Shown: piece by piece, positions 1 to 64,000 of the stretch | Numbering within the stretch: position 1 is the stretch's first letter | Layout of the letters: the number at the start of each line of letters is the position of its first letter | NCBI GenBank assembly: GCA_041178425.1 | Contig: JBEGVH010000031.1 | Span: 135,206-199,205, forward strand | DNA: 64,000 nucleotides | Reading direction: 5' to 3' | Origin: Pseudomonadota bacterium | Lineage (GTDB): Bacteria > Bdellovibrionota > Bdellovibrionia > Bdellovibrionales > Bdellovibrionaceae | Made by a program: the position numbers and the translations under genes | The notes under the pieces: model-generated | Database searches by the model: none | What the model was told of the DNA's origin: nothing | What the model saw: only the letters and a program-made list of their open reading frames with translations

Positions 1-576
1 CGATATACTTTGAATATTTCTCTTGAAGAGGCTGCTCGTGGTTGTGAAAAAACCATAAATTTTGTTCGAGTTCGCAATAACTCCGAAGAAAGTGCGAAGC
101 TTATCGTCACTGTTCCTGCTGGGGTGCAGCAGGGGCAGCGCCTCAAATTGCGTGGTGAGGGTGATGGTGGAGTGAGTGGCGGTCAATCGGGAGATTTATT
201 TGTCATTATTAACCTCCAAGATCACAGTCTTTTCCGTCGCGAAGGAAACGATTGCGTCATTGAGCTTCCAGTCACCTTTGCTCAGGCCATTTTAGGGGCG
301 GAGGTTGAAATCCCCACCCTAACGGGAAAAGCCTCTCTAAAGATTCCTTCTGGTTCTCACTCTGGTCAGATATTTCGTTTAAAAGGAAAAGGGTTTACCA
401 AAGTTGGTGGGTTTAGTGCTGGCGATATGCTGGTTAAGCTTATCATCGATACGCCGGAGACTATTTCGCAAGAGCAAAGAGAGCTCGTGGAAAAACTAAA
501 CCAATTGATTGGTGATACGCCCATGGTACGATCTTTCAGAGAAAAGATGGCTAATTATTTAAGGATGAAGAAATGA
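1..576 (+). CDS. DnaJ/CbpA-family co-chaperone, C-terminal part (5' end outside window)
   Basis: ISLEEAARG, VPAGV..GQRLKLRGEG..G..GDLFV and LGAEVEIPTL.G...LKIP.G DnaJ_C motifs. No CxxCxGxG zinc finger at the usual insertion point, so class II-like. Frame is open from position 1. Confidence 0.85.
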   Translation, partial: RYTLNISLEEAARGCEKTINFVRVRNNSEESAKLIVTVPAGVQQGQRLKLRGEGDGGVSGGQSGDLFVIINLQDHSLFRREGNDCVIELPVTFAQAILGAEVEIPTLTGKASLKIPSGSHSGQIFRLKGKGFTKVGGFSAGDMLVKLIIDTPETISQEQRELVEKLNQLIGDTPMVRSFREKMANYLRMKK

Positions 577-2528
577 AACTATTCGGAAGTTTGTTTGTAA
601 CTCTTTTGTTGTGCACTGCTTGTGCCTCTTTGCCAGAAGTGGACTCAACTCACGCACAAGATATCAAGCCTGTTCAGGCTGAGAGAAAGAATGATTTAAT
701 CGCCATCAGAAAGAAAATAAAAAACGGACGCCCCGAAGATAACATCAATTACTTGAATCAACAGCGGGGAGATCTAAAGGGGACTGAATTTGAACCCGAG
801 GTGGAGCAGCTTTTAGGTCAAGAATACTCTCGCCTGAATAAACACGCCGACGCCGGCATTTGTTACTTGAGAGCTGCGCGATCGAGTGCTGGGGCCGAGC
901 GTCGATTTAAACTTTGCCAGCAAGCGGGAAAGTCATTTGAATTAGCTAAAGATTGGGATCGCCTCAAGAAGAGCGTCGACTACTGTCTAACGAGCTTTGA
1001 GATCCCTTCCGAAAATATCCGTGATCTCAAAGCACAGAAAATTATTGCATTAGAAGCTGAGGGCGCCAACCCAGTTGAAATTTCAAAAGCCTATGTAGAC
1101 CTAACAGCCTCGTCACAAGGAGAGCTTGAGGGAAAGTATCGCGGTAAGGCCCTGCACTCCCTCGAAGGAATGGATCTTCGTCAGCTTGGTGAAGTTACGG
1201 CTGATAACGAATTTGGATTTTTGCGTGGACATGCCGCATACCGAATGGGTCAAATTTATTTGAGCCAGAGGGATACGGGCAATGCAAAGGAAGCGTTTGC
1301 AAAGACGACTCAATACCTTCCTGAAACGGAATTGGCCGAAGACGCGCAAAAGAAAATAGATCAAATTAGTATGGCGACAAACGTCAATCCCTCTACGGTG
1401 GGAGCGGTTCTTCCTTTGTCGGGCAAGCATGCAGGCCTTGGTCAGAAGTTACTGAGAGGCTTACAAATGGGTCTGGGTCTTGACGGAGAAGGAATCACAC
1501 CCATAAAACTAGCAATAGTAGATAGTGAAGGTAATCCAGACCTGGCGCGACGTGGTGTCGACAAGTTAGTGGCCGAAGATAATGTTGTTGCGGTGACGGG
1601 AAGTCTTTTGAGTAAGACAGCCAATGCTGTTGCTGATCAGGCGCAAGTTCTGAATGTTCCCAACCTTTCCCTTTCACAAAAACCAGGGTTAACCCAAATT
1701 GGCGAAAATATTTTTCGCTTCGGAATGACGAGTGAAATGCAAGTTCGCTTTTTGGTAAAGAAGTGCATGAAAGACCTTGGAATGAAGCGATTTGCCATTC
1801 TTTATCCGAACGATAAATTTGGTATCGAATACGCAAACTTGTTCTGGACGGAAGTCCTTGCGCGTGGCGGAGAGATTCGGGCTGCTCAGAGCTATGAGCC
1901 GGAGGAAATTGATTTTTCTGCCCCCATTCAAAGGCTCGTAGGAACTTTCTACCAAGAAGAGCGACAAGAAGAAATGCGATGGGCACTTAAGTTAAGATCC
2001 GAAAAACAGAAGGGCGCCAGCTCTCGCTCCAAATCGAGTGATGATCTCCTAACCCCCGTGACTGATTTTGATGCCATTTTTATTGCCGACGGGATCAAGG
2101 CTCTTGGCCAAATTTCTGCGATGCTTTCCTACAACGGAGTAAGAGGTAGTAAGCTCTTGGGTCTCAATTTATGGAATAATGAGTCTATTATAAAGAGAGT
2201 GGGTAACTCAAGTAACCAGGTGCTCTTCGTTGATAGTGCTCCACTCGACACGGCTTCCCCTGATGTACAGGCATTTGTCAGCCGATACAAAAGCCTCTTC
2301 AATGAGGATCCTGGTGTTTTTGAGGTTCAAGGTTTTGAAACGGGACTTCTTCTTAGCAAAGTCTTGTCTCAGAATGTTCGGTCGCGCTCTGACTTTCGGG
2401 ATAGTTTAAAAACCTTAGCCCCCTTTAAGGGGTTGTCTGGCTCGGTTTCTCTCAAAGAGGGGCGAGAATTTAGTAAACAACTTTACTTGTATTCTATAGA
2501 CAACAATCAAATTAAAATTCTTAATTAG
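573..2528 (+). CDS. LpoA/LppC-like lipoprotein (TPR region plus type I periplasmic-binding fold), putative PBP activator
   Basis: Lipobox-like CTAC; helical TPR-like N-half; VGAVLPLSG...GQKLLRG and FAILYPNDKFG motifs. 4-nt overlap with the dnaJ stop. Confidence 0.75.
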   Translation: MKLFGSLFVTLLLCTACASLPEVDSTHAQDIKPVQAERKNDLIAIRKKIKNGRPEDNINYLNQQRGDLKGTEFEPEVEQLLGQEYSRLNKHADAGICYLRAARSSAGAERRFKLCQQAGKSFELAKDWDRLKKSVDYCLTSFEIPSENIRDLKAQKIIALEAEGANPVEISKAYVDLTASSQGELEGKYRGKALHSLEGMDLRQLGEVTADNEFGFLRGHAAYRMGQIYLSQRDTGNAKEAFAKTTQYLPETELAEDAQKKIDQISMATNVNPSTVGAVLPLSGKHAGLGQKLLRGLQMGLGLDGEGITPIKLAIVDSEGNPDLARRGVDKLVAEDNVVAVTGSLLSKTANAVADQAQVLNVPNLSLSQKPGLTQIGENIFRFGMTSEMQVRFLVKKCMKDLGMKRFAILYPNDKFGIEYANLFWTEVLARGGEIRAAQSYEPEEIDFSAPIQRLVGTFYQEERQEEMRWALKLRSEKQKGASSRSKSSDDLLTPVTDFDAIFIADGIKALGQISAMLSYNGVRGSKLLGLNLWNNESIIKRVGNSSNQVLFVDSAPLDTASPDVQAFVSRYKSLFNEDPGVFEVQGFETGLLLSKVLSQNVRSRSDFRDSLKTLAPFKGLSGSVSLKEGREFSKQLYLYSIDNNQIKILN

Positions 2529-2719
2529 ATGAATCTTAAATTAGCTTAAGATGAATAATGGGCCTTTAGCTCAGGAGCGTTAGGCCTTTGTTTATTTGCT
2601 AAGCAAGATTTATTTTTTTGGTGACAGAAGTTTTCAGTTGGTTCTAACTCTCCAGAACTTAGCAACATGAGCATTGTGTTTTACACATGATCCTATTTTG
2701 GATTTTGGAGGGGGGTAGG

Positions 2720-3082
2720 ATGCAGGATGCCAGCTTGTTGTCGATGAAACAGGCGTTGGTCGCACGGAGGAGTGCGATTCTCAACAAGTCTGTGGAATTT
2801 ACGCGTGAACAGCGAGAGGAAGAGATTGGATTTTCTCGAGCTGATGAAGCGGAAATCGCCACCGTCGACTCAAATTTGAATTTGTCGTATCAAATTCACG
2901 AAAGAGACCGAACGAGTTTACTTCAGATCGATCGAGCTCTGAGTAAAATTGCCGACGGAAGCTTTGGACGGTGTGAGGACTGTGGAGGTTCTATTTCGCC
3001 CAAGCGTCTCGAGGCGCGGCCGTTTGCGCTTTATTGCATTGAGTGTCAAGAAGAGCGCGAGGCAGGTTCACTAAAGTCTTAA
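2720..3082 (+). CDS. dksA: DksA/TraR C4 zinc-finger protein
   Basis: IDRALSKIADGSFGRCEDCG..I...RLEARP.A.YCIECQ. ATG at 2720 follows a GGAGGGGG SD (the ORF track starts at 2687). Confidence 0.85.
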   Translation: MQDASLLSMKQALVARRSAILNKSVEFTREQREEEIGFSRADEAEIATVDSNLNLSYQIHERDRTSLLQIDRALSKIADGSFGRCEDCGGSISPKRLEARPFALYCIECQEEREAGSLKS

Positions 3083-3128
3083 TTTTCCGGTCTTTCAGAG
3101 TGGCCGAAAAATTTAACGACTAGCCAAG

Positions 3129-3176
3129 GACCTGGCTCTGGAAACAAATTTTTTAATTGTTTTCCAGAGCTAGGTC
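3129..3176. repeat. Long inverted repeat (about 19-bp arms) between dksA and lon
   Basis: gacctggctctggaaacaa (3129-3147) versus ttgttttccagagctaggtc (3157-3176): one G-T mismatch and one bulge. Confidence 0.7.
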
Positions 3177-3216
3177 TAAAAACAATTATCATTGGTCCAA
3201 TTTTAAAAGATTCACT

Positions 3217-3243
3217 TAAAGCTATCTTCAAAGAGTTCCGAAA
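3217..3243 (+). promoter_or_regulatory. Possible sigma28 (FliA)-type promoter for lon
   Basis: TAAAG-N16-CCGAAA, one nt longer than the fliC promoter in this window. Confidence 0.35.
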
Positions 3244-3308
3244 GAGTTTCTGAAAAAGTCGAATTTCTCATTTGAGATTTGATGGCTCGCTAAATGCGGA
3301 GGAGCTCT

Positions 3309-5723
3309 ATGAGTTTTGAAGATAAAGCTGTCGATAAAGTTTCTGTACTGCCAATGTTGCCAGTGCGGGATATTGTTGTCTTCCCCTATATGATTCTACC
3401 ACTTTTTGTTGGACGAGAGGCTTCGATCCGCTCGGTGGAAGACGCACTCACTAAAAACCGTTTGATCTTTTTGGTATCGCAGAAAGAGGTAGCGGACGAA
3501 AATCCTCAACCAGAAGGAATTTTCGAGGTTGGCACGATTGCTGAGATCATGCGAATGCGAAAACTTTCTGATGGGCGAGTAAAAATTCTCATCAAGGGTG
3601 TCGCAAAGGCAAGAATCAAAAAATACCATAAAACGGCACCTTCTTATGAATGTGAAGTTGAAGTGGTCGATGAGAATCAGGGCTCAACAGCACTTGTTGA
3701 ATTTGAGGCCATGATTAGAACGGCGAAGGAGCAGATCGAAAAGGTCATTGCACTTGGACGAGTTCTATCACCCGATATTCTTTTAGTACTAGACGATGTT
3801 GCTGATCCAGGCCGTTTGGCCGATCTTATTGCAAGCAATATTGGCTTAAAAATCACTGATGCCCAGAAAATTCTCGAGACCGCTAGTCATAAGGAGCGCC
3901 TCAAGCTAGTGAATGATTTGCTCTCTGCTGAACTTGAAGTTCTTCAGATGCAACAAAAAATCCGCAATCAAGCCAAAGATGAAATGTCTAAGTCTCAAAG
4001 AGAGTACTTTCTTCGTGAACAAATGCGCGCCATTAAGAGCGAGTTGGGTGAGCAGGATTCAAAAGCTGAAGAGATGGACGAACTTCGTGACAAGTTGATT
4101 AAGTCGCAAATGCCCCCGGCTGTAGAGATCGAAGCCATGAAGCAGTTGGCCCGACTTGAGAGAATGCATCCCGACGCTTCGGAAGCATCAATGGTTCGCA
4201 CTTATCTCGATGTTTTAATTGATTTGCCTTGGAATAAGAAAACAGAAGATAATCTTGATCTCGGAAGAGCCAAAAAAATCTTGGACGAAGATCACTATGA
4301 TTTACAACGTGTCAAAGATCGTATTCTTGAGTTCCTCGCCGTCAGAAAACTAAAAGCCGACATGAAGGGGCCAATCCTTTGTTTTGCGGGTCCTCCAGGG
4401 GTTGGAAAAACATCTTTAGGCCGCTCTATCGCGCGCTCTATGGGTCGTGAATATTTCCGTATCGCTCTCGGTGGTGTAAAAGATGAAGCTGAAATTCGTG
4501 GTCATCGTCGTACGTATGTTGGGGCGATGCCTGGAAAAGTAGTGCAAGCACTTCGACAAGTTAAGACAAAAAACCCGGTTATCGTGCTCGATGAGGTAGA
4601 TAAGTTGGGCAGTGACTTCCGTGGAGACCCAAGTGCCGCCATGCTCGAGGTATTAGATCCGGAACAAAATATTTCCTTTCGAGATAATTATCTCAACGTC
4701 GACTTTGACCTGAGCAATTGTTTGTTCATCGCCACAGCTAACGTTTTGGAAAACATTCCGCCAGCACTTAGAGATCGTATGGAAGTCATTCAGATTTCGG
4801 GTTACACTGAGAACGATAAGCTTTTGATTGCTAACAAACATTTGGTTGAGAGACAAATCGAGGCCAACGGACTGAGTAAAGAGAACATCACATTTACAGA
4901 TGATGGCTTACAATATGTTATTTCGCACTACACGCGAGAAGCGGGTCTTCGTAATCTCGAGAGAGAAGTTGGATCTGTTTGTCGGAAAGTGGCGAAGATG
5001 GTTGTTATGAACGAAACAAAACATCTCGAAATCACTCCCGATTCGGTGGTTGAACTTTTAGGACCCCCTCGTTATTTAAGAGATGAAAGCCTTAAAGATC
5101 CACAAGTTGGAATCGTTACTGGACTTGCTTGGACTCAAGCGGGCGGAGAAGTTCTGTATGTCGAGGCACTTAAAATGAAGGGCACTGGTGGATTACGACT
5201 GACTGGCCAATTGGGCGAGGTCATGAAAGAATCTGCACAGGCTGCCTGGAGTTATGCAAAAGCTCATTATAAAGAGCTTGGCATTGCCGAAGACTTTTTT
5301 GAAAAGTGGGAAGTCCACGTGCATCTACCAGCAGGTGCGATTCCTAAAGATGGACCTTCTGCAGGTGTTACGCTCACGACAGCTTTGGTAAGTTTGGCTT
5401 CAGATATTCCTGTTCGCCACGACATTGCCATGACCGGTGAAGTGACACTTCAGGGTCGAGTTCTTCCAGTGGGTGGAATTCGAGAGAAATGCTTGGCCGC
5501 CTTGTCTGCCGGAGTGAAGAATATCGTCATTCCTTATGCGAACAAGAAAGACATTGTGGACATTCCAAAAGAGTTTAAAGAGAAGATGAATTTTATCTTT
5601 GTAGAAAATGTTGATGAGGTCTTTAGTGTGGCCTACGACAAGAGCGCCAAGGGGAAGAAAACGCCAGTACCCAAAGGCGGTGGTAAAAGACCACGGTCAC
5701 CATCGGCAGCGTCAGCAGCCTAA
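3309..5723 (+). CDS. lon: ATP-dependent protease La (Lon)
   Basis: LON_N domain, Walker A GPPGVGKT, RGHRRTYVGAMPG, catalytic PKDGPSAG. ATG at 3309 follows GGAGG. Confidence 0.97.
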   Translation: MSFEDKAVDKVSVLPMLPVRDIVVFPYMILPLFVGREASIRSVEDALTKNRLIFLVSQKEVADENPQPEGIFEVGTIAEIMRMRKLSDGRVKILIKGVAKARIKKYHKTAPSYECEVEVVDENQGSTALVEFEAMIRTAKEQIEKVIALGRVLSPDILLVLDDVADPGRLADLIASNIGLKITDAQKILETASHKERLKLVNDLLSAELEVLQMQQKIRNQAKDEMSKSQREYFLREQMRAIKSELGEQDSKAEEMDELRDKLIKSQMPPAVEIEAMKQLARLERMHPDASEASMVRTYLDVLIDLPWNKKTEDNLDLGRAKKILDEDHYDLQRVKDRILEFLAVRKLKADMKGPILCFAGPPGVGKTSLGRSIARSMGREYFRIALGGVKDEAEIRGHRRTYVGAMPGKVVQALRQVKTKNPVIVLDEVDKLGSDFRGDPSAAMLEVLDPEQNISFRDNYLNVDFDLSNCLFIATANVLENIPPALRDRMEVIQISGYTENDKLLIANKHLVERQIEANGLSKENITFTDDGLQYVISHYTREAGLRNLEREVGSVCRKVAKMVVMNETKHLEITPDSVVELLGPPRYLRDESLKDPQVGIVTGLAWTQAGGEVLYVEALKMKGTGGLRLTGQLGEVMKESAQAAWSYAKAHYKELGIAEDFFEKWEVHVHLPAGAIPKDGPSAGVTLTTALVSLASDIPVRHDIAMTGEVTLQGRVLPVGGIREKCLAALSAGVKNIVIPYANKKDIVDIPKEFKEKMNFIFVENVDEVFSVAYDKSAKGKKTPVPKGGGKRPRSPSAASAA

Positions 5724-5759
5724 AACAAAAGAGGAGGGTAACCTCCTCTTTGTTTTTTT
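5722..5759 (+). terminator. Rho-independent terminator after lon
   Basis: aaagaggagg-gtaa-cctcctcttt followed by a T-tract. Confidence 0.85.
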
Positions 5760-5843
5760 GGAAAACACTTGGTTCTTTCCTGGCTTGGCCGTAAAATTCT
5801 AAGGGGCTTCAAAAAGGCTCCAGGCGGCAACTCAGGAGGACCT

Positions 5844-6311
5844 ATGCACGATCAATTCATGAAAAGAGCTATCGAGCTTTCTCGAGAACATATGAATGCC
5901 AACCATGGCGGCCCCTTCGGAGCGGTCATCGTAAAAGATGGAATAATAATAGCTGAAGGCTGGAATAACGTAACATCATCTAACGATCCAACGGCCCATG
6001 CCGAAGTTTCAGTTATTCGAAAAGCCTGTGAGGCCCTCAAAACTTTTGAGCTCATCGGTTGCGAAATCTACACAAGCTGTGAGCCTTGTCCAATGTGTTT
6101 AGCCGCCATCTACTGGGCCAGAATAAATAAGATCTATTTTGCAAACACAAGGCAAGATGCCGCTGCGATACAATTCGATGACGAATTTCTTTATCAGGAA
6201 TTAACTCTCCCCATTGACCGGCGTATGATTCCTATGGTTCAAGTGGATCGGGATGAGGCCTTGAAAGTTTTCAATGAATGGTCGGTAAAGTCAGATAAAT
6301 TAAGATATTGA
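5844..6311 (+). CDS. guaD: Guanine/nucleoside deaminase (cytidine deaminase fold, Bacillus GuaD type)
   Basis: GGPFGAVIV, HAE, SCEPCPMC, AIYWA and FDD motifs with C-terminal Tyr. ATG at 5844 follows AGGAGG. Confidence 0.85.
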   Translation: MHDQFMKRAIELSREHMNANHGGPFGAVIVKDGIIIAEGWNNVTSSNDPTAHAEVSVIRKACEALKTFELIGCEIYTSCEPCPMCLAAIYWARINKIYFANTRQDAAAIQFDDEFLYQELTLPIDRRMIPMVQVDRDEALKVFNEWSVKSDKLRY

Positions 6312-6322
6312 TTGGCTAAAAG

Positions 6323-7015
6323 ATGAATAAGAGTAAGGCAAAAAAGTCATTTATCACTCATTGGCAAAGACACCAAATTGTTTGGCTCGGAGTGGCTATG
6401 GTGCTGACTTCCATTTTGGCCATATTTTACATCGATCAGCCATTGACCCGTTGGATGCATGAGAATGTGCAACCCAAATTTTTGTCTGCGGCGGAAGTGG
6501 TCACATGGTTTGGCCTCGGTGACACCTATTTTATGATTGCAGTATTTGGTTATCTTCTTGCTCGATTGTTTACTAAAAAGTGGACTCATCTGGGCTGGGT
6601 GCGTAGATGGGGCGAAGCTAAAACAAATTTTATTTTTATGTTTTATAGTTTTTTTGTTTCAGGAATTTTAGTTTTATTTTTGAAAGCGTTTTTTGGGCGC
6701 TGCCGTCCCTATCATAGTGTCAATTATGCGCCCTTAGATTTTCAACCTCTGACTCTCGATTGGCACTATCAATCTTATCCCTCTGGGCATACGCAGGTGG
6801 GGTTTACTTTGGCGACCTTCTTATCAGTTCTTTTTCCTAAATTTACCAAATATTTTTATTGTTTGGCAGCGTTCATTGGATTTTCTCGAGTTGTTCTTGA
6901 GAAGCACTATCTTGGCGATGTTATTGCCGGGGCTTTTGTTGGAATTTTAGGAACCTATGTGGCGTGGCACTGGAGGGGCAAGTATCTCCTGCCCCACATA
7001 ACGCATCAGCATTAA
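6323..7015 (+). CDS. PAP2-family membrane phosphatase
   Basis: K....GR.RP, SYPSGH and SRV...KHY.GDV motifs; several TM helices. Confidence 0.9.
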   Translation: MNKSKAKKSFITHWQRHQIVWLGVAMVLTSILAIFYIDQPLTRWMHENVQPKFLSAAEVVTWFGLGDTYFMIAVFGYLLARLFTKKWTHLGWVRRWGEAKTNFIFMFYSFFVSGILVLFLKAFFGRCRPYHSVNYAPLDFQPLTLDWHYQSYPSGHTQVGFTLATFLSVLFPKFTKYFYCLAAFIGFSRVVLEKHYLGDVIAGAFVGILGTYVAWHWRGKYLLPHITHQH

Positions 7016-8290
7016 TTACTGAACTGAAAGACTCAAAATACTCATCTCTGGAACCGGGTTAGCACTTTCAATAAAGAATGTCCCGCTTCCGCCGTGGGCA
7101 GCCGTCACCGATTCCATTTTTGCGTTGAGGATTTTTTCAACCTTGAAGTCCATGGTTTTATTATCGGGAGTAATGAACTCACCAGCATCACCTAAGTTAA
7201 TCTTGTTGCGCACTTCGACGGCAAGAAATCCAGCCGGCGCTTCGTCGCGAGTAACGATCCCGCCAAATTTTTGAGAGTAATAGCGCGGAACACTAGTATC
7301 ATAGTTTTGCCCCTCAACGTCGGGTGTTTTTACCATGAACCCCGTGTGGTAACCTCTGTTGGCAACTTTATCGAGTTCTTTTAATAAACCAGGATCGAAG
7401 GTCTTTCCAGCCATCATATCATCGATCGCTTGTCGATAAGCACGGGTAACCATGGCTACATAGTACTCTGATTTTGTGCGGCCTTCGACCTTAAGAGAGC
7501 AAACACCAGCATCGTAAATTTCCTTGATGTGTTCAATGAGTCTAAGGTCTTTAGCGTTCATGATATAAGTACCATGTTCGTCTTCATCAATTTGATAAAG
7601 CTCACCCTTGTTGCGAAGGTCCTCGAGGTAATATTCTGAAGTATCTTTTTTAGTTTCAAAAAGGTGAAATTTCTCGCGGCAAGAGTTGTCGCAGACGCCT
7701 TGATTAGCATCACGATAACTAAAGTAACTCGACATTAAACAGCGGCCTGAGTAAGCAATACAAATGGCCCCATGAACGAAGGCTTCCAACTCAACGGTTG
7801 GAACACGTTCCTTAATTTCTTTAATTTCGTTCACCTGAAGTTCGCGGCTTAGAATTACGCGTTCGACTCCCATTTGTTCATGCCAAAATTTCACTCCTTG
7901 CCAATTCATTACGTTCGCCTGAACTGATAAATGAATTGGTACTTCGGGGTGTTTCTCTCTCACCATTGCGATGAGGCCGGGGTCGCTCATGATCAGTGCA
8001 TCTGGCTTTAGAGAGGCCCAATCGCTGATTTGGCGATCAAACTCTTTTATCTTTCGATTACGAGCAAAGATGTTAGCGGTAACATAAAGTTTTTTGTTCA
8101 TGGAGCGAGCTAGATCAATAGATTCCTTGAGGGCCTCAAGATTAAATTCGTTTTCGCGCGCACGCAGAGAAAACAGAGGCACGCCAACATAGGCCGCATC
8201 GGCACCATAGGCATAAGCAAAACGAAGTTTGTCGAGTGAACCTGCAGGCATCAATAATTCAGGACTCATGGCTGGTTTTGGCGAAGTCAT
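7016..8290 (-). CDS. trhP: U32 family protein, tRNA wobble-U hydroxylation (TrhP/YegQ)
   Basis: PELLMPAG, YGADAAY.G, HGAICIAYSGRC, N.G.C.N.CR, SLKVEGRTKS.YYV. Confidence 0.85.
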   Translation of the reverse strand: MTSPKPAMSPELLMPAGSLDKLRFAYAYGADAAYVGVPLFSLRARENEFNLEALKESIDLARSMNKKLYVTANIFARNRKIKEFDRQISDWASLKPDALIMSDPGLIAMVREKHPEVPIHLSVQANVMNWQGVKFWHEQMGVERVILSRELQVNEIKEIKERVPTVELEAFVHGAICIAYSGRCLMSSYFSYRDANQGVCDNSCREKFHLFETKKDTSEYYLEDLRNKGELYQIDEDEHGTYIMNAKDLRLIEHIKEIYDAGVCSLKVEGRTKSEYYVAMVTRAYRQAIDDMMAGKTFDPGLLKELDKVANRGYHTGFMVKTPDVEGQNYDTSVPRYYSQKFGGIVTRDEAPAGFLAVEVRNKINLGDAGEFITPDNKTMDFKVEKILNAKMESVTAAHGGSGTFFIESANPVPEMSILSLSVQ

Positions 8291-8580
8291 CTGGAAACCT
8301 CTTCAAGAAGGTGGGAGAAAATCAGCCTAGTTCCTAGCACAGGCTTGGAAACTATTCAAATGCGTGAATCCCCGATTTTGGTTGTTTGAAAGAAGTTCAG
8401 TCCGACAGGACTTTGGGTGTTACTCGACCCGATCAGCCCATGGCCCTATCGACTTTAGCCCCTAGCCATGAGTCCAGGTTTTCCCGTCGAAGGTCTAGTC
8501 CTCGACGAGATTTCGGTCCGGAAAAGCTCGAGGAAGGTCTAGTTCCTATCTGGCTTTGGTCCAGTTTTGGTTTCCTCGAC

Positions 8581-8607
8581 TAAAGGGTTACAGGACCTCG
8601 CCGATAG
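8581..8607 (+). promoter_or_regulatory. Sigma28 (FliA) promoter of flagellin
   Basis: TAAA-N15-GCCGATAG, near-perfect consensus about 120 nt upstream of the flagellin ATG. Confidence 0.85.
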
Positions 8608-8632
8608 GTTGGGTGTGAGTAAAACAATAACA

Positions 8633-8720
8633 AGCCCTCAGGAAAGGGCGGTTGATGCGAAGAGGAGTAGGAACCTCGACCTTCGACTGGAAAAGGAATT
8701 CTCATCACCTAATTGGAGGT
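8633..8720 (+). promoter_or_regulatory. Putative CsrA-binding 5' UTR of flagellin
   Basis: Six GGA motifs, one in a hairpin loop (gccct-caggaa-agggc) and the last overlapping the SD. Confidence 0.55.
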
Positions 8721-8724
8721 CCTT

Positions 8725-9558
8725 ATGGGAATGAGAATATCAACGAACGTGGCATCACTGAATGCACAGCGTAGCATGTCTGGCGCTCAGCGCGAGATTT
8801 CGAAGAGCTTCGCTCAGTTGTCTTCAGGGAGCCGAATCACCAAAGCTGCTGACGATGCGGCTGGCTTAAGTATCAGTGAAAACTTAAAGTCGGTTGGGCG
8901 AAGTATGCAGCAGGCGCAAAGGAACGCCAACGATGGTATCTCCATGGTTCAGGTCGCAGAGGGGGGGCTCAATGAGATTTCTAATATCATGACCCGCTTG
9001 CGCGAACTAGGCATTCAGGCCTCCTCTGATACCGTTGGAGATCGAGAAAGAGGCTTTATTAACAACGAGGTTCAACAGCTTTCGAGCGAAGTGGACCGAA
9101 TCGCAAAAACCACAAAGTTCAGTGGAGTGAATCTCCTCGATGGAACTGGGGTTAAGTTTGATTTCCAAGTGGGAATCAACAACACAGATAATCTAGATAG
9201 GATTTCCTATAATGCGGGCGAAACGAATGCAACGTCCGACAATTTAGGAATCGGAGGCTTCGACTTTTCATCAAAAAGTGGAGCTCAAGATGCCCTCAAT
9301 AAAATCGACGATGCTCAGGCACAGGCCAACGGCTATCGAGCCAACCTGGGTGCTCTACAAAACCGATTACAGGCCACCGTCGATAACTTAGGCGTATCGC
9401 ATGAGAACTTAGCTGCCGCCAATTCTCGAATCCGCGACACGGATATCGGTCAAGCATCAGCAGAGCTCACGCGAAACAACATCCTTCTTAATGCTTCGAT
9501 TGGCACCTTGGCGCAAGCTAACGTTGCCCCTCAGATGGCAATGAAGTTAATTGGTTAA
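8725..9558 (+). CDS. fliC: Flagellin (277 aa)
   Basis: MGMRISTN..SLNAQR, LSSGSRI.KAADDAAGL, RANLGALQNRL, SRIRDTD. ATG at 8725 follows GGAGG. Confidence 0.97.
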   Translation: MGMRISTNVASLNAQRSMSGAQREISKSFAQLSSGSRITKAADDAAGLSISENLKSVGRSMQQAQRNANDGISMVQVAEGGLNEISNIMTRLRELGIQASSDTVGDRERGFINNEVQQLSSEVDRIAKTTKFSGVNLLDGTGVKFDFQVGINNTDNLDRISYNAGETNATSDNLGIGGFDFSSKSGAQDALNKIDDAQAQANGYRANLGALQNRLQATVDNLGVSHENLAAANSRIRDTDIGQASAELTRNNILLNASIGTLAQANVAPQMAMKLIG

Positions 9559-9609
9559 TAAAATTTTTGAATTGGGGTGGACCTCCCAAGACCCCACGGT
9601 ACCTACCTA

Positions 9610-9631
9610 CCGGAGGGAAATTTCCCTCCGG
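9610..9631. terminator. Perfect palindrome/hairpin between convergent fliC and punA
   Basis: ccggagggaaatttccctccgg; no clear U-tract. Confidence 0.5.
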
Positions 9632-9680
9632 GTACCCTTCAGATTAGAGTTAATCTAAATCTGTTTGGTAAGTGAAGGAG

Positions 9681-10502
9681 TTAGGGAGTGAGGGAGGCTA
9701 TGAATTCAGAAATAAAAGAGGAGAATTGTGTTTCAACCCGCTTGGCGGTGTCAGTGACCTCTACATGGGAAAGTTTTTGTTGGGAAATGCCAGCTGCCTT
9801 ATTTGTGATGCAGCTGATGCCACAAACTTTAATTCCCATATGGTTAGCGGCGATCACCTCGGGCACAGTGCTCATACCCACGGCCGAGCCACCAATCATC
9901 CGCAGATACCTGACTTCTGCTGGAGTCTCATAGGTGGGACCACTCAGAGCGCAGTAGACGCCTCGGTGAAATTTAATTTTGTTGCGATTCAGGACTTTGG
10001 CGAGTTGTTCTCGCAAACTAAGCGAATAGGCTTCGGTCATGTCGGGAAACCGAGCACCTAAGCTTTGTTCATTAGGTCCGATGAGGGGATTTGTGCCCAT
10101 TAGGTTAATATGATCTTCGAGGATCATAAAGTCTCCAGGCTGCATCGCTGGATCAAGGCCCCCAGCGGCATTGGTGACCAAAACGGAGTGAATGCCAAGT
10201 TTGGCAATCGTTCTCATAGGGAAAACCACAGAGGCCATCGAATGGCCTTCATAAAAATGAATTCGTCCTTGTAGGCAAACAACGGGCGTTCTGCCGACCG
10301 TTCCAAAAATCATTCGGCCGTTGTGACCATCAACACTGGGTTGTGCGAAATTTGGAATATCTTTATACGCGATAATATTATCAACCTTAATTTGGTTAGC
10401 GAAGGGCCCCAGGCCAGAGCCGAGGATGATACCTACTTGTGGTCGAATTTTTGTTTGAGACATCAAGAAGGCAGTTGTCTGAGTTAATTGGTCAGTAAGC
10501 AT
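9681..10502 (-). CDS. punA: Purine nucleoside phosphorylase (trimeric type)
   Basis: GIILGSGLG, QGRIHFYEG, TNAAGG, GPTYETPAE, VGMSTVPE. Confidence 0.95.
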   Translation of the reverse strand: MLTDQLTQTTAFLMSQTKIRPQVGIILGSGLGPFANQIKVDNIIAYKDIPNFAQPSVDGHNGRMIFGTVGRTPVVCLQGRIHFYEGHSMASVVFPMRTIAKLGIHSVLVTNAAGGLDPAMQPGDFMILEDHINLMGTNPLIGPNEQSLGARFPDMTEAYSLSLREQLAKVLNRNKIKFHRGVYCALSGPTYETPAEVRYLRMIGGSAVGMSTVPEVIAANHMGIKVCGISCITNKAAGISQQKLSHVEVTDTAKRVETQFSSFISEFIASLTP

Positions 10503-10512
10503 TGTAACCTCT

Positions 10513-11838
10513 TTAGTTGATAATTTTAGAAATTAACTCAAATTTTTCGGGTTGTTTATCAGAAACTAGAACCGTATCGACTAATTCTGACTCAATAGAG
10601 TTAATCATTGTCTCCGTCGAAGCAAAAATAGTCCATAAGGGATCGCCCACTTCGACTTTGTCACCGATTTTTGTATGAACCATAAACCCTGCCGTTGGAT
10701 CAATAAGGTCGCTCACTTCTTTTCGGCCAGCGCCAAGTTGTACTCCGAGCATTCCAATGCGCTCACCCTTGAATCCAACGATATAGCCAGCGCGAGGGCA
10801 TCCAACTGTTTTTTGAATCGCAGCTTTGGGAAGTGATTCAAGGTGGCCCCCTTGATCTTGGCACACAGCTTCGAATAGTTTTAGGGCGCGCCCCGAAGTC
10901 AGAGCCTCGAGAGCTAAAGACTTTGCCTCATCCCGATTATCGGCGGCACCACCTAAAACGAGCATCTCTGCGGCCAGCAGAACGCTGAGCTCACGATTAT
11001 CAGCGTACAAATCAACACCATATTTATTTATTAAAGTCTTACCTCTCATGATTTCAAGGCATTCATGGATCTCAAGGGCATTACCGATGTAGGCCCCGAG
11101 CGGCTGATTCATATTTGTTAAAAACGCAGTGACTTTTTTACCAGCCCCGCGACCAATTCCTTGAAGTGAGAGCGCTAAACGCTGGGCCTCTTCGATTGTT
11201 TTCATAAAGGCGCCCATCCCAAATTTCACATCGAGGACGAGCCCATCGAGGTCTTCGGCCAACTTTTTGGACATGATAGAAGCGGATATTAGCTCCAAGC
11301 TCTCAATGGTGCCGGTGACATCGCGAAGCGCATACATTTTTTTGTCGGCGGGGCAAATATCTTTTGTTTGCCCAATGAAGCAGACTCCATGTTTCTTTAG
11401 AATGGTTTTGAAGGTCAGCAAATCTAATTGAGTATTAAAGCCGGGAATGCTCTCGAGTTTATCGAGGGTTCCTCCGGTATGACCCAAGCCACGACCCGAC
11501 ATCATTGGAACGGTGACACCACAGGCCGCCACGATGGGCCCTAGTATCAGGCTGGTTTTATCGCCGATCCCTCCAGTTGAGTGCTTATCTACTTTTTTTT
11601 GTGGGATTTCATTTAGGTCAATGATTGAGCCCGAGTTCAACATGGTTTGGGTGAGCAAGAGAGTTTCATTAGGGCTTAAACCTTTTAGGCGAACGGCCAT
11701 AAGCCAGGCGCTCATTTGGTAATCGGGAATTTCTCCATGAGTGAATCCCATTACTAGCGCTTTCAATTCATCTGCAGAAAGAGGAATTTGGTCTCTAGTT
11801 TTTTTTATAGCTTCGACTGGGAGAAATGGAGTCTTCAT
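10513..11838 (-). CDS. pdp: Pyrimidine-nucleoside/thymidine phosphorylase
   Basis: DYQMSAWLMA, DKHSTGGIGDK, SGRGLGHTGGTLDKLESIPG, SIMSKK. Confidence 0.95.
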   Translation of the reverse strand: MKTPFLPVEAIKKTRDQIPLSADELKALVMGFTHGEIPDYQMSAWLMAVRLKGLSPNETLLLTQTMLNSGSIIDLNEIPQKKVDKHSTGGIGDKTSLILGPIVAACGVTVPMMSGRGLGHTGGTLDKLESIPGFNTQLDLLTFKTILKKHGVCFIGQTKDICPADKKMYALRDVTGTIESLELISASIMSKKLAEDLDGLVLDVKFGMGAFMKTIEEAQRLALSLQGIGRGAGKKVTAFLTNMNQPLGAYIGNALEIHECLEIMRGKTLINKYGVDLYADNRELSVLLAAEMLVLGGAADNRDEAKSLALEALTSGRALKLFEAVCQDQGGHLESLPKAAIQKTVGCPRAGYIVGFKGERIGMLGVQLGAGRKEVSDLIDPTAGFMVHTKIGDKVEVGDPLWTIFASTETMINSIESELVDTVLVSDKQPEKFELISKIIN

Positions 11839-11853
11839 ACTTGCGTTTTCCCT

Positions 11854-12549
11854 TTAATAAGACTGTGGGGCCACTGACTGACCGGTGACAAGTTGGACTC
11901 CCGAACTCGTACCGAGTCGTGTGGCACCTGCGACTATTAAGTCTTGGGCTTGATCCAATGTTTTAATTCCACCACTGGCCTTGACCTCGATATTCTTGGA
12001 AACTGTGGCGCGCATGAGTCTAACATGCTCTACGGTTGCAGCCCCCCCAGAAAAGCCGGTGCAGGTTTTTACAAATTTTGCTCCAGCGGCTTCAGCAATT
12101 TTACAGGACTCCACGATTTCTTCTGTCGTAAGAAGTGCTGTTTCGAGGATGACTTTGACCGGAGCAGAGATGGATTGAGTCACTTTACGGATATCCTCTT
12201 CGGCCTTCTTCCAGTGGCGATCTTTGATGGCCCCAATGTTTATCACCATGTCGATTTCTTGAGCTCCATTCTCTTCGGCCAGCTGTGCTTCAAAGCTTTT
12301 AGACGCGGTGAGATTAGCTCCTAATGGAAACCCAATAACAGAAACAACTAAGGTCTGCGAGTTCAGAAGCATGGATTTCACGAGGGGAATATGTGAGGAG
12401 TTTACGCAAACTCCTTTAAATTGATGAGTTAGCGCTTCCTTACAGAGTTGACGAATTTGGTCCTCGGTCGCATCTGGCTTCAAAAGGGTGTGATCGATAA
12501 ATCGGGACAATTCCAAAAATTTTGTTGTCTCCATGAGCGACATCTCCAA
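11854..12549 (-). CDS. deoC: Deoxyribose-phosphate aldolase
   Basis: IDHTLLKP, IGFPLG, EIDMVIN, KVILET, FVKT.TG, VKASGGI, RLGTS. Start may be at 12543 or 12534. Confidence 0.95.
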   Translation of the reverse strand: MEMSLMETTKFLELSRFIDHTLLKPDATEDQIRQLCKEALTHQFKGVCVNSSHIPLVKSMLLNSQTLVVSVIGFPLGANLTASKSFEAQLAEENGAQEIDMVINIGAIKDRHWKKAEEDIRKVTQSISAPVKVILETALLTTEEIVESCKIAEAAGAKFVKTCTGFSGGAATVEHVRLMRATVSKNIEVKASGGIKTLDQAQDLIVAGATRLGTSSGVQLVTGQSVAPQSY

Positions 12550-12558
12550 GAATAAGGC

Positions 12559-12861
12559 ATGAGCACCTCTCTAAAACACATCATAATCTCAGGTAGAGTT
12601 CAAGGAGTAGGCTTCAGGCGATATGTTTTTAATGAGGCTCAAAAACTCAAGATCCAGGGTTGGGTGCGAAATTTATGGGATGGACGAGTCGAGGTACTGG
12701 TTGCCTTGAATTTAGAAAATGAAAAAGAATTTTTAGAGCTCCTTCAGAAAGGCCCGAAGTTTTCAGAGGTTGCAGATTTGCAAATTCAAAATGTTTCGGG
12801 ACCAATCGTTCTAGAAAGCTTTCAAATCAAAGAGGATGGGAGAACCCTTTATGCAATTTAG
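12559..12861 (+). CDS. acyP: Acylphosphatase
   Basis: SGRVQGVGFR...GWVRN..DG.VE signature. Confidence 0.92.
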   Translation: MSTSLKHIIISGRVQGVGFRRYVFNEAQKLKIQGWVRNLWDGRVEVLVALNLENEKEFLELLQKGPKFSEVADLQIQNVSGPIVLESFQIKEDGRTLYAI

Positions 12862-13231
12862 GAATTTTAAATTTCTTATTTGTTTAACCTTATTCGTTGG
12901 AATTTTTACGGCTCCCTGCGAAGGATTTTCACAGAGTCAGATTCGAACCCAAGGGCCTTCGATTCGCTCACAGGTGGCTAAAATTCTTTTGAGTAGCCTC
13001 GGTGGTGCGGTTTTGGGAATTAGCTCTTTAAGTTTTTACGATCGTCCTCAGGATCACCTTTCAAATGTTGCTCTTGGTGGAACCCTTGGGGCTGTTCTCG
13101 GATCAATTTACGTTACCAAAGAATCACTGGAAATGGACAGCCTCTCGTCGCTCGAAGAGGGGGGTGAGTTTCAGCTCGTAATGACCCCCCAAAATAAAGG
13201 ATGTTTAGCTCAATGGAGTTTCTCGTTCTAG
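12851..13231 (+). CDS. Hypothetical secreted/membrane protein with glycine-zipper segments
   Basis: Signal peptide-like N-terminus; LGGAVLG and LGGTLGAVLG helices; C-terminal WSFSF. Confidence 0.6.
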   Translation: MQFRNFKFLICLTLFVGIFTAPCEGFSQSQIRTQGPSIRSQVAKILLSSLGGAVLGISSLSFYDRPQDHLSNVALGGTLGAVLGSIYVTKESLEMDSLSSLEEGGEFQLVMTPQNKGCLAQWSFSF

Positions 13232-14277
13232 CTGGCCGCTTTGTCTTCGGCCGCGCCTAAGAATAGATCCATTTCTTTTTTATGAATCATGCCTCTTTTA
13301 ACGAGTTCGGCGAGTGATTTTTCAAAAAGAACCATTCCATATTTAGCACCCATTTGTATTTGTGTTGGGATTTGGTAGGTTTTCTTTTCGCGAATGAGAT
13401 TGGCAATCGCTCGTGTGTTTCTCATAATTTCGTAGGCGGCCACGCGCCCTGGCTTGTCTGCGCGAGTGAAAAGACTTTGTGCAACCACTCCACGAATACT
13501 CTCTGCCAACATGGCACGTATTTGATCTTGTTGGTCTCCTGGAAAAACGTCAATGATACGATCGATGGTTTTTGCTGCGCTATTTGTGTGTAGTGTTCCA
13601 AAAACAAGGTGACCTGTCTCAGCCGCTGTAATGGCGAGAGAGATCGTTTCTAAGTCTCGCAACTCACCCACAAGAACCACGTCGGGATCTTCCCGAAGAG
13701 CGGCTTTCAGTGCGTTGGTAAATGATTTCGTATGACTCCCGAGCTCCCTCTGGTTCACCAGTGATTTAATATTGGGGTGAATAAATTCGATAGGATCTTC
13801 GATAGTAATAATATGGGCTTCTCGAGTGGCATTAATGTGATTGATCAGGGCTGAAAGGGTGGTTGATTTTCCAGAGCCCGTTGGTCCTGTGACGAGAACG
13901 AGTCCACGATCGCATTCCACCATATCCACAATCGCCGGAGGTAAGTTTAAGTCGGTGGTGGTGAGAATTTTTTCGGGGATAATTCTGAAGACGGCGCCCA
14001 ATCCCTTTCTTTGCATAAACACATTGCCCCGAAACCGGGCGACACCAGACACCGCATAAGCAAAATCAAGTTCCCATTTTTCGACAAAAGCTTTTCGCTG
14101 TTTTTCATTTAGAATTTCAAATAAGAGACCCTGAACATCCTGATTGCTAAGCTCCCTATAGTTTACCGCTCGCATGTCTCCATGGACCCGCAAATAGGGC
14201 GGAGCGCCGCTCGTAATATGGAGGTCAGAAGCTTTGTGTTCTAGCATCATTCTTAATAAGTCGTCGATTACTGCCAT
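13228..14277 (-). CDS. pilT: Type IV pilus retraction ATPase PilT
   Basis: ASDLH, GPTGSGKSTT, TIEDPIE, ALREDPD, AAETGHLVFGTLHT, AIANLIRE. Confidence 0.95.
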   Translation of the reverse strand: MAVIDDLLRMMLEHKASDLHITSGAPPYLRVHGDMRAVNYRELSNQDVQGLLFEILNEKQRKAFVEKWELDFAYAVSGVARFRGNVFMQRKGLGAVFRIIPEKILTTTDLNLPPAIVDMVECDRGLVLVTGPTGSGKSTTLSALINHINATREAHIITIEDPIEFIHPNIKSLVNQRELGSHTKSFTNALKAALREDPDVVLVGELRDLETISLAITAAETGHLVFGTLHTNSAAKTIDRIIDVFPGDQQDQIRAMLAESIRGVVAQSLFTRADKPGRVAAYEIMRNTRAIANLIREKKTYQIPTQIQMGAKYGMVLFEKSLAELVKRGMIHKKEMDLFLGAAEDKAAS

Positions 14278-14385
14278 AGCTCCATTATAGGGCTAATGCC
14301 TGTAAAAATGAGAGTCTAGATTAAATCAACTAAGGGTGCTATAAGAGTTGAATCTCATTATCGACTAAGTGCTAGGGAGACTTCG

Positions 14386-15894
14386 GTGGCTACAGAAATT
14401 CTCATTAACGTGAAACCACAAGAAACGCGCGTCGCCTATCTTGAGGGTGGAGTCTTAACCGACTTGAAAATTGAACGTATGACGAACCCAACCTTGGTTG
14501 GTTCCGTTTTTCGCGGAAAAGTGAGCAGGGTGTTACCGGGTATGCAGGCGGCCTTCGTTGACCTTGGTCTAGAGAAAGCTGCTTTTCTCTACGTAGGCGA
14601 TATTCAAGCAGACAATCGTAGTTTCGAAGAGGAGGCCGGAGGTGATCACACCGAGGCTGACGAAGACGCGACTTCCGATGCGAATAAGTACCCTCCAATT
14701 CAGGATCTCATACGTGAAGGGCAAATGATTCTAGTGCAGGTAGCGAAGGATCCCATTGGTACAAAAGGCGCTCGCATTACAACTCAGATATCGCTCGCTG
14801 GTCGTTTTGTTGTGTATTTGCCTGATGTTAAGCACACAGGCGTGAGTCGAAGAATCGAAAAAGAATCAGAGCGTGACCGCCTTAAGGAGCTCGTTGCCAA
14901 AATAAATCCTACAGGCGGCGTGATCGTTCGAACCGCAGGCGAAGGAGCTAGTGAAGAGTCATTGCGCGGCGATATCGAATATCTCGATCGCTTAAGCAAA
15001 GAAATAATGAAGGCCGCCGAAAAAAAGAAAACGCCTGGTCTTGTGCACTCTGAAATGGACGTGGAGCTTCAAGCTCTGCGGGATCTAATGAATGAAAATG
15101 TAACGAGCGTTTATGTCGACAATGAGGAGGCTTACCGAAAGGTAACCAAGTTCATGGGTCAACTCATGCCCAAATTCAAACAGAATGTTGTATTTTATCA
15201 GGATCAACGACCGCTCTTCGACCTTTATGACATCGATCTCGAAATCTCGCGGTCTCTGGATAGAAAAATTTGGTTAAAATCTGGTGGCTACATTGTGATT
15301 GATGAGGCCGAAGCTCTTGTTGTTGTTGATGTAAATACGGGGCGCTATGTTGGCAAAAAAGATCTCGAAGACACAATCTTAAAAACGAATCTCGAGGCGG
15401 TAAAAGAGATCGCTCATCAATTGCGAATTCGTAATTGCGGAGGGATCATCATTATCGACTTTATCGATATGGAGAGACAATCACACCGCGAAAAAGTTTT
15501 AGCTCATCTGGCTGAGGAGCTTCAAAAAGACCGGGCCCGCACTCATGTTGTTTCAATGTCTCCCTTGGGATTAGTTGAGATGACTCGTAAGCGCACACGA
15601 CCAAGCCTTATCAAAACACTGTGTAATCCGTGCTCCTATTGCGATGGTAAGGGCTACGTTAAAAAGAAATCTACGGTTGCTAATGAGATCTTTAGAGAAC
15701 TCGAGAGAGACCTCATGGTTTATCGCCATCAGCGTGGCAATATCGTGGTTCACTGTCATCGGGAAGTTGTGGATTGGATCTATGAGGTCGAAGGAAGCAT
15801 TCTTGACTCCATTGAAAAGAAAATGGGCAAATCTGTGGCATTTAAGGTGGAGCCCACTTACCATATTGAACAGTACGAGATTTTTACGCTATAA
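14386..15894 (+). CDS. rng: Ribonuclease G/E family
   Basis: PGMQAAFVD, QVAKDPIGTKGAR, DVNTG, GGIIIIDFIDM, CSYC zinc link. 502 aa with no long scaffold, so RNase G-like. GTG start. Confidence 0.9.
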   Translation: MATEILINVKPQETRVAYLEGGVLTDLKIERMTNPTLVGSVFRGKVSRVLPGMQAAFVDLGLEKAAFLYVGDIQADNRSFEEEAGGDHTEADEDATSDANKYPPIQDLIREGQMILVQVAKDPIGTKGARITTQISLAGRFVVYLPDVKHTGVSRRIEKESERDRLKELVAKINPTGGVIVRTAGEGASEESLRGDIEYLDRLSKEIMKAAEKKKTPGLVHSEMDVELQALRDLMNENVTSVYVDNEEAYRKVTKFMGQLMPKFKQNVVFYQDQRPLFDLYDIDLEISRSLDRKIWLKSGGYIVIDEAEALVVVDVNTGRYVGKKDLEDTILKTNLEAVKEIAHQLRIRNCGGIIIIDFIDMERQSHREKVLAHLAEELQKDRARTHVVSMSPLGLVEMTRKRTRPSLIKTLCNPCSYCDGKGYVKKKSTVANEIFRELERDLMVYRHQRGNIVVHCHREVVDWIYEVEGSILDSIEKKMGKSVAFKVEPTYHIEQYEIFTL

Positions 15895-15949
15895 CCCATT
15901 GCATTACTTAAGGTTTTTTCCTCTAACGAATAAAATTTGTGAGGCCCAG

Positions 15950-15978
15950 CTTGACAATGTGAGGGCAGGACTCAATCT
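15950..15978 (+). promoter_or_regulatory. Possible groESL promoter
   Basis: CTTGACA at 15950-15956, then CTCAATCT loosely resembling a sigma32 -10; no CIRCE element. Confidence 0.3.
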
Positions 15979-16029
15979 ATTCGATGTCATTACAAAAATT
16001 AAAAGACACCTAATTTAAGGAGGTACTTA

Positions 16030-16329
16030 ATGGGTAAGGAAATCGGCGTTCGTCCATTGCACGACCGTATTTTGGTTAAGCGTACAACTGAAGATGATAA
16101 AACTGCAGGCGGATTGTATATCCCTGATTCTGCTAAAGAAAAGCCTCAAAAAGGCGAAGTCGTAGCAGCCGGAAAAGGCCGCGTTCTTGAAGATGGCAAA
16201 GTTCTGCCTCTTGAGATCAAAGTGGGAGATAAGATCTTGTTTAGCAAATACGCAGGTACTGAGCTTAAGTTGAATGGCGAAGAGTACTTGATGATGCGCG
16301 AAGAAGACGTTCTAGGAATCGTTCATTAA
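16030..16329 (+). CDS. groES: Co-chaperonin GroES
   Basis: [35 protein letters not shown]. Confidence 0.98.
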
Positions 16330-16339
16330 TTTAAAATAA

Positions 16340-17998
<1,659 letters not shown>

Positions 17999-18022
17999 TT
18001 CTTAATCGAAAGATTAGAGTCG

Positions 18023-18055
18023 AAAAGCCCGAGGCGAACCCTCGGGCTTTTTTTT
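18023..18055. terminator. Bidirectional rho-independent terminator
   Basis: aaaagcccgagg-cgaac-cctcgggctttt plus a T-run, between convergent genes. Confidence 0.9.
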
Positions 18056-19646
18056 AAAAAAGGTACTCAACACCAACGTCAATACGTCGCCAGTTGATCT
18101 CTGTTGATGTGGCCATCTCGCCTAATCGAGTGCCGGTGCCGCTAAAGTCTGAACGAGCGGAATCGATGCTGAGCCTAAAAATCCAATAAAGATTAGGTGT
18201 CCAATTATAATAGACTGATCCTGCAATTTGGCTGAGATAAAGATTCTCTGGGTCTCCCGACGTTACGGGTTTCTCTGTTACTGATGGACTCAAGTGGTAC
18301 CAAATCTCAGCACCTAAGCCCCACTTGGGACTTAGATCATCAACCGGCATATAGCCGACTAAGCCAACCACGTTTGAATTATAATCGGTGGTTGTAAAAC
18401 TTGTTGGATTGCTTTCAGTGACCTTAGCGTGAAATTGAGAAACTCCCAACAAAGCCTGAATGCGTGGGCCATAGATGCTGCTGGCAACTTCAAAATCATA
18501 TCCAAGGGCAAGTTTTGTAGACTGGATTGAATAATTAAGGCGCGTTGGCGCCGAACCCGAAAGCGGATTCTTTACCTGCGCTGATCCTTGATTGATACCG
18601 GCCCGAATAAACCAGGTGCGATTAATCCATAAGTCGGCGTCAAATTGGGCATTCAAGGCAAAGCTGGTAAGGCCCTCTTGGCTTCCTGAGGTGGCCAAAT
18701 TGGTCGTGGTATTAAATTCACCCCAGCCCAGTAGGGCATGAACCCGAGCGAATGTAGGCACAGATTGCGGAAGCCATTCTTTTGCGTCGCCTTTCATCAT
18801 CACCTCGGCATCGGGACGACCCATAAGGTGATCAATAACACCCTCATTCTGGCTCAATACGAGGTTCGGGTACGAGACAGGCTCTCGCAGGAGCAGCTTG
18901 AGCCCAGGTTGAATCACTTGCGGTTCCTGTTCGAAGAGAATGTGTCCGAAGCTAAGAGTTTCATCGGTTTTGATCAGTCGAATTTTACCAACAATTTGCT
19001 TTTCTACATGAGTTACAAATTGAAATTGAGGATGCCGTTTGACGCTGAGAACTTGGATCACGTTGATTTCTTGGTCGGGGCGTAGACCGGCGGAGGTGCC
19101 CCGATTAACAGTCACCTTGCTTCCTGAGCGGCTCAGTACGAGACCCTGATAAGGAAGCTGATTAATGATCTGTTCATACATTATCTTAATCGTGCCGCGC
19201 AAATAATCATGATCAAATTTCTGTTTCTCAACGAATTCAGAGTAGGCCCACAACAAGCCGCTAGTTCTCGTAAAAAGCCCCAGCTCCATTCTCAAGCCAA
19301 TTTGACCCTTTGAAATCTGCAAATGGAGCAAACCATCGGTTCCGGCCTTAGTGACGAGGGCATTGACCTGCTTTGGATTGGCCCTTAGATCATCGAGATC
19401 AAAATCTCCTTCGAGAGGGGCTTGTGGAACTTCAAAGAAATGCTCCGATTCCACGATTTTCAGTAATTCCTCCGACAATGGTTTAGCAAAGATTCCCTGC
19501 ACATTGTCTTTTCCAGTGGTCATTACTACGGATTTTAATGTGATATCTCCATCATCAGCACTAACGTAGGTGGTGGTTACTGCTAAACCAAGACTCTGAA
19601 AGTACAAAATAATAATGAGTGAGAAGAATCTTAGAAAAACAGACAT
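18054..19646 (-). CDS. Hypothetical outer-membrane protein (periplasmic domains plus C-terminal beta-barrel)
   Basis: Signal peptide from MSVFLRFF (ATG at 19646). Alternating aromatic beta-strands; ends VGVEYLF (BAM-type signal). Confidence 0.65.
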   Translation of the reverse strand: MSVFLRFFSLIIILYFQSLGLAVTTTYVSADDGDITLKSVVMTTGKDNVQGIFAKPLSEELLKIVESEHFFEVPQAPLEGDFDLDDLRANPKQVNALVTKAGTDGLLHLQISKGQIGLRMELGLFTRTSGLLWAYSEFVEKQKFDHDYLRGTIKIMYEQIINQLPYQGLVLSRSGSKVTVNRGTSAGLRPDQEINVIQVLSVKRHPQFQFVTHVEKQIVGKIRLIKTDETLSFGHILFEQEPQVIQPGLKLLLREPVSYPNLVLSQNEGVIDHLMGRPDAEVMMKGDAKEWLPQSVPTFARVHALLGWGEFNTTTNLATSGSQEGLTSFALNAQFDADLWINRTWFIRAGINQGSAQVKNPLSGSAPTRLNYSIQSTKLALGYDFEVASSIYGPRIQALLGVSQFHAKVTESNPTSFTTTDYNSNVVGLVGYMPVDDLSPKWGLGAEIWYHLSPSVTEKPVTSGDPENLYLSQIAGSVYYNWTPNLYWIFRLSIDSARSDFSGTGTRLGEMATSTEINWRRIDVGVEYLF

Positions 19647-19701
19647 TTTACCGTCCTTTTTTTGGTTTAGATTTCTGCCAACACACCGATAGCGTATCAT
19701 C

Positions 19702-20595
19702 ATGAGTCGCGCCTCGATTATACTAGTATTGTTTACATTCTTTACGTCTTTGGCTAGTGGTCAGTGGGAGGCCGATCAATTTTTATTCAGCAACAAGGAA
19801 TCGCCGGCCCGACCAAAGCCCATTGCCATCGAAAATAAAAAAACGGCAACGAACGCGAGGCCCTCAAAGCTGATCGATAAAAAAAATGAACCAAAAAAAA
19901 CCACAGAGCCCGAGATCGTGCAAGCACCGTCAGACCCCCTGAGAGATCCTGCCTCTTTTGAGGAGTCAACTGTCGGTATTGATGCAAAATTGGGTTACAT
20001 CGACTTTGATTCAAAGAGCTCTAGCCGCGCAATGGACTTTAACGAGGGCAGCACAACAGTAGCGGCTCAACTCGATTTAGGTATTGATCCAAAAAACACG
20101 ATTGAAGTGAATTATGCGGGCACGGCTCAAATTCAGTCGGCAGTTGTTTGGAATGGACAATCGATAAACCAGATTAATTGGGAAGATATGAATCTTGCGT
20201 ATTCCTATCGATGGTTCAGAGGTCTGAATCAGATCCAGATCGGTCCAATCTTTCGTCAGAATAATTGGTGGGGGCAGACCCCGGGCAAAAGAGTTTCGCT
20301 TGAGAGGCTTGAGTCTTTTGGGCTTCACGGTCGGTATTTGTTCTCAAAAAGCGAGCGCCTTCGTCATCAATTGCAACTGCAACTGCTTCCGCGCACCTAT
20401 TCTCTTGTTAGCGGCGGTTTGGGCTATGACCTTCTCATGGATTGGACTTCCGTCTATGACCTCACCACAGGTCGAGCTCTCGTTTTTCAGCTTGGAGCAG
20501 AGCAATTAAAAATTAAAGACGTTGAAGACGTGCGTGCTCAACTTGACCAAAGGTTAATAAAAGTTTTTGTAGGCTATAGGGTTTTCACCCACTAG
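19702..20595 (+). CDS. Hypothetical outer-membrane beta-barrel protein
   Basis: Signal peptide, Pro/Lys-rich linker, amphipathic strands; ends VFVGYRVFTH. Confidence 0.6.
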   Translation: MSRASIILVLFTFFTSLASGQWEADQFLFSNKESPARPKPIAIENKKTATNARPSKLIDKKNEPKKTTEPEIVQAPSDPLRDPASFEESTVGIDAKLGYIDFDSKSSSRAMDFNEGSTTVAAQLDLGIDPKNTIEVNYAGTAQIQSAVVWNGQSINQINWEDMNLAYSYRWFRGLNQIQIGPIFRQNNWWGQTPGKRVSLERLESFGLHGRYLFSKSERLRHQLQLQLLPRTYSLVSGGLGYDLLMDWTSVYDLTTGRALVFQLGAEQLKIKDVEDVRAQLDQRLIKVFVGYRVFTH

Positions 20596-20661
20596 GTTTC
20601 GTCCGGTCCAGTTTTAAAAAACTCAGGTGAGCTTCTTAGTAAGTAAATCTAAATTAAAGAT

Positions 20662-21045
20662 ATGCCTATACGCTTATTGATTGTCGATGACGCAAGTTTC
20701 ATTAGAGAAATGCTTCGAACCATTGCTTCTAAGCAAGGGTGGTTGATTGTTGACGAAGCCGTTGACGGCGAAGAAGCGATCACCAAGGCTCGCCAGCATC
20801 ATCCCGATGTTATATTGATGGACATCGTGATGCCAAAATTAAATGGCATTGAGGCCGGCAAAATAATTTTTAAATTTGATCCGAATATTGCCATTATTGG
20901 ACTGTCGACGGTTGATAACGAAGACATTATGATGCGGGCGATGGAGGCAGGATTTGTGAGTTATATAACTAAACCGTTTGAAAACCGATCGGTGATTTCA
21001 GCGGTGAATCAAGCGAGTCAAAAAAAGGAGAAAAAAAGTGGGTGA
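20662..21045 (+). CDS. Single-domain response regulator (CheY-like)
   Basis: LIVDD, PDVILMDIVMP.LNG, YITKPF. Confidence 0.92.
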   Translation: MPIRLLIVDDASFIREMLRTIASKQGWLIVDEAVDGEEAITKARQHHPDVILMDIVMPKLNGIEAGKIIFKFDPNIAIIGLSTVDNEDIMMRAMEAGFVSYITKPFENRSVISAVNQASQKKEKKSG

Positions 21046-21262
21046 ATTGAAATTTGTTTTTAAAACACTTTTTGCAACAATTGTTGTTATCGCGCTGATG
21101 CAATTGAAGGTGGGCGAGAAGACTATCGAGAGCAAGACTTATCAAATATTGGCCCATTCAGAGTTTGCTGAATTCTTAAACCACGTGGCCTCTGGGGCTG
21201 TGGAGTTGGGAAAACAAGCGCGTGCTTATGCCGAAGAACAATTAAGGCAAGCCAGAAAATAA
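21038..21262 (+). CDS. Small hypothetical membrane-anchored protein
   Basis: GTG start after GGAG, overlapping the regulator stop; N-terminal hydrophobic helix. Confidence 0.55.
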   Translation: MGELKFVFKTLFATIVVIALMQLKVGEKTIESKTYQILAHSEFAEFLNHVASGAVELGKQARAYAEEQLRQARK

Positions 21263-21284
21263 GGAACGCGCTTGTATCCATTGT

Positions 21285-21605
21285 TTACTGATTGTGACGT
21301 GAGCCTACCGAAGAACCAACAGTGTTCAGCGGTGAGCTCTGGCCGAATCGAGCACCGTTAGAGTCACCATTTTTTGCAATTTGGCTTTTGAAAGCGCAAT
21401 CGGCTGGATTATGTCCTAGGCCGAGCGCAAGCGCAGGATCGGGATTTTTTATCGTTGGCACTTGAAGCTTTTTTACTTCGGTATTCATCGCAGAAACGCG
21501 GGATTGCTTTTGGCTCTTCATGTTTCCAGATTTATTGATAGCAGCATGGCTTGTTGTTGAAAGTACTAGAGTTGCCAAAACAATCATTTTCTTTAGTGTG
21601 AACAT
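21285..21605 (-). CDS. Hypothetical secreted protein
   Basis: ATG at 21605 follows GGAGG; signal peptide KKMIVLATLVLSTTSHA. Confidence 0.65.
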   Translation of the reverse strand: MFTLKKMIVLATLVLSTTSHAAINKSGNMKSQKQSRVSAMNTEVKKLQVPTIKNPDPALALGLGHNPADCAFKSQIAKNGDSNGARFGQSSPLNTVGSSVGSRHNQ

Positions 21606-21676
21606 TTCATCCTCCGAAGTTCGTTTTAGATCCGATTTCAAATCGAATATTATTAATCTTCTCAAGAGTGTTTCAT

Positions 21677-21692
21677 TGCGAAACATGTGCCA
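21677..21692 (-). promoter_or_regulatory. Sigma54 promoter
   Basis: Minus strand TGGCACATGTTTCGCA = GG-N10-GC. Confidence 0.65.
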
Positions 21693-21834
21693 TCATGAGA
21701 CGGGATTTATCAGCCACTCCTCCGCCCGCTTTAGTCATTTTGTTAGTCAGGTGTATAACTGTGAGACATTGAGAGAGTATGGAGAAGAATATTATGACAA
21801 GAGCCCGCGCTCAAAGTCGTTTGGGGAGAGAAGA

Positions 21835-21881
21835 TAAAATAAAAAATTCGAGAGGGTTGCTGCCCAGTGACTCTCGAATTT
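21835..21881 (-). terminator. Rho-independent terminator for 21911-22621
   Basis: aaattcgagag...ctctcgaattt stem, followed by a T-tract on the minus strand. Confidence 0.7.
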
Positions 21882-21910
21882 AGAATTCCAGTATTTTAAA
21901 TGATCCGCTT

Positions 21911-22621
21911 TTAAAGAGAACTTGCTTGAATTTTCAGAACTTCGGCATCCAGAAGTCCTTTGTTGCGAGACAGCTTTACCTTCCAGTCAAGGGCAGTACC
22001 AGGAACGAAGCCGGTGGCGCCTTGAGACTCGGTACCAATTTTATATTCGGTTGAAAGGGCTCCAACAACTCTTACATTCACATTAATTGAGTTGCCGCTC
22101 ATGAGTTTCGCTCTCTGGCTTTCTGTGAGTATCTGATCGATAGGCAGATCAAGGCGCACAAAATTGAGGAGACCATCGGATTCGACTCTACCCGAAATTC
22201 CTTTTTTAATATCGGTGGAGTCTTTTTGCTTACCGGTCATGGCGCTAAACCTGTATTGTTGTCCTTTTACCTTTATTGTAGTTAGCGTTCCGTCTATTTG
22301 TTCAAGCTCATATTGGTAGGGAGACTTAGGGTCAACGACCGTAAAACCGTTGTCACCATCTGCCATTGTATGACAACGATAGTAAACAACCTTCATTTGT
22401 AGGGAAAGTTGTGTGGCTGTCGAATTGACAAGTGCTTTCGGGCCTATTGTTTCAAAATAGAGGGTCGGGGTGGCGCTTTGTTTAAACGAGGAGCAATCAA
22501 CGAGTCTACCGCTCATAATCTCGTTGAACTTTTGCTCATCGGCCTCAGTTTTGGGAATTGCAGCCTGGCTAATGCCTGAGATTAGTGTGAGGGCCATTAT
22601 TGTTTTAGAGAACTTATTCAT
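21911..22621 (-). CDS. Hypothetical secreted protein
   Basis: Signal peptide MNKFSKTIMALTLISGISQA; two Cys; beta-rich. Confidence 0.7.
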   Translation of the reverse strand: MNKFSKTIMALTLISGISQAAIPKTEADEQKFNEIMSGRLVDCSSFKQSATPTLYFETIGPKALVNSTATQLSLQMKVVYYRCHTMADGDNGFTVVDPKSPYQYELEQIDGTLTTIKVKGQQYRFSAMTGKQKDSTDIKKGISGRVESDGLLNFVRLDLPIDQILTESQRAKLMSGNSINVNVRVVGALSTEYKIGTESQGATGFVPGTALDWKVKLSRNKGLLDAEVLKIQASSL

Positions 22622-22665
22622 AAAAACCTCGTACCAAACAGTTAGACGTATTCATGTTCCTACAG

Positions 22666-22681
22666 TGCAAGGGGCGTTCCC
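22666..22681 (-). promoter_or_regulatory. Sigma54-like promoter
   Basis: Minus strand GGGAACGCCCCTTGCA = GG-N10-GC with TTGCA, 45 nt above the ATG. Confidence 0.55.
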
Positions 22682-22783
22682 GGTGTCGGACATTCCGGAC
22701 GTCATTAGCGCCTTTTTACGGAGCTAAGGTGTCAAAGTGATTTGCAGAGAGACTCTTTAGGGCCTTTCGAATTGGAGTCTGAA

Positions 22784-23473
22784 ATGCAAAAATGGAGATT
22801 TAAAAAACTGGCAAATTGGATGCTCTGTTGTTTTCAACATTGTTTCGTATGCAGTCGTCCGACTTTTAAGTCGAGTCACCTTTGTTTAGCTTGTTGGTCA
22901 GAGTTGTCCGAAGCGTTTTTGGGGACCGAAAGGCACGGAGGCGGCCCGCCTGCTGGTGAGGTTCCATTTCCGGTTCTAATCTTGGGATCTTACCAAAATT
23001 CCCTGTTGTCTGGGTTGGTTAGGGCTCTTAAGGGGGGCGATTCTCGAGAGGACTTTGACCTTATCGCTAGTTTTTGGGTTCGCCGCAGGGCCATCATTAA
23101 TTTACCACCACTCAAACCACCGGTTTTGTTGGTGCCATGCCCTACTCAGGGTAGAGACAAGAGAGATCATGCAAGCGCTCTAGCGTTGGCCCTATCAGAG
23201 AGAACTCAATGGGCTGTCGAAAATTGTCTACAATTCAAGAAACCTCAGGAGGCCCTACAAAAATCAAAGCGGCGAGAGGAGCGAAGTGAGCGCCGTTTTT
23301 TGGCTCCCGAAAAACTGGATCTTACCTCCTTTGGATCGGTGATCTTTATTGATGACGTTCTTACGACAGGCAGCACAGCGAGGGCGGCTTGGAGAGCCCT
23401 GGGCTTTCCCCAGAACTTTGAAGTTTGGTGTATTGCCTATCAACCAAGACTTGCGGTCAAACGACGACTTTGA
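22784..23473 (+). CDS. comF: ComF/GntX family (zinc ribbon plus PRTase)
   Basis: CFVC...CLAC, VPCP and IFIDDVLTTGST. Start uncertain (22742, 22784 or 22820). Confidence 0.75.
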   Translation: MQKWRFKKLANWMLCCFQHCFVCSRPTFKSSHLCLACWSELSEAFLGTERHGGGPPAGEVPFPVLILGSYQNSLLSGLVRALKGGDSREDFDLIASFWVRRRAIINLPPLKPPVLLVPCPTQGRDKRDHASALALALSERTQWAVENCLQFKKPQEALQKSKRREERSERRFLAPEKLDLTSFGSVIFIDDVLTTGSTARAAWRALGFPQNFEVWCIAYQPRLAVKRRL

Positions 23474-23507
23474 TATAGTGCGTAAACTCAAAAGCGGGAG
23501 GTTCCTC

Positions 23508-24179
23508 ATGGCAGTTAAACATTTGAAGTTGGGGTTGGCTGCTTTGTTATTTCTTTTTACGGCGCCAACGGCCTTTGGAGCTAAAAAGTCGTCTATGCCA
23601 ATAGACTTGAGTGCAACACTTAAGTTCTACCAAGAGTCTAAGGGACTGGTTTTAGAAGTTAATAAGTCCGTAAAAAATACAATGCTTGATAAGGAAACCA
23701 ACTATCCCGGTTTGATTCAGCTCGCGGATGGAAAGTTTCATTGGGAAACAACAAGTCCCGATAAAAACCTTCTGGTGTTTGATGGATCATTTCTATGGAA
23801 CATTCAGTACCCTCCAGAGGACTTCAAGTCGGCTCCACTTCAGGTAGCAAAGATGAGTCTTAAAAGTAAAAACTCCCCACTTATAATTTTAGAGATCTTT
23901 GGGAGCAAGCCACTGAGCCAATTCTTTGGTGTGACCACTAAGCTTCAAGACGGCGATATTATTAAATATGCTCTAAAAGAAAAAAAGATGGACCTGGGTC
24001 TTAAGAACATCATTTTAACGATAAACAAAAAAGATCACCGAGTGGTGTCTTTGTCCTATGTTGATGAATTGGAAAATGAAACCATCCTGTCCATCAAAGA
24101 AACTCAATTAGATGCAAAATTAAAAACTGATTTATTTAGCTATAAACCGCCTAAAGGAGCTCAGGTCACTGAGTACTAG
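23508..24179 (+). CDS. lolA: Outer-membrane lipoprotein carrier LolA family
   Basis: GKFHWE...P..NLLVFDGSFLW and LFSYKPPKGA.V motifs; signal peptide. ATG at 23508 follows GGGAGG. Confidence 0.8.
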   Translation: MAVKHLKLGLAALLFLFTAPTAFGAKKSSMPIDLSATLKFYQESKGLVLEVNKSVKNTMLDKETNYPGLIQLADGKFHWETTSPDKNLLVFDGSFLWNIQYPPEDFKSAPLQVAKMSLKSKNSPLIILEIFGSKPLSQFFGVTTKLQDGDIIKYALKEKKMDLGLKNIILTINKKDHRVVSLSYVDELENETILSIKETQLDAKLKTDLFSYKPPKGAQVTEY

Positions 24180-24195
24180 TCGCGGAAAGGAAAAT

Positions 24196-25566
24196 ATGAA
24201 CATTCAAGAGAACAAAAAAAAGGTACACTTTATTAGTCTTGGTTGCCCCAAGAATCTTGTGGATAGCGAAATTATGGCGGGTACGCTAATGAAAGATGGC
24301 TACGAAATAGTGGCTGAAGCGGATGAGGCCGATACGGTCATCGTCAATACCTGCGGATTTATCGAAGACTCTAAAAAAGAATCAATTCAAAAGATTCTCG
24401 AAGTCTCTGACCTCAAAACTGCCGGACAAGTAAAGCGAGTCGTCGTTGCTGGATGTCTCACGCAAAGATACAAGGATGAGCTTGTTGAGGGACTTCCCGA
24501 GGCGGATTTATTTGTGGGCTCTGGAGAGTTTCAAAATATTGGTAAAATTTTGAAAGAGCATAGCCAGGGAAGAGAGCAAAAAACATTTTTTAATTTACCT
24601 ACTTATCTTCAAGAAGAAAGTACTCCCCGAGTCAATTCACAGCCAGGACATCGTGCCTACATTAAGATTTCTGAAGGCTGCTTGAAGCGTTGTTCTTTCT
24701 GCGCGATTCCAATGATTCGAGGAAATCTACAGAGTCGTTCTTTAAGCCATATTGTTAGTGAAGCAAAACTTCTCGCAGCAGGCGGGGTAAAAGAGCTGAT
24801 TATTATTTCTCATGACTTTACTGATTATGGTTGGGATCTTCGCAAAAAGAATTCAGAAGCTGTGGAAAACCCAGTGAATTTGTTGAAAGCGCTATCGGAA
24901 GTCGAGGGTATTGAGTGGGTAAGAGTACTTTATCTTTATCCTGACGGAGTAACTCCCGAAATGGTCGAACTTATCAAAAACAATAAAAAGCTGGTAAAGT
25001 ATTTTGATATGCCCTTGCAGCACATTAATAATGAAGTGCTCAAAAGAATGAACCGCAAGATGACCAGGGGGGAAGTTGAAACAGCCGTTAAAATGATTCG
25101 TCAAGAGATCCCTGAGGCAGTTATTCGAACTCAATTTATTGTGGGATTCCCTGGCGAAACAGAAGAGGCCTTCGAAGAATTGCTAGATTTTGTTGATGAA
25201 CAACAGTTCGATCGTGTGGGATGTTTCCAGTATTCGCCGGAGGACAACACTCCTGGTGGACGAATGGTGGATCAAATTGATGAAGAGACTAAACAGCGCC
25301 GCTTTGATGCATTGATGAGTTTACAACAAGAAATTAGCAGAGAACGACAACAAGAAATGGTTGGGCGTGTGGTTGATGTGCTTATCGAGGGTGTCAGCGA
25401 AGAAACCGATCTTCTCTTGCAGGGGCGAACGTCTCAGCAGGCTCCTGAAATTGATGGCATTGTATTGATTAACGAGGGCGAAGCCGAGGCTGGCAGCATC
25501 GTGAAAGTCGAAATCACCGAGGCCATGGAATACGACCTGATTGGTCGAATCGTAGCCACCCAATAA
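24196..25566 (+). CDS. rimO: Ribosomal protein S12 methylthiotransferase
   Basis: SLGCPKNLVDSE, NTCGFI, CxxxCxxC (CLKRCSFC), APEIDG TRAM domain. Confidence 0.96.
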   Translation: MNIQENKKKVHFISLGCPKNLVDSEIMAGTLMKDGYEIVAEADEADTVIVNTCGFIEDSKKESIQKILEVSDLKTAGQVKRVVVAGCLTQRYKDELVEGLPEADLFVGSGEFQNIGKILKEHSQGREQKTFFNLPTYLQEESTPRVNSQPGHRAYIKISEGCLKRCSFCAIPMIRGNLQSRSLSHIVSEAKLLAAGGVKELIIISHDFTDYGWDLRKKNSEAVENPVNLLKALSEVEGIEWVRVLYLYPDGVTPEMVELIKNNKKLVKYFDMPLQHINNEVLKRMNRKMTRGEVETAVKMIRQEIPEAVIRTQFIVGFPGETEEAFEELLDFVDEQQFDRVGCFQYSPEDNTPGGRMVDQIDEETKQRRFDALMSLQQEISRERQQEMVGRVVDVLIEGVSEETDLLLQGRTSQQAPEIDGIVLINEGEAEAGSIVKVEITEAMEYDLIGRIVATQ

Positions 25567-25572
25567 TAAAAT

Positions 25573-25594
25573 GGCGGGGCCCTTTGGCCCCGTC
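25573..25594. terminator. Hairpin terminator between convergent rimO and hpt
   Basis: ggcggggcc-cttt-ggccccgtc, with a U-rich tail on the minus strand. Confidence 0.65.
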
Positions 25595-25596
25595 GA

Positions 25597-26115
25597 TTAA
25601 TTTTTGAACGAGTAAATATCCGGATAGTTACGACCTTGTTCGGAACTATCCATGCCATAGCCGATGACGTAGCGGTCATCGATGGTTTTTCCAACGTAGT
25701 CCGGCCTTAATGGCAACTCCCTGCGGGCAGGTTTATCAAGAAGAGTAACGATCTTCAGCGAAGCAGGGGCAGAGGCCAACAATCGTGTCTTTAGAAAGCT
25801 AAGAGTTCGACCGGTATCGATAATTTCCTCAACCACGATGACGTGTTTTCCTGTAATGTTTTGACCGATGTCTTTAATAATTTTAATGGCCCCGCCCTTT
25901 TCAACCGCGGCTAAGTGAACAAAATCGATTTGCTGAGGCAATTTAATTTCTCGCATAAGATCTGCTACAAAATGAATAGAGCCTCGAAGGGGGCAAATCA
26001 TTGTAATCTCTTTGTTTTGGTAGTCGTGCTCGATTTGACGAGCGAGCTTTTTTACTAGCTCTCTGATTTCTGTAGAATTCATAAAAACAACGAGTTCAGA
26101 CTTATTGAATCCCAT
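25597..26115 (-). CDS. hpt: Hypoxanthine phosphoribosyltransferase-like (atypical)
   Basis: LRGS..F.ADL, VIVVEEIIDTG.TL, LLDKP.RR, YVIGYGMD. Confidence 0.8.
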   Translation of the reverse strand: MGFNKSELVVFMNSTEIRELVKKLARQIEHDYQNKEITMICPLRGSIHFVADLMREIKLPQQIDFVHLAAVEKGGAIKIIKDIGQNITGKHVIVVEEIIDTGRTLSFLKTRLLASAPASLKIVTLLDKPARRELPLRPDYVGKTIDDRYVIGYGMDSSEQGRNYPDIYSFKN

Positions 26116-26125
26116 AATTACTCCA

Positions 26126-26854
26126 TCAAAATAGATCGGTCATAGTTGCAGATTGGGCCATTTTCAAATTTTTTAGTGCTTCGGGGTTTTTTGGGTCCTT
26201 GCCTAGAACCGTTTCCCACTGTTGGATCGCATCGGTCACCTTATTTAAATCATAGAGTAGGGAGGCAAGCCGGTTACGAGCCGCAATCGCATGGGGAAAC
26301 TCTTTAAGAAGTGTCTTCAGCTCTCGAACAGCTTTGTCTTTGTTACCGGATTTCGTTAAGCAATCGACAATGGAAAGGGTCACTTGTTGTTTGCGCTGAG
26401 TGAGCCCCAAGGCTTTTTGATAATGTTCTAGAGCTTCCTCGTAGCGATGACATTGAAAAAGTAAATCAGCGAGCTCTTCAAATTTTGCTGCAATTTTATC
26501 ATTCACTGAAGGATCCGGGCGACGATTTTTTCTCTCGAGAAGGCTCTGGGCCTCTAGGAAGACCTTGCGACCTTCTTCGTAGCGTCCGAGGTCATTTAAA
26601 ATAATCGAAAGTCCTACGCTGGCATCGGTGTAAAAGGGATCAATTTCGAGAGCCTTTTTGAACGTTTTTATTGCTTTGTTGAATTGCCCATTTGAGTAAA
26701 AAATGGTGGCCAACATTTGGAATACTTCGGGAATTTTATCGTTCTTTGGTAAAATCTGTGCGATGAGAGATTGAGTTGCTTTGTAGTCTCCGGCGATAAA
26801 TTTATCGCGGGTCAATTGTAGCAACTCCTGCATCTCTGAAGACAACGTTCCCAT
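26126..26854 (-). CDS. TPR-repeat protein
   Basis: Repeated A...Y..AL..DP patterns. Confidence 0.85.
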   Translation of the reverse strand: MGTLSSEMQELLQLTRDKFIAGDYKATQSLIAQILPKNDKIPEVFQMLATIFYSNGQFNKAIKTFKKALEIDPFYTDASVGLSIILNDLGRYEEGRKVFLEAQSLLERKNRRPDPSVNDKIAAKFEELADLLFQCHRYEEALEHYQKALGLTQRKQQVTLSIVDCLTKSGNKDKAVRELKTLLKEFPHAIAARNRLASLLYDLNKVTDAIQQWETVLGKDPKNPEALKNLKMAQSATMTDLF

Positions 26855-26871
26855 TTAGGCTCCCCACAGAA

Positions 26872-27615
26872 TTAACGAGATAAATAAATTCTTTTTACCT
26901 CGGCGGGCTCTTTAGATCCGGGAAAGTCCCGTTGCAGTTGAGCCCCGTATTTATTGGCTAGAACTTTATCGTCTGCCTGCTCAGCCGCAAACGCGGCGAG
27001 TGCCAAAGCTCTTTCGTCAAACCCAAGCCCTTTGTGATCTTTAACAACACCTTGAATTCGACCGAGAGCACTCTCCCATCGTTTTTTCTTTAAGTAAAAA
27101 TTTGCGATGTAGAGTTCTTTTTCGGCTAGTTTCCTTAAACAGTCTAACCTCTTCTCCTTTGCTTCGGCAACGTGTTCGGAGTCTGGAAATTGATTTATTA
27201 GCTCCTCAAACGTATCAATTCCTGATTGGGCTAAACTCAAATCCCTATCAATCGACTCTGGGATTTGCTTGTATATGCTCATTCCCAGTCGATAAATAAC
27301 AAATGGAGTTTTCGCGTGTTTGGGGTGAAGATCACGAAAAAGTTGGTAAGAAGCCTGCGCCTCCGCAAAGCTTTCATCTTGGTAAGACACATCAGCAGCA
27401 GCTAATTCAGCCTCTGTAGCGAGCTTTGAATAGGGAAATTTGTTTTTAACCTCTTGAAATTTCGCAATGGCCTCTTCAATGCGTCCATCTTTTGCGAGAG
27501 TTTCAGCGCGTTGATAGAGAGACTCCGCCGTTTCTGTATTTTTCTTTTCAGTTGTTGAGCAACCGATAGCTCCTAAAATTATAAACAAAACCAATGATAC
27601 TAAAGGCTTATTCAT
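26872..27615 (-). CDS. bamD: Outer-membrane assembly lipoprotein BamD
   Basis: Lipobox AIGC; FPYS, HPKH, IDRD, FPDS and ELYIANFY motifs. ATG at 27615. Confidence 0.9.
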   Translation of the reverse strand: MNKPLVSLVLFIILGAIGCSTTEKKNTETAESLYQRAETLAKDGRIEEAIAKFQEVKNKFPYSKLATEAELAAADVSYQDESFAEAQASYQLFRDLHPKHAKTPFVIYRLGMSIYKQIPESIDRDLSLAQSGIDTFEELINQFPDSEHVAEAKEKRLDCLRKLAEKELYIANFYLKKKRWESALGRIQGVVKDHKGLGFDERALALAAFAAEQADDKVLANKYGAQLQRDFPGSKEPAEVKRIYLSR

Positions 27616-27764
27616 TTTTAATAACCTTTCTTGTTTCGCAGAGAGAGTTCTGATTAAAGTGCCAAAACCAAGGGTAGGCAACAAAAATTGAGCCCTTTAC
27701 TTTTCTCTTGAAAGTTTCGATTGAGCAAAAAAACTAGGCCAAAGTCAGAGCGTGAACTGTTGCC

Positions 27765-28568
27765 TTACAAAGATGGGCCGGAGCCGTGATTAATAAAAAG
27801 TTCTTGTTTTTGTACCCAGCCGGCGGGTTGCTGGCCATACCGAACCTGGGCCCAATCTTTATAAATACTCTTAACAACCACCAATGCACCTTCGGGAATT
27901 GTGGCCAACTCGGCAGCCTCTGAAAGCGGGCCCGAACGTAGGGATATATATCCCGGCTTAGTTACGGTTGCGTGGGAATCAAACGCCCAAAAAATTTTCA
28001 TCAGTAAAAATAGGCTCGCCATAATCCAGGTCAATCCCAAGAGTCGCAGCCTCAGGCCCAAGGAGGGCGCTTTTTCGTTTCTGAATCTTGCAAGTTGGTG
28101 TTGTCGAAAGGCACGGGCTCCAAAGTAGAGCAGGGCAAAAGTGATCAGCCAGTGGATTAAAAGTAACTCAGGCAGAATTACTTGATGCCCAATCAGTGCC
28201 TCAAAGTCATCGACTAAAGAAGTGTCGTCTTTGGGGCGAGCTAGCTTTGAGTTGGCAGCAATAAACGCTTTTGCCTTTTCGAGGCCAGGTGTTCTAGGAG
28301 CTGTGACTTCAATTTGGCGCAGATAGGCAAGCGCGAACCCCCACTCCTGTAGCTGCGCAGATGTGATAGCTAAATTGAGCAGGACGTTCGAATCGAGCGG
28401 ATCCTCTTTGAGTATTGAGACATACGCCTCTCGGGCTCCTTTGAAGTCGCCTTTTTCATAATAGTGAAGCCCCTGTTCAAAGACGTCAGTTTTAGGGTGG
28501 GGGGCGGCCAGGGTTAGTCCTGTCCAAAGACATGCCATCATTAGCAAAAACCATCTCGTTGTCACCAT
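27765..28568 (-). CDS. BatE-like TPR + TM + SH3 protein
   Basis: Signal peptide, TPR (YEKGDF..A), two TM helices, LRSGP...IPEG..V....DWAQV....GWV SH3b. Confidence 0.75.
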   Translation of the reverse strand: MVTTRWFLLMMACLWTGLTLAAPHPKTDVFEQGLHYYEKGDFKGAREAYVSILKEDPLDSNVLLNLAITSAQLQEWGFALAYLRQIEVTAPRTPGLEKAKAFIAANSKLARPKDDTSLVDDFEALIGHQVILPELLLIHWLITFALLYFGARAFRQHQLARFRNEKAPSLGLRLRLLGLTWIMASLFLLMKIFWAFDSHATVTKPGYISLRSGPLSEAAELATIPEGALVVVKSIYKDWAQVRYGQQPAGWVQKQELFINHGSGPSL

Positions 28569-28694
28569 GGCATTAGGGTACGGGGCAGGCCTAGTTCCGT
28601 CCATGATTTTTTGCCGTGATGGGCCTTGTCGGAACAGCGCCCAAACAAATAGTATAGGGTACAACCCACCAGAATGACTTTATAAAGGAAGTTT

Positions 28695-30077
28695 ATGGAA
28701 AAATCAGTCGGTCAGGAAATTCTCGGCTCAGAAAAAATTAATAAACTCATCAAAGAACTAACCAACGAAGTAGCTCTCGCCAATAGTGCCATTAAAGGAG
28801 TGAAGGAGGCCGAGCCCCAACTCATCCCCTCTGCCGAAGCGAAGCGCGCTCATATCGGAAAGCTGAGGGGTCGCCCTCTTTATCATGCCTACATCGGATC
28901 AGGCGCTGGCTACGGTCCGTACACTGAGCTTGAGGACGGCAGTGTAAAGTTAGACTTGATCAACGGTATCGGAATTCACATTCTGGGACATAGTCATCCC
29001 AAGTTAATCGAGGCCTCTCTTCGAGCCTCTATCGGTGATATTATCATGCAAGGAAACCTCGAGCCCAACGACGAATATGTTAAGTTGACAGAAACGCTCG
29101 TTCGCCTTGCGGGTAAACAAAGCCGATTGAAACATGCTTGGCTTGCTACCTGTGGTACGATGGCGAACGAAAATGCCCTAAAGATAGCTCGACAGAAAAA
29201 CACACCGGCTAAAATGATTGTGGCCTTTAAAGATGCCTTTGCAGGACGCTCAACGATGATGGCTGAAGTTACAGACAATCCAGCCTACAAGGTCGGCTTG
29301 CCATCCTACGATGAAGTCTTGCGACTTCCTTTTTGTGGCGCAAACTCCGATAAAGCCAGTCACGAAGACGTTCTTAGAAAACTAAAAGAGTACTATGCAA
29401 AACACGAAAAAAACATAGCGTGTATGATTTTTGAACCAATGCAGGGTGAAGGTGGCTTTCGCTACGGAACCCGTGAATTTTTAGTGCCTCTGCTTGAGTT
29501 TTGTCGCGAAAAACATATCGCTGTTTGGGCCGATGAAGTTCAAACCTTTATGAGAACTGGTGAGCTATTTGCTTTTGAAACATTGGGAATCGGTGAATAC
29601 ATCGATATCTGCACAGTCGCAAAAACTATTCAAACGGGTGCTACTCTCTACACAGAAGAGTACAATCCACAACCAGGCTTGATTGCAGGCACCTTCTCAG
29701 GCGCCACTGTGTCTCTTGCTGTTGGAAACGAAATCTTGCGAATTCTGACTGAAGAAGGATATCTCGGACCTCAGGGTAAAATCCAAGCTCTTCATCGCAA
29801 GTTCGTGGGTATGTTAAGTGAGCTAGCTGATGGTTCTTGCAAGGGATTATTGAGTGATCCGGGCGGCTTGGGGCTCATGGTGGCTTTCACACCTTACGAT
29901 GGGACAAAACAAAAAACTGAAGACCTTATCAAGAGACTTTTCAAAAATAATTTGATCGCATTTAGTTGCGGAAAAGATCCTTACCGCATTCGGTTTTTGC
30001 TACCCGCAGTGATGGAAGACAAAGACATCGCAGTAGCAAAATCCATCATTGAGAAGTCGATCCTTGAGGGAAAATAG
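28695..30077 (+). CDS. astC: Class III PLP aminotransferase (succinylornithine/acetylornithine type)
   Basis: LGHSHP, FEPMQGEGG, DEVQT, TVAK; in operon with astA and astD. Confidence 0.75.
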   Translation: MEKSVGQEILGSEKINKLIKELTNEVALANSAIKGVKEAEPQLIPSAEAKRAHIGKLRGRPLYHAYIGSGAGYGPYTELEDGSVKLDLINGIGIHILGHSHPKLIEASLRASIGDIIMQGNLEPNDEYVKLTETLVRLAGKQSRLKHAWLATCGTMANENALKIARQKNTPAKMIVAFKDAFAGRSTMMAEVTDNPAYKVGLPSYDEVLRLPFCGANSDKASHEDVLRKLKEYYAKHEKNIACMIFEPMQGEGGFRYGTREFLVPLLEFCREKHIAVWADEVQTFMRTGELFAFETLGIGEYIDICTVAKTIQTGATLYTEEYNPQPGLIAGTFSGATVSLAVGNEILRILTEEGYLGPQGKIQALHRKFVGMLSELADGSCKGLLSDPGGLGLMVAFTPYDGTKQKTEDLIKRLFKNNLIAFSCGKDPYRIRFLLPAVMEDKDIAVAKSIIEKSILEGK

Positions 30078-30085
30078 GAGTTGAA

Positions 30086-31429
30086 GTGTCTTTCGTCGAA
30101 TTATGCCGAAAGTTCATTGCTATAGATACATCACCACAGGCGGGCACTCTCGAGGCCGGTCTGTGGCTTTCTCAGCAAGCGAAACAATATGGTCTCGAGG
30201 TAGACCTCCAAGAAGAGAGCTTTAACGGTCAATTGCAGTCGAATGTCTTTGTGCGAACGCAACAGCCTCAAAAAGAAGAGTTTATTCTGCAGAGCCACTT
30301 TGATACAGGCAATCCTGGTTCTCATTCCCTTTGGACAGAAACGCTCCTCAATCCTTTTCATGCGACCATCAAAGAAGGAAAGCTTTACGGTCTTGGCGCG
30401 GCAGAGGCCAAGATTGATCTCCTCTGTAAACTCGAAGCGCTGAGAAGCTTCTCAGGACGAACCGATTGGAAGGTGGCCCCTGTTGTTGTTGGAACCTCTG
30501 GAGAAGAGCTTGGCATGCAAGGAATGTTGCGGGCTCTGAGAAGAAATAAATTTTCTGCTAAGTACGCTCTCGTTGGTGAGCCTTCGGAACATAAGTTGAT
30601 TTACGCCGGCAAAGGCTATGCGACCCTGGAGTTTTACATCCCTTTTTCAGAAGAGGAACGTCACTACCGCATTGATCATGATTTAAAAGAAAGTGTTAGC
30701 ACTCAATCGAAGATGTTTCGTGGCAAGGCAACTCATTCGTCCGAAGCTCACAGCGCCGACAATGCTATTAATAAAGCCTTCGACTACCTCCTTCAAATTC
30801 CAGAGAGTGTTGTTTTGATGGAGATTGAGGGTGGCACCAACCACAACATTGTGCCTCACAATTGTTTATTAGAGCTCGATCTCTATGGTGGTGTTAAAGA
30901 TCCCATGGTAAAAAAATTGCGAGCGGTCTACATGCTTCTTCAGCAAATGGGATCAGACTTTCTTATAACGAAAGATCCCGACTTTTCTCCGGGCTACCCA
31001 ACAATGAACCTAGGTCTAGTCAAGGCCCATGAAGATCACGTTCACTTAACTGTGAGCGTTCGAATTCCACCGGTGGTGAAGGAGGGGCAATATGAAGCCT
31101 GGCTCCTGAAGCTACAAGAGGGAGCCATCCTGGTCGGAGGTCAGTGTCGAGTCGGGGACTACAAGCGACCCTATCGTACAGATTTGAATTCCGATTTTGT
31201 CAAAACCTGTTCAGAAGCGCTATCCTTAACAGGTATGCCAGAAACATTCATTGCCCAACCGACTTGTACTGAAATGAGCCTACTTTCTCGAAGAGGGATT
31301 GTGTGTTTAGGCTTTGGCGCGGGCTCGAGAAAAAATCTTTCCTCTATTGCCGAAGCCAATGTTTCGATTGAAGAGTTGAATAAGAGTATACGGTTCTACC
31401 GCAACGTCATCGAAGGGATTTGTTTATGA
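30086..31429 (+). CDS. M20/ArgE-DapE family metallopeptidase-like deacylase
   Basis: SHFDT, YGLGAAEAK, GEELG, VGEPS, GKATHSS. Confidence 0.75.
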   Translation: MSFVELCRKFIAIDTSPQAGTLEAGLWLSQQAKQYGLEVDLQEESFNGQLQSNVFVRTQQPQKEEFILQSHFDTGNPGSHSLWTETLLNPFHATIKEGKLYGLGAAEAKIDLLCKLEALRSFSGRTDWKVAPVVVGTSGEELGMQGMLRALRRNKFSAKYALVGEPSEHKLIYAGKGYATLEFYIPFSEEERHYRIDHDLKESVSTQSKMFRGKATHSSEAHSADNAINKAFDYLLQIPESVVLMEIEGGTNHNIVPHNCLLELDLYGGVKDPMVKKLRAVYMLLQQMGSDFLITKDPDFSPGYPTMNLGLVKAHEDHVHLTVSVRIPPVVKEGQYEAWLLKLQEGAILVGGQCRVGDYKRPYRTDLNSDFVKTCSEALSLTGMPETFIAQPTCTEMSLLSRRGIVCLGFGAGSRKNLSSIAEANVSIEELNKSIRFYRNVIEGICL

Positions 31430-32442
31430 GTTTTCTACTCAGAAGTGCACGCCCCGAAGACTTGGGTCAACTTGTCGATTTGGCGAAGCAATTTAACCTC
31501 TTGAATCTCCCAGGTGACCGAAAAACCCTGAGCGAAAAAATTGAACGAAGTGTGGCCTCTTTTGGTGGGGATCTTGCAAAAAATGCCGCAGAATATTTAT
31601 TTGTTATAGAGGATGTTGAAGAAAAATTGATTGTTGGCAGCTCCTTGATTTTGCCAAAACATGGCACCGATGAGGTTCCACACACCTTTTTTAAGGTACT
31701 TAAAAAGAATCACTATAGCGAAGATCTTGGCATTGGTTTTATACACCAAGTTTTAAGGTTTCAGATGGACACTGATGGGCCAACAGAAATCGGCGGTCTT
31801 TTAGTAGACAAAACCTATCGCCGTCGACCAGAGAAGCTCGGCAGACAAATTAGTTTTGTGCGATTTAATTACATCGGAATGTATCCAGAGCGTTTCGAAG
31901 AGAGATTGCTTTGCGAACTGACCCCGCCCTTAACTGATGAAGGCAGGAGTGAGTTTTGGGAGGCCTTGGGTCGACGGTTTACCGGTCTTCCTTACCAAGA
32001 AGCCGATGCTCTTAGCCAGTCTCACAAGGAATTCATACAGAGCTTATTTCCGGAAGAAGACATTTATCTTTGCTTGCTCGACACAAAGGCTCGAACAGTG
32101 GTGGGACGCGTGGGCGAAAGCACAAAGCCGGCTCAGCATCTTCTGGAGAGCATTGGTTTTCATTACCTTGAAGAGGTAGATCCTTTTGATGGTGGTCCTC
32201 ACTACGGAGCCAGTGTTCAAGATTTGTTGCCTGTTAAGTACGGAAAAAATCTCCGTGCGACTGACTGGAGTGATTCAAATTTTAAAAAAGTAGGTCTTAT
32301 AGGAGTCGATAAAGACGGTTATCGATGTGTTCAATCTCCCTACGAAGACCGAGGCGATGAAGTGGCTTTGCCACCGCTAACGAAAAAGCTTCTGGAGATT
32401 GAAAATGACGAGTCGGTGTACGTTACGCCGAGTAAGTTTTAG
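31426..32442 (+). CDS. astA: Arginine/ornithine N-succinyltransferase
   Basis: NLP.D...L..KI.RS..SF, YLFVIED, TEIGGL, SEFWEALGRRF, VDPFDGGP. ATGA overlap with the upstream gene. Confidence 0.9.
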   Translation: MSFLLRSARPEDLGQLVDLAKQFNLLNLPGDRKTLSEKIERSVASFGGDLAKNAAEYLFVIEDVEEKLIVGSSLILPKHGTDEVPHTFFKVLKKNHYSEDLGIGFIHQVLRFQMDTDGPTEIGGLLVDKTYRRRPEKLGRQISFVRFNYIGMYPERFEERLLCELTPPLTDEGRSEFWEALGRRFTGLPYQEADALSQSHKEFIQSLFPEEDIYLCLLDTKARTVVGRVGESTKPAQHLLESIGFHYLEEVDPFDGGPHYGASVQDLLPVKYGKNLRATDWSDSNFKKVGLIGVDKDGYRCVQSPYEDRGDEVALPPLTKKLLEIENDESVYVTPSKF

Positions 32443-32459
32443 CAAAGTGGGAGTGAAGC

Positions 32460-33977
32460 ATGGCTTCTCAATTTAACATTAGCTATATGGGTGATTACAT
32501 CCACGGAGAATTTGTAAAGTTCGAAGAGGGAAGTGGCATCATCTCAGATCGAAGTCCCGGCGATCTCAATGATCACATCATGGACGTCCCCTTTCTCTAC
32601 GAGAATGTCGATAAGGCATGTCACTACGCCAAGGTAGCTTATCCAATGTGGGCGAGAAAAACTCAACAAGAGCGAAACGAATGTCTTTATCGACTAAAGG
32701 AACTTTTTATTTCCCACGAGTCCGAAATGGCAGAGGCTATTTCGAGAGATACGGGTAAGCCATTGTGGGAGGCAACGACCGAGGCCAAGGGCTTAAGTCA
32801 GAAAATAGATATCACTCTAACCCATTCGATGAAGTTAGTTGCCGAGGAACACATCGCCAATGCACTGCCAGGGGTCGAGGGGGTTATTCGCTATAAATCA
32901 CGTGGAGTGATGGCCGTTCTTGGTCCTTTCAACTTTCCAGCGCATTTACCGAACGGGCATATTATACCTGCCCTCGCACTTGGAAACACAATTGTGTTTA
33001 AACCTTCGGAGCAAACGCCTGCGGTGGGACAGCTCTACGCCCAAATATTTCACAAAGCTGGATTTCCAAGAGGCGTTTTCAACATGATTCAAGGAGACGG
33101 CGAGTGCGGTAGAAAACTCGTCATCAGTGAAAACATCGATGGAATTCTATTTACGGGTAGCTACGAAGTTGGACTCAGAATCAAACAAGAAACATTAACC
33201 CATTACTGGAAGCTTTTAGCTCTCGAAATGGGTGGTAAAAATGCAACGGTTGTTTGGGAAGATGCCGATCTCGATAAGGCCGTTTATGAATCTTTGGTGG
33301 GCGCCTTTATGACGGCAGGGCAACGTTGTTCTTGTACCAGCCGAATTATCGTTCATGAAAAAGTGGCCAATGAGTTTACAGATCGCTTCTATGAAGCGGC
33401 CAAGAAAATAACTATAGGTCATTGGAGCGAAAATCCTTTTATGGGATCTCTCATAAGCGCACAGGCGGTTGAGAAATATCTTCGCTTTCAAGAAATCGCT
33501 AGACGTGAAAATTGTGAAAGCCTTATGCGTGGGAAGGTTCTCGATCTTAAGCACAAAGGCCATTATGTCACTCCAAGCATTCATCTTGTGGGTGGTTTTA
33601 ACGAACAATCGGTGTATCAGAAGAGCGAAATTTTTGGACCGAATGTCGCAATTTATAAAACAAATGATTTTGATGAATCAATGAAGATCGTCAATTCAAC
33701 GGGCTTCGGATTGGTGATGGCGCTATTTTCAAAAAATAGAGCTCTTTATGAAGAAGCAGTTTTTAAAGCAAATGTTGGTTTGCTCAACTGGAATCGTACG
33801 ACTAATGGCGCAAGCTCGCGCCTTCCCTTCGGTGGAACCGGAAAATCCGGTAATGATCGTGCATCGGCTCACTTCGCTGTTCAATACTGTTCAGTTCCAA
33901 TGGCAAACCTAGAAGATCCAACCCCTTTTGATCCCACGAAAATACTTCCTGGGATGAACTATGAGGTGAAGAGATGA
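32460..33977 (+). CDS. astD: Succinylglutamate-semialdehyde dehydrogenase
   Basis: GPFNFPAHLPNGHI.PAL..GN, LALEMGGKN, AGQRCSC, NWNR.T.GASS.LPFGG.G.SGN.R. Confidence 0.9.
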   Translation: MASQFNISYMGDYIHGEFVKFEEGSGIISDRSPGDLNDHIMDVPFLYENVDKACHYAKVAYPMWARKTQQERNECLYRLKELFISHESEMAEAISRDTGKPLWEATTEAKGLSQKIDITLTHSMKLVAEEHIANALPGVEGVIRYKSRGVMAVLGPFNFPAHLPNGHIIPALALGNTIVFKPSEQTPAVGQLYAQIFHKAGFPRGVFNMIQGDGECGRKLVISENIDGILFTGSYEVGLRIKQETLTHYWKLLALEMGGKNATVVWEDADLDKAVYESLVGAFMTAGQRCSCTSRIIVHEKVANEFTDRFYEAAKKITIGHWSENPFMGSLISAQAVEKYLRFQEIARRENCESLMRGKVLDLKHKGHYVTPSIHLVGGFNEQSVYQKSEIFGPNVAIYKTNDFDESMKIVNSTGFGLVMALFSKNRALYEEAVFKANVGLLNWNRTTNGASSRLPFGGTGKSGNDRASAHFAVQYCSVPMANLEDPTPFDPTKILPGMNYEVKR

Positions 33978-35029
33978 AATGGCTTGGCTTAATCGTCTTA
34001 TTTGTAGTCGGTGTAGCAGCAGGATTTCTATTTACTGTCACAGAAGACTACTACGAAAAGCCTTTTGGTGAGGGCTCGGTATCTGTGGTTTTTTCTGTTT
34101 CCCAGGGTGAATCGTTTGGCTCCATCAGTCGGAGATTAGAGCAGAAAAAGCTCATTCACCACCCAAAGTTATTAAGCTTTTTGGCACGAATTTACGGAAT
34201 TCGCGGAAAGATGCGTGCCGGTGAATATTCCTTAAAGGATAACCAATCGCCTGAGGAAATTCTTACGATTTTATCTTCAGGTCGAAGTATCAACTATCCG
34301 TTTACTGTTACGGAGGGTTTAAACTCTTTTGAAATAGCTCTTATGTTTGAAAAAAAGGGCTACGGAAAAAAAGAAAGTTTTTTACAGGCCTGTGCTGATG
34401 CAGAGGCTTTACAAAAAATACTAAGTGAGAAAGTAAAATCCTGTGAAGGTTACCTTTTTCCAGACACCTACAGTTTTGAGAAGAAAACCACGGCGAAGCA
34501 GATGATCGAAGTGATGATGCAATCTTTTTTGCGTAATTATGAGATGGTGTCGAGCGGACGAACTTTACCCCAAAAGTGGACTCGCCACCAAGTTATTACC
34601 TTCGCCAGTTTGATCGAAAAAGAGACTGGTGCTCCTGAAGAACGCCCGCTCATCGCCTCTGTGTTTTACAATCGCCTTCGTCAAAACATTCGTTTGCAAA
34701 CTGATCCAACGGTACAGTATGGCGTCTTGTTTACCACCGGAGTGTATCCGATGAATATCACTCGCAAAGACCTCACGACGCCAACTCCCTACAATACGTA
34801 TACTAATTTTGGCTTGCCTCCGGGGCCTATTTCGAACCCTGGTATGGATGCTATACGAGCGGTCTTCAAGCCGGCGCAGTCCGACTTTATTTTCTTTGTG
34901 AGCCGTAATGATGGAACCCACGTGTTTACTAAAACCTATGATGAGCACAGAAAAGCGGTTCAAAACTTTCAGATCGATCCAAAAGCTCGCGAAGGGAAAT
35001 CCTGGAGAAACCTAACCAAAGAAAATTAG
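33974..35029 (+). CDS. mltG: Endolytic transglycosylase MltG
   Basis: EGYLFPDTY, ASLIEKET, FYNRL, LQTDPTV, YNTY...GLPPGPI.NPG. Confidence 0.95.
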   Translation: MKWLGLIVLFVVGVAAGFLFTVTEDYYEKPFGEGSVSVVFSVSQGESFGSISRRLEQKKLIHHPKLLSFLARIYGIRGKMRAGEYSLKDNQSPEEILTILSSGRSINYPFTVTEGLNSFEIALMFEKKGYGKKESFLQACADAEALQKILSEKVKSCEGYLFPDTYSFEKKTTAKQMIEVMMQSFLRNYEMVSSGRTLPQKWTRHQVITFASLIEKETGAPEERPLIASVFYNRLRQNIRLQTDPTVQYGVLFTTGVYPMNITRKDLTTPTPYNTYTNFGLPPGPISNPGMDAIRAVFKPAQSDFIFFVSRNDGTHVFTKTYDEHRKAVQNFQIDPKAREGKSWRNLTKEN

Positions 35030-35055
35030 GGATGTATCTAAAAGGATGCTACGAG

Positions 35056-35088
35056 AAAAGCCTGGGCAGAGTCGCCAGGCTTTTTTTT
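35056..35088. terminator. Bidirectional terminator
   Basis: aaaagcctgg...ccaggctttttttt. Confidence 0.85.
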
Positions 35089-35109
35089 GCGGGAATTCTA
35101 TGAAGAGTG

Positions 35110-36180
35110 TTAGTTTAAGTCTCCGAAAAAATATTCGAGCGCTAAGCTGAAAGAGCGAACCTCTTTGTAGGAAAGTGAGCGCGGATAAGAAAAACCAGGG
35201 ATCAGATCCAGGTAAATTCTTTTAGAAGGCGTACCATGCCGAAAATTTATATTAAAAAGTGATTCGGTTCGTACGAGTGCCCCGTTCTCTTTACCGGCGG
35301 TTACACGCACGTTATACGAAACAGAATTATATTTATTCACTGTGTGTATGATGCTCGGGCCGTGTGTGGTGAGAAAAAACTCATTGGTGACGAACCAATT
35401 CGCTTCATTGATGAAGCGGAATAAGAGGTCTTCCTTTAGAATTTTATCTGAAACCAAACTTGTTTTTTTTGTCCAGGCATTCGTTGTGTCCCACCCACCA
35501 CTAATGGAAAAGTGATGAACCAATTCGCCAGTTACGAAATTGTGGCGCACCCTAAAAATCGCTTGATAATCGAGGGCTGGTCGGGCCGCTAGTCGGCTCT
35601 CGAAGGTCACGTGCCACTGTTCTTCTTTTTTTGGCTTAATAATTTCGCCTATAAAGGGCGCATCGCCGAGCGGGGTTTGTTCGAGAAGTTCATTACGAAT
35701 AGAGGTTTCAAATTCTTTGGCCCTCGTTTCAAGGTTTCTGAGCTTGAGATTTAAATTAACTCCGAGCTCAAAATAATTGGGCCTATCGTTATAAAAAGTG
35801 TACGAGGGTGTGAGCCTCAAGGTGCTTCCGTTTCTTTCGTCATCACTCCGAGTATCGCCAAAAAAAGAGTCGATTCGGTTTGCCATGCCTACCACGGCAT
35901 CCGAAACGGTTACTCCGATAGCTTTTGGATAAAGTGCATCCACAGCATCCTTGGTATCCTCACCCTTGCCAACCTTTTCGGGCAGAGAAACAGGGGGTTC
36001 TTCAACAGGAGCCATTTTTTTTGTTTTTACCTTCGGTTTTTTCTTTGATGTTTTTACGATTGGAGCAACATCCACCGAATTGGTGGTTTGAGCCTTAACC
36101 TGAGCGTCTGCTGAACTCATAGAAAGCTCAAAAAACAGGAGAGTTAAAAAAATCGCTGTGCCTCGGCGTGAATGTCTCAA
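35110..36180 (-). CDS. Hypothetical outer-membrane beta-barrel protein
   Basis: Signal peptide, ANRIDSFFGD, beta-strand pattern, LEYFFG C-terminus. TTG start overlaps the kinase stop. Confidence 0.65.
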   Translation of the reverse strand: MRHSRRGTAIFLTLLFFELSMSSADAQVKAQTTNSVDVAPIVKTSKKKPKVKTKKMAPVEEPPVSLPEKVGKGEDTKDAVDALYPKAIGVTVSDAVVGMANRIDSFFGDTRSDDERNGSTLRLTPSYTFYNDRPNYFELGVNLNLKLRNLETRAKEFETSIRNELLEQTPLGDAPFIGEIIKPKKEEQWHVTFESRLAARPALDYQAIFRVRHNFVTGELVHHFSISGGWDTTNAWTKKTSLVSDKILKEDLLFRFINEANWFVTNEFFLTTHGPSIIHTVNKYNSVSYNVRVTAGKENGALVRTESLFNINFRHGTPSKRIYLDLIPGFSYPRSLSYKEVRSFSLALEYFFGDLN

Positions 36181-38126
36181 GCGATCTCCGGGTTTTGTTT
36201 CGATGGCTCAATGGGTAGGGTAATAATAAATTCAGTGCCGACGCCCACCTTTGAAGACACCTTAATGGTTCCTCCGTGGGAGTGAATAATACCGTAAGAA
36301 ATAGCAAGTCCAAGGCCCGTGCCCTGACCAACTCTTTTGGTTGTGAAGAAGGGATCAAATATTTTTTGTAAGAGATCGGGAGGTACTCCGGGCCCATTGT
36401 CTTGAATGGAAACACTCACTTGAGTTGGAGAACCCTCAGCGAGGGCAATCGCTTTTGTGGTGATCCAAACGGTGCCGCGACCCTCAATTGCTTGTGCCGC
36501 ATTTGAGAGAATGTTCATGAAGACTTGGTTGATCTGAGTTTGATTGCATATAATTTGCGGAAGGGACCCGAAGTCTTTTTCTACTGTGATTCTGTTTTTA
36601 AATTCACTGTTAAGAAGCCCTAGGGTTGTTTCGATAGATTCGTGAACATCCATAGGTCGATAAGCCTTTTCTTCGATGCGCGAAAAATTTCGAAGGCCTA
36701 TCACAATATCCTTGGTGCGACGAGCCCCCTCTTCGCAACTAGTGATTAGTTTTGGAAGATCTTTTCGTATATACTCGAGGTCATATTCGGCTTTCAGGTC
36801 TTCTAGTTTATTGGGGGTTACTGTCGCAGTGTCTACCAGAGTGATGAGTTTGTTCGAGTAGTCTCTCAAGTGTGTCATGTTTGAGTATATAAAACCAATG
36901 GGATTATTGAGTTCATGGGCCACGCCCGCTACGAGTTGTCCGAGGCTTGCCATTTTAGCTGACTGAACCAGTTGTCCTTGTGTGTCTTTGAGGTCATTAT
37001 TGGCCTCTTCGAGCTCTTTGATTTTGTCTTTTAGAGCTCGCTGCGTGGCGAGAATTCTTCGGCTGAGGTCATTGAATGAAGTCGTGAGTTGGCCAATTTC
37101 GTTATCGCTCTTAATGGGAAGCTCAATAATATTTTCACCCAAATGCAGATCTTGAATGGCCTCTATCAGCTCTGAGAGCGGTCGGAGAACCACATTGGAT
37201 GCGGCAAGAACTGACAGAACAAGAACAGCGAACATCGTTGCTAAAAGGGTGTAGTAAGCAACACGCAAATTATCAATAGCGATATTAGAAGCTTTTTTCG
37301 AGGCGGCAAGAGCAATCTTAACATCAGTTGTTCCCCATTGAAGCGTAGAGGCCATAAAACCTAGAGGCTCACCTCGCAGAGACACCGAAAGTGGCGGGCC
37401 ACCATGCTTTTTGCTAAACTCTTCAAAAAAATTATTTTTGTAGAGAAGAAAGTCTGGGTGCGATCCAACAATAATACGACCATTGGGCTCTAAGAGTATC
37501 GCGTGAATCTGCATGCGTTCACTGATTCGCCGAAGAAATCGTCCGTCGAGTGAGAGACTCTGTTTTAGGTAACCAGCAAGCGATTGATGAATAAAAACGG
37601 GAGAAATTAACGAAAGATTCAAAGCTTGGGGCGTTTCATAATCCGGAACCAAAAGGATTTGCTGTGATTTGCTAAGGCGTGACCGGATTTTGTCGTGAAG
37701 AGAAATTTGTTTTTTACTTTCACCGGGAGTGGCCGAAACCTGTAGGTTTTTACTGGTTTCTGCCAGGAGCTGACCATTCTCGTTGTAAAGAGTAAATATT
37801 GATGCCGTGGAGTTTGATTGCCAATCTGCAATTAGGTCAGCAATCGCCCGGCGATCGTTCTTTGCTAGTAGTTTTTGTAATTCTGAGTTGTTGATATACG
37901 CCAACTGCTGTTGGCTGAGCGCTTTTTGGAAGTCGGTGATGATCACTCGGATTTCAGAGAGGTTTCCTTGTAATCGCTGAACGAGTTCGTTATCGACAGT
38001 TTGTTCGAATTTATCAATAGAGTAGTAAGTAAGAAAAACCAAAGGAACTATGGAAAAAAGCAAAAACCAAAGTGCCAAAATCCAGCGTAGTGATTTTTTG
38101 GATCGAGATTTTGGCGATTTGTTCAT
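36177..38126 (-). CDS. Membrane sensor histidine kinase (Cache-like, HAMP, HisKA, HATPase)
   Basis: Two TM helices, DNEIGQL HAMP, VAHELNNP H-box, NAAQA, DNGPG, FDPFFTTK, GTGLGL. Confidence 0.95.
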   Translation of the reverse strand: MNKSPKSRSKKSLRWILALWFLLFSIVPLVFLTYYSIDKFEQTVDNELVQRLQGNLSEIRVIITDFQKALSQQQLAYINNSELQKLLAKNDRRAIADLIADWQSNSTASIFTLYNENGQLLAETSKNLQVSATPGESKKQISLHDKIRSRLSKSQQILLVPDYETPQALNLSLISPVFIHQSLAGYLKQSLSLDGRFLRRISERMQIHAILLEPNGRIIVGSHPDFLLYKNNFFEEFSKKHGGPPLSVSLRGEPLGFMASTLQWGTTDVKIALAASKKASNIAIDNLRVAYYTLLATMFAVLVLSVLAASNVVLRPLSELIEAIQDLHLGENIIELPIKSDNEIGQLTTSFNDLSRRILATQRALKDKIKELEEANNDLKDTQGQLVQSAKMASLGQLVAGVAHELNNPIGFIYSNMTHLRDYSNKLITLVDTATVTPNKLEDLKAEYDLEYIRKDLPKLITSCEEGARRTKDIVIGLRNFSRIEEKAYRPMDVHESIETTLGLLNSEFKNRITVEKDFGSLPQIICNQTQINQVFMNILSNAAQAIEGRGTVWITTKAIALAEGSPTQVSVSIQDNGPGVPPDLLQKIFDPFFTTKRVGQGTGLGLAISYGIIHSHGGTIKVSSKVGVGTEFIITLPIEPSKQNPEIA

Positions 38127-38974
38127 TTCCTTTTTTTATCTTTGGATGGCGGCCGAGGAACAACCGGCTCAGGCGGTTTTTCCTTCAGAATCCATAATTC
38201 CATACCAAAAATGGCTCCCTCCTCTTTATTTTCTGCTGGCGCACTAAGCCAGGTCAACTGACCGTGAGTACCCAGTTCAGATAACAAGGCTTCAGTTTGG
38301 CTGGAGGGAATACTTAGTCTTAAAAATGGAACGACTTGTTTGTCATCGGTTTCGCGCATGGATTGGTGTTCAATGCTAGCCCCGAGTCGCGGCAATGCCG
38401 TGGCTAACCGATTAGAAGTAAACCCAGGATTGGGCGAAAAGAGCTGGGCCTTTTGCTCGTATTCAAAAGAGGTGTCGTTAATTTCTACTGGTGGTGTGGT
38501 TGGTACTGGTTTTTGTTTTGTCTCTTCGCGGCTGACTTCACTGATGATGAGTTCGGGATGCTGAGACTTCATAAATTTTGTAATGTAACTCTCCCAAGGA
38601 AGAGTCAGGCTAGCGACTAACATTAACGAGCCAATAAAAACGGCCTCAAGCATCCAGAGCGCGTTTTTATTCCAAGTACGTAAGTTTATCAGCTGCAGTA
38701 AACGACTCTTCCAATGGAGGGGCCTTTTCAGCTGATCTAGCAATTCGGGTGTTAGCGTGGTTTTACTTAAGTGATGACAGTAGGAAAGGCCGTATAAGAT
38801 ATCATCGAGAGATTTGCCTAACTCGGGATTGCCTTGAAGAGCATTGGCAACGGCCCGCTCGCGGAGGGGATCTACGTTTTTCACCGAATAGTCATAAAGC
38901 ATTTGTTGAGCGAGAAAGGGGCTGAGTTCTCTTTTTTTAGGGTTTTGTAAATTAATACCAGATTCCTTTTTCAT
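38123..38974 (-). CDS. Hypothetical single-pass membrane protein (anti-sigma-like topology)
   Basis: N-terminal helical domain with CHH, one TM helix, periplasmic domain; directly downstream of a sigma-like gene. Confidence 0.55.
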   Translation of the reverse strand: MKKESGINLQNPKKRELSPFLAQQMLYDYSVKNVDPLRERAVANALQGNPELGKSLDDILYGLSYCHHLSKTTLTPELLDQLKRPLHWKSRLLQLINLRTWNKNALWMLEAVFIGSLMLVASLTLPWESYITKFMKSQHPELIISEVSREETKQKPVPTTPPVEINDTSFEYEQKAQLFSPNPGFTSNRLATALPRLGASIEHQSMRETDDKQVVPFLRLSIPSSQTEALLSELGTHGQLTWLSAPAENKEEGAIFGMELWILKEKPPEPVVPRPPSKDKKRK

Positions 38975-39001
38975 ATCACAAAACTCCTTTTGGGCCCGCT
39001 T

Positions 39002-39478
39002 TTAAGAGTATTGAATATTGCCAATCGAGGGCCGATTCAGTTGTCCAAGGAGTGCCAGTGCACTTCCAACTCGGTAACGAATGGTACCCTCACTCACTCT
39101 AAGGCATCGCGCGAGGGCTCCTTCTGATAGGCCCAGTATGTGAACGCAAATCACGGCGAGTAACTCATTCTCGGAACATTTTTTTTGGAATTCTTTCCAT
39201 GGATTCAAATCAATGTGTTCAGGCCACTGCAGGGCTTTAATACTGATAAGTTGAGATTGATTAGAGTAAACCTGGCTGCGAGTCAGTTTCCACTGTTCAA
39301 TGCAGCACCTTATCGCTAGTTCTAAGTCGGAGTCTTCAAGGGCAGAGGCGCCCGCCTGTTCTTTTAGGCGATTACTTAGCTCTATGAGAGCTTGCCGGGT
39401 GGCTTCTTTTGAGAATTCTTCGTCAAGAGTCAGCAAGAGGAAAAAAAGCGCGGATTTTCTGATGATTTCATCCGTCAT
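39002..39478 (-). CDS. Degenerate ECF sigma-factor-like protein (region 4 HTH)
   Basis: GLSEGALARCLRVSEGTIRYRVGSAL matches the sigma4.2 pattern; region 2 is poorly conserved. Confidence 0.6.
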   Translation of the reverse strand: MTDEIIRKSALFFLLLTLDEEFSKEATRQALIELSNRLKEQAGASALEDSDLELAIRCCIEQWKLTRSQVYSNQSQLISIKALQWPEHIDLNPWKEFQKKCSENELLAVICVHILGLSEGALARCLRVSEGTIRYRVGSALALLGQLNRPSIGNIQYS

Positions 39479-39500
39479 TTTTTCCCCTTACATCAAATCC

Positions 39501-40580
<1,080 letters not shown>

Positions 40581-40658
40581 TTAGGTGTGTCGGGAGCGAG
40601 TGTCAATTTAAAGACAAGCCCATTCTTGAGGCAGGGCGTCTCAGTTAATTTGTTTAGG

Positions 40659-42305
40659 TTACTGAGTTTTACTCGCCTGCCAACTGAGCTCCTGGGCGAT
40701 ATATTTTTTTACCCCTTGTTTTTGATTTTCAAGCTCAGCATTCGACCAACCCAATTCGTTCTGCGCCAGCAATCCGAGAACATCAAGGCTCGAGAGACCG
40801 TGATCTGGCTCGGACAAGAAAAGTGGGCATCGGCGTGTATAGAAATCGACTAAGTTTAAACACATGGTATTGCGAATAGCATGGAGAAGTTCCATCTCCA
40901 GTCGAGTGAGGCTTTGGCCATAGCCGTGTTTTAACATTTCTTCGGCTTCCATTCCATGGCGAAAGGCAAGCTTCGAAGTGTCTTCGGCTGATAGGTGATA
41001 CGTTTGGCTCCAATAATCGCGCATAACTAGGGCGCGATGATAATTGTCCGGAGAGCAGTATGGATTCAGGGGCAAATCAGTTTTATTTGTTGCAAAGGTG
41101 GCTTGGTCTTCGCGATTGAAATCTTTGAGCGCCTGCTCTGTAGCCTCTTCAGCAATGAGTCGATAAGTGGTATATTTTCCACCCATAACAAAGGTCACTC
41201 CGTTTTCAGTGGTCATAATTTTATGTTCCCGACTCGTTTTTCCCTCTGATTGTGATCCATCTTCAACCAAGGGTCGAACGCCCGCATAGGTGGCAATAAT
41301 ATCTTCACTCGTAAGTTGAGCTCCCGGAAAATATTCATTAGCAACCTTGAGAACATATTTAACATCGGCACTATTCGCCGTGACGCTATCGGGAGAGTCT
41401 TTAAAGTCGGTATCGGTGGTTCCGATAACAATCATTTCGTGTCTTGGAATGGCAAAAACAATTCGGTTTTCGCTGTCGACAGCCATGACAACAGCTTCTT
41501 TCAGCGGCAGGCGATCTTTTGCCAAGGTAATGTGGATTCCCTTGGTGGGGCGCAGTGAGCGCTTCCAGCTATTGTCTAAGGATGGCGCGACCTCGTCTGT
41601 CCATGGGCCTACGCAGCTTACAACGTGTTTGGCTCGCACTTCGAAGGGAGAGCTCTTTGCATTGAGTTCGTCTTTGGCAACCACTCCCATCACTCGACCA
41701 AAAGGGCTGGTGATGGCTTTGGTAGCCTTGGTGTAGTTAACGATAGTGGCTCCAAGCTCGTTAGCAGAGCGGAGTGTCTCGGTGACTAATCGATCGTCGT
41801 CCATGTAGGCATCGGAATAAACAAAACTTCCAACGAGGCCATCGGTTTTCATCCACGGCATGCGCTCAGACGTTTCTTGTGGATCGAGGGATTCATGGAG
41901 CTGGCTTTGAAAGAGAGCTAAAACATCATAGAGCCACATTCCCATGCCCATTTTAAAAAAGCCGACTCGGGAGTTTTCGTAAATCGGCAAGAGAAAACGA
42001 AGAGAATGCACCAAGTGTGGTGCCAACTCATATAATTTTTCGCGTTCATTAAGAGCTTCAAAGACCAATCCAAACTCGAGATTCTCGAGGTAACGAATAC
42101 CACCGTGAACAAGTTTGCTCGAGCGGGAGCTAGTGCCCCAGGCAAAATCCGACTTTTCAAGAAGGGCGACTTTCATGCCGCGTGAGGCGGCGTCTCGGGC
42201 AATCCCGGCACCAAGAATGCCTCCTCCCACAACGAGCAGATCGAATTCGGTGTCTTTGAGCTTCTGGAGATTTTCTATTCGTGTTTTTGCTGAAAAAGTC
42301 TTCAT
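40659..42305 (-). CDS. glpD: FAD-dependent glycerol-3-phosphate dehydrogenase
   Basis: VVGGGILG, DFAWGTSSRSSKLVHGGIRYL, GTTD, AGVRPL, GGKYTTYR. ATG at 42305. Confidence 0.93.
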   Translation of the reverse strand: MKTFSAKTRIENLQKLKDTEFDLLVVGGGILGAGIARDAASRGMKVALLEKSDFAWGTSSRSSKLVHGGIRYLENLEFGLVFEALNEREKLYELAPHLVHSLRFLLPIYENSRVGFFKMGMGMWLYDVLALFQSQLHESLDPQETSERMPWMKTDGLVGSFVYSDAYMDDDRLVTETLRSANELGATIVNYTKATKAITSPFGRVMGVVAKDELNAKSSPFEVRAKHVVSCVGPWTDEVAPSLDNSWKRSLRPTKGIHITLAKDRLPLKEAVVMAVDSENRIVFAIPRHEMIVIGTTDTDFKDSPDSVTANSADVKYVLKVANEYFPGAQLTSEDIIATYAGVRPLVEDGSQSEGKTSREHKIMTTENGVTFVMGGKYTTYRLIAEEATEQALKDFNREDQATFATNKTDLPLNPYCSPDNYHRALVMRDYWSQTYHLSAEDTSKLAFRHGMEAEEMLKHGYGQSLTRLEMELLHAIRNTMCLNLVDFYTRRCPLFLSEPDHGLSSLDVLGLLAQNELGWSNAELENQKQGVKKYIAQELSWQASKTQ

Positions 42306-42784
42306 GGTTGAGCCTTTGTCGTTAGCACCTGTAGAACCTCGGGAGTCCAAGCAGTGGCTTTGTATGTCGTTACTGAATTTAAAAGCGCATTTGTTGCAGG
42401 AAAGTAAACCTTTTGTAAATGCTTATCGCGTCCGAGCTTGTAAGCAAACTCGCACAATTGATCGCGTGCCGAGAGCTGGGTGTAATTAAGGTGCTCAATC
42501 CAGAGGCTCTGCGTTTGCCCATTCAAGAACAGCAAAGGTTGAGCCAGAAAATACCCCACCAGCGAACCATGATTCGAAAAAGTACTTGGCACTTCACGGT
42601 CTCTCATCACAAAGCTCCAGCCGCTCTTGAGATAGTGTTCTAAGGATTCTTTACGCCAAGGGCTGCTCCATCGAGCCAGGCTCTGTTCGATCTCTGTGGG
42701 ATAGAGTTCTTTGAGTTTTTCTTCTTCGTAAAAAAGAATTTCTTCTAAATTTTCGAGGGTCGCATTAATGAACTCAACAGACAC
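42302..42784 (-). CDS. Hypothetical protein, possible GNAT fold
   Basis: GWSFV...LVGYFLAQ...LWIEHL beta-strand pattern; translationally coupled to glpD. Confidence 0.5.
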   Translation of the reverse strand: MSVEFINATLENLEEILFYEEEKLKELYPTEIEQSLARWSSPWRKESLEHYLKSGWSFVMRDREVPSTFSNHGSLVGYFLAQPLLFLNGQTQSLWIEHLNYTQLSARDQLCEFAYKLGRDKHLQKVYFPATNALLNSVTTYKATAWTPEVLQVLTTKAQP

Positions 42785-42883
42785 GCAGAATCCTTGGTTT
42801 TTCTTTTTTTAAAGGCTCTTTCGACCTCTAATACTGTTGTAACAAACAGTTTTCATTTGTAAAAGTAAAACTTATCTTTCAAG

Positions 42884-43645
42884 ATGTGGTCTATGTCAGA
42901 CCATTTAGATTTTAGTCCCGAACTATGGAGCCGTCTTGAGAAAGAAATTGATGCCCATCTACAGGCCGAAGGATCGCCTCATTATGCGGCCTTTGATGCC
43001 GACGGCACGCTCTGGGATGTCGATGCTGGCGAAACCTTTTTTCAATATCAAATTCAACATTCAGGATTAAAAAATTTGCCCTCCGATCCTTGGGCTCACT
43101 ACCATCAGTGGAAAGAGCGCGATCCTCGTGCCGCCTATTTGTGGTTGGCTCAAATTAGTCAGGGCCACAGTCTGGCTCAGGTTCGTCAATGGGCTAGGGA
43201 TTGTCGGCAAAAACAGGGACCTTGGCCCCTCTTTCCTGCACAAAAGAAATTGGTCCACTGGTTGCGGGCAAAAGGAATTCGAGTTTTTGTGGTTACGGCT
43301 TCTATCAAATGGGCTGTAGAACCATTTGCCGAATTATTAGGTCTTCACTACGACGATGTTATTGGGGTGGAGACACATGTTGAAGACGGAATCGTGACCG
43401 ACAGGCAAAAGGGCCAGATCACCTGGAAAGAAGGAAAAGCCCTTACCCTCATCGAGAAAACTCAGGGGCTGCGGCCTATTTTGTGTTGTGGTAATACCAT
43501 GGGCGATGCGGCCCTCATCGAAGCCTCTCAATTAGTTAAACTTGCTGTTTGTAGTTCGAAAGAAGGCGATGAGCTTTTTGAAACCGAGATCTCGCTGCAA
43601 AAAATGGCTCGCGAAAACAACTGGCTCTCCCACTCTTTTCGGTGA
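42884..43645 (+). CDS. HAD-superfamily hydrolase (subfamily IB-like)
   Basis: FDADGTLW, VVTAS, GKA, GNTMGD. Start is 42884 or 42893. Confidence 0.9.
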   Translation: MWSMSDHLDFSPELWSRLEKEIDAHLQAEGSPHYAAFDADGTLWDVDAGETFFQYQIQHSGLKNLPSDPWAHYHQWKERDPRAAYLWLAQISQGHSLAQVRQWARDCRQKQGPWPLFPAQKKLVHWLRAKGIRVFVVTASIKWAVEPFAELLGLHYDDVIGVETHVEDGIVTDRQKGQITWKEGKALTLIEKTQGLRPILCCGNTMGDAALIEASQLVKLAVCSSKEGDELFETEISLQKMARENNWLSHSFR

Positions 43646-43684
43646 GGCCAAAGGGCTATTTAGAATGTTGCTAAAAAACTGCAA

Positions 43685-44341
43685 CTAAAGAAATAGTTCG
43701 GTCGACTTAGGCATTGGGCTATCGTCAAACAAAGAGACTATATTTCGAGCCACACTTTCCTCATCATAATTCCCATCGATTCTCAGAACTGGGTTAGGCA
43801 TCGTTGCAAACAACGAATGAAAGTGTTGATGAATGGAGCGCTGGAATGACTCAAAGGTCTGTGGAGGAGCACCCCAGTAACGGCCTCTTCCACTTTCGTA
43901 GGGCGTCCAATCTTTTCGACGACGAGTGCAGTTTTCAAAAGTCACATCAAGGTGAATGGAAACATCAGGCTTTGGAAAATACTGGGCCGCTGAATTGCAC
44001 CAGAAAGAAAAAGGAACTCCGTAGGCGGCCTCGGAGGCAGCAAACTTATACCAATAGCCGTTAAAAATAGCGACCTCGGTATTGCTATCAATTTTGTCTA
44101 AAGAATTTTTGATCAGCGATTGCAGAAAGAGGGTACGGGCGATGGGTTCGAACTTTAGCAAAAAGAGATTGAGTGCTTCATTGAGAGTATTGGCGTCTGT
44201 GATCGACGCAAATTCACCAAGAGAAGTGAAAACAGATAAAACTTGGGTTTTTTGTCCACGACGAACAAAATAATCCTCTAAACGAGAGATCTGCGTGCCT
44301 TTACCACAAGCATCTGGTCCGGAAATAGCGATAAACTTCAT
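43685..44341 (-). CDS. Thymidylate kinase-like P-loop kinase (atypical)
   Basis: ISGPDACGKGTQ P-loop, PKPD...HLDV, IDG. The canonical DRY is replaced by NGY. Confidence 0.75.
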   Translation of the reverse strand: MKFIAISGPDACGKGTQISRLEDYFVRRGQKTQVLSVFTSLGEFASITDANTLNEALNLFLLKFEPIARTLFLQSLIKNSLDKIDSNTEVAIFNGYWYKFAASEAAYGVPFSFWCNSAAQYFPKPDVSIHLDVTFENCTRRRKDWTPYESGRGRYWGAPPQTFESFQRSIHQHFHSLFATMPNPVLRIDGNYDEESVARNIVSLFDDSPMPKSTELFL

Positions 44342-44517
44342 CGCTGTATCCCCTCAAGAGGCGACAATCCTTTGCGCATTTATTCTAATCCTTCAGGTTT
44401 CGCCGACAATCGATCGGCTTCTCCAAGGCCTACTGCCTTGGCGCTTCAGTTCTGATAAGCATATTTTGAATTGGCAGAAGGTCAAGTGCCCTTGTTTCGC
44501 AGAGCTCCAAGAAGTGA

Positions 44518-47037
44518 TTACTCACAATCCAGATAGACTTCTCCACCACTGCCATCAAGGGCGATTTCTTGACCATCTTTAATGAACGTTGTTGCTCCGG
44601 CCACGTTGAGAACCGACGGAATTCCATATTCGCGCGAAACAAGAGCCGTGTGCGAAAGAATGCCTCCCGACTCGCAAACCACTCCTGAAGCCAAAGAAAA
44701 CAGAGGCGTCCATCCTGGGTCAGTGTATCGAGCAACGAGAATCTCACCAGGTTTAAAATCATTCGCCTGAGAGAGGTCAGTGACAACGCGAGCACGGCCA
44801 CGAATTTGGCCTGAGCTCGCTCCAATGCCCTGAATCGTCGGGGCTAAAGCATTGAGCTCGTTGGCCGTCGATTGGTTACGGTAGCGACCGCCGAGTTCAG
44901 GGGGATGAGTGAAATTTTCGAAGCCATGAGCGTAATCCCTATTTTGTTGAGCTCGTGCTAGAAAATCTTCGTTTATTAATTCACCCGTAGCCAGCTGGAT
45001 AAGGTCCATCGGCGAGGAGTAAAAGATAAGTCCGCGGCTCCACGATGTGGTATCAACAGCAATTTTCTGGCGTTTAGCCAACGCAAGGACCGCTTGCCTA
45101 ATAAAGTAATACATGCGGAGCGAACAATCGCGTAGCTCCTCTCGTAGCCATATGTATCGTCTCAGGTCATCCAGTTTCTTGAGGCCGATATTTTGGGTAA
45201 AAGGCAAATAGCTTAACCAGCTTCTTCGATGGGCTTCGTTGATGTGTGCAACAGCCTTGTGAAAAATTTCGGTGGTGCGACTAGTTTCCTTTGGTACCTC
45301 GTCAGGATTGATGGAGGTCATTAAGTTCTTGAGCGTAAAGCAAACAAAGCGCGCATTTTCAATCCAGCGTGGGGCTCGTAAATCGAGATCTCGCTCGCTA
45401 TGATAGTAGTATTTTTTGGTAAAACTATTTAGCGCGCGAGCCAGGTCGCTTGGAAGAAGGTGGATTTCTTGCTTTGTTATGACAGGGTATTTAGTGAGCA
45501 GGTCTTCGAGAGCAGCAATATTTTCGTCGGATTTTAAAAATCCTGCTAATTGATGAAGTTCTTTTGCTGCTTGTGTGGCCCGCGAAAAGCCAAGGTCAGC
45601 GATCAGTGCAATGTATTCAAGTTGGCAATAGGCCTCTTTGTAGATTTCGAAAAACCGCATGAACTCATGTTTGCCTCCCAAGATATTAAATACGGTTCGC
45701 AAATACTCAGCTTCAACTAAATAATGATCTTCGAACAGTCGTCCAAGCTCGATCGCAAGGTCTGGGCGCGAAAGCTCTTCCCATTTGGTGTTGAGGTATT
45801 TTTTTTCGAGTTTGAAAAAGTCTTTAACAAATGTTTCGCTTCGATTGAGTTGAGCTTTAAACTCAATATTAACGGCAAGTGAGGTTTTAATCGATCGAAA
45901 GAGACGTTTGGGCGAATACTTTCGATAGAACTGCGAGCGAGAGGTGGGTTTATCAATCGTTTGACTGATCTCAGGCGGATGGATGGCAAGATCTTGGTGA
46001 AAGAGAGACTCGTTAAAAAATGAATCCCTTTTTAAAATGTCTTGAAGGGCCCGAAGGTTCCAATAAGGTCGAGCATAAAAAACCTGTAGCCAAGAGTTCT
46101 CAAGGTGATCTTGTTCCTTGATCAGTTTTATTTTTCGTAAATACTCAGGCAATACCTTTGAGAAAGCTTGGGCGTACATTGACCACGAGAGGGGAGCGAC
46201 GACCGACGATGCAATACCGCCCTCTCGAAACAAAGCCGTGGTCCACTCTCCGTGGGCATGGTTGAACTGCAAATTGTGTATGGTTTGGGTTTGAATTAAA
46301 AAAAGTTCTTCGCCCTTGAAGTGAAAATCAATTCTTTGAGGCCTGCCGAAATGCGCCTGTAAGGTATGCCCGGCATACCTTAGTAAACTCAACTCTTCCT
46401 GTTTAAGATAAACATTATCGTTTTCTTCTCCGGAGAGTATAGTGCAAGGTCCAAACCATGAAATTCGGTAGCGACTAGGCGTAGTCTCATTCATTGGTGA
46501 GTTAAGGGGGAGTGGTCCTCTGAGGGCCTCAACCAGCATCTCTCTGTCATTTCCTGTTTCAGGCGGAATGGTAAACAAAGTACCTGAGACATCGGCCTCG
46601 ATATAATCCTGAACGATAACGGCCATTTTAATAGATGTTGGATTGATATTAAAGCGCTCACAGTATTTCTGTAGCGACTCGGAGCAAGCGGCTCTCCAAC
46701 ACAACTCGATGGCGGCGATGACTTCGTCTGCTGATGAGAGGTGAGTAAAGCTTTGAAAAAGGCTCGCCACAGGTGGATTCGAGTGGCTTTCGAGACTGCA
46801 CGAAGGTAGAACGGTCCAGCGCTTCTCATGAAGGGCCTCGAGTTTATTTATGATAACAGATTTTTGTTCTTGGGTTAGTGGAGCACCACCCCTTTTTAGG
46901 AACTCCTCAAAGTGTGAGTGATCTAAAATGAAAAAAGGGGGAGCATGAAGTCCCAGTTGCTGCATCTCTATCAACGCTTTAGCTTTAGTTCCAATCGTAT
47001 CCATCACACTAAAGCCTAGGTTGGGGCTCATGGACAC
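44518..47037 (-). CDS. PEP-utilising/rifampin-phosphotransferase-like protein (ATP-grasp, central domain, swivel His domain)
   Basis: G.KA, MAVIVQ, SG.LFT; C-terminal TDPGWTPLF...GGILSHTALVSREYGIP. Start is 47037 or 47031. Confidence 0.85.
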   Translation of the reverse strand: MSMSPNLGFSVMDTIGTKAKALIEMQQLGLHAPPFFILDHSHFEEFLKRGGAPLTQEQKSVIINKLEALHEKRWTVLPSCSLESHSNPPVASLFQSFTHLSSADEVIAAIELCWRAACSESLQKYCERFNINPTSIKMAVIVQDYIEADVSGTLFTIPPETGNDREMLVEALRGPLPLNSPMNETTPSRYRISWFGPCTILSGEENDNVYLKQEELSLLRYAGHTLQAHFGRPQRIDFHFKGEELFLIQTQTIHNLQFNHAHGEWTTALFREGGIASSVVAPLSWSMYAQAFSKVLPEYLRKIKLIKEQDHLENSWLQVFYARPYWNLRALQDILKRDSFFNESLFHQDLAIHPPEISQTIDKPTSRSQFYRKYSPKRLFRSIKTSLAVNIEFKAQLNRSETFVKDFFKLEKKYLNTKWEELSRPDLAIELGRLFEDHYLVEAEYLRTVFNILGGKHEFMRFFEIYKEAYCQLEYIALIADLGFSRATQAAKELHQLAGFLKSDENIAALEDLLTKYPVITKQEIHLLPSDLARALNSFTKKYYYHSERDLDLRAPRWIENARFVCFTLKNLMTSINPDEVPKETSRTTEIFHKAVAHINEAHRRSWLSYLPFTQNIGLKKLDDLRRYIWLREELRDCSLRMYYFIRQAVLALAKRQKIAVDTTSWSRGLIFYSSPMDLIQLATGELINEDFLARAQQNRDYAHGFENFTHPPELGGRYRNQSTANELNALAPTIQGIGASSGQIRGRARVVTDLSQANDFKPGEILVARYTDPGWTPLFSLASGVVCESGGILSHTALVSREYGIPSVLNVAGATTFIKDGQEIALDGSGGEVYLDCE

Positions 47038-47076
47038 TCAAGTGAATTTTTTTATTCATGCACTAAGCATGGCGAA

Positions 47077-48138
47077 TTATTTTTTAACTTGCCAAAAGTA
47101 GTCATTAAGCCCTAGGGCCAGGTCTTCAATCGCTTTGGCATCGCGGGCGCACTCGCTGACTTGCTGAAATGGCAGGACTAAGGTTTGGTTGTCGTAGGTA
47201 ACGGTGTATTCCTTCTCTCGATCAGTGCATTCACCGAGAACAGTGAGGGACGGCACAAGACGCTTCAGTTTATTTAGATTTTTAGGAGCTACGAACAGAA
47301 GATTTTGCAAATCACCGAGGTCGCTCATCCACAACATTAAAGGATGCAGTTGGTTTCGCTTACAAAAGTGAAGGGCCTGGGAATGAACTAAGGGAGGTTG
47401 CCAGTGCAAACTAAAGCCGACCTTATTAAGGCGGGCAATAATATGAAGACACGCCGCGAGGCCATCACTGGTATCGATCGAGGCATTCACCCAAGGGCGG
47501 AGCTTCGGCATGAGTTGTATTTGTGGCGAAGGACGAAAGAGTTTTTCTGGAAAGTCCGTCTCATCCTTTTTTAAAAGGTAACGAAAGGCGATGCAGGGGC
47601 CTACACCCAATTTTTTGGTTTCGAGCATGACGACGAGATCCCCTGGGCGAGCTCCCAAGCGAGTGAGTGGTTGAACAGGCGAGGTTCCAAAAATAGAAGA
47701 CGTCATCACGGGGTCGGCCGAATACCCAGAGTCACCACCCAATAATCCGACCCCCGCCTTTTTGAGAGCGGCATTGGCTCCTCGATAAAAGGCCCTCTTA
47801 ATAGAATCATTGGTTTTAAATTTCCATTGGGTAGAGAGCAGCAGGCCGAGTGGCGTTGCTCCGGTGGCGCTGAGGTCAGACACCGACGACATAACGGTGA
47901 GCCATCCCCAAAGATAAGGATCTTGATAGAGCCCGATCGACATTTCTTCGCCGAGGGAATCGGTTGAAGCACAGAAATAGTGCTTACCTTTTTTTGAGAT
48001 AGTCATTTCAACAATTTCACAATCAGACTCAAAGAGATGATTGAGCTGTTGCGGTGATTTTGGGGAGTGTTGAGTGAGCGAAAGAACTTCCTTGAACTCG
48101 CGGATATTTTTCATAGAGGAGGGCGCTGAATGTTTCAT
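47077..48138 (-). CDS. ThiL/PurM-superfamily kinase (thiamine-phosphate kinase-like)
   Basis: STD, SDLSATGATP, GGDS, GARPGD, IDTSDGL. Confidence 0.75.
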   Translation of the reverse strand: MKHSAPSSMKNIREFKEVLSLTQHSPKSPQQLNHLFESDCEIVEMTISKKGKHYFCASTDSLGEEMSIGLYQDPYLWGWLTVMSSVSDLSATGATPLGLLLSTQWKFKTNDSIKRAFYRGANAALKKAGVGLLGGDSGYSADPVMTSSIFGTSPVQPLTRLGARPGDLVVMLETKKLGVGPCIAFRYLLKKDETDFPEKLFRPSPQIQLMPKLRPWVNASIDTSDGLAACLHIIARLNKVGFSLHWQPPLVHSQALHFCKRNQLHPLMLWMSDLGDLQNLLFVAPKNLNKLKRLVPSLTVLGECTDREKEYTVTYDNQTLVLPFQQVSECARDAKAIEDLALGLNDYFWQVKK

Positions 48139-48303
48139 GAACTAGACCTTTCGCGAGCACACTGGCTGCTTTCATCCTGGACCTTCATCGAGTCTCAGTC
48201 AAACAAGAGTCGGTGTGCACCGTTGCTAGAGCGGTGGCTTTGTTGACCGCCTTTTTTTAAGCTGCCACCATTAAAACAAGTTCAGTAAAGCCACGGAGGG
48301 CTA

Positions 48304-48699
48304 ATGCGTAAGTTAATTTTGATTTCGATGATCATGATTTCACCTTTTGCATCGACTGGCACACTTAAGTATCGCATTCAGATGAATCTCTCTCGAGGCG
48401 GCGAAGTAGTTTCCACTGGAACTTTTTTAGCTCGTAACGGAGAGGCTGTTGAAATTTCTCAAGGTAATACCAACACGAATCACATTATCGAAGTCACTGC
48501 TATTGAAACAACCTTCAATGGCGAATCCATGATTCATCTCAAGCTCAAAGTCGAGGGCGTTGAGAAGAATGGCGAAAGAGTAGTTATTGCCGAACCAGAA
48601 ATTCTCGCCCATGAAAACCAAATGGCTGAGCTAGTTGTTGGAAGCCAAGAAAAACAAAATGATCTTCAGGTGAATATCATCGCCGAGCGGACGCTCTAA
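48304..48699 (+). CDS. Small secreted hypothetical protein
   Basis: GGAGG SD, signal peptide, all-beta composition, PEILAHENQMAELVVG. Confidence 0.65.
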   Translation: MRKLILISMIMISPFASTGTLKYRIQMNLSRGGEVVSTGTFLARNGEAVEISQGNTNTNHIIEVTAIETTFNGESMIHLKLKVEGVEKNGERVVIAEPEILAHENQMAELVVGSQEKQNDLQVNIIAERTL

Positions 48700-48709
48700 C
48701 CCTAGAAGC

Positions 48710-49402
48710 CTAGAGAATTAATCGATGGCCTCGTTCAGGATGCACAACTAACTGGACCTTTGAACAGCGTTCTTTCACTCGCTCCGCAATAGACACATAA
48801 GTTTTATCAAGGGCACCTACGTGCCACTCTAAAGAAGAAGAGATAGTTGGCAATTGGGGCCAGTAGTTGGGTTGGCGGCCGAGGCTCCAATGAGCTAGAC
48901 CTTCGGCGAGGCCGTCGCGATCAAACTTGTTTTCCTTACGAACCACAGGTTTATCCACAGTGTTGGGTTCGAGCAATACGGGCTGCGAATGCCACTCAGT
49001 CATCAGCGACTCCCAATTCTGATGGCGGAATTTTTCTGCCCAGGTGAGGTCGCGCTGCAAACGTGAATCTCTTTCGTTTTCGGTTTCGAGACCAGGGTTG
49101 GCCGAAATAATCACGGCCTTTTCGAAGAGAGCAGAATCTTCAACGAGAGCGCCCAGGGCGAGCCGCCCCCCCATCGAATAACCCCATAGTTCGAGATGAT
49201 AACCTTCCGCTTTTTTAGCCCGACAGAAGTCGAGAAAGACTTTGGTCCAGTCGGCAAGCGACAAGCTGCAATGGAGTTCAGAGTCTGTCCACAGGTTCGG
49301 GGCTAAAAAATGTTTGTTCGCGGCGTTTTGTATTCGCCATGGTGTCCAGTCTTCGGGAAGTCCGAGAAAACCATGCAGAGCTATAACAAGTGTGTTTTCC
49401 AT
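48710..49402 (-). CDS. menH: SHCHC synthase (alpha/beta hydrolase)
   Basis: LHGFLG, GYSMGGR, R...D..WA, G..D, C-terminal GH; downstream of menD. Confidence 0.85.
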   Translation of the reverse strand: MENTLVIALHGFLGLPEDWTPWRIQNAANKHFLAPNLWTDSELHCSLSLADWTKVFLDFCRAKKAEGYHLELWGYSMGGRLALGALVEDSALFEKAVIISANPGLETENERDSRLQRDLTWAEKFRHQNWESLMTEWHSQPVLLEPNTVDKPVVRKENKFDRDGLAEGLAHWSLGRQPNYWPQLPTISSSLEWHVGALDKTYVSIAERVKERCSKVQLVVHPERGHRLIL

Positions 49403-51024
49403 AGGCGATCTATCTCTGCGCGTAAAGCGAGCGTTGCTTGTTCATCGGGGCGAAGTTCGAGAATGTGTGGTGGTTTCGTGAGATGGGTTGAATCAATTCG
49501 ATCTAAACAAGAATAACTGAGACCCCACATTTGTGCCCATCCAGAAAAGCCCAGGCTGTGTTTATTAATAAAAGCCTCGCGTCCGAACATGGGTTGAAAA
49601 ATCTGTCCACCCGAGTTGTTCATGATAACCAAGGTAAAATTTTGATGCTCAGCTGAGAGCTGCGACAAAATCCAAGGAGCACTCAAATCGTACAAAGTCG
49701 TAAGGTCGCCTAACAAGGCCCAGGTTTGTTGGCCTTTGGGCATCCACCCATAGTACGAAGACAACTGGCCATCAATGCCATTCGCTCCGCGGTTTCCAGC
49801 CACGGCTTTGGATAAAATGGGTTGGGCTATCCAATCCCACTCGCGAACAGGCAAACTGTTTCCGAGATAGAGAGGCTGTTCTCCCACAAGTTGCGAAAGC
49901 TTTCTTACCAGCGACAGCTCGGCGCGTGGGTGAGAGGCAAGAGTTGCGGAGATTTTTTCTGTGAGTTCGTTATCGAGCGTGCGCCACGAGGCAGTCAGGG
50001 AGGACTCAAAATTTTTAGTGGCGAAGGATTGATAATGATCAACAACTGCAGAAAGGCAGGCAAGGGGTGCCATCGTCGAGGCACGGGCCAGGCCACTAAA
50101 AGGGCTGTTGGCTAAAGTCAAAACCGGAAGGAGAAAACGTTCTTCTAAATCTCGCCATATTCGAGTTGTGGGCACAGAACCAATGCGAATGACTCCGTCG
50201 AATACTTTTTTCTCGAGAAGATGCTGAATGAAACGTTCGCCCGATTTAATTCGACTGGCTTCAAGCGAAGGGTGTCCGCGAAGACCCGAAAGCGACTCAA
50301 TCCACCAAGCGCCGTTGAAATTTTCGAGAGACTGCCTGACAGAATTTTGTTCCTTGGTGCTCAGCCCACTGATGAGAAAAAGGGGATTACGACACTGATG
50401 AAAAAAAACGTCGAGCGCTTTTAGAGTTTCTTCTTGGGACGGTTGAAATTCGTTTTTTTCATCCTTATTGGCATCATCATTAAAGTTGTAAGGTCTCGGC
50501 GTTTGACAGAGAGAGGGAATCGATCCCGTCAAAAGGGGTTCACTAAAACACACATTCAAGTGCAGAGGTATTTTTTGCGACCAACGCAAATGTTTGAGGG
50601 CACTAAGGTCGTCATCAAGATCAATCGTTGGTAAACTGTAATGAGAAAAAATCCCTAGTTGCTCAATAGATTGAGGCGCACCGGTTTGTCGATAAGATGG
50701 CGGCCGATCGGCGGTAATAAAAATCAAAGGTGTTTGTGTGTAGTACGCTTCAACCGCCGTTGAAATTAACTCGGTGGCCGCCGTTCCGCTAGTGGTAATG
50801 ATGGCGACGGGTTTTTGTGTTTGTTGGGCCCGTCCCAAAGCAAAAAAGGCCGCTGATCTTTCTTCGAAGAAAGAATACAACTGGCCGGATTTCTCAAGGA
50901 GAATTCGATTTTCATCAAGCACGGTGATGAACGGGCTATTGCGGGCGCCCGCACAGAGGCAAAAATCGACAACACCTAAGGAACGCACGAACTCGATAAC
51001 TTCTGCTGCTTTCGTTAGGTTCAT
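49381..51024 (-). CDS. menD: SEPHCHC synthase
   Basis: GARNSP, EERSAAFFALG, TTSGTA, TADRP, GNRGANGIDG, GDL...YD, NNSGGQIF. ATG at 51024. Confidence 0.93.
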   Translation of the reverse strand: MNLTKAAEVIEFVRSLGVVDFCLCAGARNSPFITVLDENRILLEKSGQLYSFFEERSAAFFALGRAQQTQKPVAIITTSGTAATELISTAVEAYYTQTPLIFITADRPPSYRQTGAPQSIEQLGIFSHYSLPTIDLDDDLSALKHLRWSQKIPLHLNVCFSEPLLTGSIPSLCQTPRPYNFNDDANKDEKNEFQPSQEETLKALDVFFHQCRNPLFLISGLSTKEQNSVRQSLENFNGAWWIESLSGLRGHPSLEASRIKSGERFIQHLLEKKVFDGVIRIGSVPTTRIWRDLEERFLLPVLTLANSPFSGLARASTMAPLACLSAVVDHYQSFATKNFESSLTASWRTLDNELTEKISATLASHPRAELSLVRKLSQLVGEQPLYLGNSLPVREWDWIAQPILSKAVAGNRGANGIDGQLSSYYGWMPKGQQTWALLGDLTTLYDLSAPWILSQLSAEHQNFTLVIMNNSGGQIFQPMFGREAFINKHSLGFSGWAQMWGLSYSCLDRIDSTHLTKPPHILELRPDEQATLALRAEIDRLWKTHLL

Positions 51025-51148
51025 AGGGTTGTGCCTCCAAAAAAATCGCGAAAAGGCCATGGGCCAGTCCACATTAAAATTTTTAGGCTAACGAGCTTCG
51101 GAGTGCAAGTTAAACGAGGTCTAATAAACGCTTACACTTCAGCGACGA

Positions 51149-52315
51149 TTATGAACTGATGCCCAGGAGGGCTTTGACTGATTCTCTTTTGGCGCGCAGT
51201 TCCTGCCACTCACGATCGGCTTCGCTGAGTGCAACGATACCGCAGCCGGCCCGAATTTTTGCTACGCCGTTGCCCCACTCGATGTTTCGAATACCAACGA
51301 GGCAAAGAAATCCATCGGGTGTTTGCAAGCCAAAGGGCGCACCAAAATGTCCGAGGTTTTGGTGACCTCGCAAATTTTTCAACCATCCCCAAGGGGTATT
51401 TTTCGAACGCAGGCCCAGCGCTGATGACGGATGCAAAATCCGAATGAGTTCATAATCCGTGGAATCCGTGGGGACAGACCCCGAATCCAGTGTTCCTTCA
51501 ATGGCCGTGAACAAGTGAAAAAGATGAGGAAGTTCAATAACCTTGGGCCCATCAACCAACACCACCGCCTTCGATACGTTGGGGACCGAGCGGTTGGGGA
51601 CGGAGCTCTTAAAAAACGTCTGCAGTTTTTCAGTAAGATCATCGATCACAAACTGATGCTCTAGGCGTTCTTTAGCATCACCTAACAATTGTTCGGCCTG
51701 GAGCTCGGAGGACCGCTCTTTATTTTTTGGAAGAGTTCCCGCCAAGGCCATTGTTTGAATCTGCTGTCCTTTTCGGGCAAAAAGTAACTCTGGGGTGGCT
51801 CCTAAAACTCCAGAATTGTCATTCCAGTGGCCGTAAACGAATAAATTTCCCGAACAATTTTGAAGAAGCTGCCACAACAAATACAACCGCTCATCGGGGG
51901 ACGGAGCTCTTTCCCCCTGCTCCTCGGTCATGACAACGGCTTTATCTAAAAGCCCCTCGTTAATAGCTGATTTTATTACGAAAAAATCTGAATCAAAGCT
52001 GGCGCGATCGGCCGTTTTCCACTTTGGCAAAAATCGAAAATCATTAAGTTTTCTCTTTAAATTCAAGGCTGCCAAAAGTTCCTCGCGCCCAAACTTGTGG
52101 CATTCACTGAAGGATTGCCGATGCTGGAGCGAGAGATCAAAAAACAACGGGGTAAATACTCCCTCTGATGGGGAGACTGCTTCGGAGGTCGTTTGCGCCG
52201 CCGAGGGACTATTTTCGCTCTCCCCATGGGAAAAAACAAAAAAAGACCCATCTAAATCTTGCGCAATGGCCCCTGGCCTTGAGAGTATTTGGAGAATAGA
52301 AATTGCATCCAACAT
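51149..52315 (-). CDS. menF: Isochorismate synthase
   Basis: GATPELL, TMALAGT, KERLEH..V, LHPS.A, AGCGIV..S..EW.E..K. ATG at 52315. Confidence 0.88.
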   Translation of the reverse strand: MLDAISILQILSRPGAIAQDLDGSFFVFSHGESENSPSAAQTTSEAVSPSEGVFTPLFFDLSLQHRQSFSECHKFGREELLAALNLKRKLNDFRFLPKWKTADRASFDSDFFVIKSAINEGLLDKAVVMTEEQGERAPSPDERLYLLWQLLQNCSGNLFVYGHWNDNSGVLGATPELLFARKGQQIQTMALAGTLPKNKERSSELQAEQLLGDAKERLEHQFVIDDLTEKLQTFFKSSVPNRSVPNVSKAVVLVDGPKVIELPHLFHLFTAIEGTLDSGSVPTDSTDYELIRILHPSSALGLRSKNTPWGWLKNLRGHQNLGHFGAPFGLQTPDGFLCLVGIRNIEWGNGVAKIRAGCGIVALSEADREWQELRAKRESVKALLGISS

Positions 52316-52390
52316 AGGGTTTTTATACCTTGGTGAAATTGTAAATTCAAAATGGTATTTGAATCTATTGTGTGTTAGAGGTTGGCACTG

Positions 52391-53263
52391 ATGAGTATTG
52401 AAGTTGGACAAGACGTAACCTTATGCGAAGCAACGGCGATGCCGAAAGGCCAAGCTATTGATTTATCTAAAAAAGGTTCGCCCGTGAAGGTGGGTCAGAT
52501 CACCGTGGGTGGACCTGATTTTGCCGTTATTGCTGGTCCGTGTTCGATTGAATCTGCTCAACAATTTTCTGAGACGGCTCAGTTTGTGAGTTCTATGGGC
52601 GCGGCCTTCTTGCGTGGAGGCATCTGGAAGCTTCGAACCAGTGCTGATTCTTTTCAGGGGCTCGGTCCTTCTGCCTTCAATTTTATTAAAGAGATCTGCC
52701 AAAACGTGAATTTGCCCCTTTGTTCTGAGGTCACCGACATTCGTCAAATAGAAATGGTTGATGATATTGTTGGTGTTTATCAGGTGGGTTCGCGCAATAT
52801 GCATAACTATGAGCTCCTTAAAGAGCTTGGCAAAACCAGAAAACCAATCGTGCTCAAGCGTGGTTTTGCGGCCCTAGTGGATGAGTGGATCAAGGCGGCT
52901 GATTATATCATTCGCGGTGGTAACGACCAGGTCATTCTCTGTGAACGTGGTATTCGTACCTTCGAAACAGCCACTCGTAACACGCTCGATTTAAACTCTG
53001 TTGTTTACCTTAAAAAACACACGAACTTTCCGGTAATTGTTGATCCATCACATGCGGTGGGAGTGCGTGATCTTGTTCCATCTCTGGCTTATGCGGCAGC
53101 TGCTTCGGGTGCCGATGGTATTATCGTTGAAGTGCATCCGCGTCCTCAAGAGGCCCTCTCTGATGGGCCGCAGGCTCTAACTTTCTCTGATTTTGAAACT
53201 CTTATGAAGCGAACCGAGGCTATTTTAGCTGCTTTCGATAAAAAAATTGCGAGACCTCTATGA
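52391..53263 (+). CDS. aroF: DAHP synthase, type I-beta
   Basis: [48 protein letters not shown]. Start uncertain. Confidence 0.9.
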
Positions 53264-53976
53264 ACACTCAAGTAACCGCTAAAAATCCCAACACGGTAAA
53301 ATCAATGTTTGCCAGTGTTGCGCAAAACTATGATCGCGCTAACTCTGTTCTCTCAATGGGAATTCACCATTTGTGGCGTTCAAAGTTGGTAAAGCTTGTG
53401 GGTGCAAAAGAGGGCCAAAAGGTTCTCGATTGTGCTACTGGCACCGGTGATTTAGCGATTACCTTTAAGCGTGCTGTGGGCGCGACCGGGGCGGTGATAG
53501 GTACTGATTTCTGTGAAGAGATGTTGGCGCATGCTCCGGGCAAAGCCAAAGCCCTTGGGCTTGATATTAAATTCGAACTTGCCGACGTGATGAACCTTCC
53601 ATACGCCGACGATTCTTTTGATATCGCAAGCATCTCTTTTGGTATTCGTAACGTGGCTGATCCGGTGAAGGGCGTTTCTGAAATGGCTCGCGCCGTGAAG
53701 TCAGGCGGTAAGGTGGTTGTTCTTGAGTTTGGCCAAGTGGATATTCCTGTGATTGGTCCACTCTACAATTGGTATTCGCAAAAAGTTTTGCCAACCATTG
53801 GTGGTTGGGTGACTGGTCAGAAAAAAGCCTACCAATATCTTCAAGAGTCTTCAGCGGCCTTTCCTTGCCGCGAGAACTTTTGTGCCTTGATGAAGCAGAC
53901 AGGCGCCTTTTCCAAAGTGGAGTTTCACTCACTTTCATTTGGGATCGCCTACATCTACATCGCTACGAAAAAATAA
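53260..53976 (+). CDS. ubiE: Demethylmenaquinone/ubiquinone methyltransferase
   Basis: MF..VA..YD..N..LS.G.H..W, LDCATGTGD, SFGIRNV, Y.YL.ES...FP. Confidence 0.95.
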   Translation: MNTQVTAKNPNTVKSMFASVAQNYDRANSVLSMGIHHLWRSKLVKLVGAKEGQKVLDCATGTGDLAITFKRAVGATGAVIGTDFCEEMLAHAPGKAKALGLDIKFELADVMNLPYADDSFDIASISFGIRNVADPVKGVSEMARAVKSGGKVVVLEFGQVDIPVIGPLYNWYSQKVLPTIGGWVTGQKKAYQYLQESSAAFPCRENFCALMKQTGAFSKVEFHSLSFGIAYIYIATKK

Positions 53977-54011
53977 TATAAAAACAATAGCTTAATTTCT
54001 TTCATTCAATC

Positions 54012-54040
54012 AGGGGTTGCATATACGCAACCCCTTTTAT
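54012..54040. terminator. Rho-independent terminator
   Basis: aggggttgc-atatac-gcaacccct followed by tttat. Confidence 0.85.
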
Positions 54041-54092
54041 GCATTAGAGCCATGAGTGTGCTGACGGTTTCCGAGCTATCATTGAGAATCTT

Positions 54093-55760
54093 TTACCGTT
54101 TCTTCCAATAGGCCCATCCGCCAAAAAGAATGGCGAGGGTGTAGCCGACAAAGCTTGAGAGCGGCAAACCCAAAACTTCGCGTGTGCTTGGTTGGCCAAG
54201 AGAAACAGTGGCGCTAATTATCAAACTCGCAATGATTAAGCCCCAATACATCATTACGCCAAAGCGATCGATCGCCTTGGGAACCTCGCTGATGCCCAAA
54301 AGATCCACGCGCAAGGCGTATCCCGGGTGGTTGATCTTGCGAAGGGCTTGGCGCAACTGCCGCGGCAAAACATACAAGAGGTTTTTGGAATCTCTTAATA
54401 CCTCAAACAACTCGGTGCTGATCTTTTGCGGATCATATTGGGTTTTTGCCAGTTGCATGGCGAACTCGAGCGCATAATGGAGAAAATCAAAGTCTTTGAT
54501 AATTCGACGGCTCAACCCTTCGATGGTAACGATGGATTTAAAGAACATCATCATTTCGGTGGGAAGTGCCACGTGGTTCTTGGTCGCAACCGAAGAAGAG
54601 TTCATCAGCACACGTCCTAAATTGACGCTCTTAAGAGTGAGGCCGTAATAAGGCGCCACCACATCACGAAGTTCACGCGCAAATTTATCCACGTCGGTTT
54701 TTTCGTTGAAGGGCGCAAGGTTAACATACTCTTCGGCCAAGCGATCATAATCTTCGGTGGCCAGAGCGAGCAGCATATTGGCAATGGCGGTTTGGGTTTT
54801 ACGGTTAATTCTGCCCACCACGCCAAAATCAATGAGACCAATTCTGTTCCCGGGGAGAATGAAAAAGTTTCCGGCGTGCAAATCTCCATGAAAAAAACCG
54901 TAGTTAAAAACCATTTCCATATAGCAGCGTAAGCCGGCCTTAACGATGGCTTCGCGGTCTAATGAGGGATCTTTCAAGGCCTCTTCTGAGCTGAGCGGAA
55001 TTCCCTTGAGTGCCTCCAGCACCAAAACGCGCTCAGTAGAAAGCTCTAAATAAACTTTAGGTATGTAGATGTGGTCGTCTTTAGCAAAGTTTTCTGCAAA
55101 TCGGCGAATATTATTAGCTTCGATGAGAAAGTTGGTTTCGAGTTCAAGAGTTTTAAAGTACTCGTCAACAATACCAACCGGATTATAAGGCCGAGTCTCT
55201 TCGATGTATTTTTCGAGAAGCTCTGCTAAAAAATAAAGAACACTTAAATCATCATTAATAGTAGCAACAATCCCTGGTCGCTGAACCTTGACGACCACCT
55301 CGGTGCCGTCTTTGAGTTTAGCTAAATGCACTTGAGCGATACTCGCCGAGCCCAGGGGCTTTGGATCAAAAAAATCAAAATTTTGATGGAGGCTATCGCC
55401 GAATTCTTCTTTGAGAACCTGTTCAACGACTTCGAAACTCAATGGCAAAACGTCGGCGTGCAGTTTCTCAAACTCCGACACCCAAGAGGCGGGCACTAAA
55501 TCAGGGCGAGTGGCCAGAAGCTGCCCGAGTTTTACATATGTAGGCCCGAGCTCTTCAAAGCTCATACGAATACGTTGCGCAACACTGAGGTGTTCGAGCT
55601 CAGCGTCGGGCGTGATTTTTTCCAAAATGTAGCGACCCAGCTGGAGTCGCTCAAGAATGTTATGAAAGCCGTGTCTAGCGAAGACGGCGAGAATTGTTCT
55701 TAGTCTTCCCGCGTTTTTTAGAGTCTTTCCCAGAGTCTTTCCTGTCTCGATGATCCGCAC
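54093..55760 (-). CDS. ubiB: UbiB/AarF/ABC1 family kinase-like protein
   Basis: LGPTYVKLGQ, ASIAQVH, VKVQRP, FFHGDLHAGN, IDFG, two C-terminal TM helices. GTG at 55760 follows GAGGGG. Confidence 0.9.
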   Translation of the reverse strand: MRIIETGKTLGKTLKNAGRLRTILAVFARHGFHNILERLQLGRYILEKITPDAELEHLSVAQRIRMSFEELGPTYVKLGQLLATRPDLVPASWVSEFEKLHADVLPLSFEVVEQVLKEEFGDSLHQNFDFFDPKPLGSASIAQVHLAKLKDGTEVVVKVQRPGIVATINDDLSVLYFLAELLEKYIEETRPYNPVGIVDEYFKTLELETNFLIEANNIRRFAENFAKDDHIYIPKVYLELSTERVLVLEALKGIPLSSEEALKDPSLDREAIVKAGLRCYMEMVFNYGFFHGDLHAGNFFILPGNRIGLIDFGVVGRINRKTQTAIANMLLALATEDYDRLAEEYVNLAPFNEKTDVDKFARELRDVVAPYYGLTLKSVNLGRVLMNSSSVATKNHVALPTEMMMFFKSIVTIEGLSRRIIKDFDFLHYALEFAMQLAKTQYDPQKISTELFEVLRDSKNLLYVLPRQLRQALRKINHPGYALRVDLLGISEVPKAIDRFGVMMYWGLIIASLIISATVSLGQPSTREVLGLPLSSFVGYTLAILFGGWAYWKKR

Positions 55761-58218
55761 CTTTCGAACCCCCCTCAATACTTCTATCGAGTTTATCTAA
55801 AATATCTAAAAACCTACTCTTAAGACTTTTTGGTTTAGCCTTTTCAGTTTCTTTTGGTGGCGAGGCTTTTTGCTCAGAAGCTTTTGGAGCAGGAGCCACC
55901 GCTTTTCGTCGTGACTCTAAAAACTCTTTGAGGGAGTCTTTGCTTGAGTTTCCTGGCTCCTCATCGCGATCAAATATTCGCTTAACTGAACCTTTACGCT
56001 TTTCACCTTTTTTCTCAAAAAACTTCTCTTTACTGTGACGCCCCTTATTGGGTTGGCCCCGCTCCGCGGTGGGTTTTGAGCGATCGGGAGCCCCTGCTTT
56101 TGATCGCTCTTTATCGTCGGGTTTATGGCCCTTTCTTCGATCGTGACGATCGTCACCCTTTGGTTTGTCATGGCGGTCGCGGTGATTTTTATCGCGGCCC
56201 CTTTTTGATTTTTCACGAGGGCGCGAGCCCCAAGGAGTTTCTTGGCGATCGCCCTCTTGGCTTGAGGCGCGGCGGCTTTTTCGCGTGACCTTGTGTTCGG
56301 GGTCTAGGTCAAAGTTAATCTGCCCCAGCTCAACATCGACGCTGGTAACAGTAACCTTCACCATTTGCCCGAGTTTAAAAACTGTGTGTGATCGTTCACC
56401 CATGAGTCGCAGATTGTCTTCGTCGAAAACCCAGCGATCATCTCCAAGATTTTCAAGTTTAACGAGCCCATCAATGTCAAACTCACGAAGCAACACAAAA
56501 GCTCCAAATCGCGCAATGGAGCTGATCATTCCGGTAAACTCTTTGCCCACAAAGCGCTGGATAAAGCGGGCCTTCTTGATACCCATAAATTGGCGTTCAC
56601 ACTTAACGGCTCTTTGCTCCGTCGATGACAAAATCGTTCCCGCCGTGGTGAGATCATCAATAGACGGCATTGGGTATTTGTTCTCAGACACCACATAGTG
56701 CTTCAATAATCGATGCACAATCAAATCAGGGTATCGCCGAATTGGCGAAGTAAAATGAGTGTAGGTTGCAAACCCTAGTCCGAAGTGTCCAATGTTATTT
56801 GAGCTATATTTGGCTTGGCTCAAAGAGCGTAAAGTTAAAATACTAATGATCTGCCCCTCGGCATGATCGGCAAATTGTTCGAGGGCCTTTGAGAGTTTCT
56901 TTTGCAGCTTTTCGCCGCCCAATCGAATGTGCGAACCGAGGTTGTGAAGGTAAACCTCAAGAAGCTTAATTGAGTCGGGGCTTGGGTCTTCGTGAACCCG
57001 ATAAATCGCGCCTTGCTCTTTGCGCTCAAGAAACTCAGCAACAGCCACGTTGGCCGCGAGCATGAGCTCTTCGATAAGGCGATGGGCAAAAAGCCGTTCA
57101 GATTTTTGCACGTCGATCGGATTGCCGCTCGCATCGATGGTGAGTTCTGTTTGCGAGATATTTAAATCTAAGGAGCCCTCTCGAAAACGGCGAATCATCA
57201 AAACCTTTGCTAAGTCTGAGCAGCGAAGGATCGTCTCTTTAACATGGTTAAACTTTTCGATATCAGTTCCGTCAATAATCTCTTGGGCCTCACCATAAGT
57301 CACTCGGGCCTGACTCTTCATAACAGCTTCGTAGAACTTTGATTTTTGAATTTGGCCTTGAAAATCAAAGTGCATATCGGCCACCAAACAAAGGCGGGGC
57401 ACATTCGGCTTTAGCGAGCAGAGACCATTACTCAGAATTTCTGGAAGCATCGGCACAACGTGGTTTGGAAAGTAAACGCTTGTTCCCCGATCGTAGGCAT
57501 CCTGATCTAGAGCTGTGCCGGGCTTAACGTAGTGGCTCACATCGGCAATCGCTACGATTAAATGAAAGCCGGTGTCGGTCATTTCAGTGTAAACGGCATC
57601 GTCAAAATCTTTTGCCGTGGCGCCATCGATGGTGATGAGCGGAAGATCCATGAGGCTCTTACGAGACTTCCAATCCGAAGGGAGCGGATCTTCATCAAGG
57701 CTTGCCACTTCGGTGAGCGTGGCTCGCGAAAACTCTTCGGGCACATTCTGCATTCTCAAAACGCGCTTTACATCTGTGAGCGGATCTTCGGCATTGCCGA
57801 TCACCTCGATGACTTTACCCGTAAAAGGTGTGCCTTCACCCGGATAGGTAAGGATCTCGATCTGCACCAGATCGCCATCTTTACCTTTGAGGGCGTCTTC
57901 TTTTTTAATCTTGAGGTTCTGCCCCCAGCCTTTTGAGTCGTCGGGAATTAAAAACCAAAGATCATTTTGAGTGGTGAGGCGCCCAACCAGTTTATTGGTG
58001 CCCCTTGACGTTATCTCAATGATTTCGCCATGGTAGCGATTGTCGCCACGAGATTTAAAAACCTTTGCCGAAACGCGATCATTGGTCATCACGCCGGTCA
58101 TAAAATGCTTAGGAATATAAACGTCAGCATGTTCTGGGTTGTCTGGAATCAAGAAGCCGAATCCATCGGCGTGTCTTTTAATAATACCGGTAATTAGAGA
58201 ATTTTTATCTTTTGTCAT
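55675..58218 (-). CDS. rnr: Ribonuclease R
   Basis: H.DGFGF, TIDG.TAKDFDDA, RGTSVY, IEELML.AN, HFTSPIRRYPDL, S1 domain, long basic tail. ATG at 58218. Confidence 0.95.
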   Translation of the reverse strand: MTKDKNSLITGIIKRHADGFGFLIPDNPEHADVYIPKHFMTGVMTNDRVSAKVFKSRGDNRYHGEIIEITSRGTNKLVGRLTTQNDLWFLIPDDSKGWGQNLKIKKEDALKGKDGDLVQIEILTYPGEGTPFTGKVIEVIGNAEDPLTDVKRVLRMQNVPEEFSRATLTEVASLDEDPLPSDWKSRKSLMDLPLITIDGATAKDFDDAVYTEMTDTGFHLIVAIADVSHYVKPGTALDQDAYDRGTSVYFPNHVVPMLPEILSNGLCSLKPNVPRLCLVADMHFDFQGQIQKSKFYEAVMKSQARVTYGEAQEIIDGTDIEKFNHVKETILRCSDLAKVLMIRRFREGSLDLNISQTELTIDASGNPIDVQKSERLFAHRLIEELMLAANVAVAEFLERKEQGAIYRVHEDPSPDSIKLLEVYLHNLGSHIRLGGEKLQKKLSKALEQFADHAEGQIISILTLRSLSQAKYSSNNIGHFGLGFATYTHFTSPIRRYPDLIVHRLLKHYVVSENKYPMPSIDDLTTAGTILSSTEQRAVKCERQFMGIKKARFIQRFVGKEFTGMISSIARFGAFVLLREFDIDGLVKLENLGDDRWVFDEDNLRLMGERSHTVFKLGQMVKVTVTSVDVELGQINFDLDPEHKVTRKSRRASSQEGDRQETPWGSRPREKSKRGRDKNHRDRHDKPKGDDRHDRRKGHKPDDKERSKAGAPDRSKPTAERGQPNKGRHSKEKFFEKKGEKRKGSVKRIFDRDEEPGNSSKDSLKEFLESRRKAVAPAPKASEQKASPPKETEKAKPKSLKSRFLDILDKLDRSIEGGSKGADHRDRKDSGKDSKKRGKTKNNSRRLR

Positions 58219-58301
58219 TGCTGGGGATTCTAACACGCTTCTCTCGAAACGCTAGATAAAAAGAGGGGAGAGGGAGCTTGGTGTTTTTAAATCTTTCAAA
58301 G

Positions 58302-58328
58302 GAAAGCAATTTAGTCTAAAACCGATAT
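58302..58328 (+). promoter_or_regulatory. Possible sigma28-type promoter for the HEPN-MNT pair
   Basis: GAAA-N15-ACCGATAT. Confidence 0.35.
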
Positions 58329-58353
58329 TGTTAATTTGAGGTGAGGAACTATC

Positions 58354-58800
58354 ATGGCTGATTTGTCTAAATATCGAGATCTTGAAAATAAATACGCAGA
58401 GTACCTTTTAAAGGCGACAAAGCACCTTGAGTATTCGCTCAACAAGTCTCACGTGCTCCCAAAAGAACTCGATAAAAATACCGAGGAATCACTCGAAGGC
58501 TGGGAAGGGCTCACGGCTCGATTTGCCAGGGTGGTAGATATTTTTCTTACTAAATACATTAAAGCCAAGGTGAAGAGCGATGATCCCATTTTTGATGGAA
58601 CCCTCAGAGACTACCTCAATATGGCGGAAAAAGCTAAATTGATAGAGAACGTCGATCACTGGCTTTCTTTAAGAGAACTTCGAAACATTCAAGCCCATGA
58701 TTATACCAACGAAGCCTTTCAGCAATTTATTACGGCTATACAGATCGAGTCTCAGTTTGTTCTTTCGGAAATGAAGAAATTAGGTTTGTATGCGCCTTAG
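58354..58800 (+). CDS. HEPN-domain toxin (HI0074-like)
   Basis: RF motif and RNIQAHDY = R-X4-H-X-Y. Confidence 0.85.
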   Translation: MADLSKYRDLENKYAEYLLKATKHLEYSLNKSHVLPKELDKNTEESLEGWEGLTARFARVVDIFLTKYIKAKVKSDDPIFDGTLRDYLNMAEKAKLIENVDHWLSLRELRNIQAHDYTNEAFQQFITAIQIESQFVLSEMKKLGLYAP

Positions 58801-59110
58801 TGAAGAAGACCTGCAGGGTTTAAAAAAAGGCCTCACTGAATTTTTAGCGACTTATAGTGACCTTCAGGTTTATCTCTTTGGAAGTCGTACCGACGACTCT
58901 AAAAAGGGTGGCGACATCGACTTGCTTTTGGTTGTGCGCGCGGAAGATCTTGAAAGTCTGCAACTTAACAAGCATCGCGCGATAACGGCGGCTAAAAAAT
59001 ACATCGATGACCAAAAGCTCGATCTCACCATTCGTTCGAGAGAGGCCCTCGCAACCGATGTTTTTTATCAATCCATTCAAAATTCTCTGATTTTGCTTTT
59101 TAAAAAATAA
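58790..59110 (+). CDS. Minimal nucleotidyltransferase (MNT) antitoxin
   Basis: YLFGSR.DD...GGDIDLL plus third Asp (KLD); overlaps the HEPN gene. Confidence 0.88.
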   Translation: MRLSEEDLQGLKKGLTEFLATYSDLQVYLFGSRTDDSKKGGDIDLLLVVRAEDLESLQLNKHRAITAAKKYIDDQKLDLTIRSREALATDVFYQSIQNSLILLFKK

Positions 59111-59374
59111 GCCTACGGGAATCTAACTAGACCTTAGTCTTGCAAAAACAAGTAAGGTGCAATCTGAAGTCAAAAGTCTGAGCGCAATTTTTAACGATGA
59201 CAAGTAAAGAAAAATTTATCGCGGAGCAGATAAAGGTCCTAATATAAAGCGTCAACAGCATAAATAAATCCTATTTTAGTGTGTGTAAAATATAAAACAG
59301 AGGGCTCCGCAACCGCTAGGGGCGTGAGTTTTAAAGCGGCCTTAATTTCTATCCAAAAGCGCTTTTTGAAAAAG

Positions 59375-59406
59375 TTGACACACAAATTTATTGTGCTTTC
59401 TATACT
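59375..59406 (+). promoter_or_regulatory. Sigma70-type promoter with over-long spacer and internal dyad
   Basis: TTGACA-N20-TATACT with CACAA-N5-TTGTG (59381-59395) in the spacer. Confidence 0.5.
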
Positions 59407-59504
59407 AAACAAAAATCCATTGCGCCTAAAAATGGGCCTTATTACAGTCTAGGAGTAGGAAACAAAAAATAAGAGACGCAAGTCTTTAACGAAAGGAATA
59501 CGTT

Positions 59505-60599
59505 ATGAAAAAGACGCTCTACTTCTTTGCAGCTATGACTTTAGTTGCATCTTCTGCGATGGCATCTAAGGCTCGCTTATCTGCACTTGGAAACTCGCAA
59601 GTCGCTGTTGACTCTGACATCCAAGGGATTTTCCAAAACCCTGCTTACATGCACTATGTAGGTGATTTCGCAACATTCGAAATGGGCGAAAAGGCTGGAA
59701 CGGCAGCTGAGGCTGTTGATAACGAGCCAAATCCAGAAGGTGGCTTCATCAGCACTATGGGAGATGCTAAGTTTGGTGTTTACTTGGGTAAACAATCAAC
59801 TGACACAAACTCTTTCAGAAAAGGTTTGAATACTGTTCTGGGCGCTGAACGTTTTCTTCAACAAGAAAATCCATTTGAAGTGTTCTACGGTGCCAAAGCT
59901 GGCGATTTGAACTGGGGTGCGAGTTTTACTTACTCAAACTCGGACCTCAAAACAACTGAGCAAAAGCAAAACGCAATGGGTCTTAGAATGGGTGTTCGCA
60001 CTGACGACTGGGCAGCATTTGCAAACGTAGGTCTTGGAAGTTCAGCAAAGAATGCAGCTGTTGGCGAAGTTAAGGGAACATCTGGTATTCAATTGGGTGG
60101 TCACTATATGATGGATAACATGAGAGTCTATGGTATCTACCAAGGTTCAGGAGCTAAGTTCACAACAGCTGCTGGAACAACTGGTATGGATGCGACTGTT
60201 GCCACTACTTCAATTGGTTTCACGAATGCATGGAAAAACGAAGGAAACCTTGCTTTCTACGGAGTGTCTTATGAAATGTATAACAAAGAAGATAAGACTT
60301 CAAAGAATGAAGAAGCTAGAACTTCATTGCCTGTAACTATCGGTGCTGAAGTTGCTGCAACTTCATGGATGAAGCTTCGTGGTTCAGTGGCTCAGAATGT
60401 ACTACTTGGATCAAAAAAGCTAACAGCGGCGGGTGTTGCTGGTAAAATCGACACTGCAACTCATGATACCGTTACGGCAGCTGGTGCTGGTTTCAACTGG
60501 GGACACAATAACTTAGATGTTGTGATGACTATGGGTACATCAGCTGAAGTTGATTCAACTAATTTTGGAACAAATGCTTCTTACACTTACATGTTCTAA
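59505..60599 (+). CDS. Major outer-membrane protein/porin paralog 1
   Basis: Signal peptide, SKARLSALG, beta-strands, C-terminal YTYMF; codon usage looks highly expressed, similar to groEL. Confidence 0.8.
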   Translation: MKKTLYFFAAMTLVASSAMASKARLSALGNSQVAVDSDIQGIFQNPAYMHYVGDFATFEMGEKAGTAAEAVDNEPNPEGGFISTMGDAKFGVYLGKQSTDTNSFRKGLNTVLGAERFLQQENPFEVFYGAKAGDLNWGASFTYSNSDLKTTEQKQNAMGLRMGVRTDDWAAFANVGLGSSAKNAAVGEVKGTSGIQLGGHYMMDNMRVYGIYQGSGAKFTTAAGTTGMDATVATTSIGFTNAWKNEGNLAFYGVSYEMYNKEDKTSKNEEARTSLPVTIGAEVAATSWMKLRGSVAQNVLLGSKKLTAAGVAGKIDTATHDTVTAAGAGFNWGHNNLDVVMTMGTSAEVDSTNFGTNASYTYMF

Positions 60600-60630
60600 T
60601 TAAAGAAAACGATTTAGAAAGGATTTAAAG

Positions 60631-61686
60631 ATGAAAGCAAAAATATTATTAGCATCTGCAATTGCTCTAACTGGTGTAACTAGTTTCGCAACTACTGCTC
60701 GACTTAACGCCCTTGGAAACGCAGTTCAACTAATCGACATTCAAAATGTTTTTCAAAGACCAACTGATATGCATCTGCTTGCAGACTCTATGGTTTTCGA
60801 ATTTGGAAATTCTCAAATTGGCCAGCCCACTCAAGGTGGTTTTGTAAGAACTATGGGTGAAGGAAAGCTTGGATTTTTCCTCGGCTACGGAGATAAAACT
60901 AGATCAATCGATATCGATGGTTCTGGTGCCGGAGCTGCAGCTGAAGCATTCCTCGGCGCTGAGAATCCGTTCACAGTTGCTTATGGCATGAAAACGGCAG
61001 ACATTCCTTGGGCTGTTGCCTTGACAAGCTCGTCTTCAGATATCAAGACGGCAAGCCAGAAGCAGGCAATGACTACTTTGAGCGCTTCAGCTGTATATTC
61101 TGACGTTACTATCAACGCAAACCTTGGTCTTGGAGATAGCGCAACAGGAATTACTGGTAACGCTACTCCCAAGTACACTGGAACAAACAATTCCTTGGGT
61201 GCTTGGTATGCAATGGGTGATTTGAACGTTTATGGTAAATACGCAGCCACTGGCGATAAAGTAGAAGGTGCTACAAACAATGGTGAAGCATCTGAGACAA
61301 ATCTAAGTGTCGGTGTTATCAATTCAGCTAAAAAAGAAGGTACTGAGTTCTTTTACGGTGCGTCTTATTTGATGAAGACAAATAAAGCCACTCCAACTGG
61401 CGGAACTGAAACAAAGACAGATGGCACTTATATGCCAGTCATCATCGGTCTAGAAGCTGATGCTGCATCTTGGTTGACTCTTCGTGGTTCTATCACTCAG
61501 AACGTTCTTTTGGGCGGTGAGAAAACAACTCAAACTAACACAATCTCCCACGATACAACCGTTGCTGCTGGTGCAGGGGTGAAGTTCAACAAAGCTTCAA
61601 TCGATATGACTCTCTCTATGGGAACATCTGGTTCTGTTAAAACAGATGATATCGGTGCTAACGCTGCTTTGAACTACATGTTCTAA
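60631..61686 (+). CDS. Major outer-membrane protein/porin paralog 2
   Basis: Shares ARL.ALGN, ENPF.V.YG.K, W..LRGS..QNVLLG, HDT..AAGAG and YMF with paralog 1. Confidence 0.8.
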   Translation: MKAKILLASAIALTGVTSFATTARLNALGNAVQLIDIQNVFQRPTDMHLLADSMVFEFGNSQIGQPTQGGFVRTMGEGKLGFFLGYGDKTRSIDIDGSGAGAAAEAFLGAENPFTVAYGMKTADIPWAVALTSSSSDIKTASQKQAMTTLSASAVYSDVTINANLGLGDSATGITGNATPKYTGTNNSLGAWYAMGDLNVYGKYAATGDKVEGATNNGEASETNLSVGVINSAKKEGTEFFYGASYLMKTNKATPTGGTETKTDGTYMPVIIGLEADAASWLTLRGSITQNVLLGGEKTTQTNTISHDTTVAAGAGVKFNKASIDMTLSMGTSGSVKTDDIGANAALNYMF

Positions 61687-61713
61687 TTTAGAACTCAGAG
61701 TTCAATTTAACTC

Positions 61714-61748
61714 AAACCCTCGGGTAACCCCCGGGGGTTTTTGTTTTT
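61714..61748 (+). terminator. Rho-independent terminator after the OMP pair
   Basis: aaaccctcggg-taacc-cccgggggttt followed by ttgttttt. Confidence 0.88.
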
Positions 61749-61907
61749 GGCGTGTTCGCTGTTCGGATGGCCATTTCGTTGATCGAATCTCAAGTCCTAT
61801 CTAATAACCTCAGAAACCCTGGCACGTCTTGCTTAATAGAGCCTCGGTCACTCCAACTGGCGAGGCTCCAAAACGAAGAAGACCCCCACTACACAGTGGA
61901 GGTCCAC

Positions 61908-62030
61908 ATGAAAAAACTATCTCACAAGCAAGATAGATTTCGGAAGTTCGTTAGAACAGCTAAAGCAGTTTTAGGTCTAGTTATGCTAGTGCTGAAAATA
62001 CTGAAGCTCCTGTTGGATCTCATATACTAG
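61908..62030 (+). CDS. 40-aa cationic amphipathic peptide, candidate type I toxin
   Basis: MKKLSHKQDRFRKFVRTAKAVLGLVMLVLKILKLLLDLIY; GGAGG SD. Versus copy 2: 5 synonymous codon changes and 33/40 identical residues. Confidence 0.75.
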   Translation: MKKLSHKQDRFRKFVRTAKAVLGLVMLVLKILKLLLDLIY

Positions 62031-62054
62031 TACGTGTTTTGGTTCTGGTACGTT

Positions 62055-62139
62055 AACGGATGAGACGAGTTCCCCGCAGCTCAGTTCAAAAGTTCACAAT
62101 CCCCGACCAAGGATAGGGCGTACAACTCAGTGGGGTGTT
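62055..62139. other. 85-nt segment present only in cassette copy 1
   Basis: Copy 2 reads ggtacgtt|gccttc; copy 1 has aacgg...gggtgtt between them, with GTT repeated at the junctions. Confidence 0.85.
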
Positions 62140-62232
62140 GCCTTCACGGTTGGTTCTGCTAAGCAGGTTGGAGTGGCCACTTTAACCTCTCTAAGTGTTC
62201 CAAAATATTCTGATGCCTGTATGACAGTCCTC

Positions 62233-62580
62233 TGCTCGCCGTTCGGAAACCCGTTCCGTTGATCGGATCTCAATTCCTATTGAATCAACTTTCACAGCTT
62301 GGCACGTCTTGCTTAATAGAGCCTCGGTCGCTCCAACTGGCGAGGCTCCAAAACGAAGAAGACCCCCACTACACTGTGGAGGTCCACATGAAAACACTAT
62401 CTACCAACCAAGATAGGTTTCGGAAGTTCGTAAGAACAGCTAAAGCAGTTTTAGGTCTAGTAATACTAGTATTGAAAGCTCTGCGGCTCCTGTTGGATCT
62501 CATAAGCTAGTACGTGTTTTGGTTCTGGTACGTTGCCTTCACGGTTGGATTTGCTAAGCAAGTTGGAGTGGCCACTCAAC
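62233..62580 (+). repeat. Peptide/structured-RNA cassette, copy 2
   Basis: Direct repeat of copy 1. Confidence 0.92.
62388..62510 (+). CDS. 40-aa cationic amphipathic peptide, candidate type I toxin (paralog)
   Basis: MKTLSTNQDRFRKFVRTAKAVLGLVILVLKALRLLLDLIS; same SD and same stop position as copy 1. Confidence 0.75.
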   Translation: MKTLSTNQDRFRKFVRTAKAVLGLVILVLKALRLLLDLIS

Positions 62581-62600
62581 CCTTGCGAGGAGGCTCGCTC

Positions 62601-63803
62601 ATGTATGTATTGTTAATGATCGAAGTGATTTACAAAGTACTCACGGCACTGGTCGGTGCTCTTGTATTGATTGTGTCGGTTACTAATTGCTCCCTTAAAC
62701 TCACTCCAAAGGAGGACAGGGATAACAAGGTTGTAAAAATATCGGGGGCACCCGATACGACTTTGTCGTTGCGGGGGCTTCAGATTCACAGATACCTTGC
62801 CGAGATTAGTTATCCCGCTGGTCTCAGTCATTTGCGTCTTGAGGTTAACGATCATATTTGGGTAGAGCAGCTCCAACCACCAAGCCAATCCATCGTCGTT
62901 GGGTTTGAGGATCAAGCTCAATATAAAGTAAAACTTTTGGGTCGCACGCACCCCGAAGCAGAGACCACTTTAGTCGCCGAGTGGGAAGTCACAACGCCTA
63001 CAGACCTCTTGCTCGATCAATCGACCTTCGCTAAAACGCTAACCCTAAACTCTACCGTTGTTATTCAGGCGGAACGAGTGTTTTTGCCCCCTGGAACACC
63101 GGAGAGTCCCTCTTTAACCACTCAAGGGCAGAAGCTCCACATTGTTGCCAACGAACTCATTGCCAACGAATCCGTGATTGCCACCTTTGCAAAGGCACAA
63201 AAAGCTAGCCAAGACCAAGCTGGCCGCGATGGTGGAGAGATTTTTATCAAGGCCCTTTTCGCAAAAGGAGACCTGTCGATCGTCATGCGAGGAGAAGAAG
63301 GAGGCGATGGCAGTGCGGGGCCATCCTTTAACGAACGCGCACCATCGGGGTTGCAAGGTAAACGCGGGCGAGCGTTCTGTCGGTCGCGATTTAGTGGGGG
63401 AGACCCAGTCCTAACGTGTCGATGTTTGGAGTTTCCGGGAGATGGTGGGCCCGGTCATGATGGGCAGTCAGGGCGAGCAGGTCTCCCAGGGCGTCGGGGT
63501 GGGCACTCGGGGCAACTCAAAATGGAACTAGCGCTTGTACCTACGGCAGATTGGAAGCTCAGCTTAGTCAAAGAGCCAGGCCTTGCTGGGGCACCAGGTA
63601 CTGGTGGGCCCGGGCAATTGGGTGGGCAGGGGGGCGACGCCGGAATCATCGACGATGCAAATGCGTGTTATCCGACCCAAAGCAAGAAGGGCCAAGAGGG
63701 TTTAGTTGGGGCCGATGGGCCTTCTGGAATTCGTGAGCCGCCAGGGCTCGCACAACAAGAATGCCTTTCGATCGGTGAAGGCTTCGGACGTTGCTCAGAC
63801 TAG
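62601..63803 (+). CDS. Collagen-like (Gly-X-Y) surface lipoprotein
   Basis: ATG at 62601 follows GAGGAGG; hydrophobic signal ending SVTNC; several GXY runs (GDGGPGHDGQSGRAGLPGRRGGHSG; GLAGAPGTGGPGQLGGQGG) interleaved with Cys. Confidence 0.7.
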   Translation: MYVLLMIEVIYKVLTALVGALVLIVSVTNCSLKLTPKEDRDNKVVKISGAPDTTLSLRGLQIHRYLAEISYPAGLSHLRLEVNDHIWVEQLQPPSQSIVVGFEDQAQYKVKLLGRTHPEAETTLVAEWEVTTPTDLLLDQSTFAKTLTLNSTVVIQAERVFLPPGTPESPSLTTQGQKLHIVANELIANESVIATFAKAQKASQDQAGRDGGEIFIKALFAKGDLSIVMRGEEGGDGSAGPSFNERAPSGLQGKRGRAFCRSRFSGGDPVLTCRCLEFPGDGGPGHDGQSGRAGLPGRRGGHSGQLKMELALVPTADWKLSLVKEPGLAGAPGTGGPGQLGGQGGDAGIIDDANACYPTQSKKGQEGLVGADGPSGIREPPGLAQQECLSIGEGFGRCSD

Positions 63804-63873
63804 GCCGGGAACACAAGGTGGCCACGTGGTCGAGATTCGGACGCCATCTCTTATTAACCAAGGACTCGCTGTG

Positions 63874-64000
63874 TGTCTCGATTTGCAATTAAGTACCCTT
63901 GGCCAAACCAACCGCCCCTACTGGGAGAGGTGAGCGTAAGTTCACCGCTCTAAAGAAAAAGACCCCCACCGCTAACGATGGAGGTCAAAATGACAAACTT
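63874..64000 (+). repeat. Diverged third cassette copy (leader plus start of ORF, truncated)
   Basis: GGCCAAACCAAC, hairpin, A-rich linker, GACCCCCAC...TGGAGGTC anti-SD hairpin, ATG at 63990. Confidence 0.7.

Follow-up and report, generated by a model that had tools for sequence, protein, structure and literature searches.

Two tandem cassettes in the DNA analysed here, a stretch of 64,000 nt referred to in its entirety as the window, probably represent an undescribed type I toxin–antitoxin family of Bdellovibrio-like predators, with a build like that of AapA/IsoA and an antitoxin made by the attack-phase sigma factor. The type I reading had been put forward in a preliminary description of this DNA, and it is supported by sequence signals that recur across dozens of relatives, namely concealment of the Shine–Dalgarno (SD) sequence, pairing between the 5′ and 3′ parts of the mRNA, an antisense terminator, and an antisense promoter located within the open reading frame (ORF).

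Organisation of the tandem cassettes

Two copies at a 480-bp offset, directly 3′ of the terminator of an outer-membrane protein (OMP) gene and each containing a 40-codon ORF, had been reported in the preliminary description, and this layout was recovered in full (Table 1). The copies are 87% identical over 300 nt at the offset of 480, and a second shared block was found at an offset of 395, so that copy 2 is without 85 nt of the 3′ region. The changes between the copies had been viewed as protein-constrained. The five synonymous differences (codons 10, 15, 25, 28 and 29) and the replacements M26I, I31A and K33R are indeed present, but K3T, H6T, K7N and Y40S, unlisted at the time and situated towards the two ends of the peptide, raise the number of replacements to seven. 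With 6.5 synonymous changes over 30.3 sites and 10.5 non-synonymous changes over 89.7 sites, the copy pair alone is weak evidence of constraint, and the family-wide ratio presented below is clearer. The reported SD hairpin is real, though it carries a central C·A mismatch on the plus strand that corresponds to a G-U pair on the minus strand.

Longer ORF starts (92-aa and 83-aa GTG/TTG extensions) and 35-aa overlapping frames were considered and rejected; their starts lie upstream of where the mRNA is predicted to begin, and the relatives are 36–45 aa long. A further short inverted repeat lies at 61977–61989, within the hydrophobic codons 24–28, and the corresponding ORF window folds better than shuffled sequences in 23 of 64 cassettes. 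The contig end that interrupts the third cassette overlaps the start of another contig of the same genome (C23) by 117 nt.

Table 1. Features of the cassette region (positions in the window)
Feature	Position	Strand	Basis and remarks
Intrinsic terminator of the second PopA-family OMP gene; cassette border	61714–61740	+	Sequence scan
Candidate sense promoter, copy 1	61820–61832	+	Sigma54-like -24/-12 boxes, GG-N8-GC instead of N10; predicted start ~61844 (uncertain)
5′ arm of long-range pairing, copy 1	61846–61858	+	Also enclosed by local hairpin 61839–61868
Predicted antisense RNA 1	61872–61930	-	~60 nt, approximate ends; starts at the loop of hairpin 2, spans ATG and SD and ends with a hairpin and U tract; placed from promoter, terminator and published start offsets (PMC3627812 Table S2)
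SD hairpin, copy 1	61881–61904	both	SD GGAGG 61898–61902; on plus it hides the SD; on minus it forms the predicted terminator stem, with U tract 61870–61880
ORF 1	61908–62030	+	40-aa cationic amphipathic peptide, net charge +8, one predicted helix (residues 5–39)
Hairpin 2 (codons 4–10)	61917–61936	+	Loop 61923–61930, to which the antisense 5′ end is predicted to bind
FliA (sigma28)-type promoter inside ORF 1	61938–61964	-	-35 TTTAG 61964–61960, 16-nt spacer, -10 CCGAAA 61943–61938
Structured 3′ region, copy 1	62031–62166	+	ACGT motifs; hairpin 62116–62128 with 7-nt C-N-N-N-A-A-A-type loop; GUGGGG 62130–62135, able to capture the anti-SD
3′ arm of long-range pairing, copy 1	62167–62178	+	Predicted mRNA end ~62180
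Candidate sense promoter, copy 2	62300–62312	+	N8 spacing as in copy 1
5′ arm of long-range pairing, copy 2	62326–62338	+	Pairing test
Predicted antisense RNA 2	62352–62410	-	Placed by prediction; 5′ end unlike that of RNA 1
SD hairpin/antisense terminator, copy 2	62361–62384	both	Sequence scan and family test
ORF 2	62388–62510	+	40-aa peptide, net charge +6
FliA-type promoter inside ORF 2	62418–62444	-	Motif match
3′ arm of long-range pairing, copy 2	62561–62573	+	Copy 2 without the 85-nt core of the 3′ region
Third cassette, another subfamily, start only	63899–64000	+	5′ arm from ~63899, SD hairpin 63961–63986, ATG 63990; contig end cuts the rest

Distribution of the family

The cassette family occurs in about ten copies in this genome, where it is not annotated. 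Thirteen matches to the SD-hairpin motif, falling into three subfamilies, comprise nine ORFs of 37–40 aa, one extended and one truncated ORF, and two that are cut by contig ends, among them the copy at 63961–64000. Among the 301 genomes of the order, 90 matched a 24-member profile, with 1–14 copies per genome, and 211 gave no match; of 401 genomes from the phylum, 39 matched a 51-member profile, every one of them in the same order. Searching with a 10-member profile returned 94 clusters at 50% identity, nearly all of 36–45 aa, and in the source databases the peptide is a 'hypothetical protein' where it is named at all. The peptide had been described as belonging to no recognised family, which agrees with the library scans: 24 family members gave no match at cut-off in Pfam, NCBIfam or PHROGs, and an Rfam scan of 61600–64000 gave nothing below E = 1. 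Likewise, no match was obtained with the peptide in Foldseek against the PDB, with the window peptide alone in phage and plasmid records, or with the 10-member profile in viral contigs.

For the comparative tests, loci were collected for the best-scoring matches only (60 matches, 40 regions and the copies of this genome), and the set consequently leans to clear members. Three cassettes without a start codon were dropped to give 93, and removal of one false match left 92; five with frames of 53–85 aa and two too near a contig end were then set aside, giving 85 full-size cassettes, which were dereplicated at 85% to 64. Since the sequences are related, the counts below are not independent trials. 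A lack of conservation of reading frame and SD among homologues had been named beforehand as an outcome that would refute the type I reading, and this outcome was not obtained: a GGAG precedes the start codon in 79/85 full-size cassettes. Broken alleles also occur, with extended frames in 5/92 cassettes. In one complete genome (G126, L021:1444–1602) the only copy shown has lost about 116 nt, comprising the last codons and the 3′ core, and retains both long-range arms and the antisense promoter.

The encoded peptide

The family median is 40 aa with a net charge of +5. The window peptides reach a best 19-residue hydropathy of 2.4, and AlphaFold returned a single helix (pLDDT 83), so that both length and fold lie within what is typical of type I toxins (20–60 aa, hydrophobic helix). 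Over 27 disjoint pairs dN/dS was 0.39 overall, 0.30 for codons 11–38 and 0.70 for codons 2–10; as judged from these ratios, the core of the peptide is under purifying selection. The same ratios, together with the GGAG ahead of the start codon, provide the evidence for coding that is expected of a type I toxin gene. From its sequence, the peptide is likely to be membrane-damaging, and we consider it likely that it is toxic to the cell producing it.

Predicted closure of the sense mRNA

Folding predictions indicate that the local hairpin closes the SD in the nascent RNA, and that in the full-length RNA it is chiefly the end of the ORF that does so. The paired probability of the SD was 0.86 against 0.75 in shuffled leaders, and higher than in the shuffles for 72/84 cassettes, a modest effect. 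In addition, the 5′ leader is predicted to pair with a segment roughly 40–200 nt past the stop codon. Cognate duplexes between these segments had a mean energy of -31.3 kcal/mol, versus -21.1 kcal/mol for non-cognate combinations, and ranked in the top 5% in 63/85 cassettes; the cognate duplexes of the two window copies were beaten by only 2/83 and 0/83 non-cognates, respectively. This pairing favours the plus strand in 49/64 cassettes. The combination of an SD hidden in cis and 5′–3′ pairing, characteristic of type I toxin mRNAs, is thus found in the predicted folds, with the reservation that 22/85 cassettes failed the long-range test. None of the 3′-truncated folds computed for the window mRNAs opened the SD (unpaired probability ≤0.20).

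The 3′ region contains an ACGT motif near the stop codon in 43/64 cassettes, and a hairpin with a C-N-N-N-A-A-A-type loop in 33/64 versus 0.3 expected, a pattern drawn from the same data. Three of four pairs showed changes on both sides, and copy 2 is without the hairpin. We take its 7-nt loop, in the window and in relatives, to resemble a tRNA anticodon loop. This hairpin was the only element recovered by RNAalifold from 31 whole cassettes, and alignment-free tests were therefore used instead.

A predicted antisense gene embedded in the ORF

The preliminary description had left the antisense RNA unidentified, and a candidate can now be proposed. A minus-strand hairpin followed by a U tract is present in the leader of 79/85 cassettes, compared with 10/85 control windows. 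In most relatives this terminator is the 5′-most hairpin; it coincides with the SD hairpin here and in a few other genomes. Greater stability on the minus strand was found for the leader hairpins of 52/64 cassettes, and on the plus strand for those of 9; they contain 64 G-U pairs on minus versus 21 on plus, the C·A mismatch of the window SD hairpin being one such case.

Codon 11 has T as its third base in 64/64 cassettes, and Arg12 is encoded by CGA, CGG or CGT in 64/64, codons that account for 48% of the other Arg codons. Read on the minus strand, codons 11–19 match the published consensus of Bdellovibrio FliA (sigma28, the attack-phase sigma factor), TTAAG-N16-CCGATA (PMC3627812, available text), with codons 11–12 reading as the -10 box. 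In 1000 synonymous recodings the CGA core was found in a mean of 20.8 and a maximum of 39 sequences, versus 64/64 in the real set, and the -35 box scored 4.05 versus 3.17 after recoding (maximum 3.44). The promoter position was picked after viewing the alignment of the 64 related sequences, and a scan over the whole ORF gave a smaller excess (8.69 versus 7.84). The sites of the window copies, TTTAG-N16-CCGAAA, fall in the top 0.013% of positions, as scored with a matrix that was built from the genome's own upstream sites, seeded on the -10 box and hence partly circular. FliA is encoded in this genome, and its motif is enriched upstream of the genes (64 versus 13). FliA was found in 284/301 genomes of the order, so that its co-occurrence with the cassette is uninformative; of the five cassette-bearing genomes without a FliA match, three have FliA pieces at contig ends, the other two being drafts of lesser clarity, and flagellins are encoded in all of them.

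No minus-strand sigma70 site was found over the window cassettes. Two other antisense promoters were dropped on inspection. One, of ECF type, would have used the ACGT motifs past the stop codon, of which most relatives lack the second; the other was a sigma70 box in the 3′ region, at a variable distance from the 3′ hairpin. According to the accessible part of 10.1101/188474, FliA promoters within E. coli genes are for the most part unconserved noise; the conservation seen here argues in the opposite direction.

FliA-type transcripts mostly start 7–8 nt past the box, as estimated by eye from Table S2 of PMC3627812, which places the start of antisense RNA 1 at approximately 61930 and its end at the terminator near 61872, a length of 60 nt; the predicted family range is 54–116 nt. 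The start thus falls at the loop of hairpin 2, which had been noted previously within the ORF and proved to be both real and family-wide: its folding z-score was below -1.5 in 38/61 cassettes, versus 23/64 in one control ORF window and 5/64 in each of two others. Hairpin 2 is conserved as a shape with free sequence, its loop ending at the predicted antisense start, and pairing drops to 0.15–0.37 at positions -14 to -8 from codon 11, i.e. at this same predicted start. The antisense 5′ end would be complementary to a loop that differs between copies, and copy-specific pairing, like the weaker selection on codons 2–10, could rest on this. The invariance of Arg12 is explained by the promoter, and not by a binding site, making it a clear case of a promoter fixing the codons of a protein. 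In combination, these signals outline what a type I antitoxin requires, an antisense gene with its own promoter and terminator lying over the translation start. Antisense control from a promoter embedded in the ORF is accordingly regarded as very likely, and FliA as the sigma factor responsible for it with good, if not complete, confidence. None of the eight attack-phase sRNAs in Fig. S1 of PMC3627812, as far as that figure could be compared by eye, resembled the predicted antisense RNA.

Candidate sense promoter

A sigma54-type GG-N10-GC was found ahead of 54/92 cassettes, versus 7 expected, and the start it predicts puts the core of the long-range pairing at +3 to +14 (40 cassettes, noisy). 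In the window copies 8 bases separate GG and GC, and in the other copies of this genome 8 or 12, the canonical sigma54 spacing being absent; the sigma54-like sense promoter of the window copies is consequently a candidate only. RpoN is present in this genome, and the canonical GG-N10-GC is enriched upstream of its genes (21 versus 2.5). The sigma54-like boxes of this genome's cassettes are thus two bases short or long, in contrast to the canonical spacing at ordinary genes.

Proposed mechanism and alternative explanations

On the type I reading, an mRNA of roughly 250–340 nt would be transcribed from a promoter that is sigma54-like in most relatives. Its SD would be covered by the local hairpin at first and by the end of the ORF once the full-length fold has formed; refolding, or trimming of the 3′ end, would render the mRNA translatable. 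FliA would meanwhile produce an antisense RNA of 55–115 nt, whose unstructured 5′ end would enter the variable loop of hairpin 2, zip over the ATG and the SD and block ribosomes, the resulting duplex probably being offered to RNase III. A drop in the antisense pool, caused by lower FliA activity, by a stress- or phage-induced shut-off of transcription or by loss of the locus, would allow synthesis of the peptide, which would insert into the predator's own inner membrane and lower the membrane potential, leading to arrest or death.

In the available text of PMC3627812, fliA is given at 990 RPKM in attack phase versus 104 RPKM in growth phase (column order taken from the paper's text), and rpoN is expressed in both phases. 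An antitoxin dropping about tenfold in growth phase, with fliA not off, is awkward for a pure addiction module; either the mRNA would share the timing of the antisense RNA and be cleared, or the peptide would be made as a pulse. It is also conceivable, albeit doubtful, that the cassette is a toxin timer in the flagellar sigma cascade, in which a stored, sigma54-made mRNA is cancelled by the sigma28-made antisense RNA and the peptide is present only in the interval separating them or upon failure of attack-phase transcription. If so, it would constitute a life-cycle checkpoint that arrests progeny with unfinished differentiation, or hunters whose transcription has been seized by a phage, and not a constitutively guarded addiction module.

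The same antisense control could alternatively serve a non-toxic peptide that binds an inner-membrane protein (a motor, transporter or kinase) and is required solely when the cell is not in attack phase. Control by an attack-phase sigma factor would fit such a developmental role, the Lys/Glu stripe and the invariant Leu positions are conserved, and no toxin family matches; nevertheless, we find this unlikely, as the layered locks on the mRNA, the copy-specific antisense toeholds, the 1–14 diverged copies per genome and the many broken alleles form the pattern of toxic cassettes, a match is lacking in 211/301 genomes of the order, and the invariant Arg12 that might have marked a binding site is accounted for by the promoter. 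The strong RNA structure throughout could also suggest a structured non-coding repeat or mobile RNA element with an incidental ORF, particularly as cassettes flank repeated AAA_14+DUF4143 genes as if they were recombination units, but with a core dN/dS of 0.30 and with length, SD and amphipathic pattern conserved at about 51% nucleotide identity by column, this is hardly credible.

An action on prey had already been raised in the preliminary description, as a lytic peptide, and appears less likely than the type I reading given the patchy distribution, the frequent decay of copies and the lack of a visible export signal. In its broader form, a weapon or exit factor would be made inside the prey at low FliA activity, or in a short pulse before its rise, and act on prey membranes or in the release of progeny. 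The cationic amphipathic helix is compatible with this, as is the restriction to one order among the phylum genomes searched, and the sigma54-like sense and sigma28-like antisense promoters could time a pulse. It is nonetheless improbable: neither a signal peptide nor an export gene is visible in the cassette, and the peptide cannot be a core predation function, as 211/301 genomes of the order have no match and G126 has only the copy with the ~116-nt deletion. The regulator and the weapon or exit factor thus share the RNA control with the type I toxin–antitoxin reading, but fit the patchy, decaying and multi-copy pattern less well.

Comparison with known type I systems

The closest likeness is to AapA/IsoA of Helicobacter pylori, which, according to the accessible parts of PMC5416894 and PMC8594479, has a short ORF, an antisense RNA lying wholly within the mRNA and overlapping the ORF start, an antisense promoter in the coding sequence, 5′–3′ long-range pairing, and several chromosomal copies of which some are broken. 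The same sources point to differences: IsoA1 is constitutive, with TATAAT as its -10 box, whereas the box of the cassette is CCGA(T/A)A and FliA-type; the AapA peptide has 30 aa, compared with 40 aa; and IsoA binds by two kissing loops, in contrast to the 5′ toehold on a loop inside the ORF predicted here. Homology was judged by library scans, in which no Rfam, Pfam or NCBIfam match was found. The cassette would work like AapA/IsoA without being a member, its antitoxin promoter being of a different type.

Entry of a single-stranded antisense 5′ end into a target loop is a Sok-like property. Hok/Sok, as far as described in the available text of PMC9841398, further shares the 5′/3′ fold-back closing the full-length mRNA, an overlapping antisense RNA and the need for 3′ processing, which is predicted for the cassette. 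Sok, however, lies 5′ of the toxin ORF and acts via the mok leader, while in the cassette the SD directly precedes the peptide and the antisense RNA overlaps codons 1–8. The 24 members gave no Pfam match at cut-off, and the predicted antisense RNA overlaps the ORF.

DinQ and TisB of E. coli both have a Leu-rich helix with a charged stripe. The C-terminal 22 residues of the cassette peptide align without gaps to DinQ (36% identity, probability 19%), an alignment of 22 columns that helix composition could explain, and a language-model search listed a TisB cluster at rank 24 with a score of 0.83, which is below threshold and a lead only. TisB itself aligned with a probability of 3.8%, and there was no match to PF13939; the resemblance to DinQ and TisB is read as analogy. 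The cassette peptide has an extra basic N-terminal segment of 15 residues, and its predicted antisense RNA overlaps the target, whereas the antitoxin genes of DinQ/AgrB and TisB/IstR-1 lie upstream without overlap (PMC8594479, accessible part). Ibs/Sib, Ldr/Rdl and Fst/RNAII share tandem chromosomal copies, a small membrane peptide and a cis antisense RNA (available portions of PMC2887945 and PMC8594479), yet as laid out in PMC8594479, Sib covers the ORF entirely, Rdl is located 5′ of it and RNAII is on the 3′ side, and none of these matches the layout predicted for the cassette. Scans against Pfam and Rfam gave no match.

Previous reports and implications

No description of toxin–antitoxin systems of type I in Bdellovibrio-like bacteria was found in the literature searched (listings and the beginnings of abstracts, with subscription papers outside the scope), nor was a type I antitoxin under a flagellar sigma factor found there. 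Bdellovibrio is not mentioned in the available text of the T1TAdb paper (PMC8594479), and Fozo 2010 (PMC2887945, available part) counted 0 type I loci in HD100 and gave one HD100 candidate, Bd3114, beside rpsD. In three close relatives the cassette locus is far from rpsD, and Bd3114 is thus probably not a member of the cassette family. The family is apparently an undescribed type of cassette in Bdellovibrio-like predators.

If the reading is correct, the sequence reveals the trigger, which is open to testing by recoding two or three codons synonymously. Few physiological triggers are known for chromosomal type I toxins. Bdellovibrio is under development as a living antibiotic, and a self-toxin tied to the hunting phase would, if real, bear on predator survival, dormancy and phage defence. 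The 94 clusters of the family also constitute a collection of many natural cationic amphipathic peptides.

Public RNA data and genomic context

Four public RNA runs, located by means of a relative's locus (L021), were compared with an intact locus of a relative (L015). Three gave unstranded contigs only, and an abutting convergent gene could explain the coverage; from the fourth, no reads mapped. The contigs at this locus derive from two strains, one with the cassette intact and the other with it shortened by about 100 nt; the shortened allele resembles that of L021.

Copies of the cassette are located among housekeeping genes as well as in variable regions that contain genes for HipA, Fic, AAA_14+DUF4143 and glycosyltransferases, and their neighbours also include a nucleotidyltransferase pair. 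In the window, 58354–59110 encodes a HEPN-like nucleotidyltransferase substrate-binding protein and a small nucleotidyltransferase, below Pfam cut-off except for NTP_transf_2, which we presume to resemble toxin–antitoxin pairs of the MntA/HepT type. Two tandem PopA-family porin-like outer-membrane genes follow at 59505–61686; PopA is a marker of Bdellovibrio and its kin. Between cassettes 2 and 3, a gene of about 400 aa with a Gly-rich C-terminal half and no Pfam or NCBIfam match occupies 62601–63803. Cassettes of the third subfamily (63899–64000; L111, G000:C23:1–5000; L006, G000:C32) alternate with AAA_14+DUF4143 ATPase genes beside HipA, and the cassette leader is common to three contig ends, as if the cassettes were recombination points of a variable island.

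Follow-up and report, generated by a model that had tools for sequence, protein, structure and literature searches.

A candidate type I toxin-antitoxin cassette of Bdellovibrionales with a predicted rod-like mRNA and a FliA-type antisense promoter

In the hok/Sok and aapA/IsoA systems, the toxin mRNAs are silenced by long-distance pairing of their 5' and 3' ends, and they are activated by 3' trimming and refolding. For aapA3, several closed states are described in the part of PMC6733600 available to us. For HD100, the tables of Fozo et al. (PMC2887945, extract) give 0 type I loci, besides one 54-aa candidate that looks unrelated. The genus Bdellovibrio is never named in the text of T1TAdb. In the openly accessible literature, taken in extracts, on type I toxin-antitoxin loci, antisense RNAs and small proteins of Bdellovibrio, no such system is described, and equally open sources hold no description of a type I system under FliA or sigma-54. 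Here, we describe a cassette found in a 64,000-nt stretch of a Bdellovibrionaceae contig (JBEGVH010000031.1), hereafter referred to as the window. We regard it as a candidate type I toxin-antitoxin module composed of a rod-like mRNA and a short FliA-type antisense RNA, a reading to which sequence comparison and folding lend a probability of roughly 0.7.

The window contains two tandem copies of the cassette on the plus strand, which are 87% identical over 300 nt, copy 2 being shorter by 85 nt. Copy 1 can be described as a leader, an ORF and a trailer. The 5' arm of a long-distance helix (61846-61860) is in the leader, while the 3' arm (62164-62178) is in the trailer and is followed by CACTTT; a T-rich run 3' of the arm is found family-wide. 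The ORF of 40 aa (61908-62030) is preceded by an anti-SD/SD hairpin (61879-61905), in which the SD, GGAGG, occupies 61898-61902. A distal anti-SD is located at the ORF end (62014-62021). The trailer of copy 1 includes an 85-nt segment (62052-62136) with two ANGGA motifs and a GTGGGG that pairs with the anti-SD; this segment, flanked by GTT microhomology, is missing in copy 2. The second copy (62300-62581, plus strand) has its promoter-like element at 62300-62312, its 5' arm at 62326-62340, its SD hairpin at 62359-62385, its ORF of 40 aa at 62388-62510 and its 3' arm at 62559-62573. Of a third, diverged cassette, the 5' part is present on the plus strand (63883-64000) up to the contig end, with TTGC at 63883-63886, a 5' arm at 63901-63918, an SD hairpin at 63959-63986 and an ATG at 63990. 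Before the promoter-like element, some 70 nt more belong to the repeated unit (61753-61819 and 62233-62299), alike in both copies; these similar segments are a possible activator-binding region. Whole-cassette folds have z-scores of -2.87 and -2.09, and an Rfam scan of 55000-64000 gave three weak matches, none inside the cassette.

The preliminary description of this locus had proposed that the two flanks zip into a rod of four nested helices, and that a separate 13-bp pairing could switch to a 3'-terminal hairpin. On recomputation, the listed pairings are all present at their coordinates: the outer helix 61828-61843/62152-62167 has 15 of 16 pairs, three of them G-U, the second helix 61853-61866/62140-62153 has 12 of 14, the third 61868-61875/62035-62042 and the SD/ORF-end helix 61899-61906/62014-62021 each have 8 of 8, the 13-bp helix 61846-61858/62166-62178 has 13 of 13 and the 3' hairpin 62165-62188 has 10 of 10. 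The proposed rod does not hold in the predicted full-length ensemble, where the outer, second and third helices do not form. Nor could the outer helix join the 13-bp helix in one nested rod, since the two cross. It is the 13-bp helix, set apart as separate in that description, which acts as the actual 5'-3' lock in the predicted fold, pairing 61846-61860 with 62164-62178 (p 0.96-0.99). This helix closes the rod, and nested inside is an anti-SD/trailer helix, 61884-61889/62130-62135 (p 1.0). The SD/ORF-end helix has a probability of 0.93 in copy 1 and of 0.4 in copy 2. The 3' hairpin exists as an alternative of p 0.03 or less in the full-length RNA, and reaches 0.95 only when the 13-bp helix loses one of its arms; the second helix (0.77-0.84) and the palindrome (0.59 and 0.22) then also appear. 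Between copies 1 and 2, the changes in the 13-bp helix are swaps of Watson-Crick and G-U pairs only. The change of the palindrome from CTGCTAAGCAG to TTGCTAAGCAA is likewise real, but the palindrome itself has a probability of 0.0 in the full-length ensemble. We compared each helix with 1000 dinucleotide shuffles, pairing the 3' region with the leader and scoring the 13-bp helix with its 16-nt extension. Equal or better chance helices arose 5 times per 1000 for the 13-bp helix and 39 times for the outer helix, versus 710, 992 and 956 times for the remaining three. Of the listed helices, the 13-bp helix alone is clearly beyond chance.

The cassette belongs to an order-wide, unnamed family. With a profile built from 30 peptides, matches were found in 40 of 401 genomes sampled across the phylum, the window's genome included, all of the same order, and 295 representatives were retrieved among 1.84 billion proteins. 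A leader pattern defined on DNA only found 23 loci in a collection of 185,579 species, all titled Bdellovibrio, Pseudobdellovibrionaceae, Bdellovibrionaceae or Bdellovibrionales. Its 24 matches comprise 17 with a profile-scoring peptide, one with a similar unscored peptide and six with a short, shifted or missing ORF; some of the peptides are identical to ones found earlier. In the phylum sample and the species collection, the family was thus found only in Bdellovibrionales. The SD hairpin is found at 13 sites of the window's genome, which fall into three subfamilies. Three of these sites are at contig ends, where one copy may count twice; one of the 13 ORFs stops after 8 codons and one runs to 55. 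Among 6346 short ORFs of the fetched loci and of the window's genome, 109 distinct members score at least 18 bits. From these, 103 loci were kept after six with over-long ORFs, short flanks or Ns were dropped; 95 remained when eight more without a promoter anchor were set aside, and folding was applied to the 77 that reached a helix score of 24.

The peptide has 32-47 aa in 104 of the 109 loci, with a median length of 40 aa and a median charge of +6. A transmembrane-like window (19 residues, KD at least 1.6) is found in 92 of the 104 peptides with a length of 30-48 residues. Peptide 1 of the window has a net charge of +8 and a 19-residue hydrophobic stretch with a KD of 2.42, and it is predicted to form a single helix; the structure model has one helix, residues 5-39, with a pLDDT of 85. 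The type I class is marked by a short mRNA for a hydrophobic protein of 20-60 aa, and the peptide, with its putative mRNA, agrees with this. Searches of Pfam, NCBIfam, PHROGs and the PDB returned no family for the peptide; among the 10 cluster members listed, two carry a name, 'hypothetical protein'. In the ESM Atlas, the best matches (0.88-0.89) are unnamed clusters of 39-41 aa, which serve as leads only. A weak feature match to TisB (0.83, rank 24) is the sole likeness to a known toxin.

Across the family, the leader and the trailer of a locus pair better with each other than with those of other loci. Over 103 loci, the pairing score of the own partner averages 33.0, versus 22.0 for shuffled and 22.1 for foreign partners; 61 loci beat all 30 shuffles and 54 beat all 30 foreign partners. 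With a promoter-anchored 5' window, own partners score 30.1 versus 17.7 for foreign ones, 90 of 95 loci being above the foreign mean and 58 above all 25 foreign partners, whereas an upstream negative-control window gives 17.1 versus 16.9. The loci are related by descent, so that these pairing counts overstate independence. Covariation in homologues, by this comparison of own with foreign partners, is seen for the 13-bp helix, the arms of which have diverged and yet are complementary; nearly every helix position has all four Watson-Crick pair types across the family. The outer helix fares differently. Its homologues have no cognate pairing (16.0 versus 15.4), and its arm starts in the predicted promoter; since the predicted mRNA starts at about 61844, the outer arm 61828-61843 would be outside the RNA. 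The second of the helices nested within the 5'-3' helix is weaker family-wide (18.2 versus 15.2, 61 of 77 loci). RNAalifold on a MAFFT alignment of 27 mRNAs returned a consensus structure without any pairs, probably since the alignment does not bring the diverged arms into register, and a consensus fold of the trailers only is weak (-0.85 kcal/mol). The ends pair in 77 of 77 folded mRNAs, a count that is circular since the helix defined the ends.

The SD can be closed by several partners. Local anti-SD pairing is stronger for the own partner (18.1 versus 15.0, 71 of 95 loci), while the SD/ORF-end test (13.9 versus 13.5) and the SD/trailer test (15.5 versus 15.4) are flat, both being blind to motifs common to all loci; the family signal of the distal anti-SD is small (12.4 versus 11.6 after recoding). 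In folding predictions for the whole family, the SD of the nascent RNA is paired with the leader at 0.82, and in the full RNA it is paired with the leader at 0.42 and with the ORF end or early trailer at 0.29. The predicted family mean of free SD is just 0.17-0.23 in every RNA form. In the window copies, the SD of the primary transcript is likewise sequestered in prediction, with 0.10-0.17 unpaired. Copy 1 also has a local 5' hairpin, GAGCCTCG/CGAGGCTC (61839-61868, plus strand), in the position of the promoter-proximal terminator hairpin of the family. It has a probability of 0.84-0.94 in RNAs that start at 61820 and lack the 3' arm and of 0.0 at full length, and in folding it needs a transcription start upstream of 61839 to form. 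The preliminary description had suggested a multi-state switch like that of hok and aapA, activated by 3' trimming. The architecture stands, with its covarying 5'-3' helix and its exchange of SD partners, and the antisense promoter and terminator described below, absent from that description, support such a layout. Release by trimming does not appear in folding: the SD is unpaired at 0.28 in the full and 0.26 in the trimmed RNA, and at 0.10-0.17 in every truncation of copy 1. By equilibrium folding, 3' trimming opens the leader in 75 of 77 loci and leaves the SD unchanged (0.24 versus 0.24). Our model therefore has several closed SD states, as in aapA3, with an active state that folding does not predict; translation through a standby site is our guess.

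GG-N10-TGC is the consensus pattern of sigma-54 promoters, and the mRNA promoter of the family looks sigma-54-like by its sequence. GG lies exactly 10 nt before GC in 73 of the 95 anchored homologues, nine others have one G and 13 differ, and in most homologues the arm begins 11-14 nt after this element. The genome of the window encodes RpoN, and among the sigma-54 sites in its upstream regions, a spacing of 10 is the most frequent (51, versus 11-20). In copy 1, the promoter-like element TGGCAC-N3-TTGC (61820-61832, plus strand) has a spacer 2 nt short of the family form, and the distance of 13 nt from its TTGC to the 5' arm agrees with that in the family. All intact copies of this genome are off the sigma-54 spacing, at 8 or 12 nt, which may mean a weak mRNA promoter or one of a different type. 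A sigma-70 scan of 61650-64000 gave 0 promoters. From the family spacing, the mRNA of copy 1 is inferred to start at about 61844, some 12 nt past the GC, and would run on the plus strand to 62186, a few nt past the 3' arm, with a length of about 343 nt; the predicted mRNAs of the 77 loci have 241-407 nt, with a median of 292 nt. An A-rich form of the promoter motif occurs 22 times in five genomes; by coordinate comparison, 13 of these sites directly precede a peptide match. The A-runs around its TGC correspond to the U-tract of a terminator on the minus strand; where this terminator is at the SD hairpin instead, as in the clade of the window, TTGC takes the place of the A-runs. The family promoter hairpin (e.g. 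locus L063, 1430-1463) has A-runs before it and T-runs after it, and could thus also stop read-through from upstream genes. Among assembled contigs from RNA runs of related strains, an intact cassette copy is present in two public Bdellovibrio-like RNA libraries, and one 539-nt RNA contig spans the cassette and runs past both predicted ends. In two other RNA runs, contigs stop near the promoter hairpin, at most a weak hint of termination there.

Two ORFs of the window's genome, which we take from their N-termini to be flagellin-like, have promoters of the same FliA type as the one found on the minus strand within the cassette ORF. In copy 1, this putative FliA (sigma-28)-type promoter, TTTAG-N16-CCGAAA (61964-61938, minus strand), agrees at 11 of 11 positions with the allowed consensus forms, and in copy 2 it is at 62444-62418. 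The described consensus is TTAAG-N16-CCGATA, and 92 of 140 attack-phase promoters are of this type (Karunker et al., PMC3627812, extract). The family-wide match is 9.17 of 11, versus 7.58 ± 0.12 after synonymous recoding (best of 300: 7.92), with a spacing taken from the accessible part of PMC3627812; the motif had been spotted in the same data beforehand, and the test was thus not blind. Wobble T is kept at two positions, in 101 of 103 loci (68.5 expected) and in 92 of 103 (44.4 expected), and the conserved Arg has a CGN codon in 100 of 103 loci, versus 185 of 302 at other Arg codons. Judged by codon usage, the FliA motif is conserved beyond what the peptide needs. Such a promoter would make an antisense RNA over the start codon and the SD; we set the start of this RNA according to the spacing listed in Table S2 of PMC3627812 (extract). 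A terminator-like hairpin follows on the minus strand in 92 of 95 loci, a raw count without a shuffle control, and in both window copies, where the SD hairpin (61879-61905 in copy 1), read on that strand, is followed by a U-rich tract. It is located by the sense promoter in 75 loci (median RNA 95 nt), at the SD hairpin in 16 (52 nt) and elsewhere in one. From promoter and terminator, the antisense RNA of the window would be about 60 nt long, 61870-61929 in copy 1 and 62409-62350 in copy 2, both on the minus strand; that of copy 1 would cover codons 1-7, the start codon, the SD and the anti-SD. Its overlap with the ORF is 22 nt as predicted from the promoter position alone, and its 5' part, over the first codons, is predicted to be open or weakly folded. 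The antisense RNAs of the two copies have five differences, four of them in the first codons.

Based on these features, the cassette could work as follows. A sigma-54-type promoter would start the mRNA at the 5' arm, and a local hairpin is predicted to hide the SD during RNA synthesis. Synthesis of the 3' end would then let the two ends pair, as the covariation of the arms suggests. In the predicted fold, the SD would change to partners located at the ORF end or beyond it, and the mRNA would be stable and inert. By analogy with aapA and hok, loss of the 3' arm may open the leader and make the RNA translatable and open to antisense. The antisense RNA, expected from its conserved promoter, would pair over the SD and first codons, the variability of which would give it copy specificity. 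With the antisense RNA exhausted, the helical peptide, to judge from its physico-chemistry, would insert in the inner membrane and damage it. The promoter types of both strands point to life-cycle control, and an antidote RNA of FliA type would be produced for the most part by swimming cells in search of prey. We tentatively extend this to a life-cycle-gated type I system, with a FliA-made antidote RNA and a locked sigma-54 mRNA with CsrA-type sites, which would act as a developmental timer or checkpoint; this extension is possible, though rather doubtful. If it were true, prey entry would turn off FliA, the master sigma factor of the attack phase, the antisense RNA would decay and the stored mRNA would yield the membrane peptide, either as a checkpoint that kills predators stuck between phases or as a developmental timer. 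The antisense promoter matches the sigma factor behind two thirds of mapped attack-phase promoters (PMC3627812, extract), and a toxin module would in this way be linked to the change from attack to growth phase. The copy present in two RNA libraries makes this testable in a laboratory predator.

The same RNA circuit could serve a non-lethal purpose, the peptide being a developmental small protein that regulates a membrane protein and is on when FliA transcription stops. This is consistent with both promoters resembling alternative-sigma, life-cycle types, with the lack of toxin homology and with the chromosomal location of the cassettes, for which searches of plasmids and phages gave no match. 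However, presence is patchy within one genus (16 of 26 genomes in group g10), the copy number varies from 1 to 13 with tandem copies, and broken copies occur. Moreover, going by type I systems and the available part of PMC6733600, silencing in three layers fits a harmful product better. A regulator is thus an unlikely reading that keeps some weight.

The trailers could suggest a plus-strand RNA that is mainly a structured or CsrA-binding regulator, with a secondary peptide. CANGGA, a CsrA-type motif related to the CAGGA-type repeats of CsrB (PMC7652899, extract), occurs 58 times in 53 of 77 trailers, versus 9.3 ± 2.8 in shuffles, clustering about 30-39 and 60-69 nt from the 3' end, and CsrA is encoded in the window's genome. 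However, most trailers hold only one or two ANGGA sites and that of copy 2 none; the ORF, the SD and the amphipathic pattern of the peptide are conserved across the family, and the putative antisense RNA targets the start codon. An RNA regulator is therefore improbable, and the CANGGA enrichment may be structural rather than CsrA-related. Two further trailer motifs were noticed in the 77 loci, YCAACRTGT after the stop codon in 34 and a CAYGGA-like motif before the 3' arm in 49. In the genus of the window, a tandem ACGT motif seen in the alignment replaces both (12 of 77 loci, in G000, the window's genome, G002 and G003 only); it is at 62029-62054 on the plus strand in copy 1.

The flanks had alternatively been described as imperfect terminal inverted repeats of a small non-autonomous DNA element. 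Copies are indeed dispersed as well as tandem, their neighbours are varied, and strains diverge just beyond the 3' arm in one comparison. However, 72 distinct helices selected on Watson-Crick scores only contain 85 G-U against 7 A-C, which is unexpected for DNA repeats, while the 205 chance helices from 3000 foreign pairs contain 118 against 75. This excess implies that the arms act as plus-strand RNA, and it led us to reject the repeat alternative. Furthermore, the arms are wholly different between subfamilies of one genome while their complementarity is kept, the repeated unit reaches about 90 nt past the 5' arm, and the 87 neighbour frames scanned contain one transposase domain. By sequence, the long-distance helix is a plus-strand RNA structure and not a pair of DNA terminal repeats, and a DNA element is very improbable. 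A MITE, in which terminal inverted repeats are conserved as DNA, was rejected on the same grounds, as the arms differ between copies and favour G-U. In locus L074 (1455-1695), the strain of RNA runs X8 and X10 has about 260 unlike letters where the cassette sits, and the cassette copy of genome G095 at these coordinates lacks about 120 nt, namely the ORF end and most of the trailer.

The 87 neighbour frames, of 100 listed, are mixed and mostly housekeeping. A leader peptide or attenuator for a downstream gene is the least probable reading: the next frame in the window (62514-63803) is on the same strand, but across the family the next long ORF mostly runs the other way (32 of 46 loci), and no family of neighbours is shared between genomes. 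That frame has 429 codons, a collagen-like Gly-X-Y C-terminal part and no Pfam family, and its true start is probably later than 62514. Upstream of the cassettes, two tandem paralogous genes of about 350 aa (59505-60599 and 60631-61686) have signal-peptide-like starts, a C-terminal Phe and a porin-like character, with no Pfam family, and a strong terminator (61714-61746) follows them. An overlapping pair at 58354-59110 looks like a HEPN/MNT-type toxin-antitoxin system, composed of a HEPN-like nucleotidyltransferase substrate-binding protein (PF08780, E 3e-6, below the cut-off) and a minimal nucleotidyltransferase (PF01909, above the cut-off). Elsewhere in the genome, subfamily C cassettes adjoin AAA_14 and DUF4143 ATPase genes (loci L004, 206-2937, and L012, 428-1606).

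As a candidate type I module, the cassette shares features with several described systems. Like ibs/Sib and ldr/Rdl, it has tandem intergenic repeats, a short hydrophobic ORF and an internal antisense RNA, here predicted. However, Sib spans the entire ORF and Ibs has 17-20 aa, while Rdl is wholly 5' of its ORF and ldr ends in a local terminator (PMC8594479; PMC2887945, extract). With hok/Sok it shares a 5'-3' helix like tac/fbi and a membrane-type peptide (PMC8594479, Table S1), and the predicted cis antisense RNA is also short, ending in a 3' terminator hairpin after an unstructured 5' tail. In contrast, Sok is wholly 5' of the ORF, whereas the antisense promoter here is inside it, the 5' region of hok has 100-200 nt versus a leader of about 60 nt, and Hok peptides have 45-60 aa, with no Hok family match here in Pfam or NCBIfam. 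The closest likeness is to aapA/IsoA of Helicobacter and Campylobacter. Both are multi-copy chromosomal loci (PMC6733600, extract; PMC8594479, Table S1), with an mRNA, here predicted, closed by a 5'-3' bottom stem and nested anti-SD and SD stems. In aapA/IsoA the antisense promoter sits within the ORF and the antisense RNA lies inside the mRNA over the ORF start, with an overlap of 10-40 nt; the putative promoter here is likewise within the ORF, and the predicted antisense RNA would overlap it by 22 nt. They differ in the peptide (28-32 aa versus 32-47 aa, median 40), in the mRNA (150-250 nt versus a predicted 241-407, median 292), in the antisense RNA (78 nt ± 20% versus about 95 nt in most loci and about 60 nt in the window's clade) and in the promoters, TANNNT-type there and FliA- and sigma-54-like here. 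Library searches of Pfam, NCBIfam, the PDB and Rfam detected no homology to AapA/IsoA, and since the size limits are exceeded as well, we do not file the cassette in that family. An order-wide, unannotated family with an aapA-like RNA logic and without detected sequence kinship offers a natural test of whether such a logic has arisen twice.
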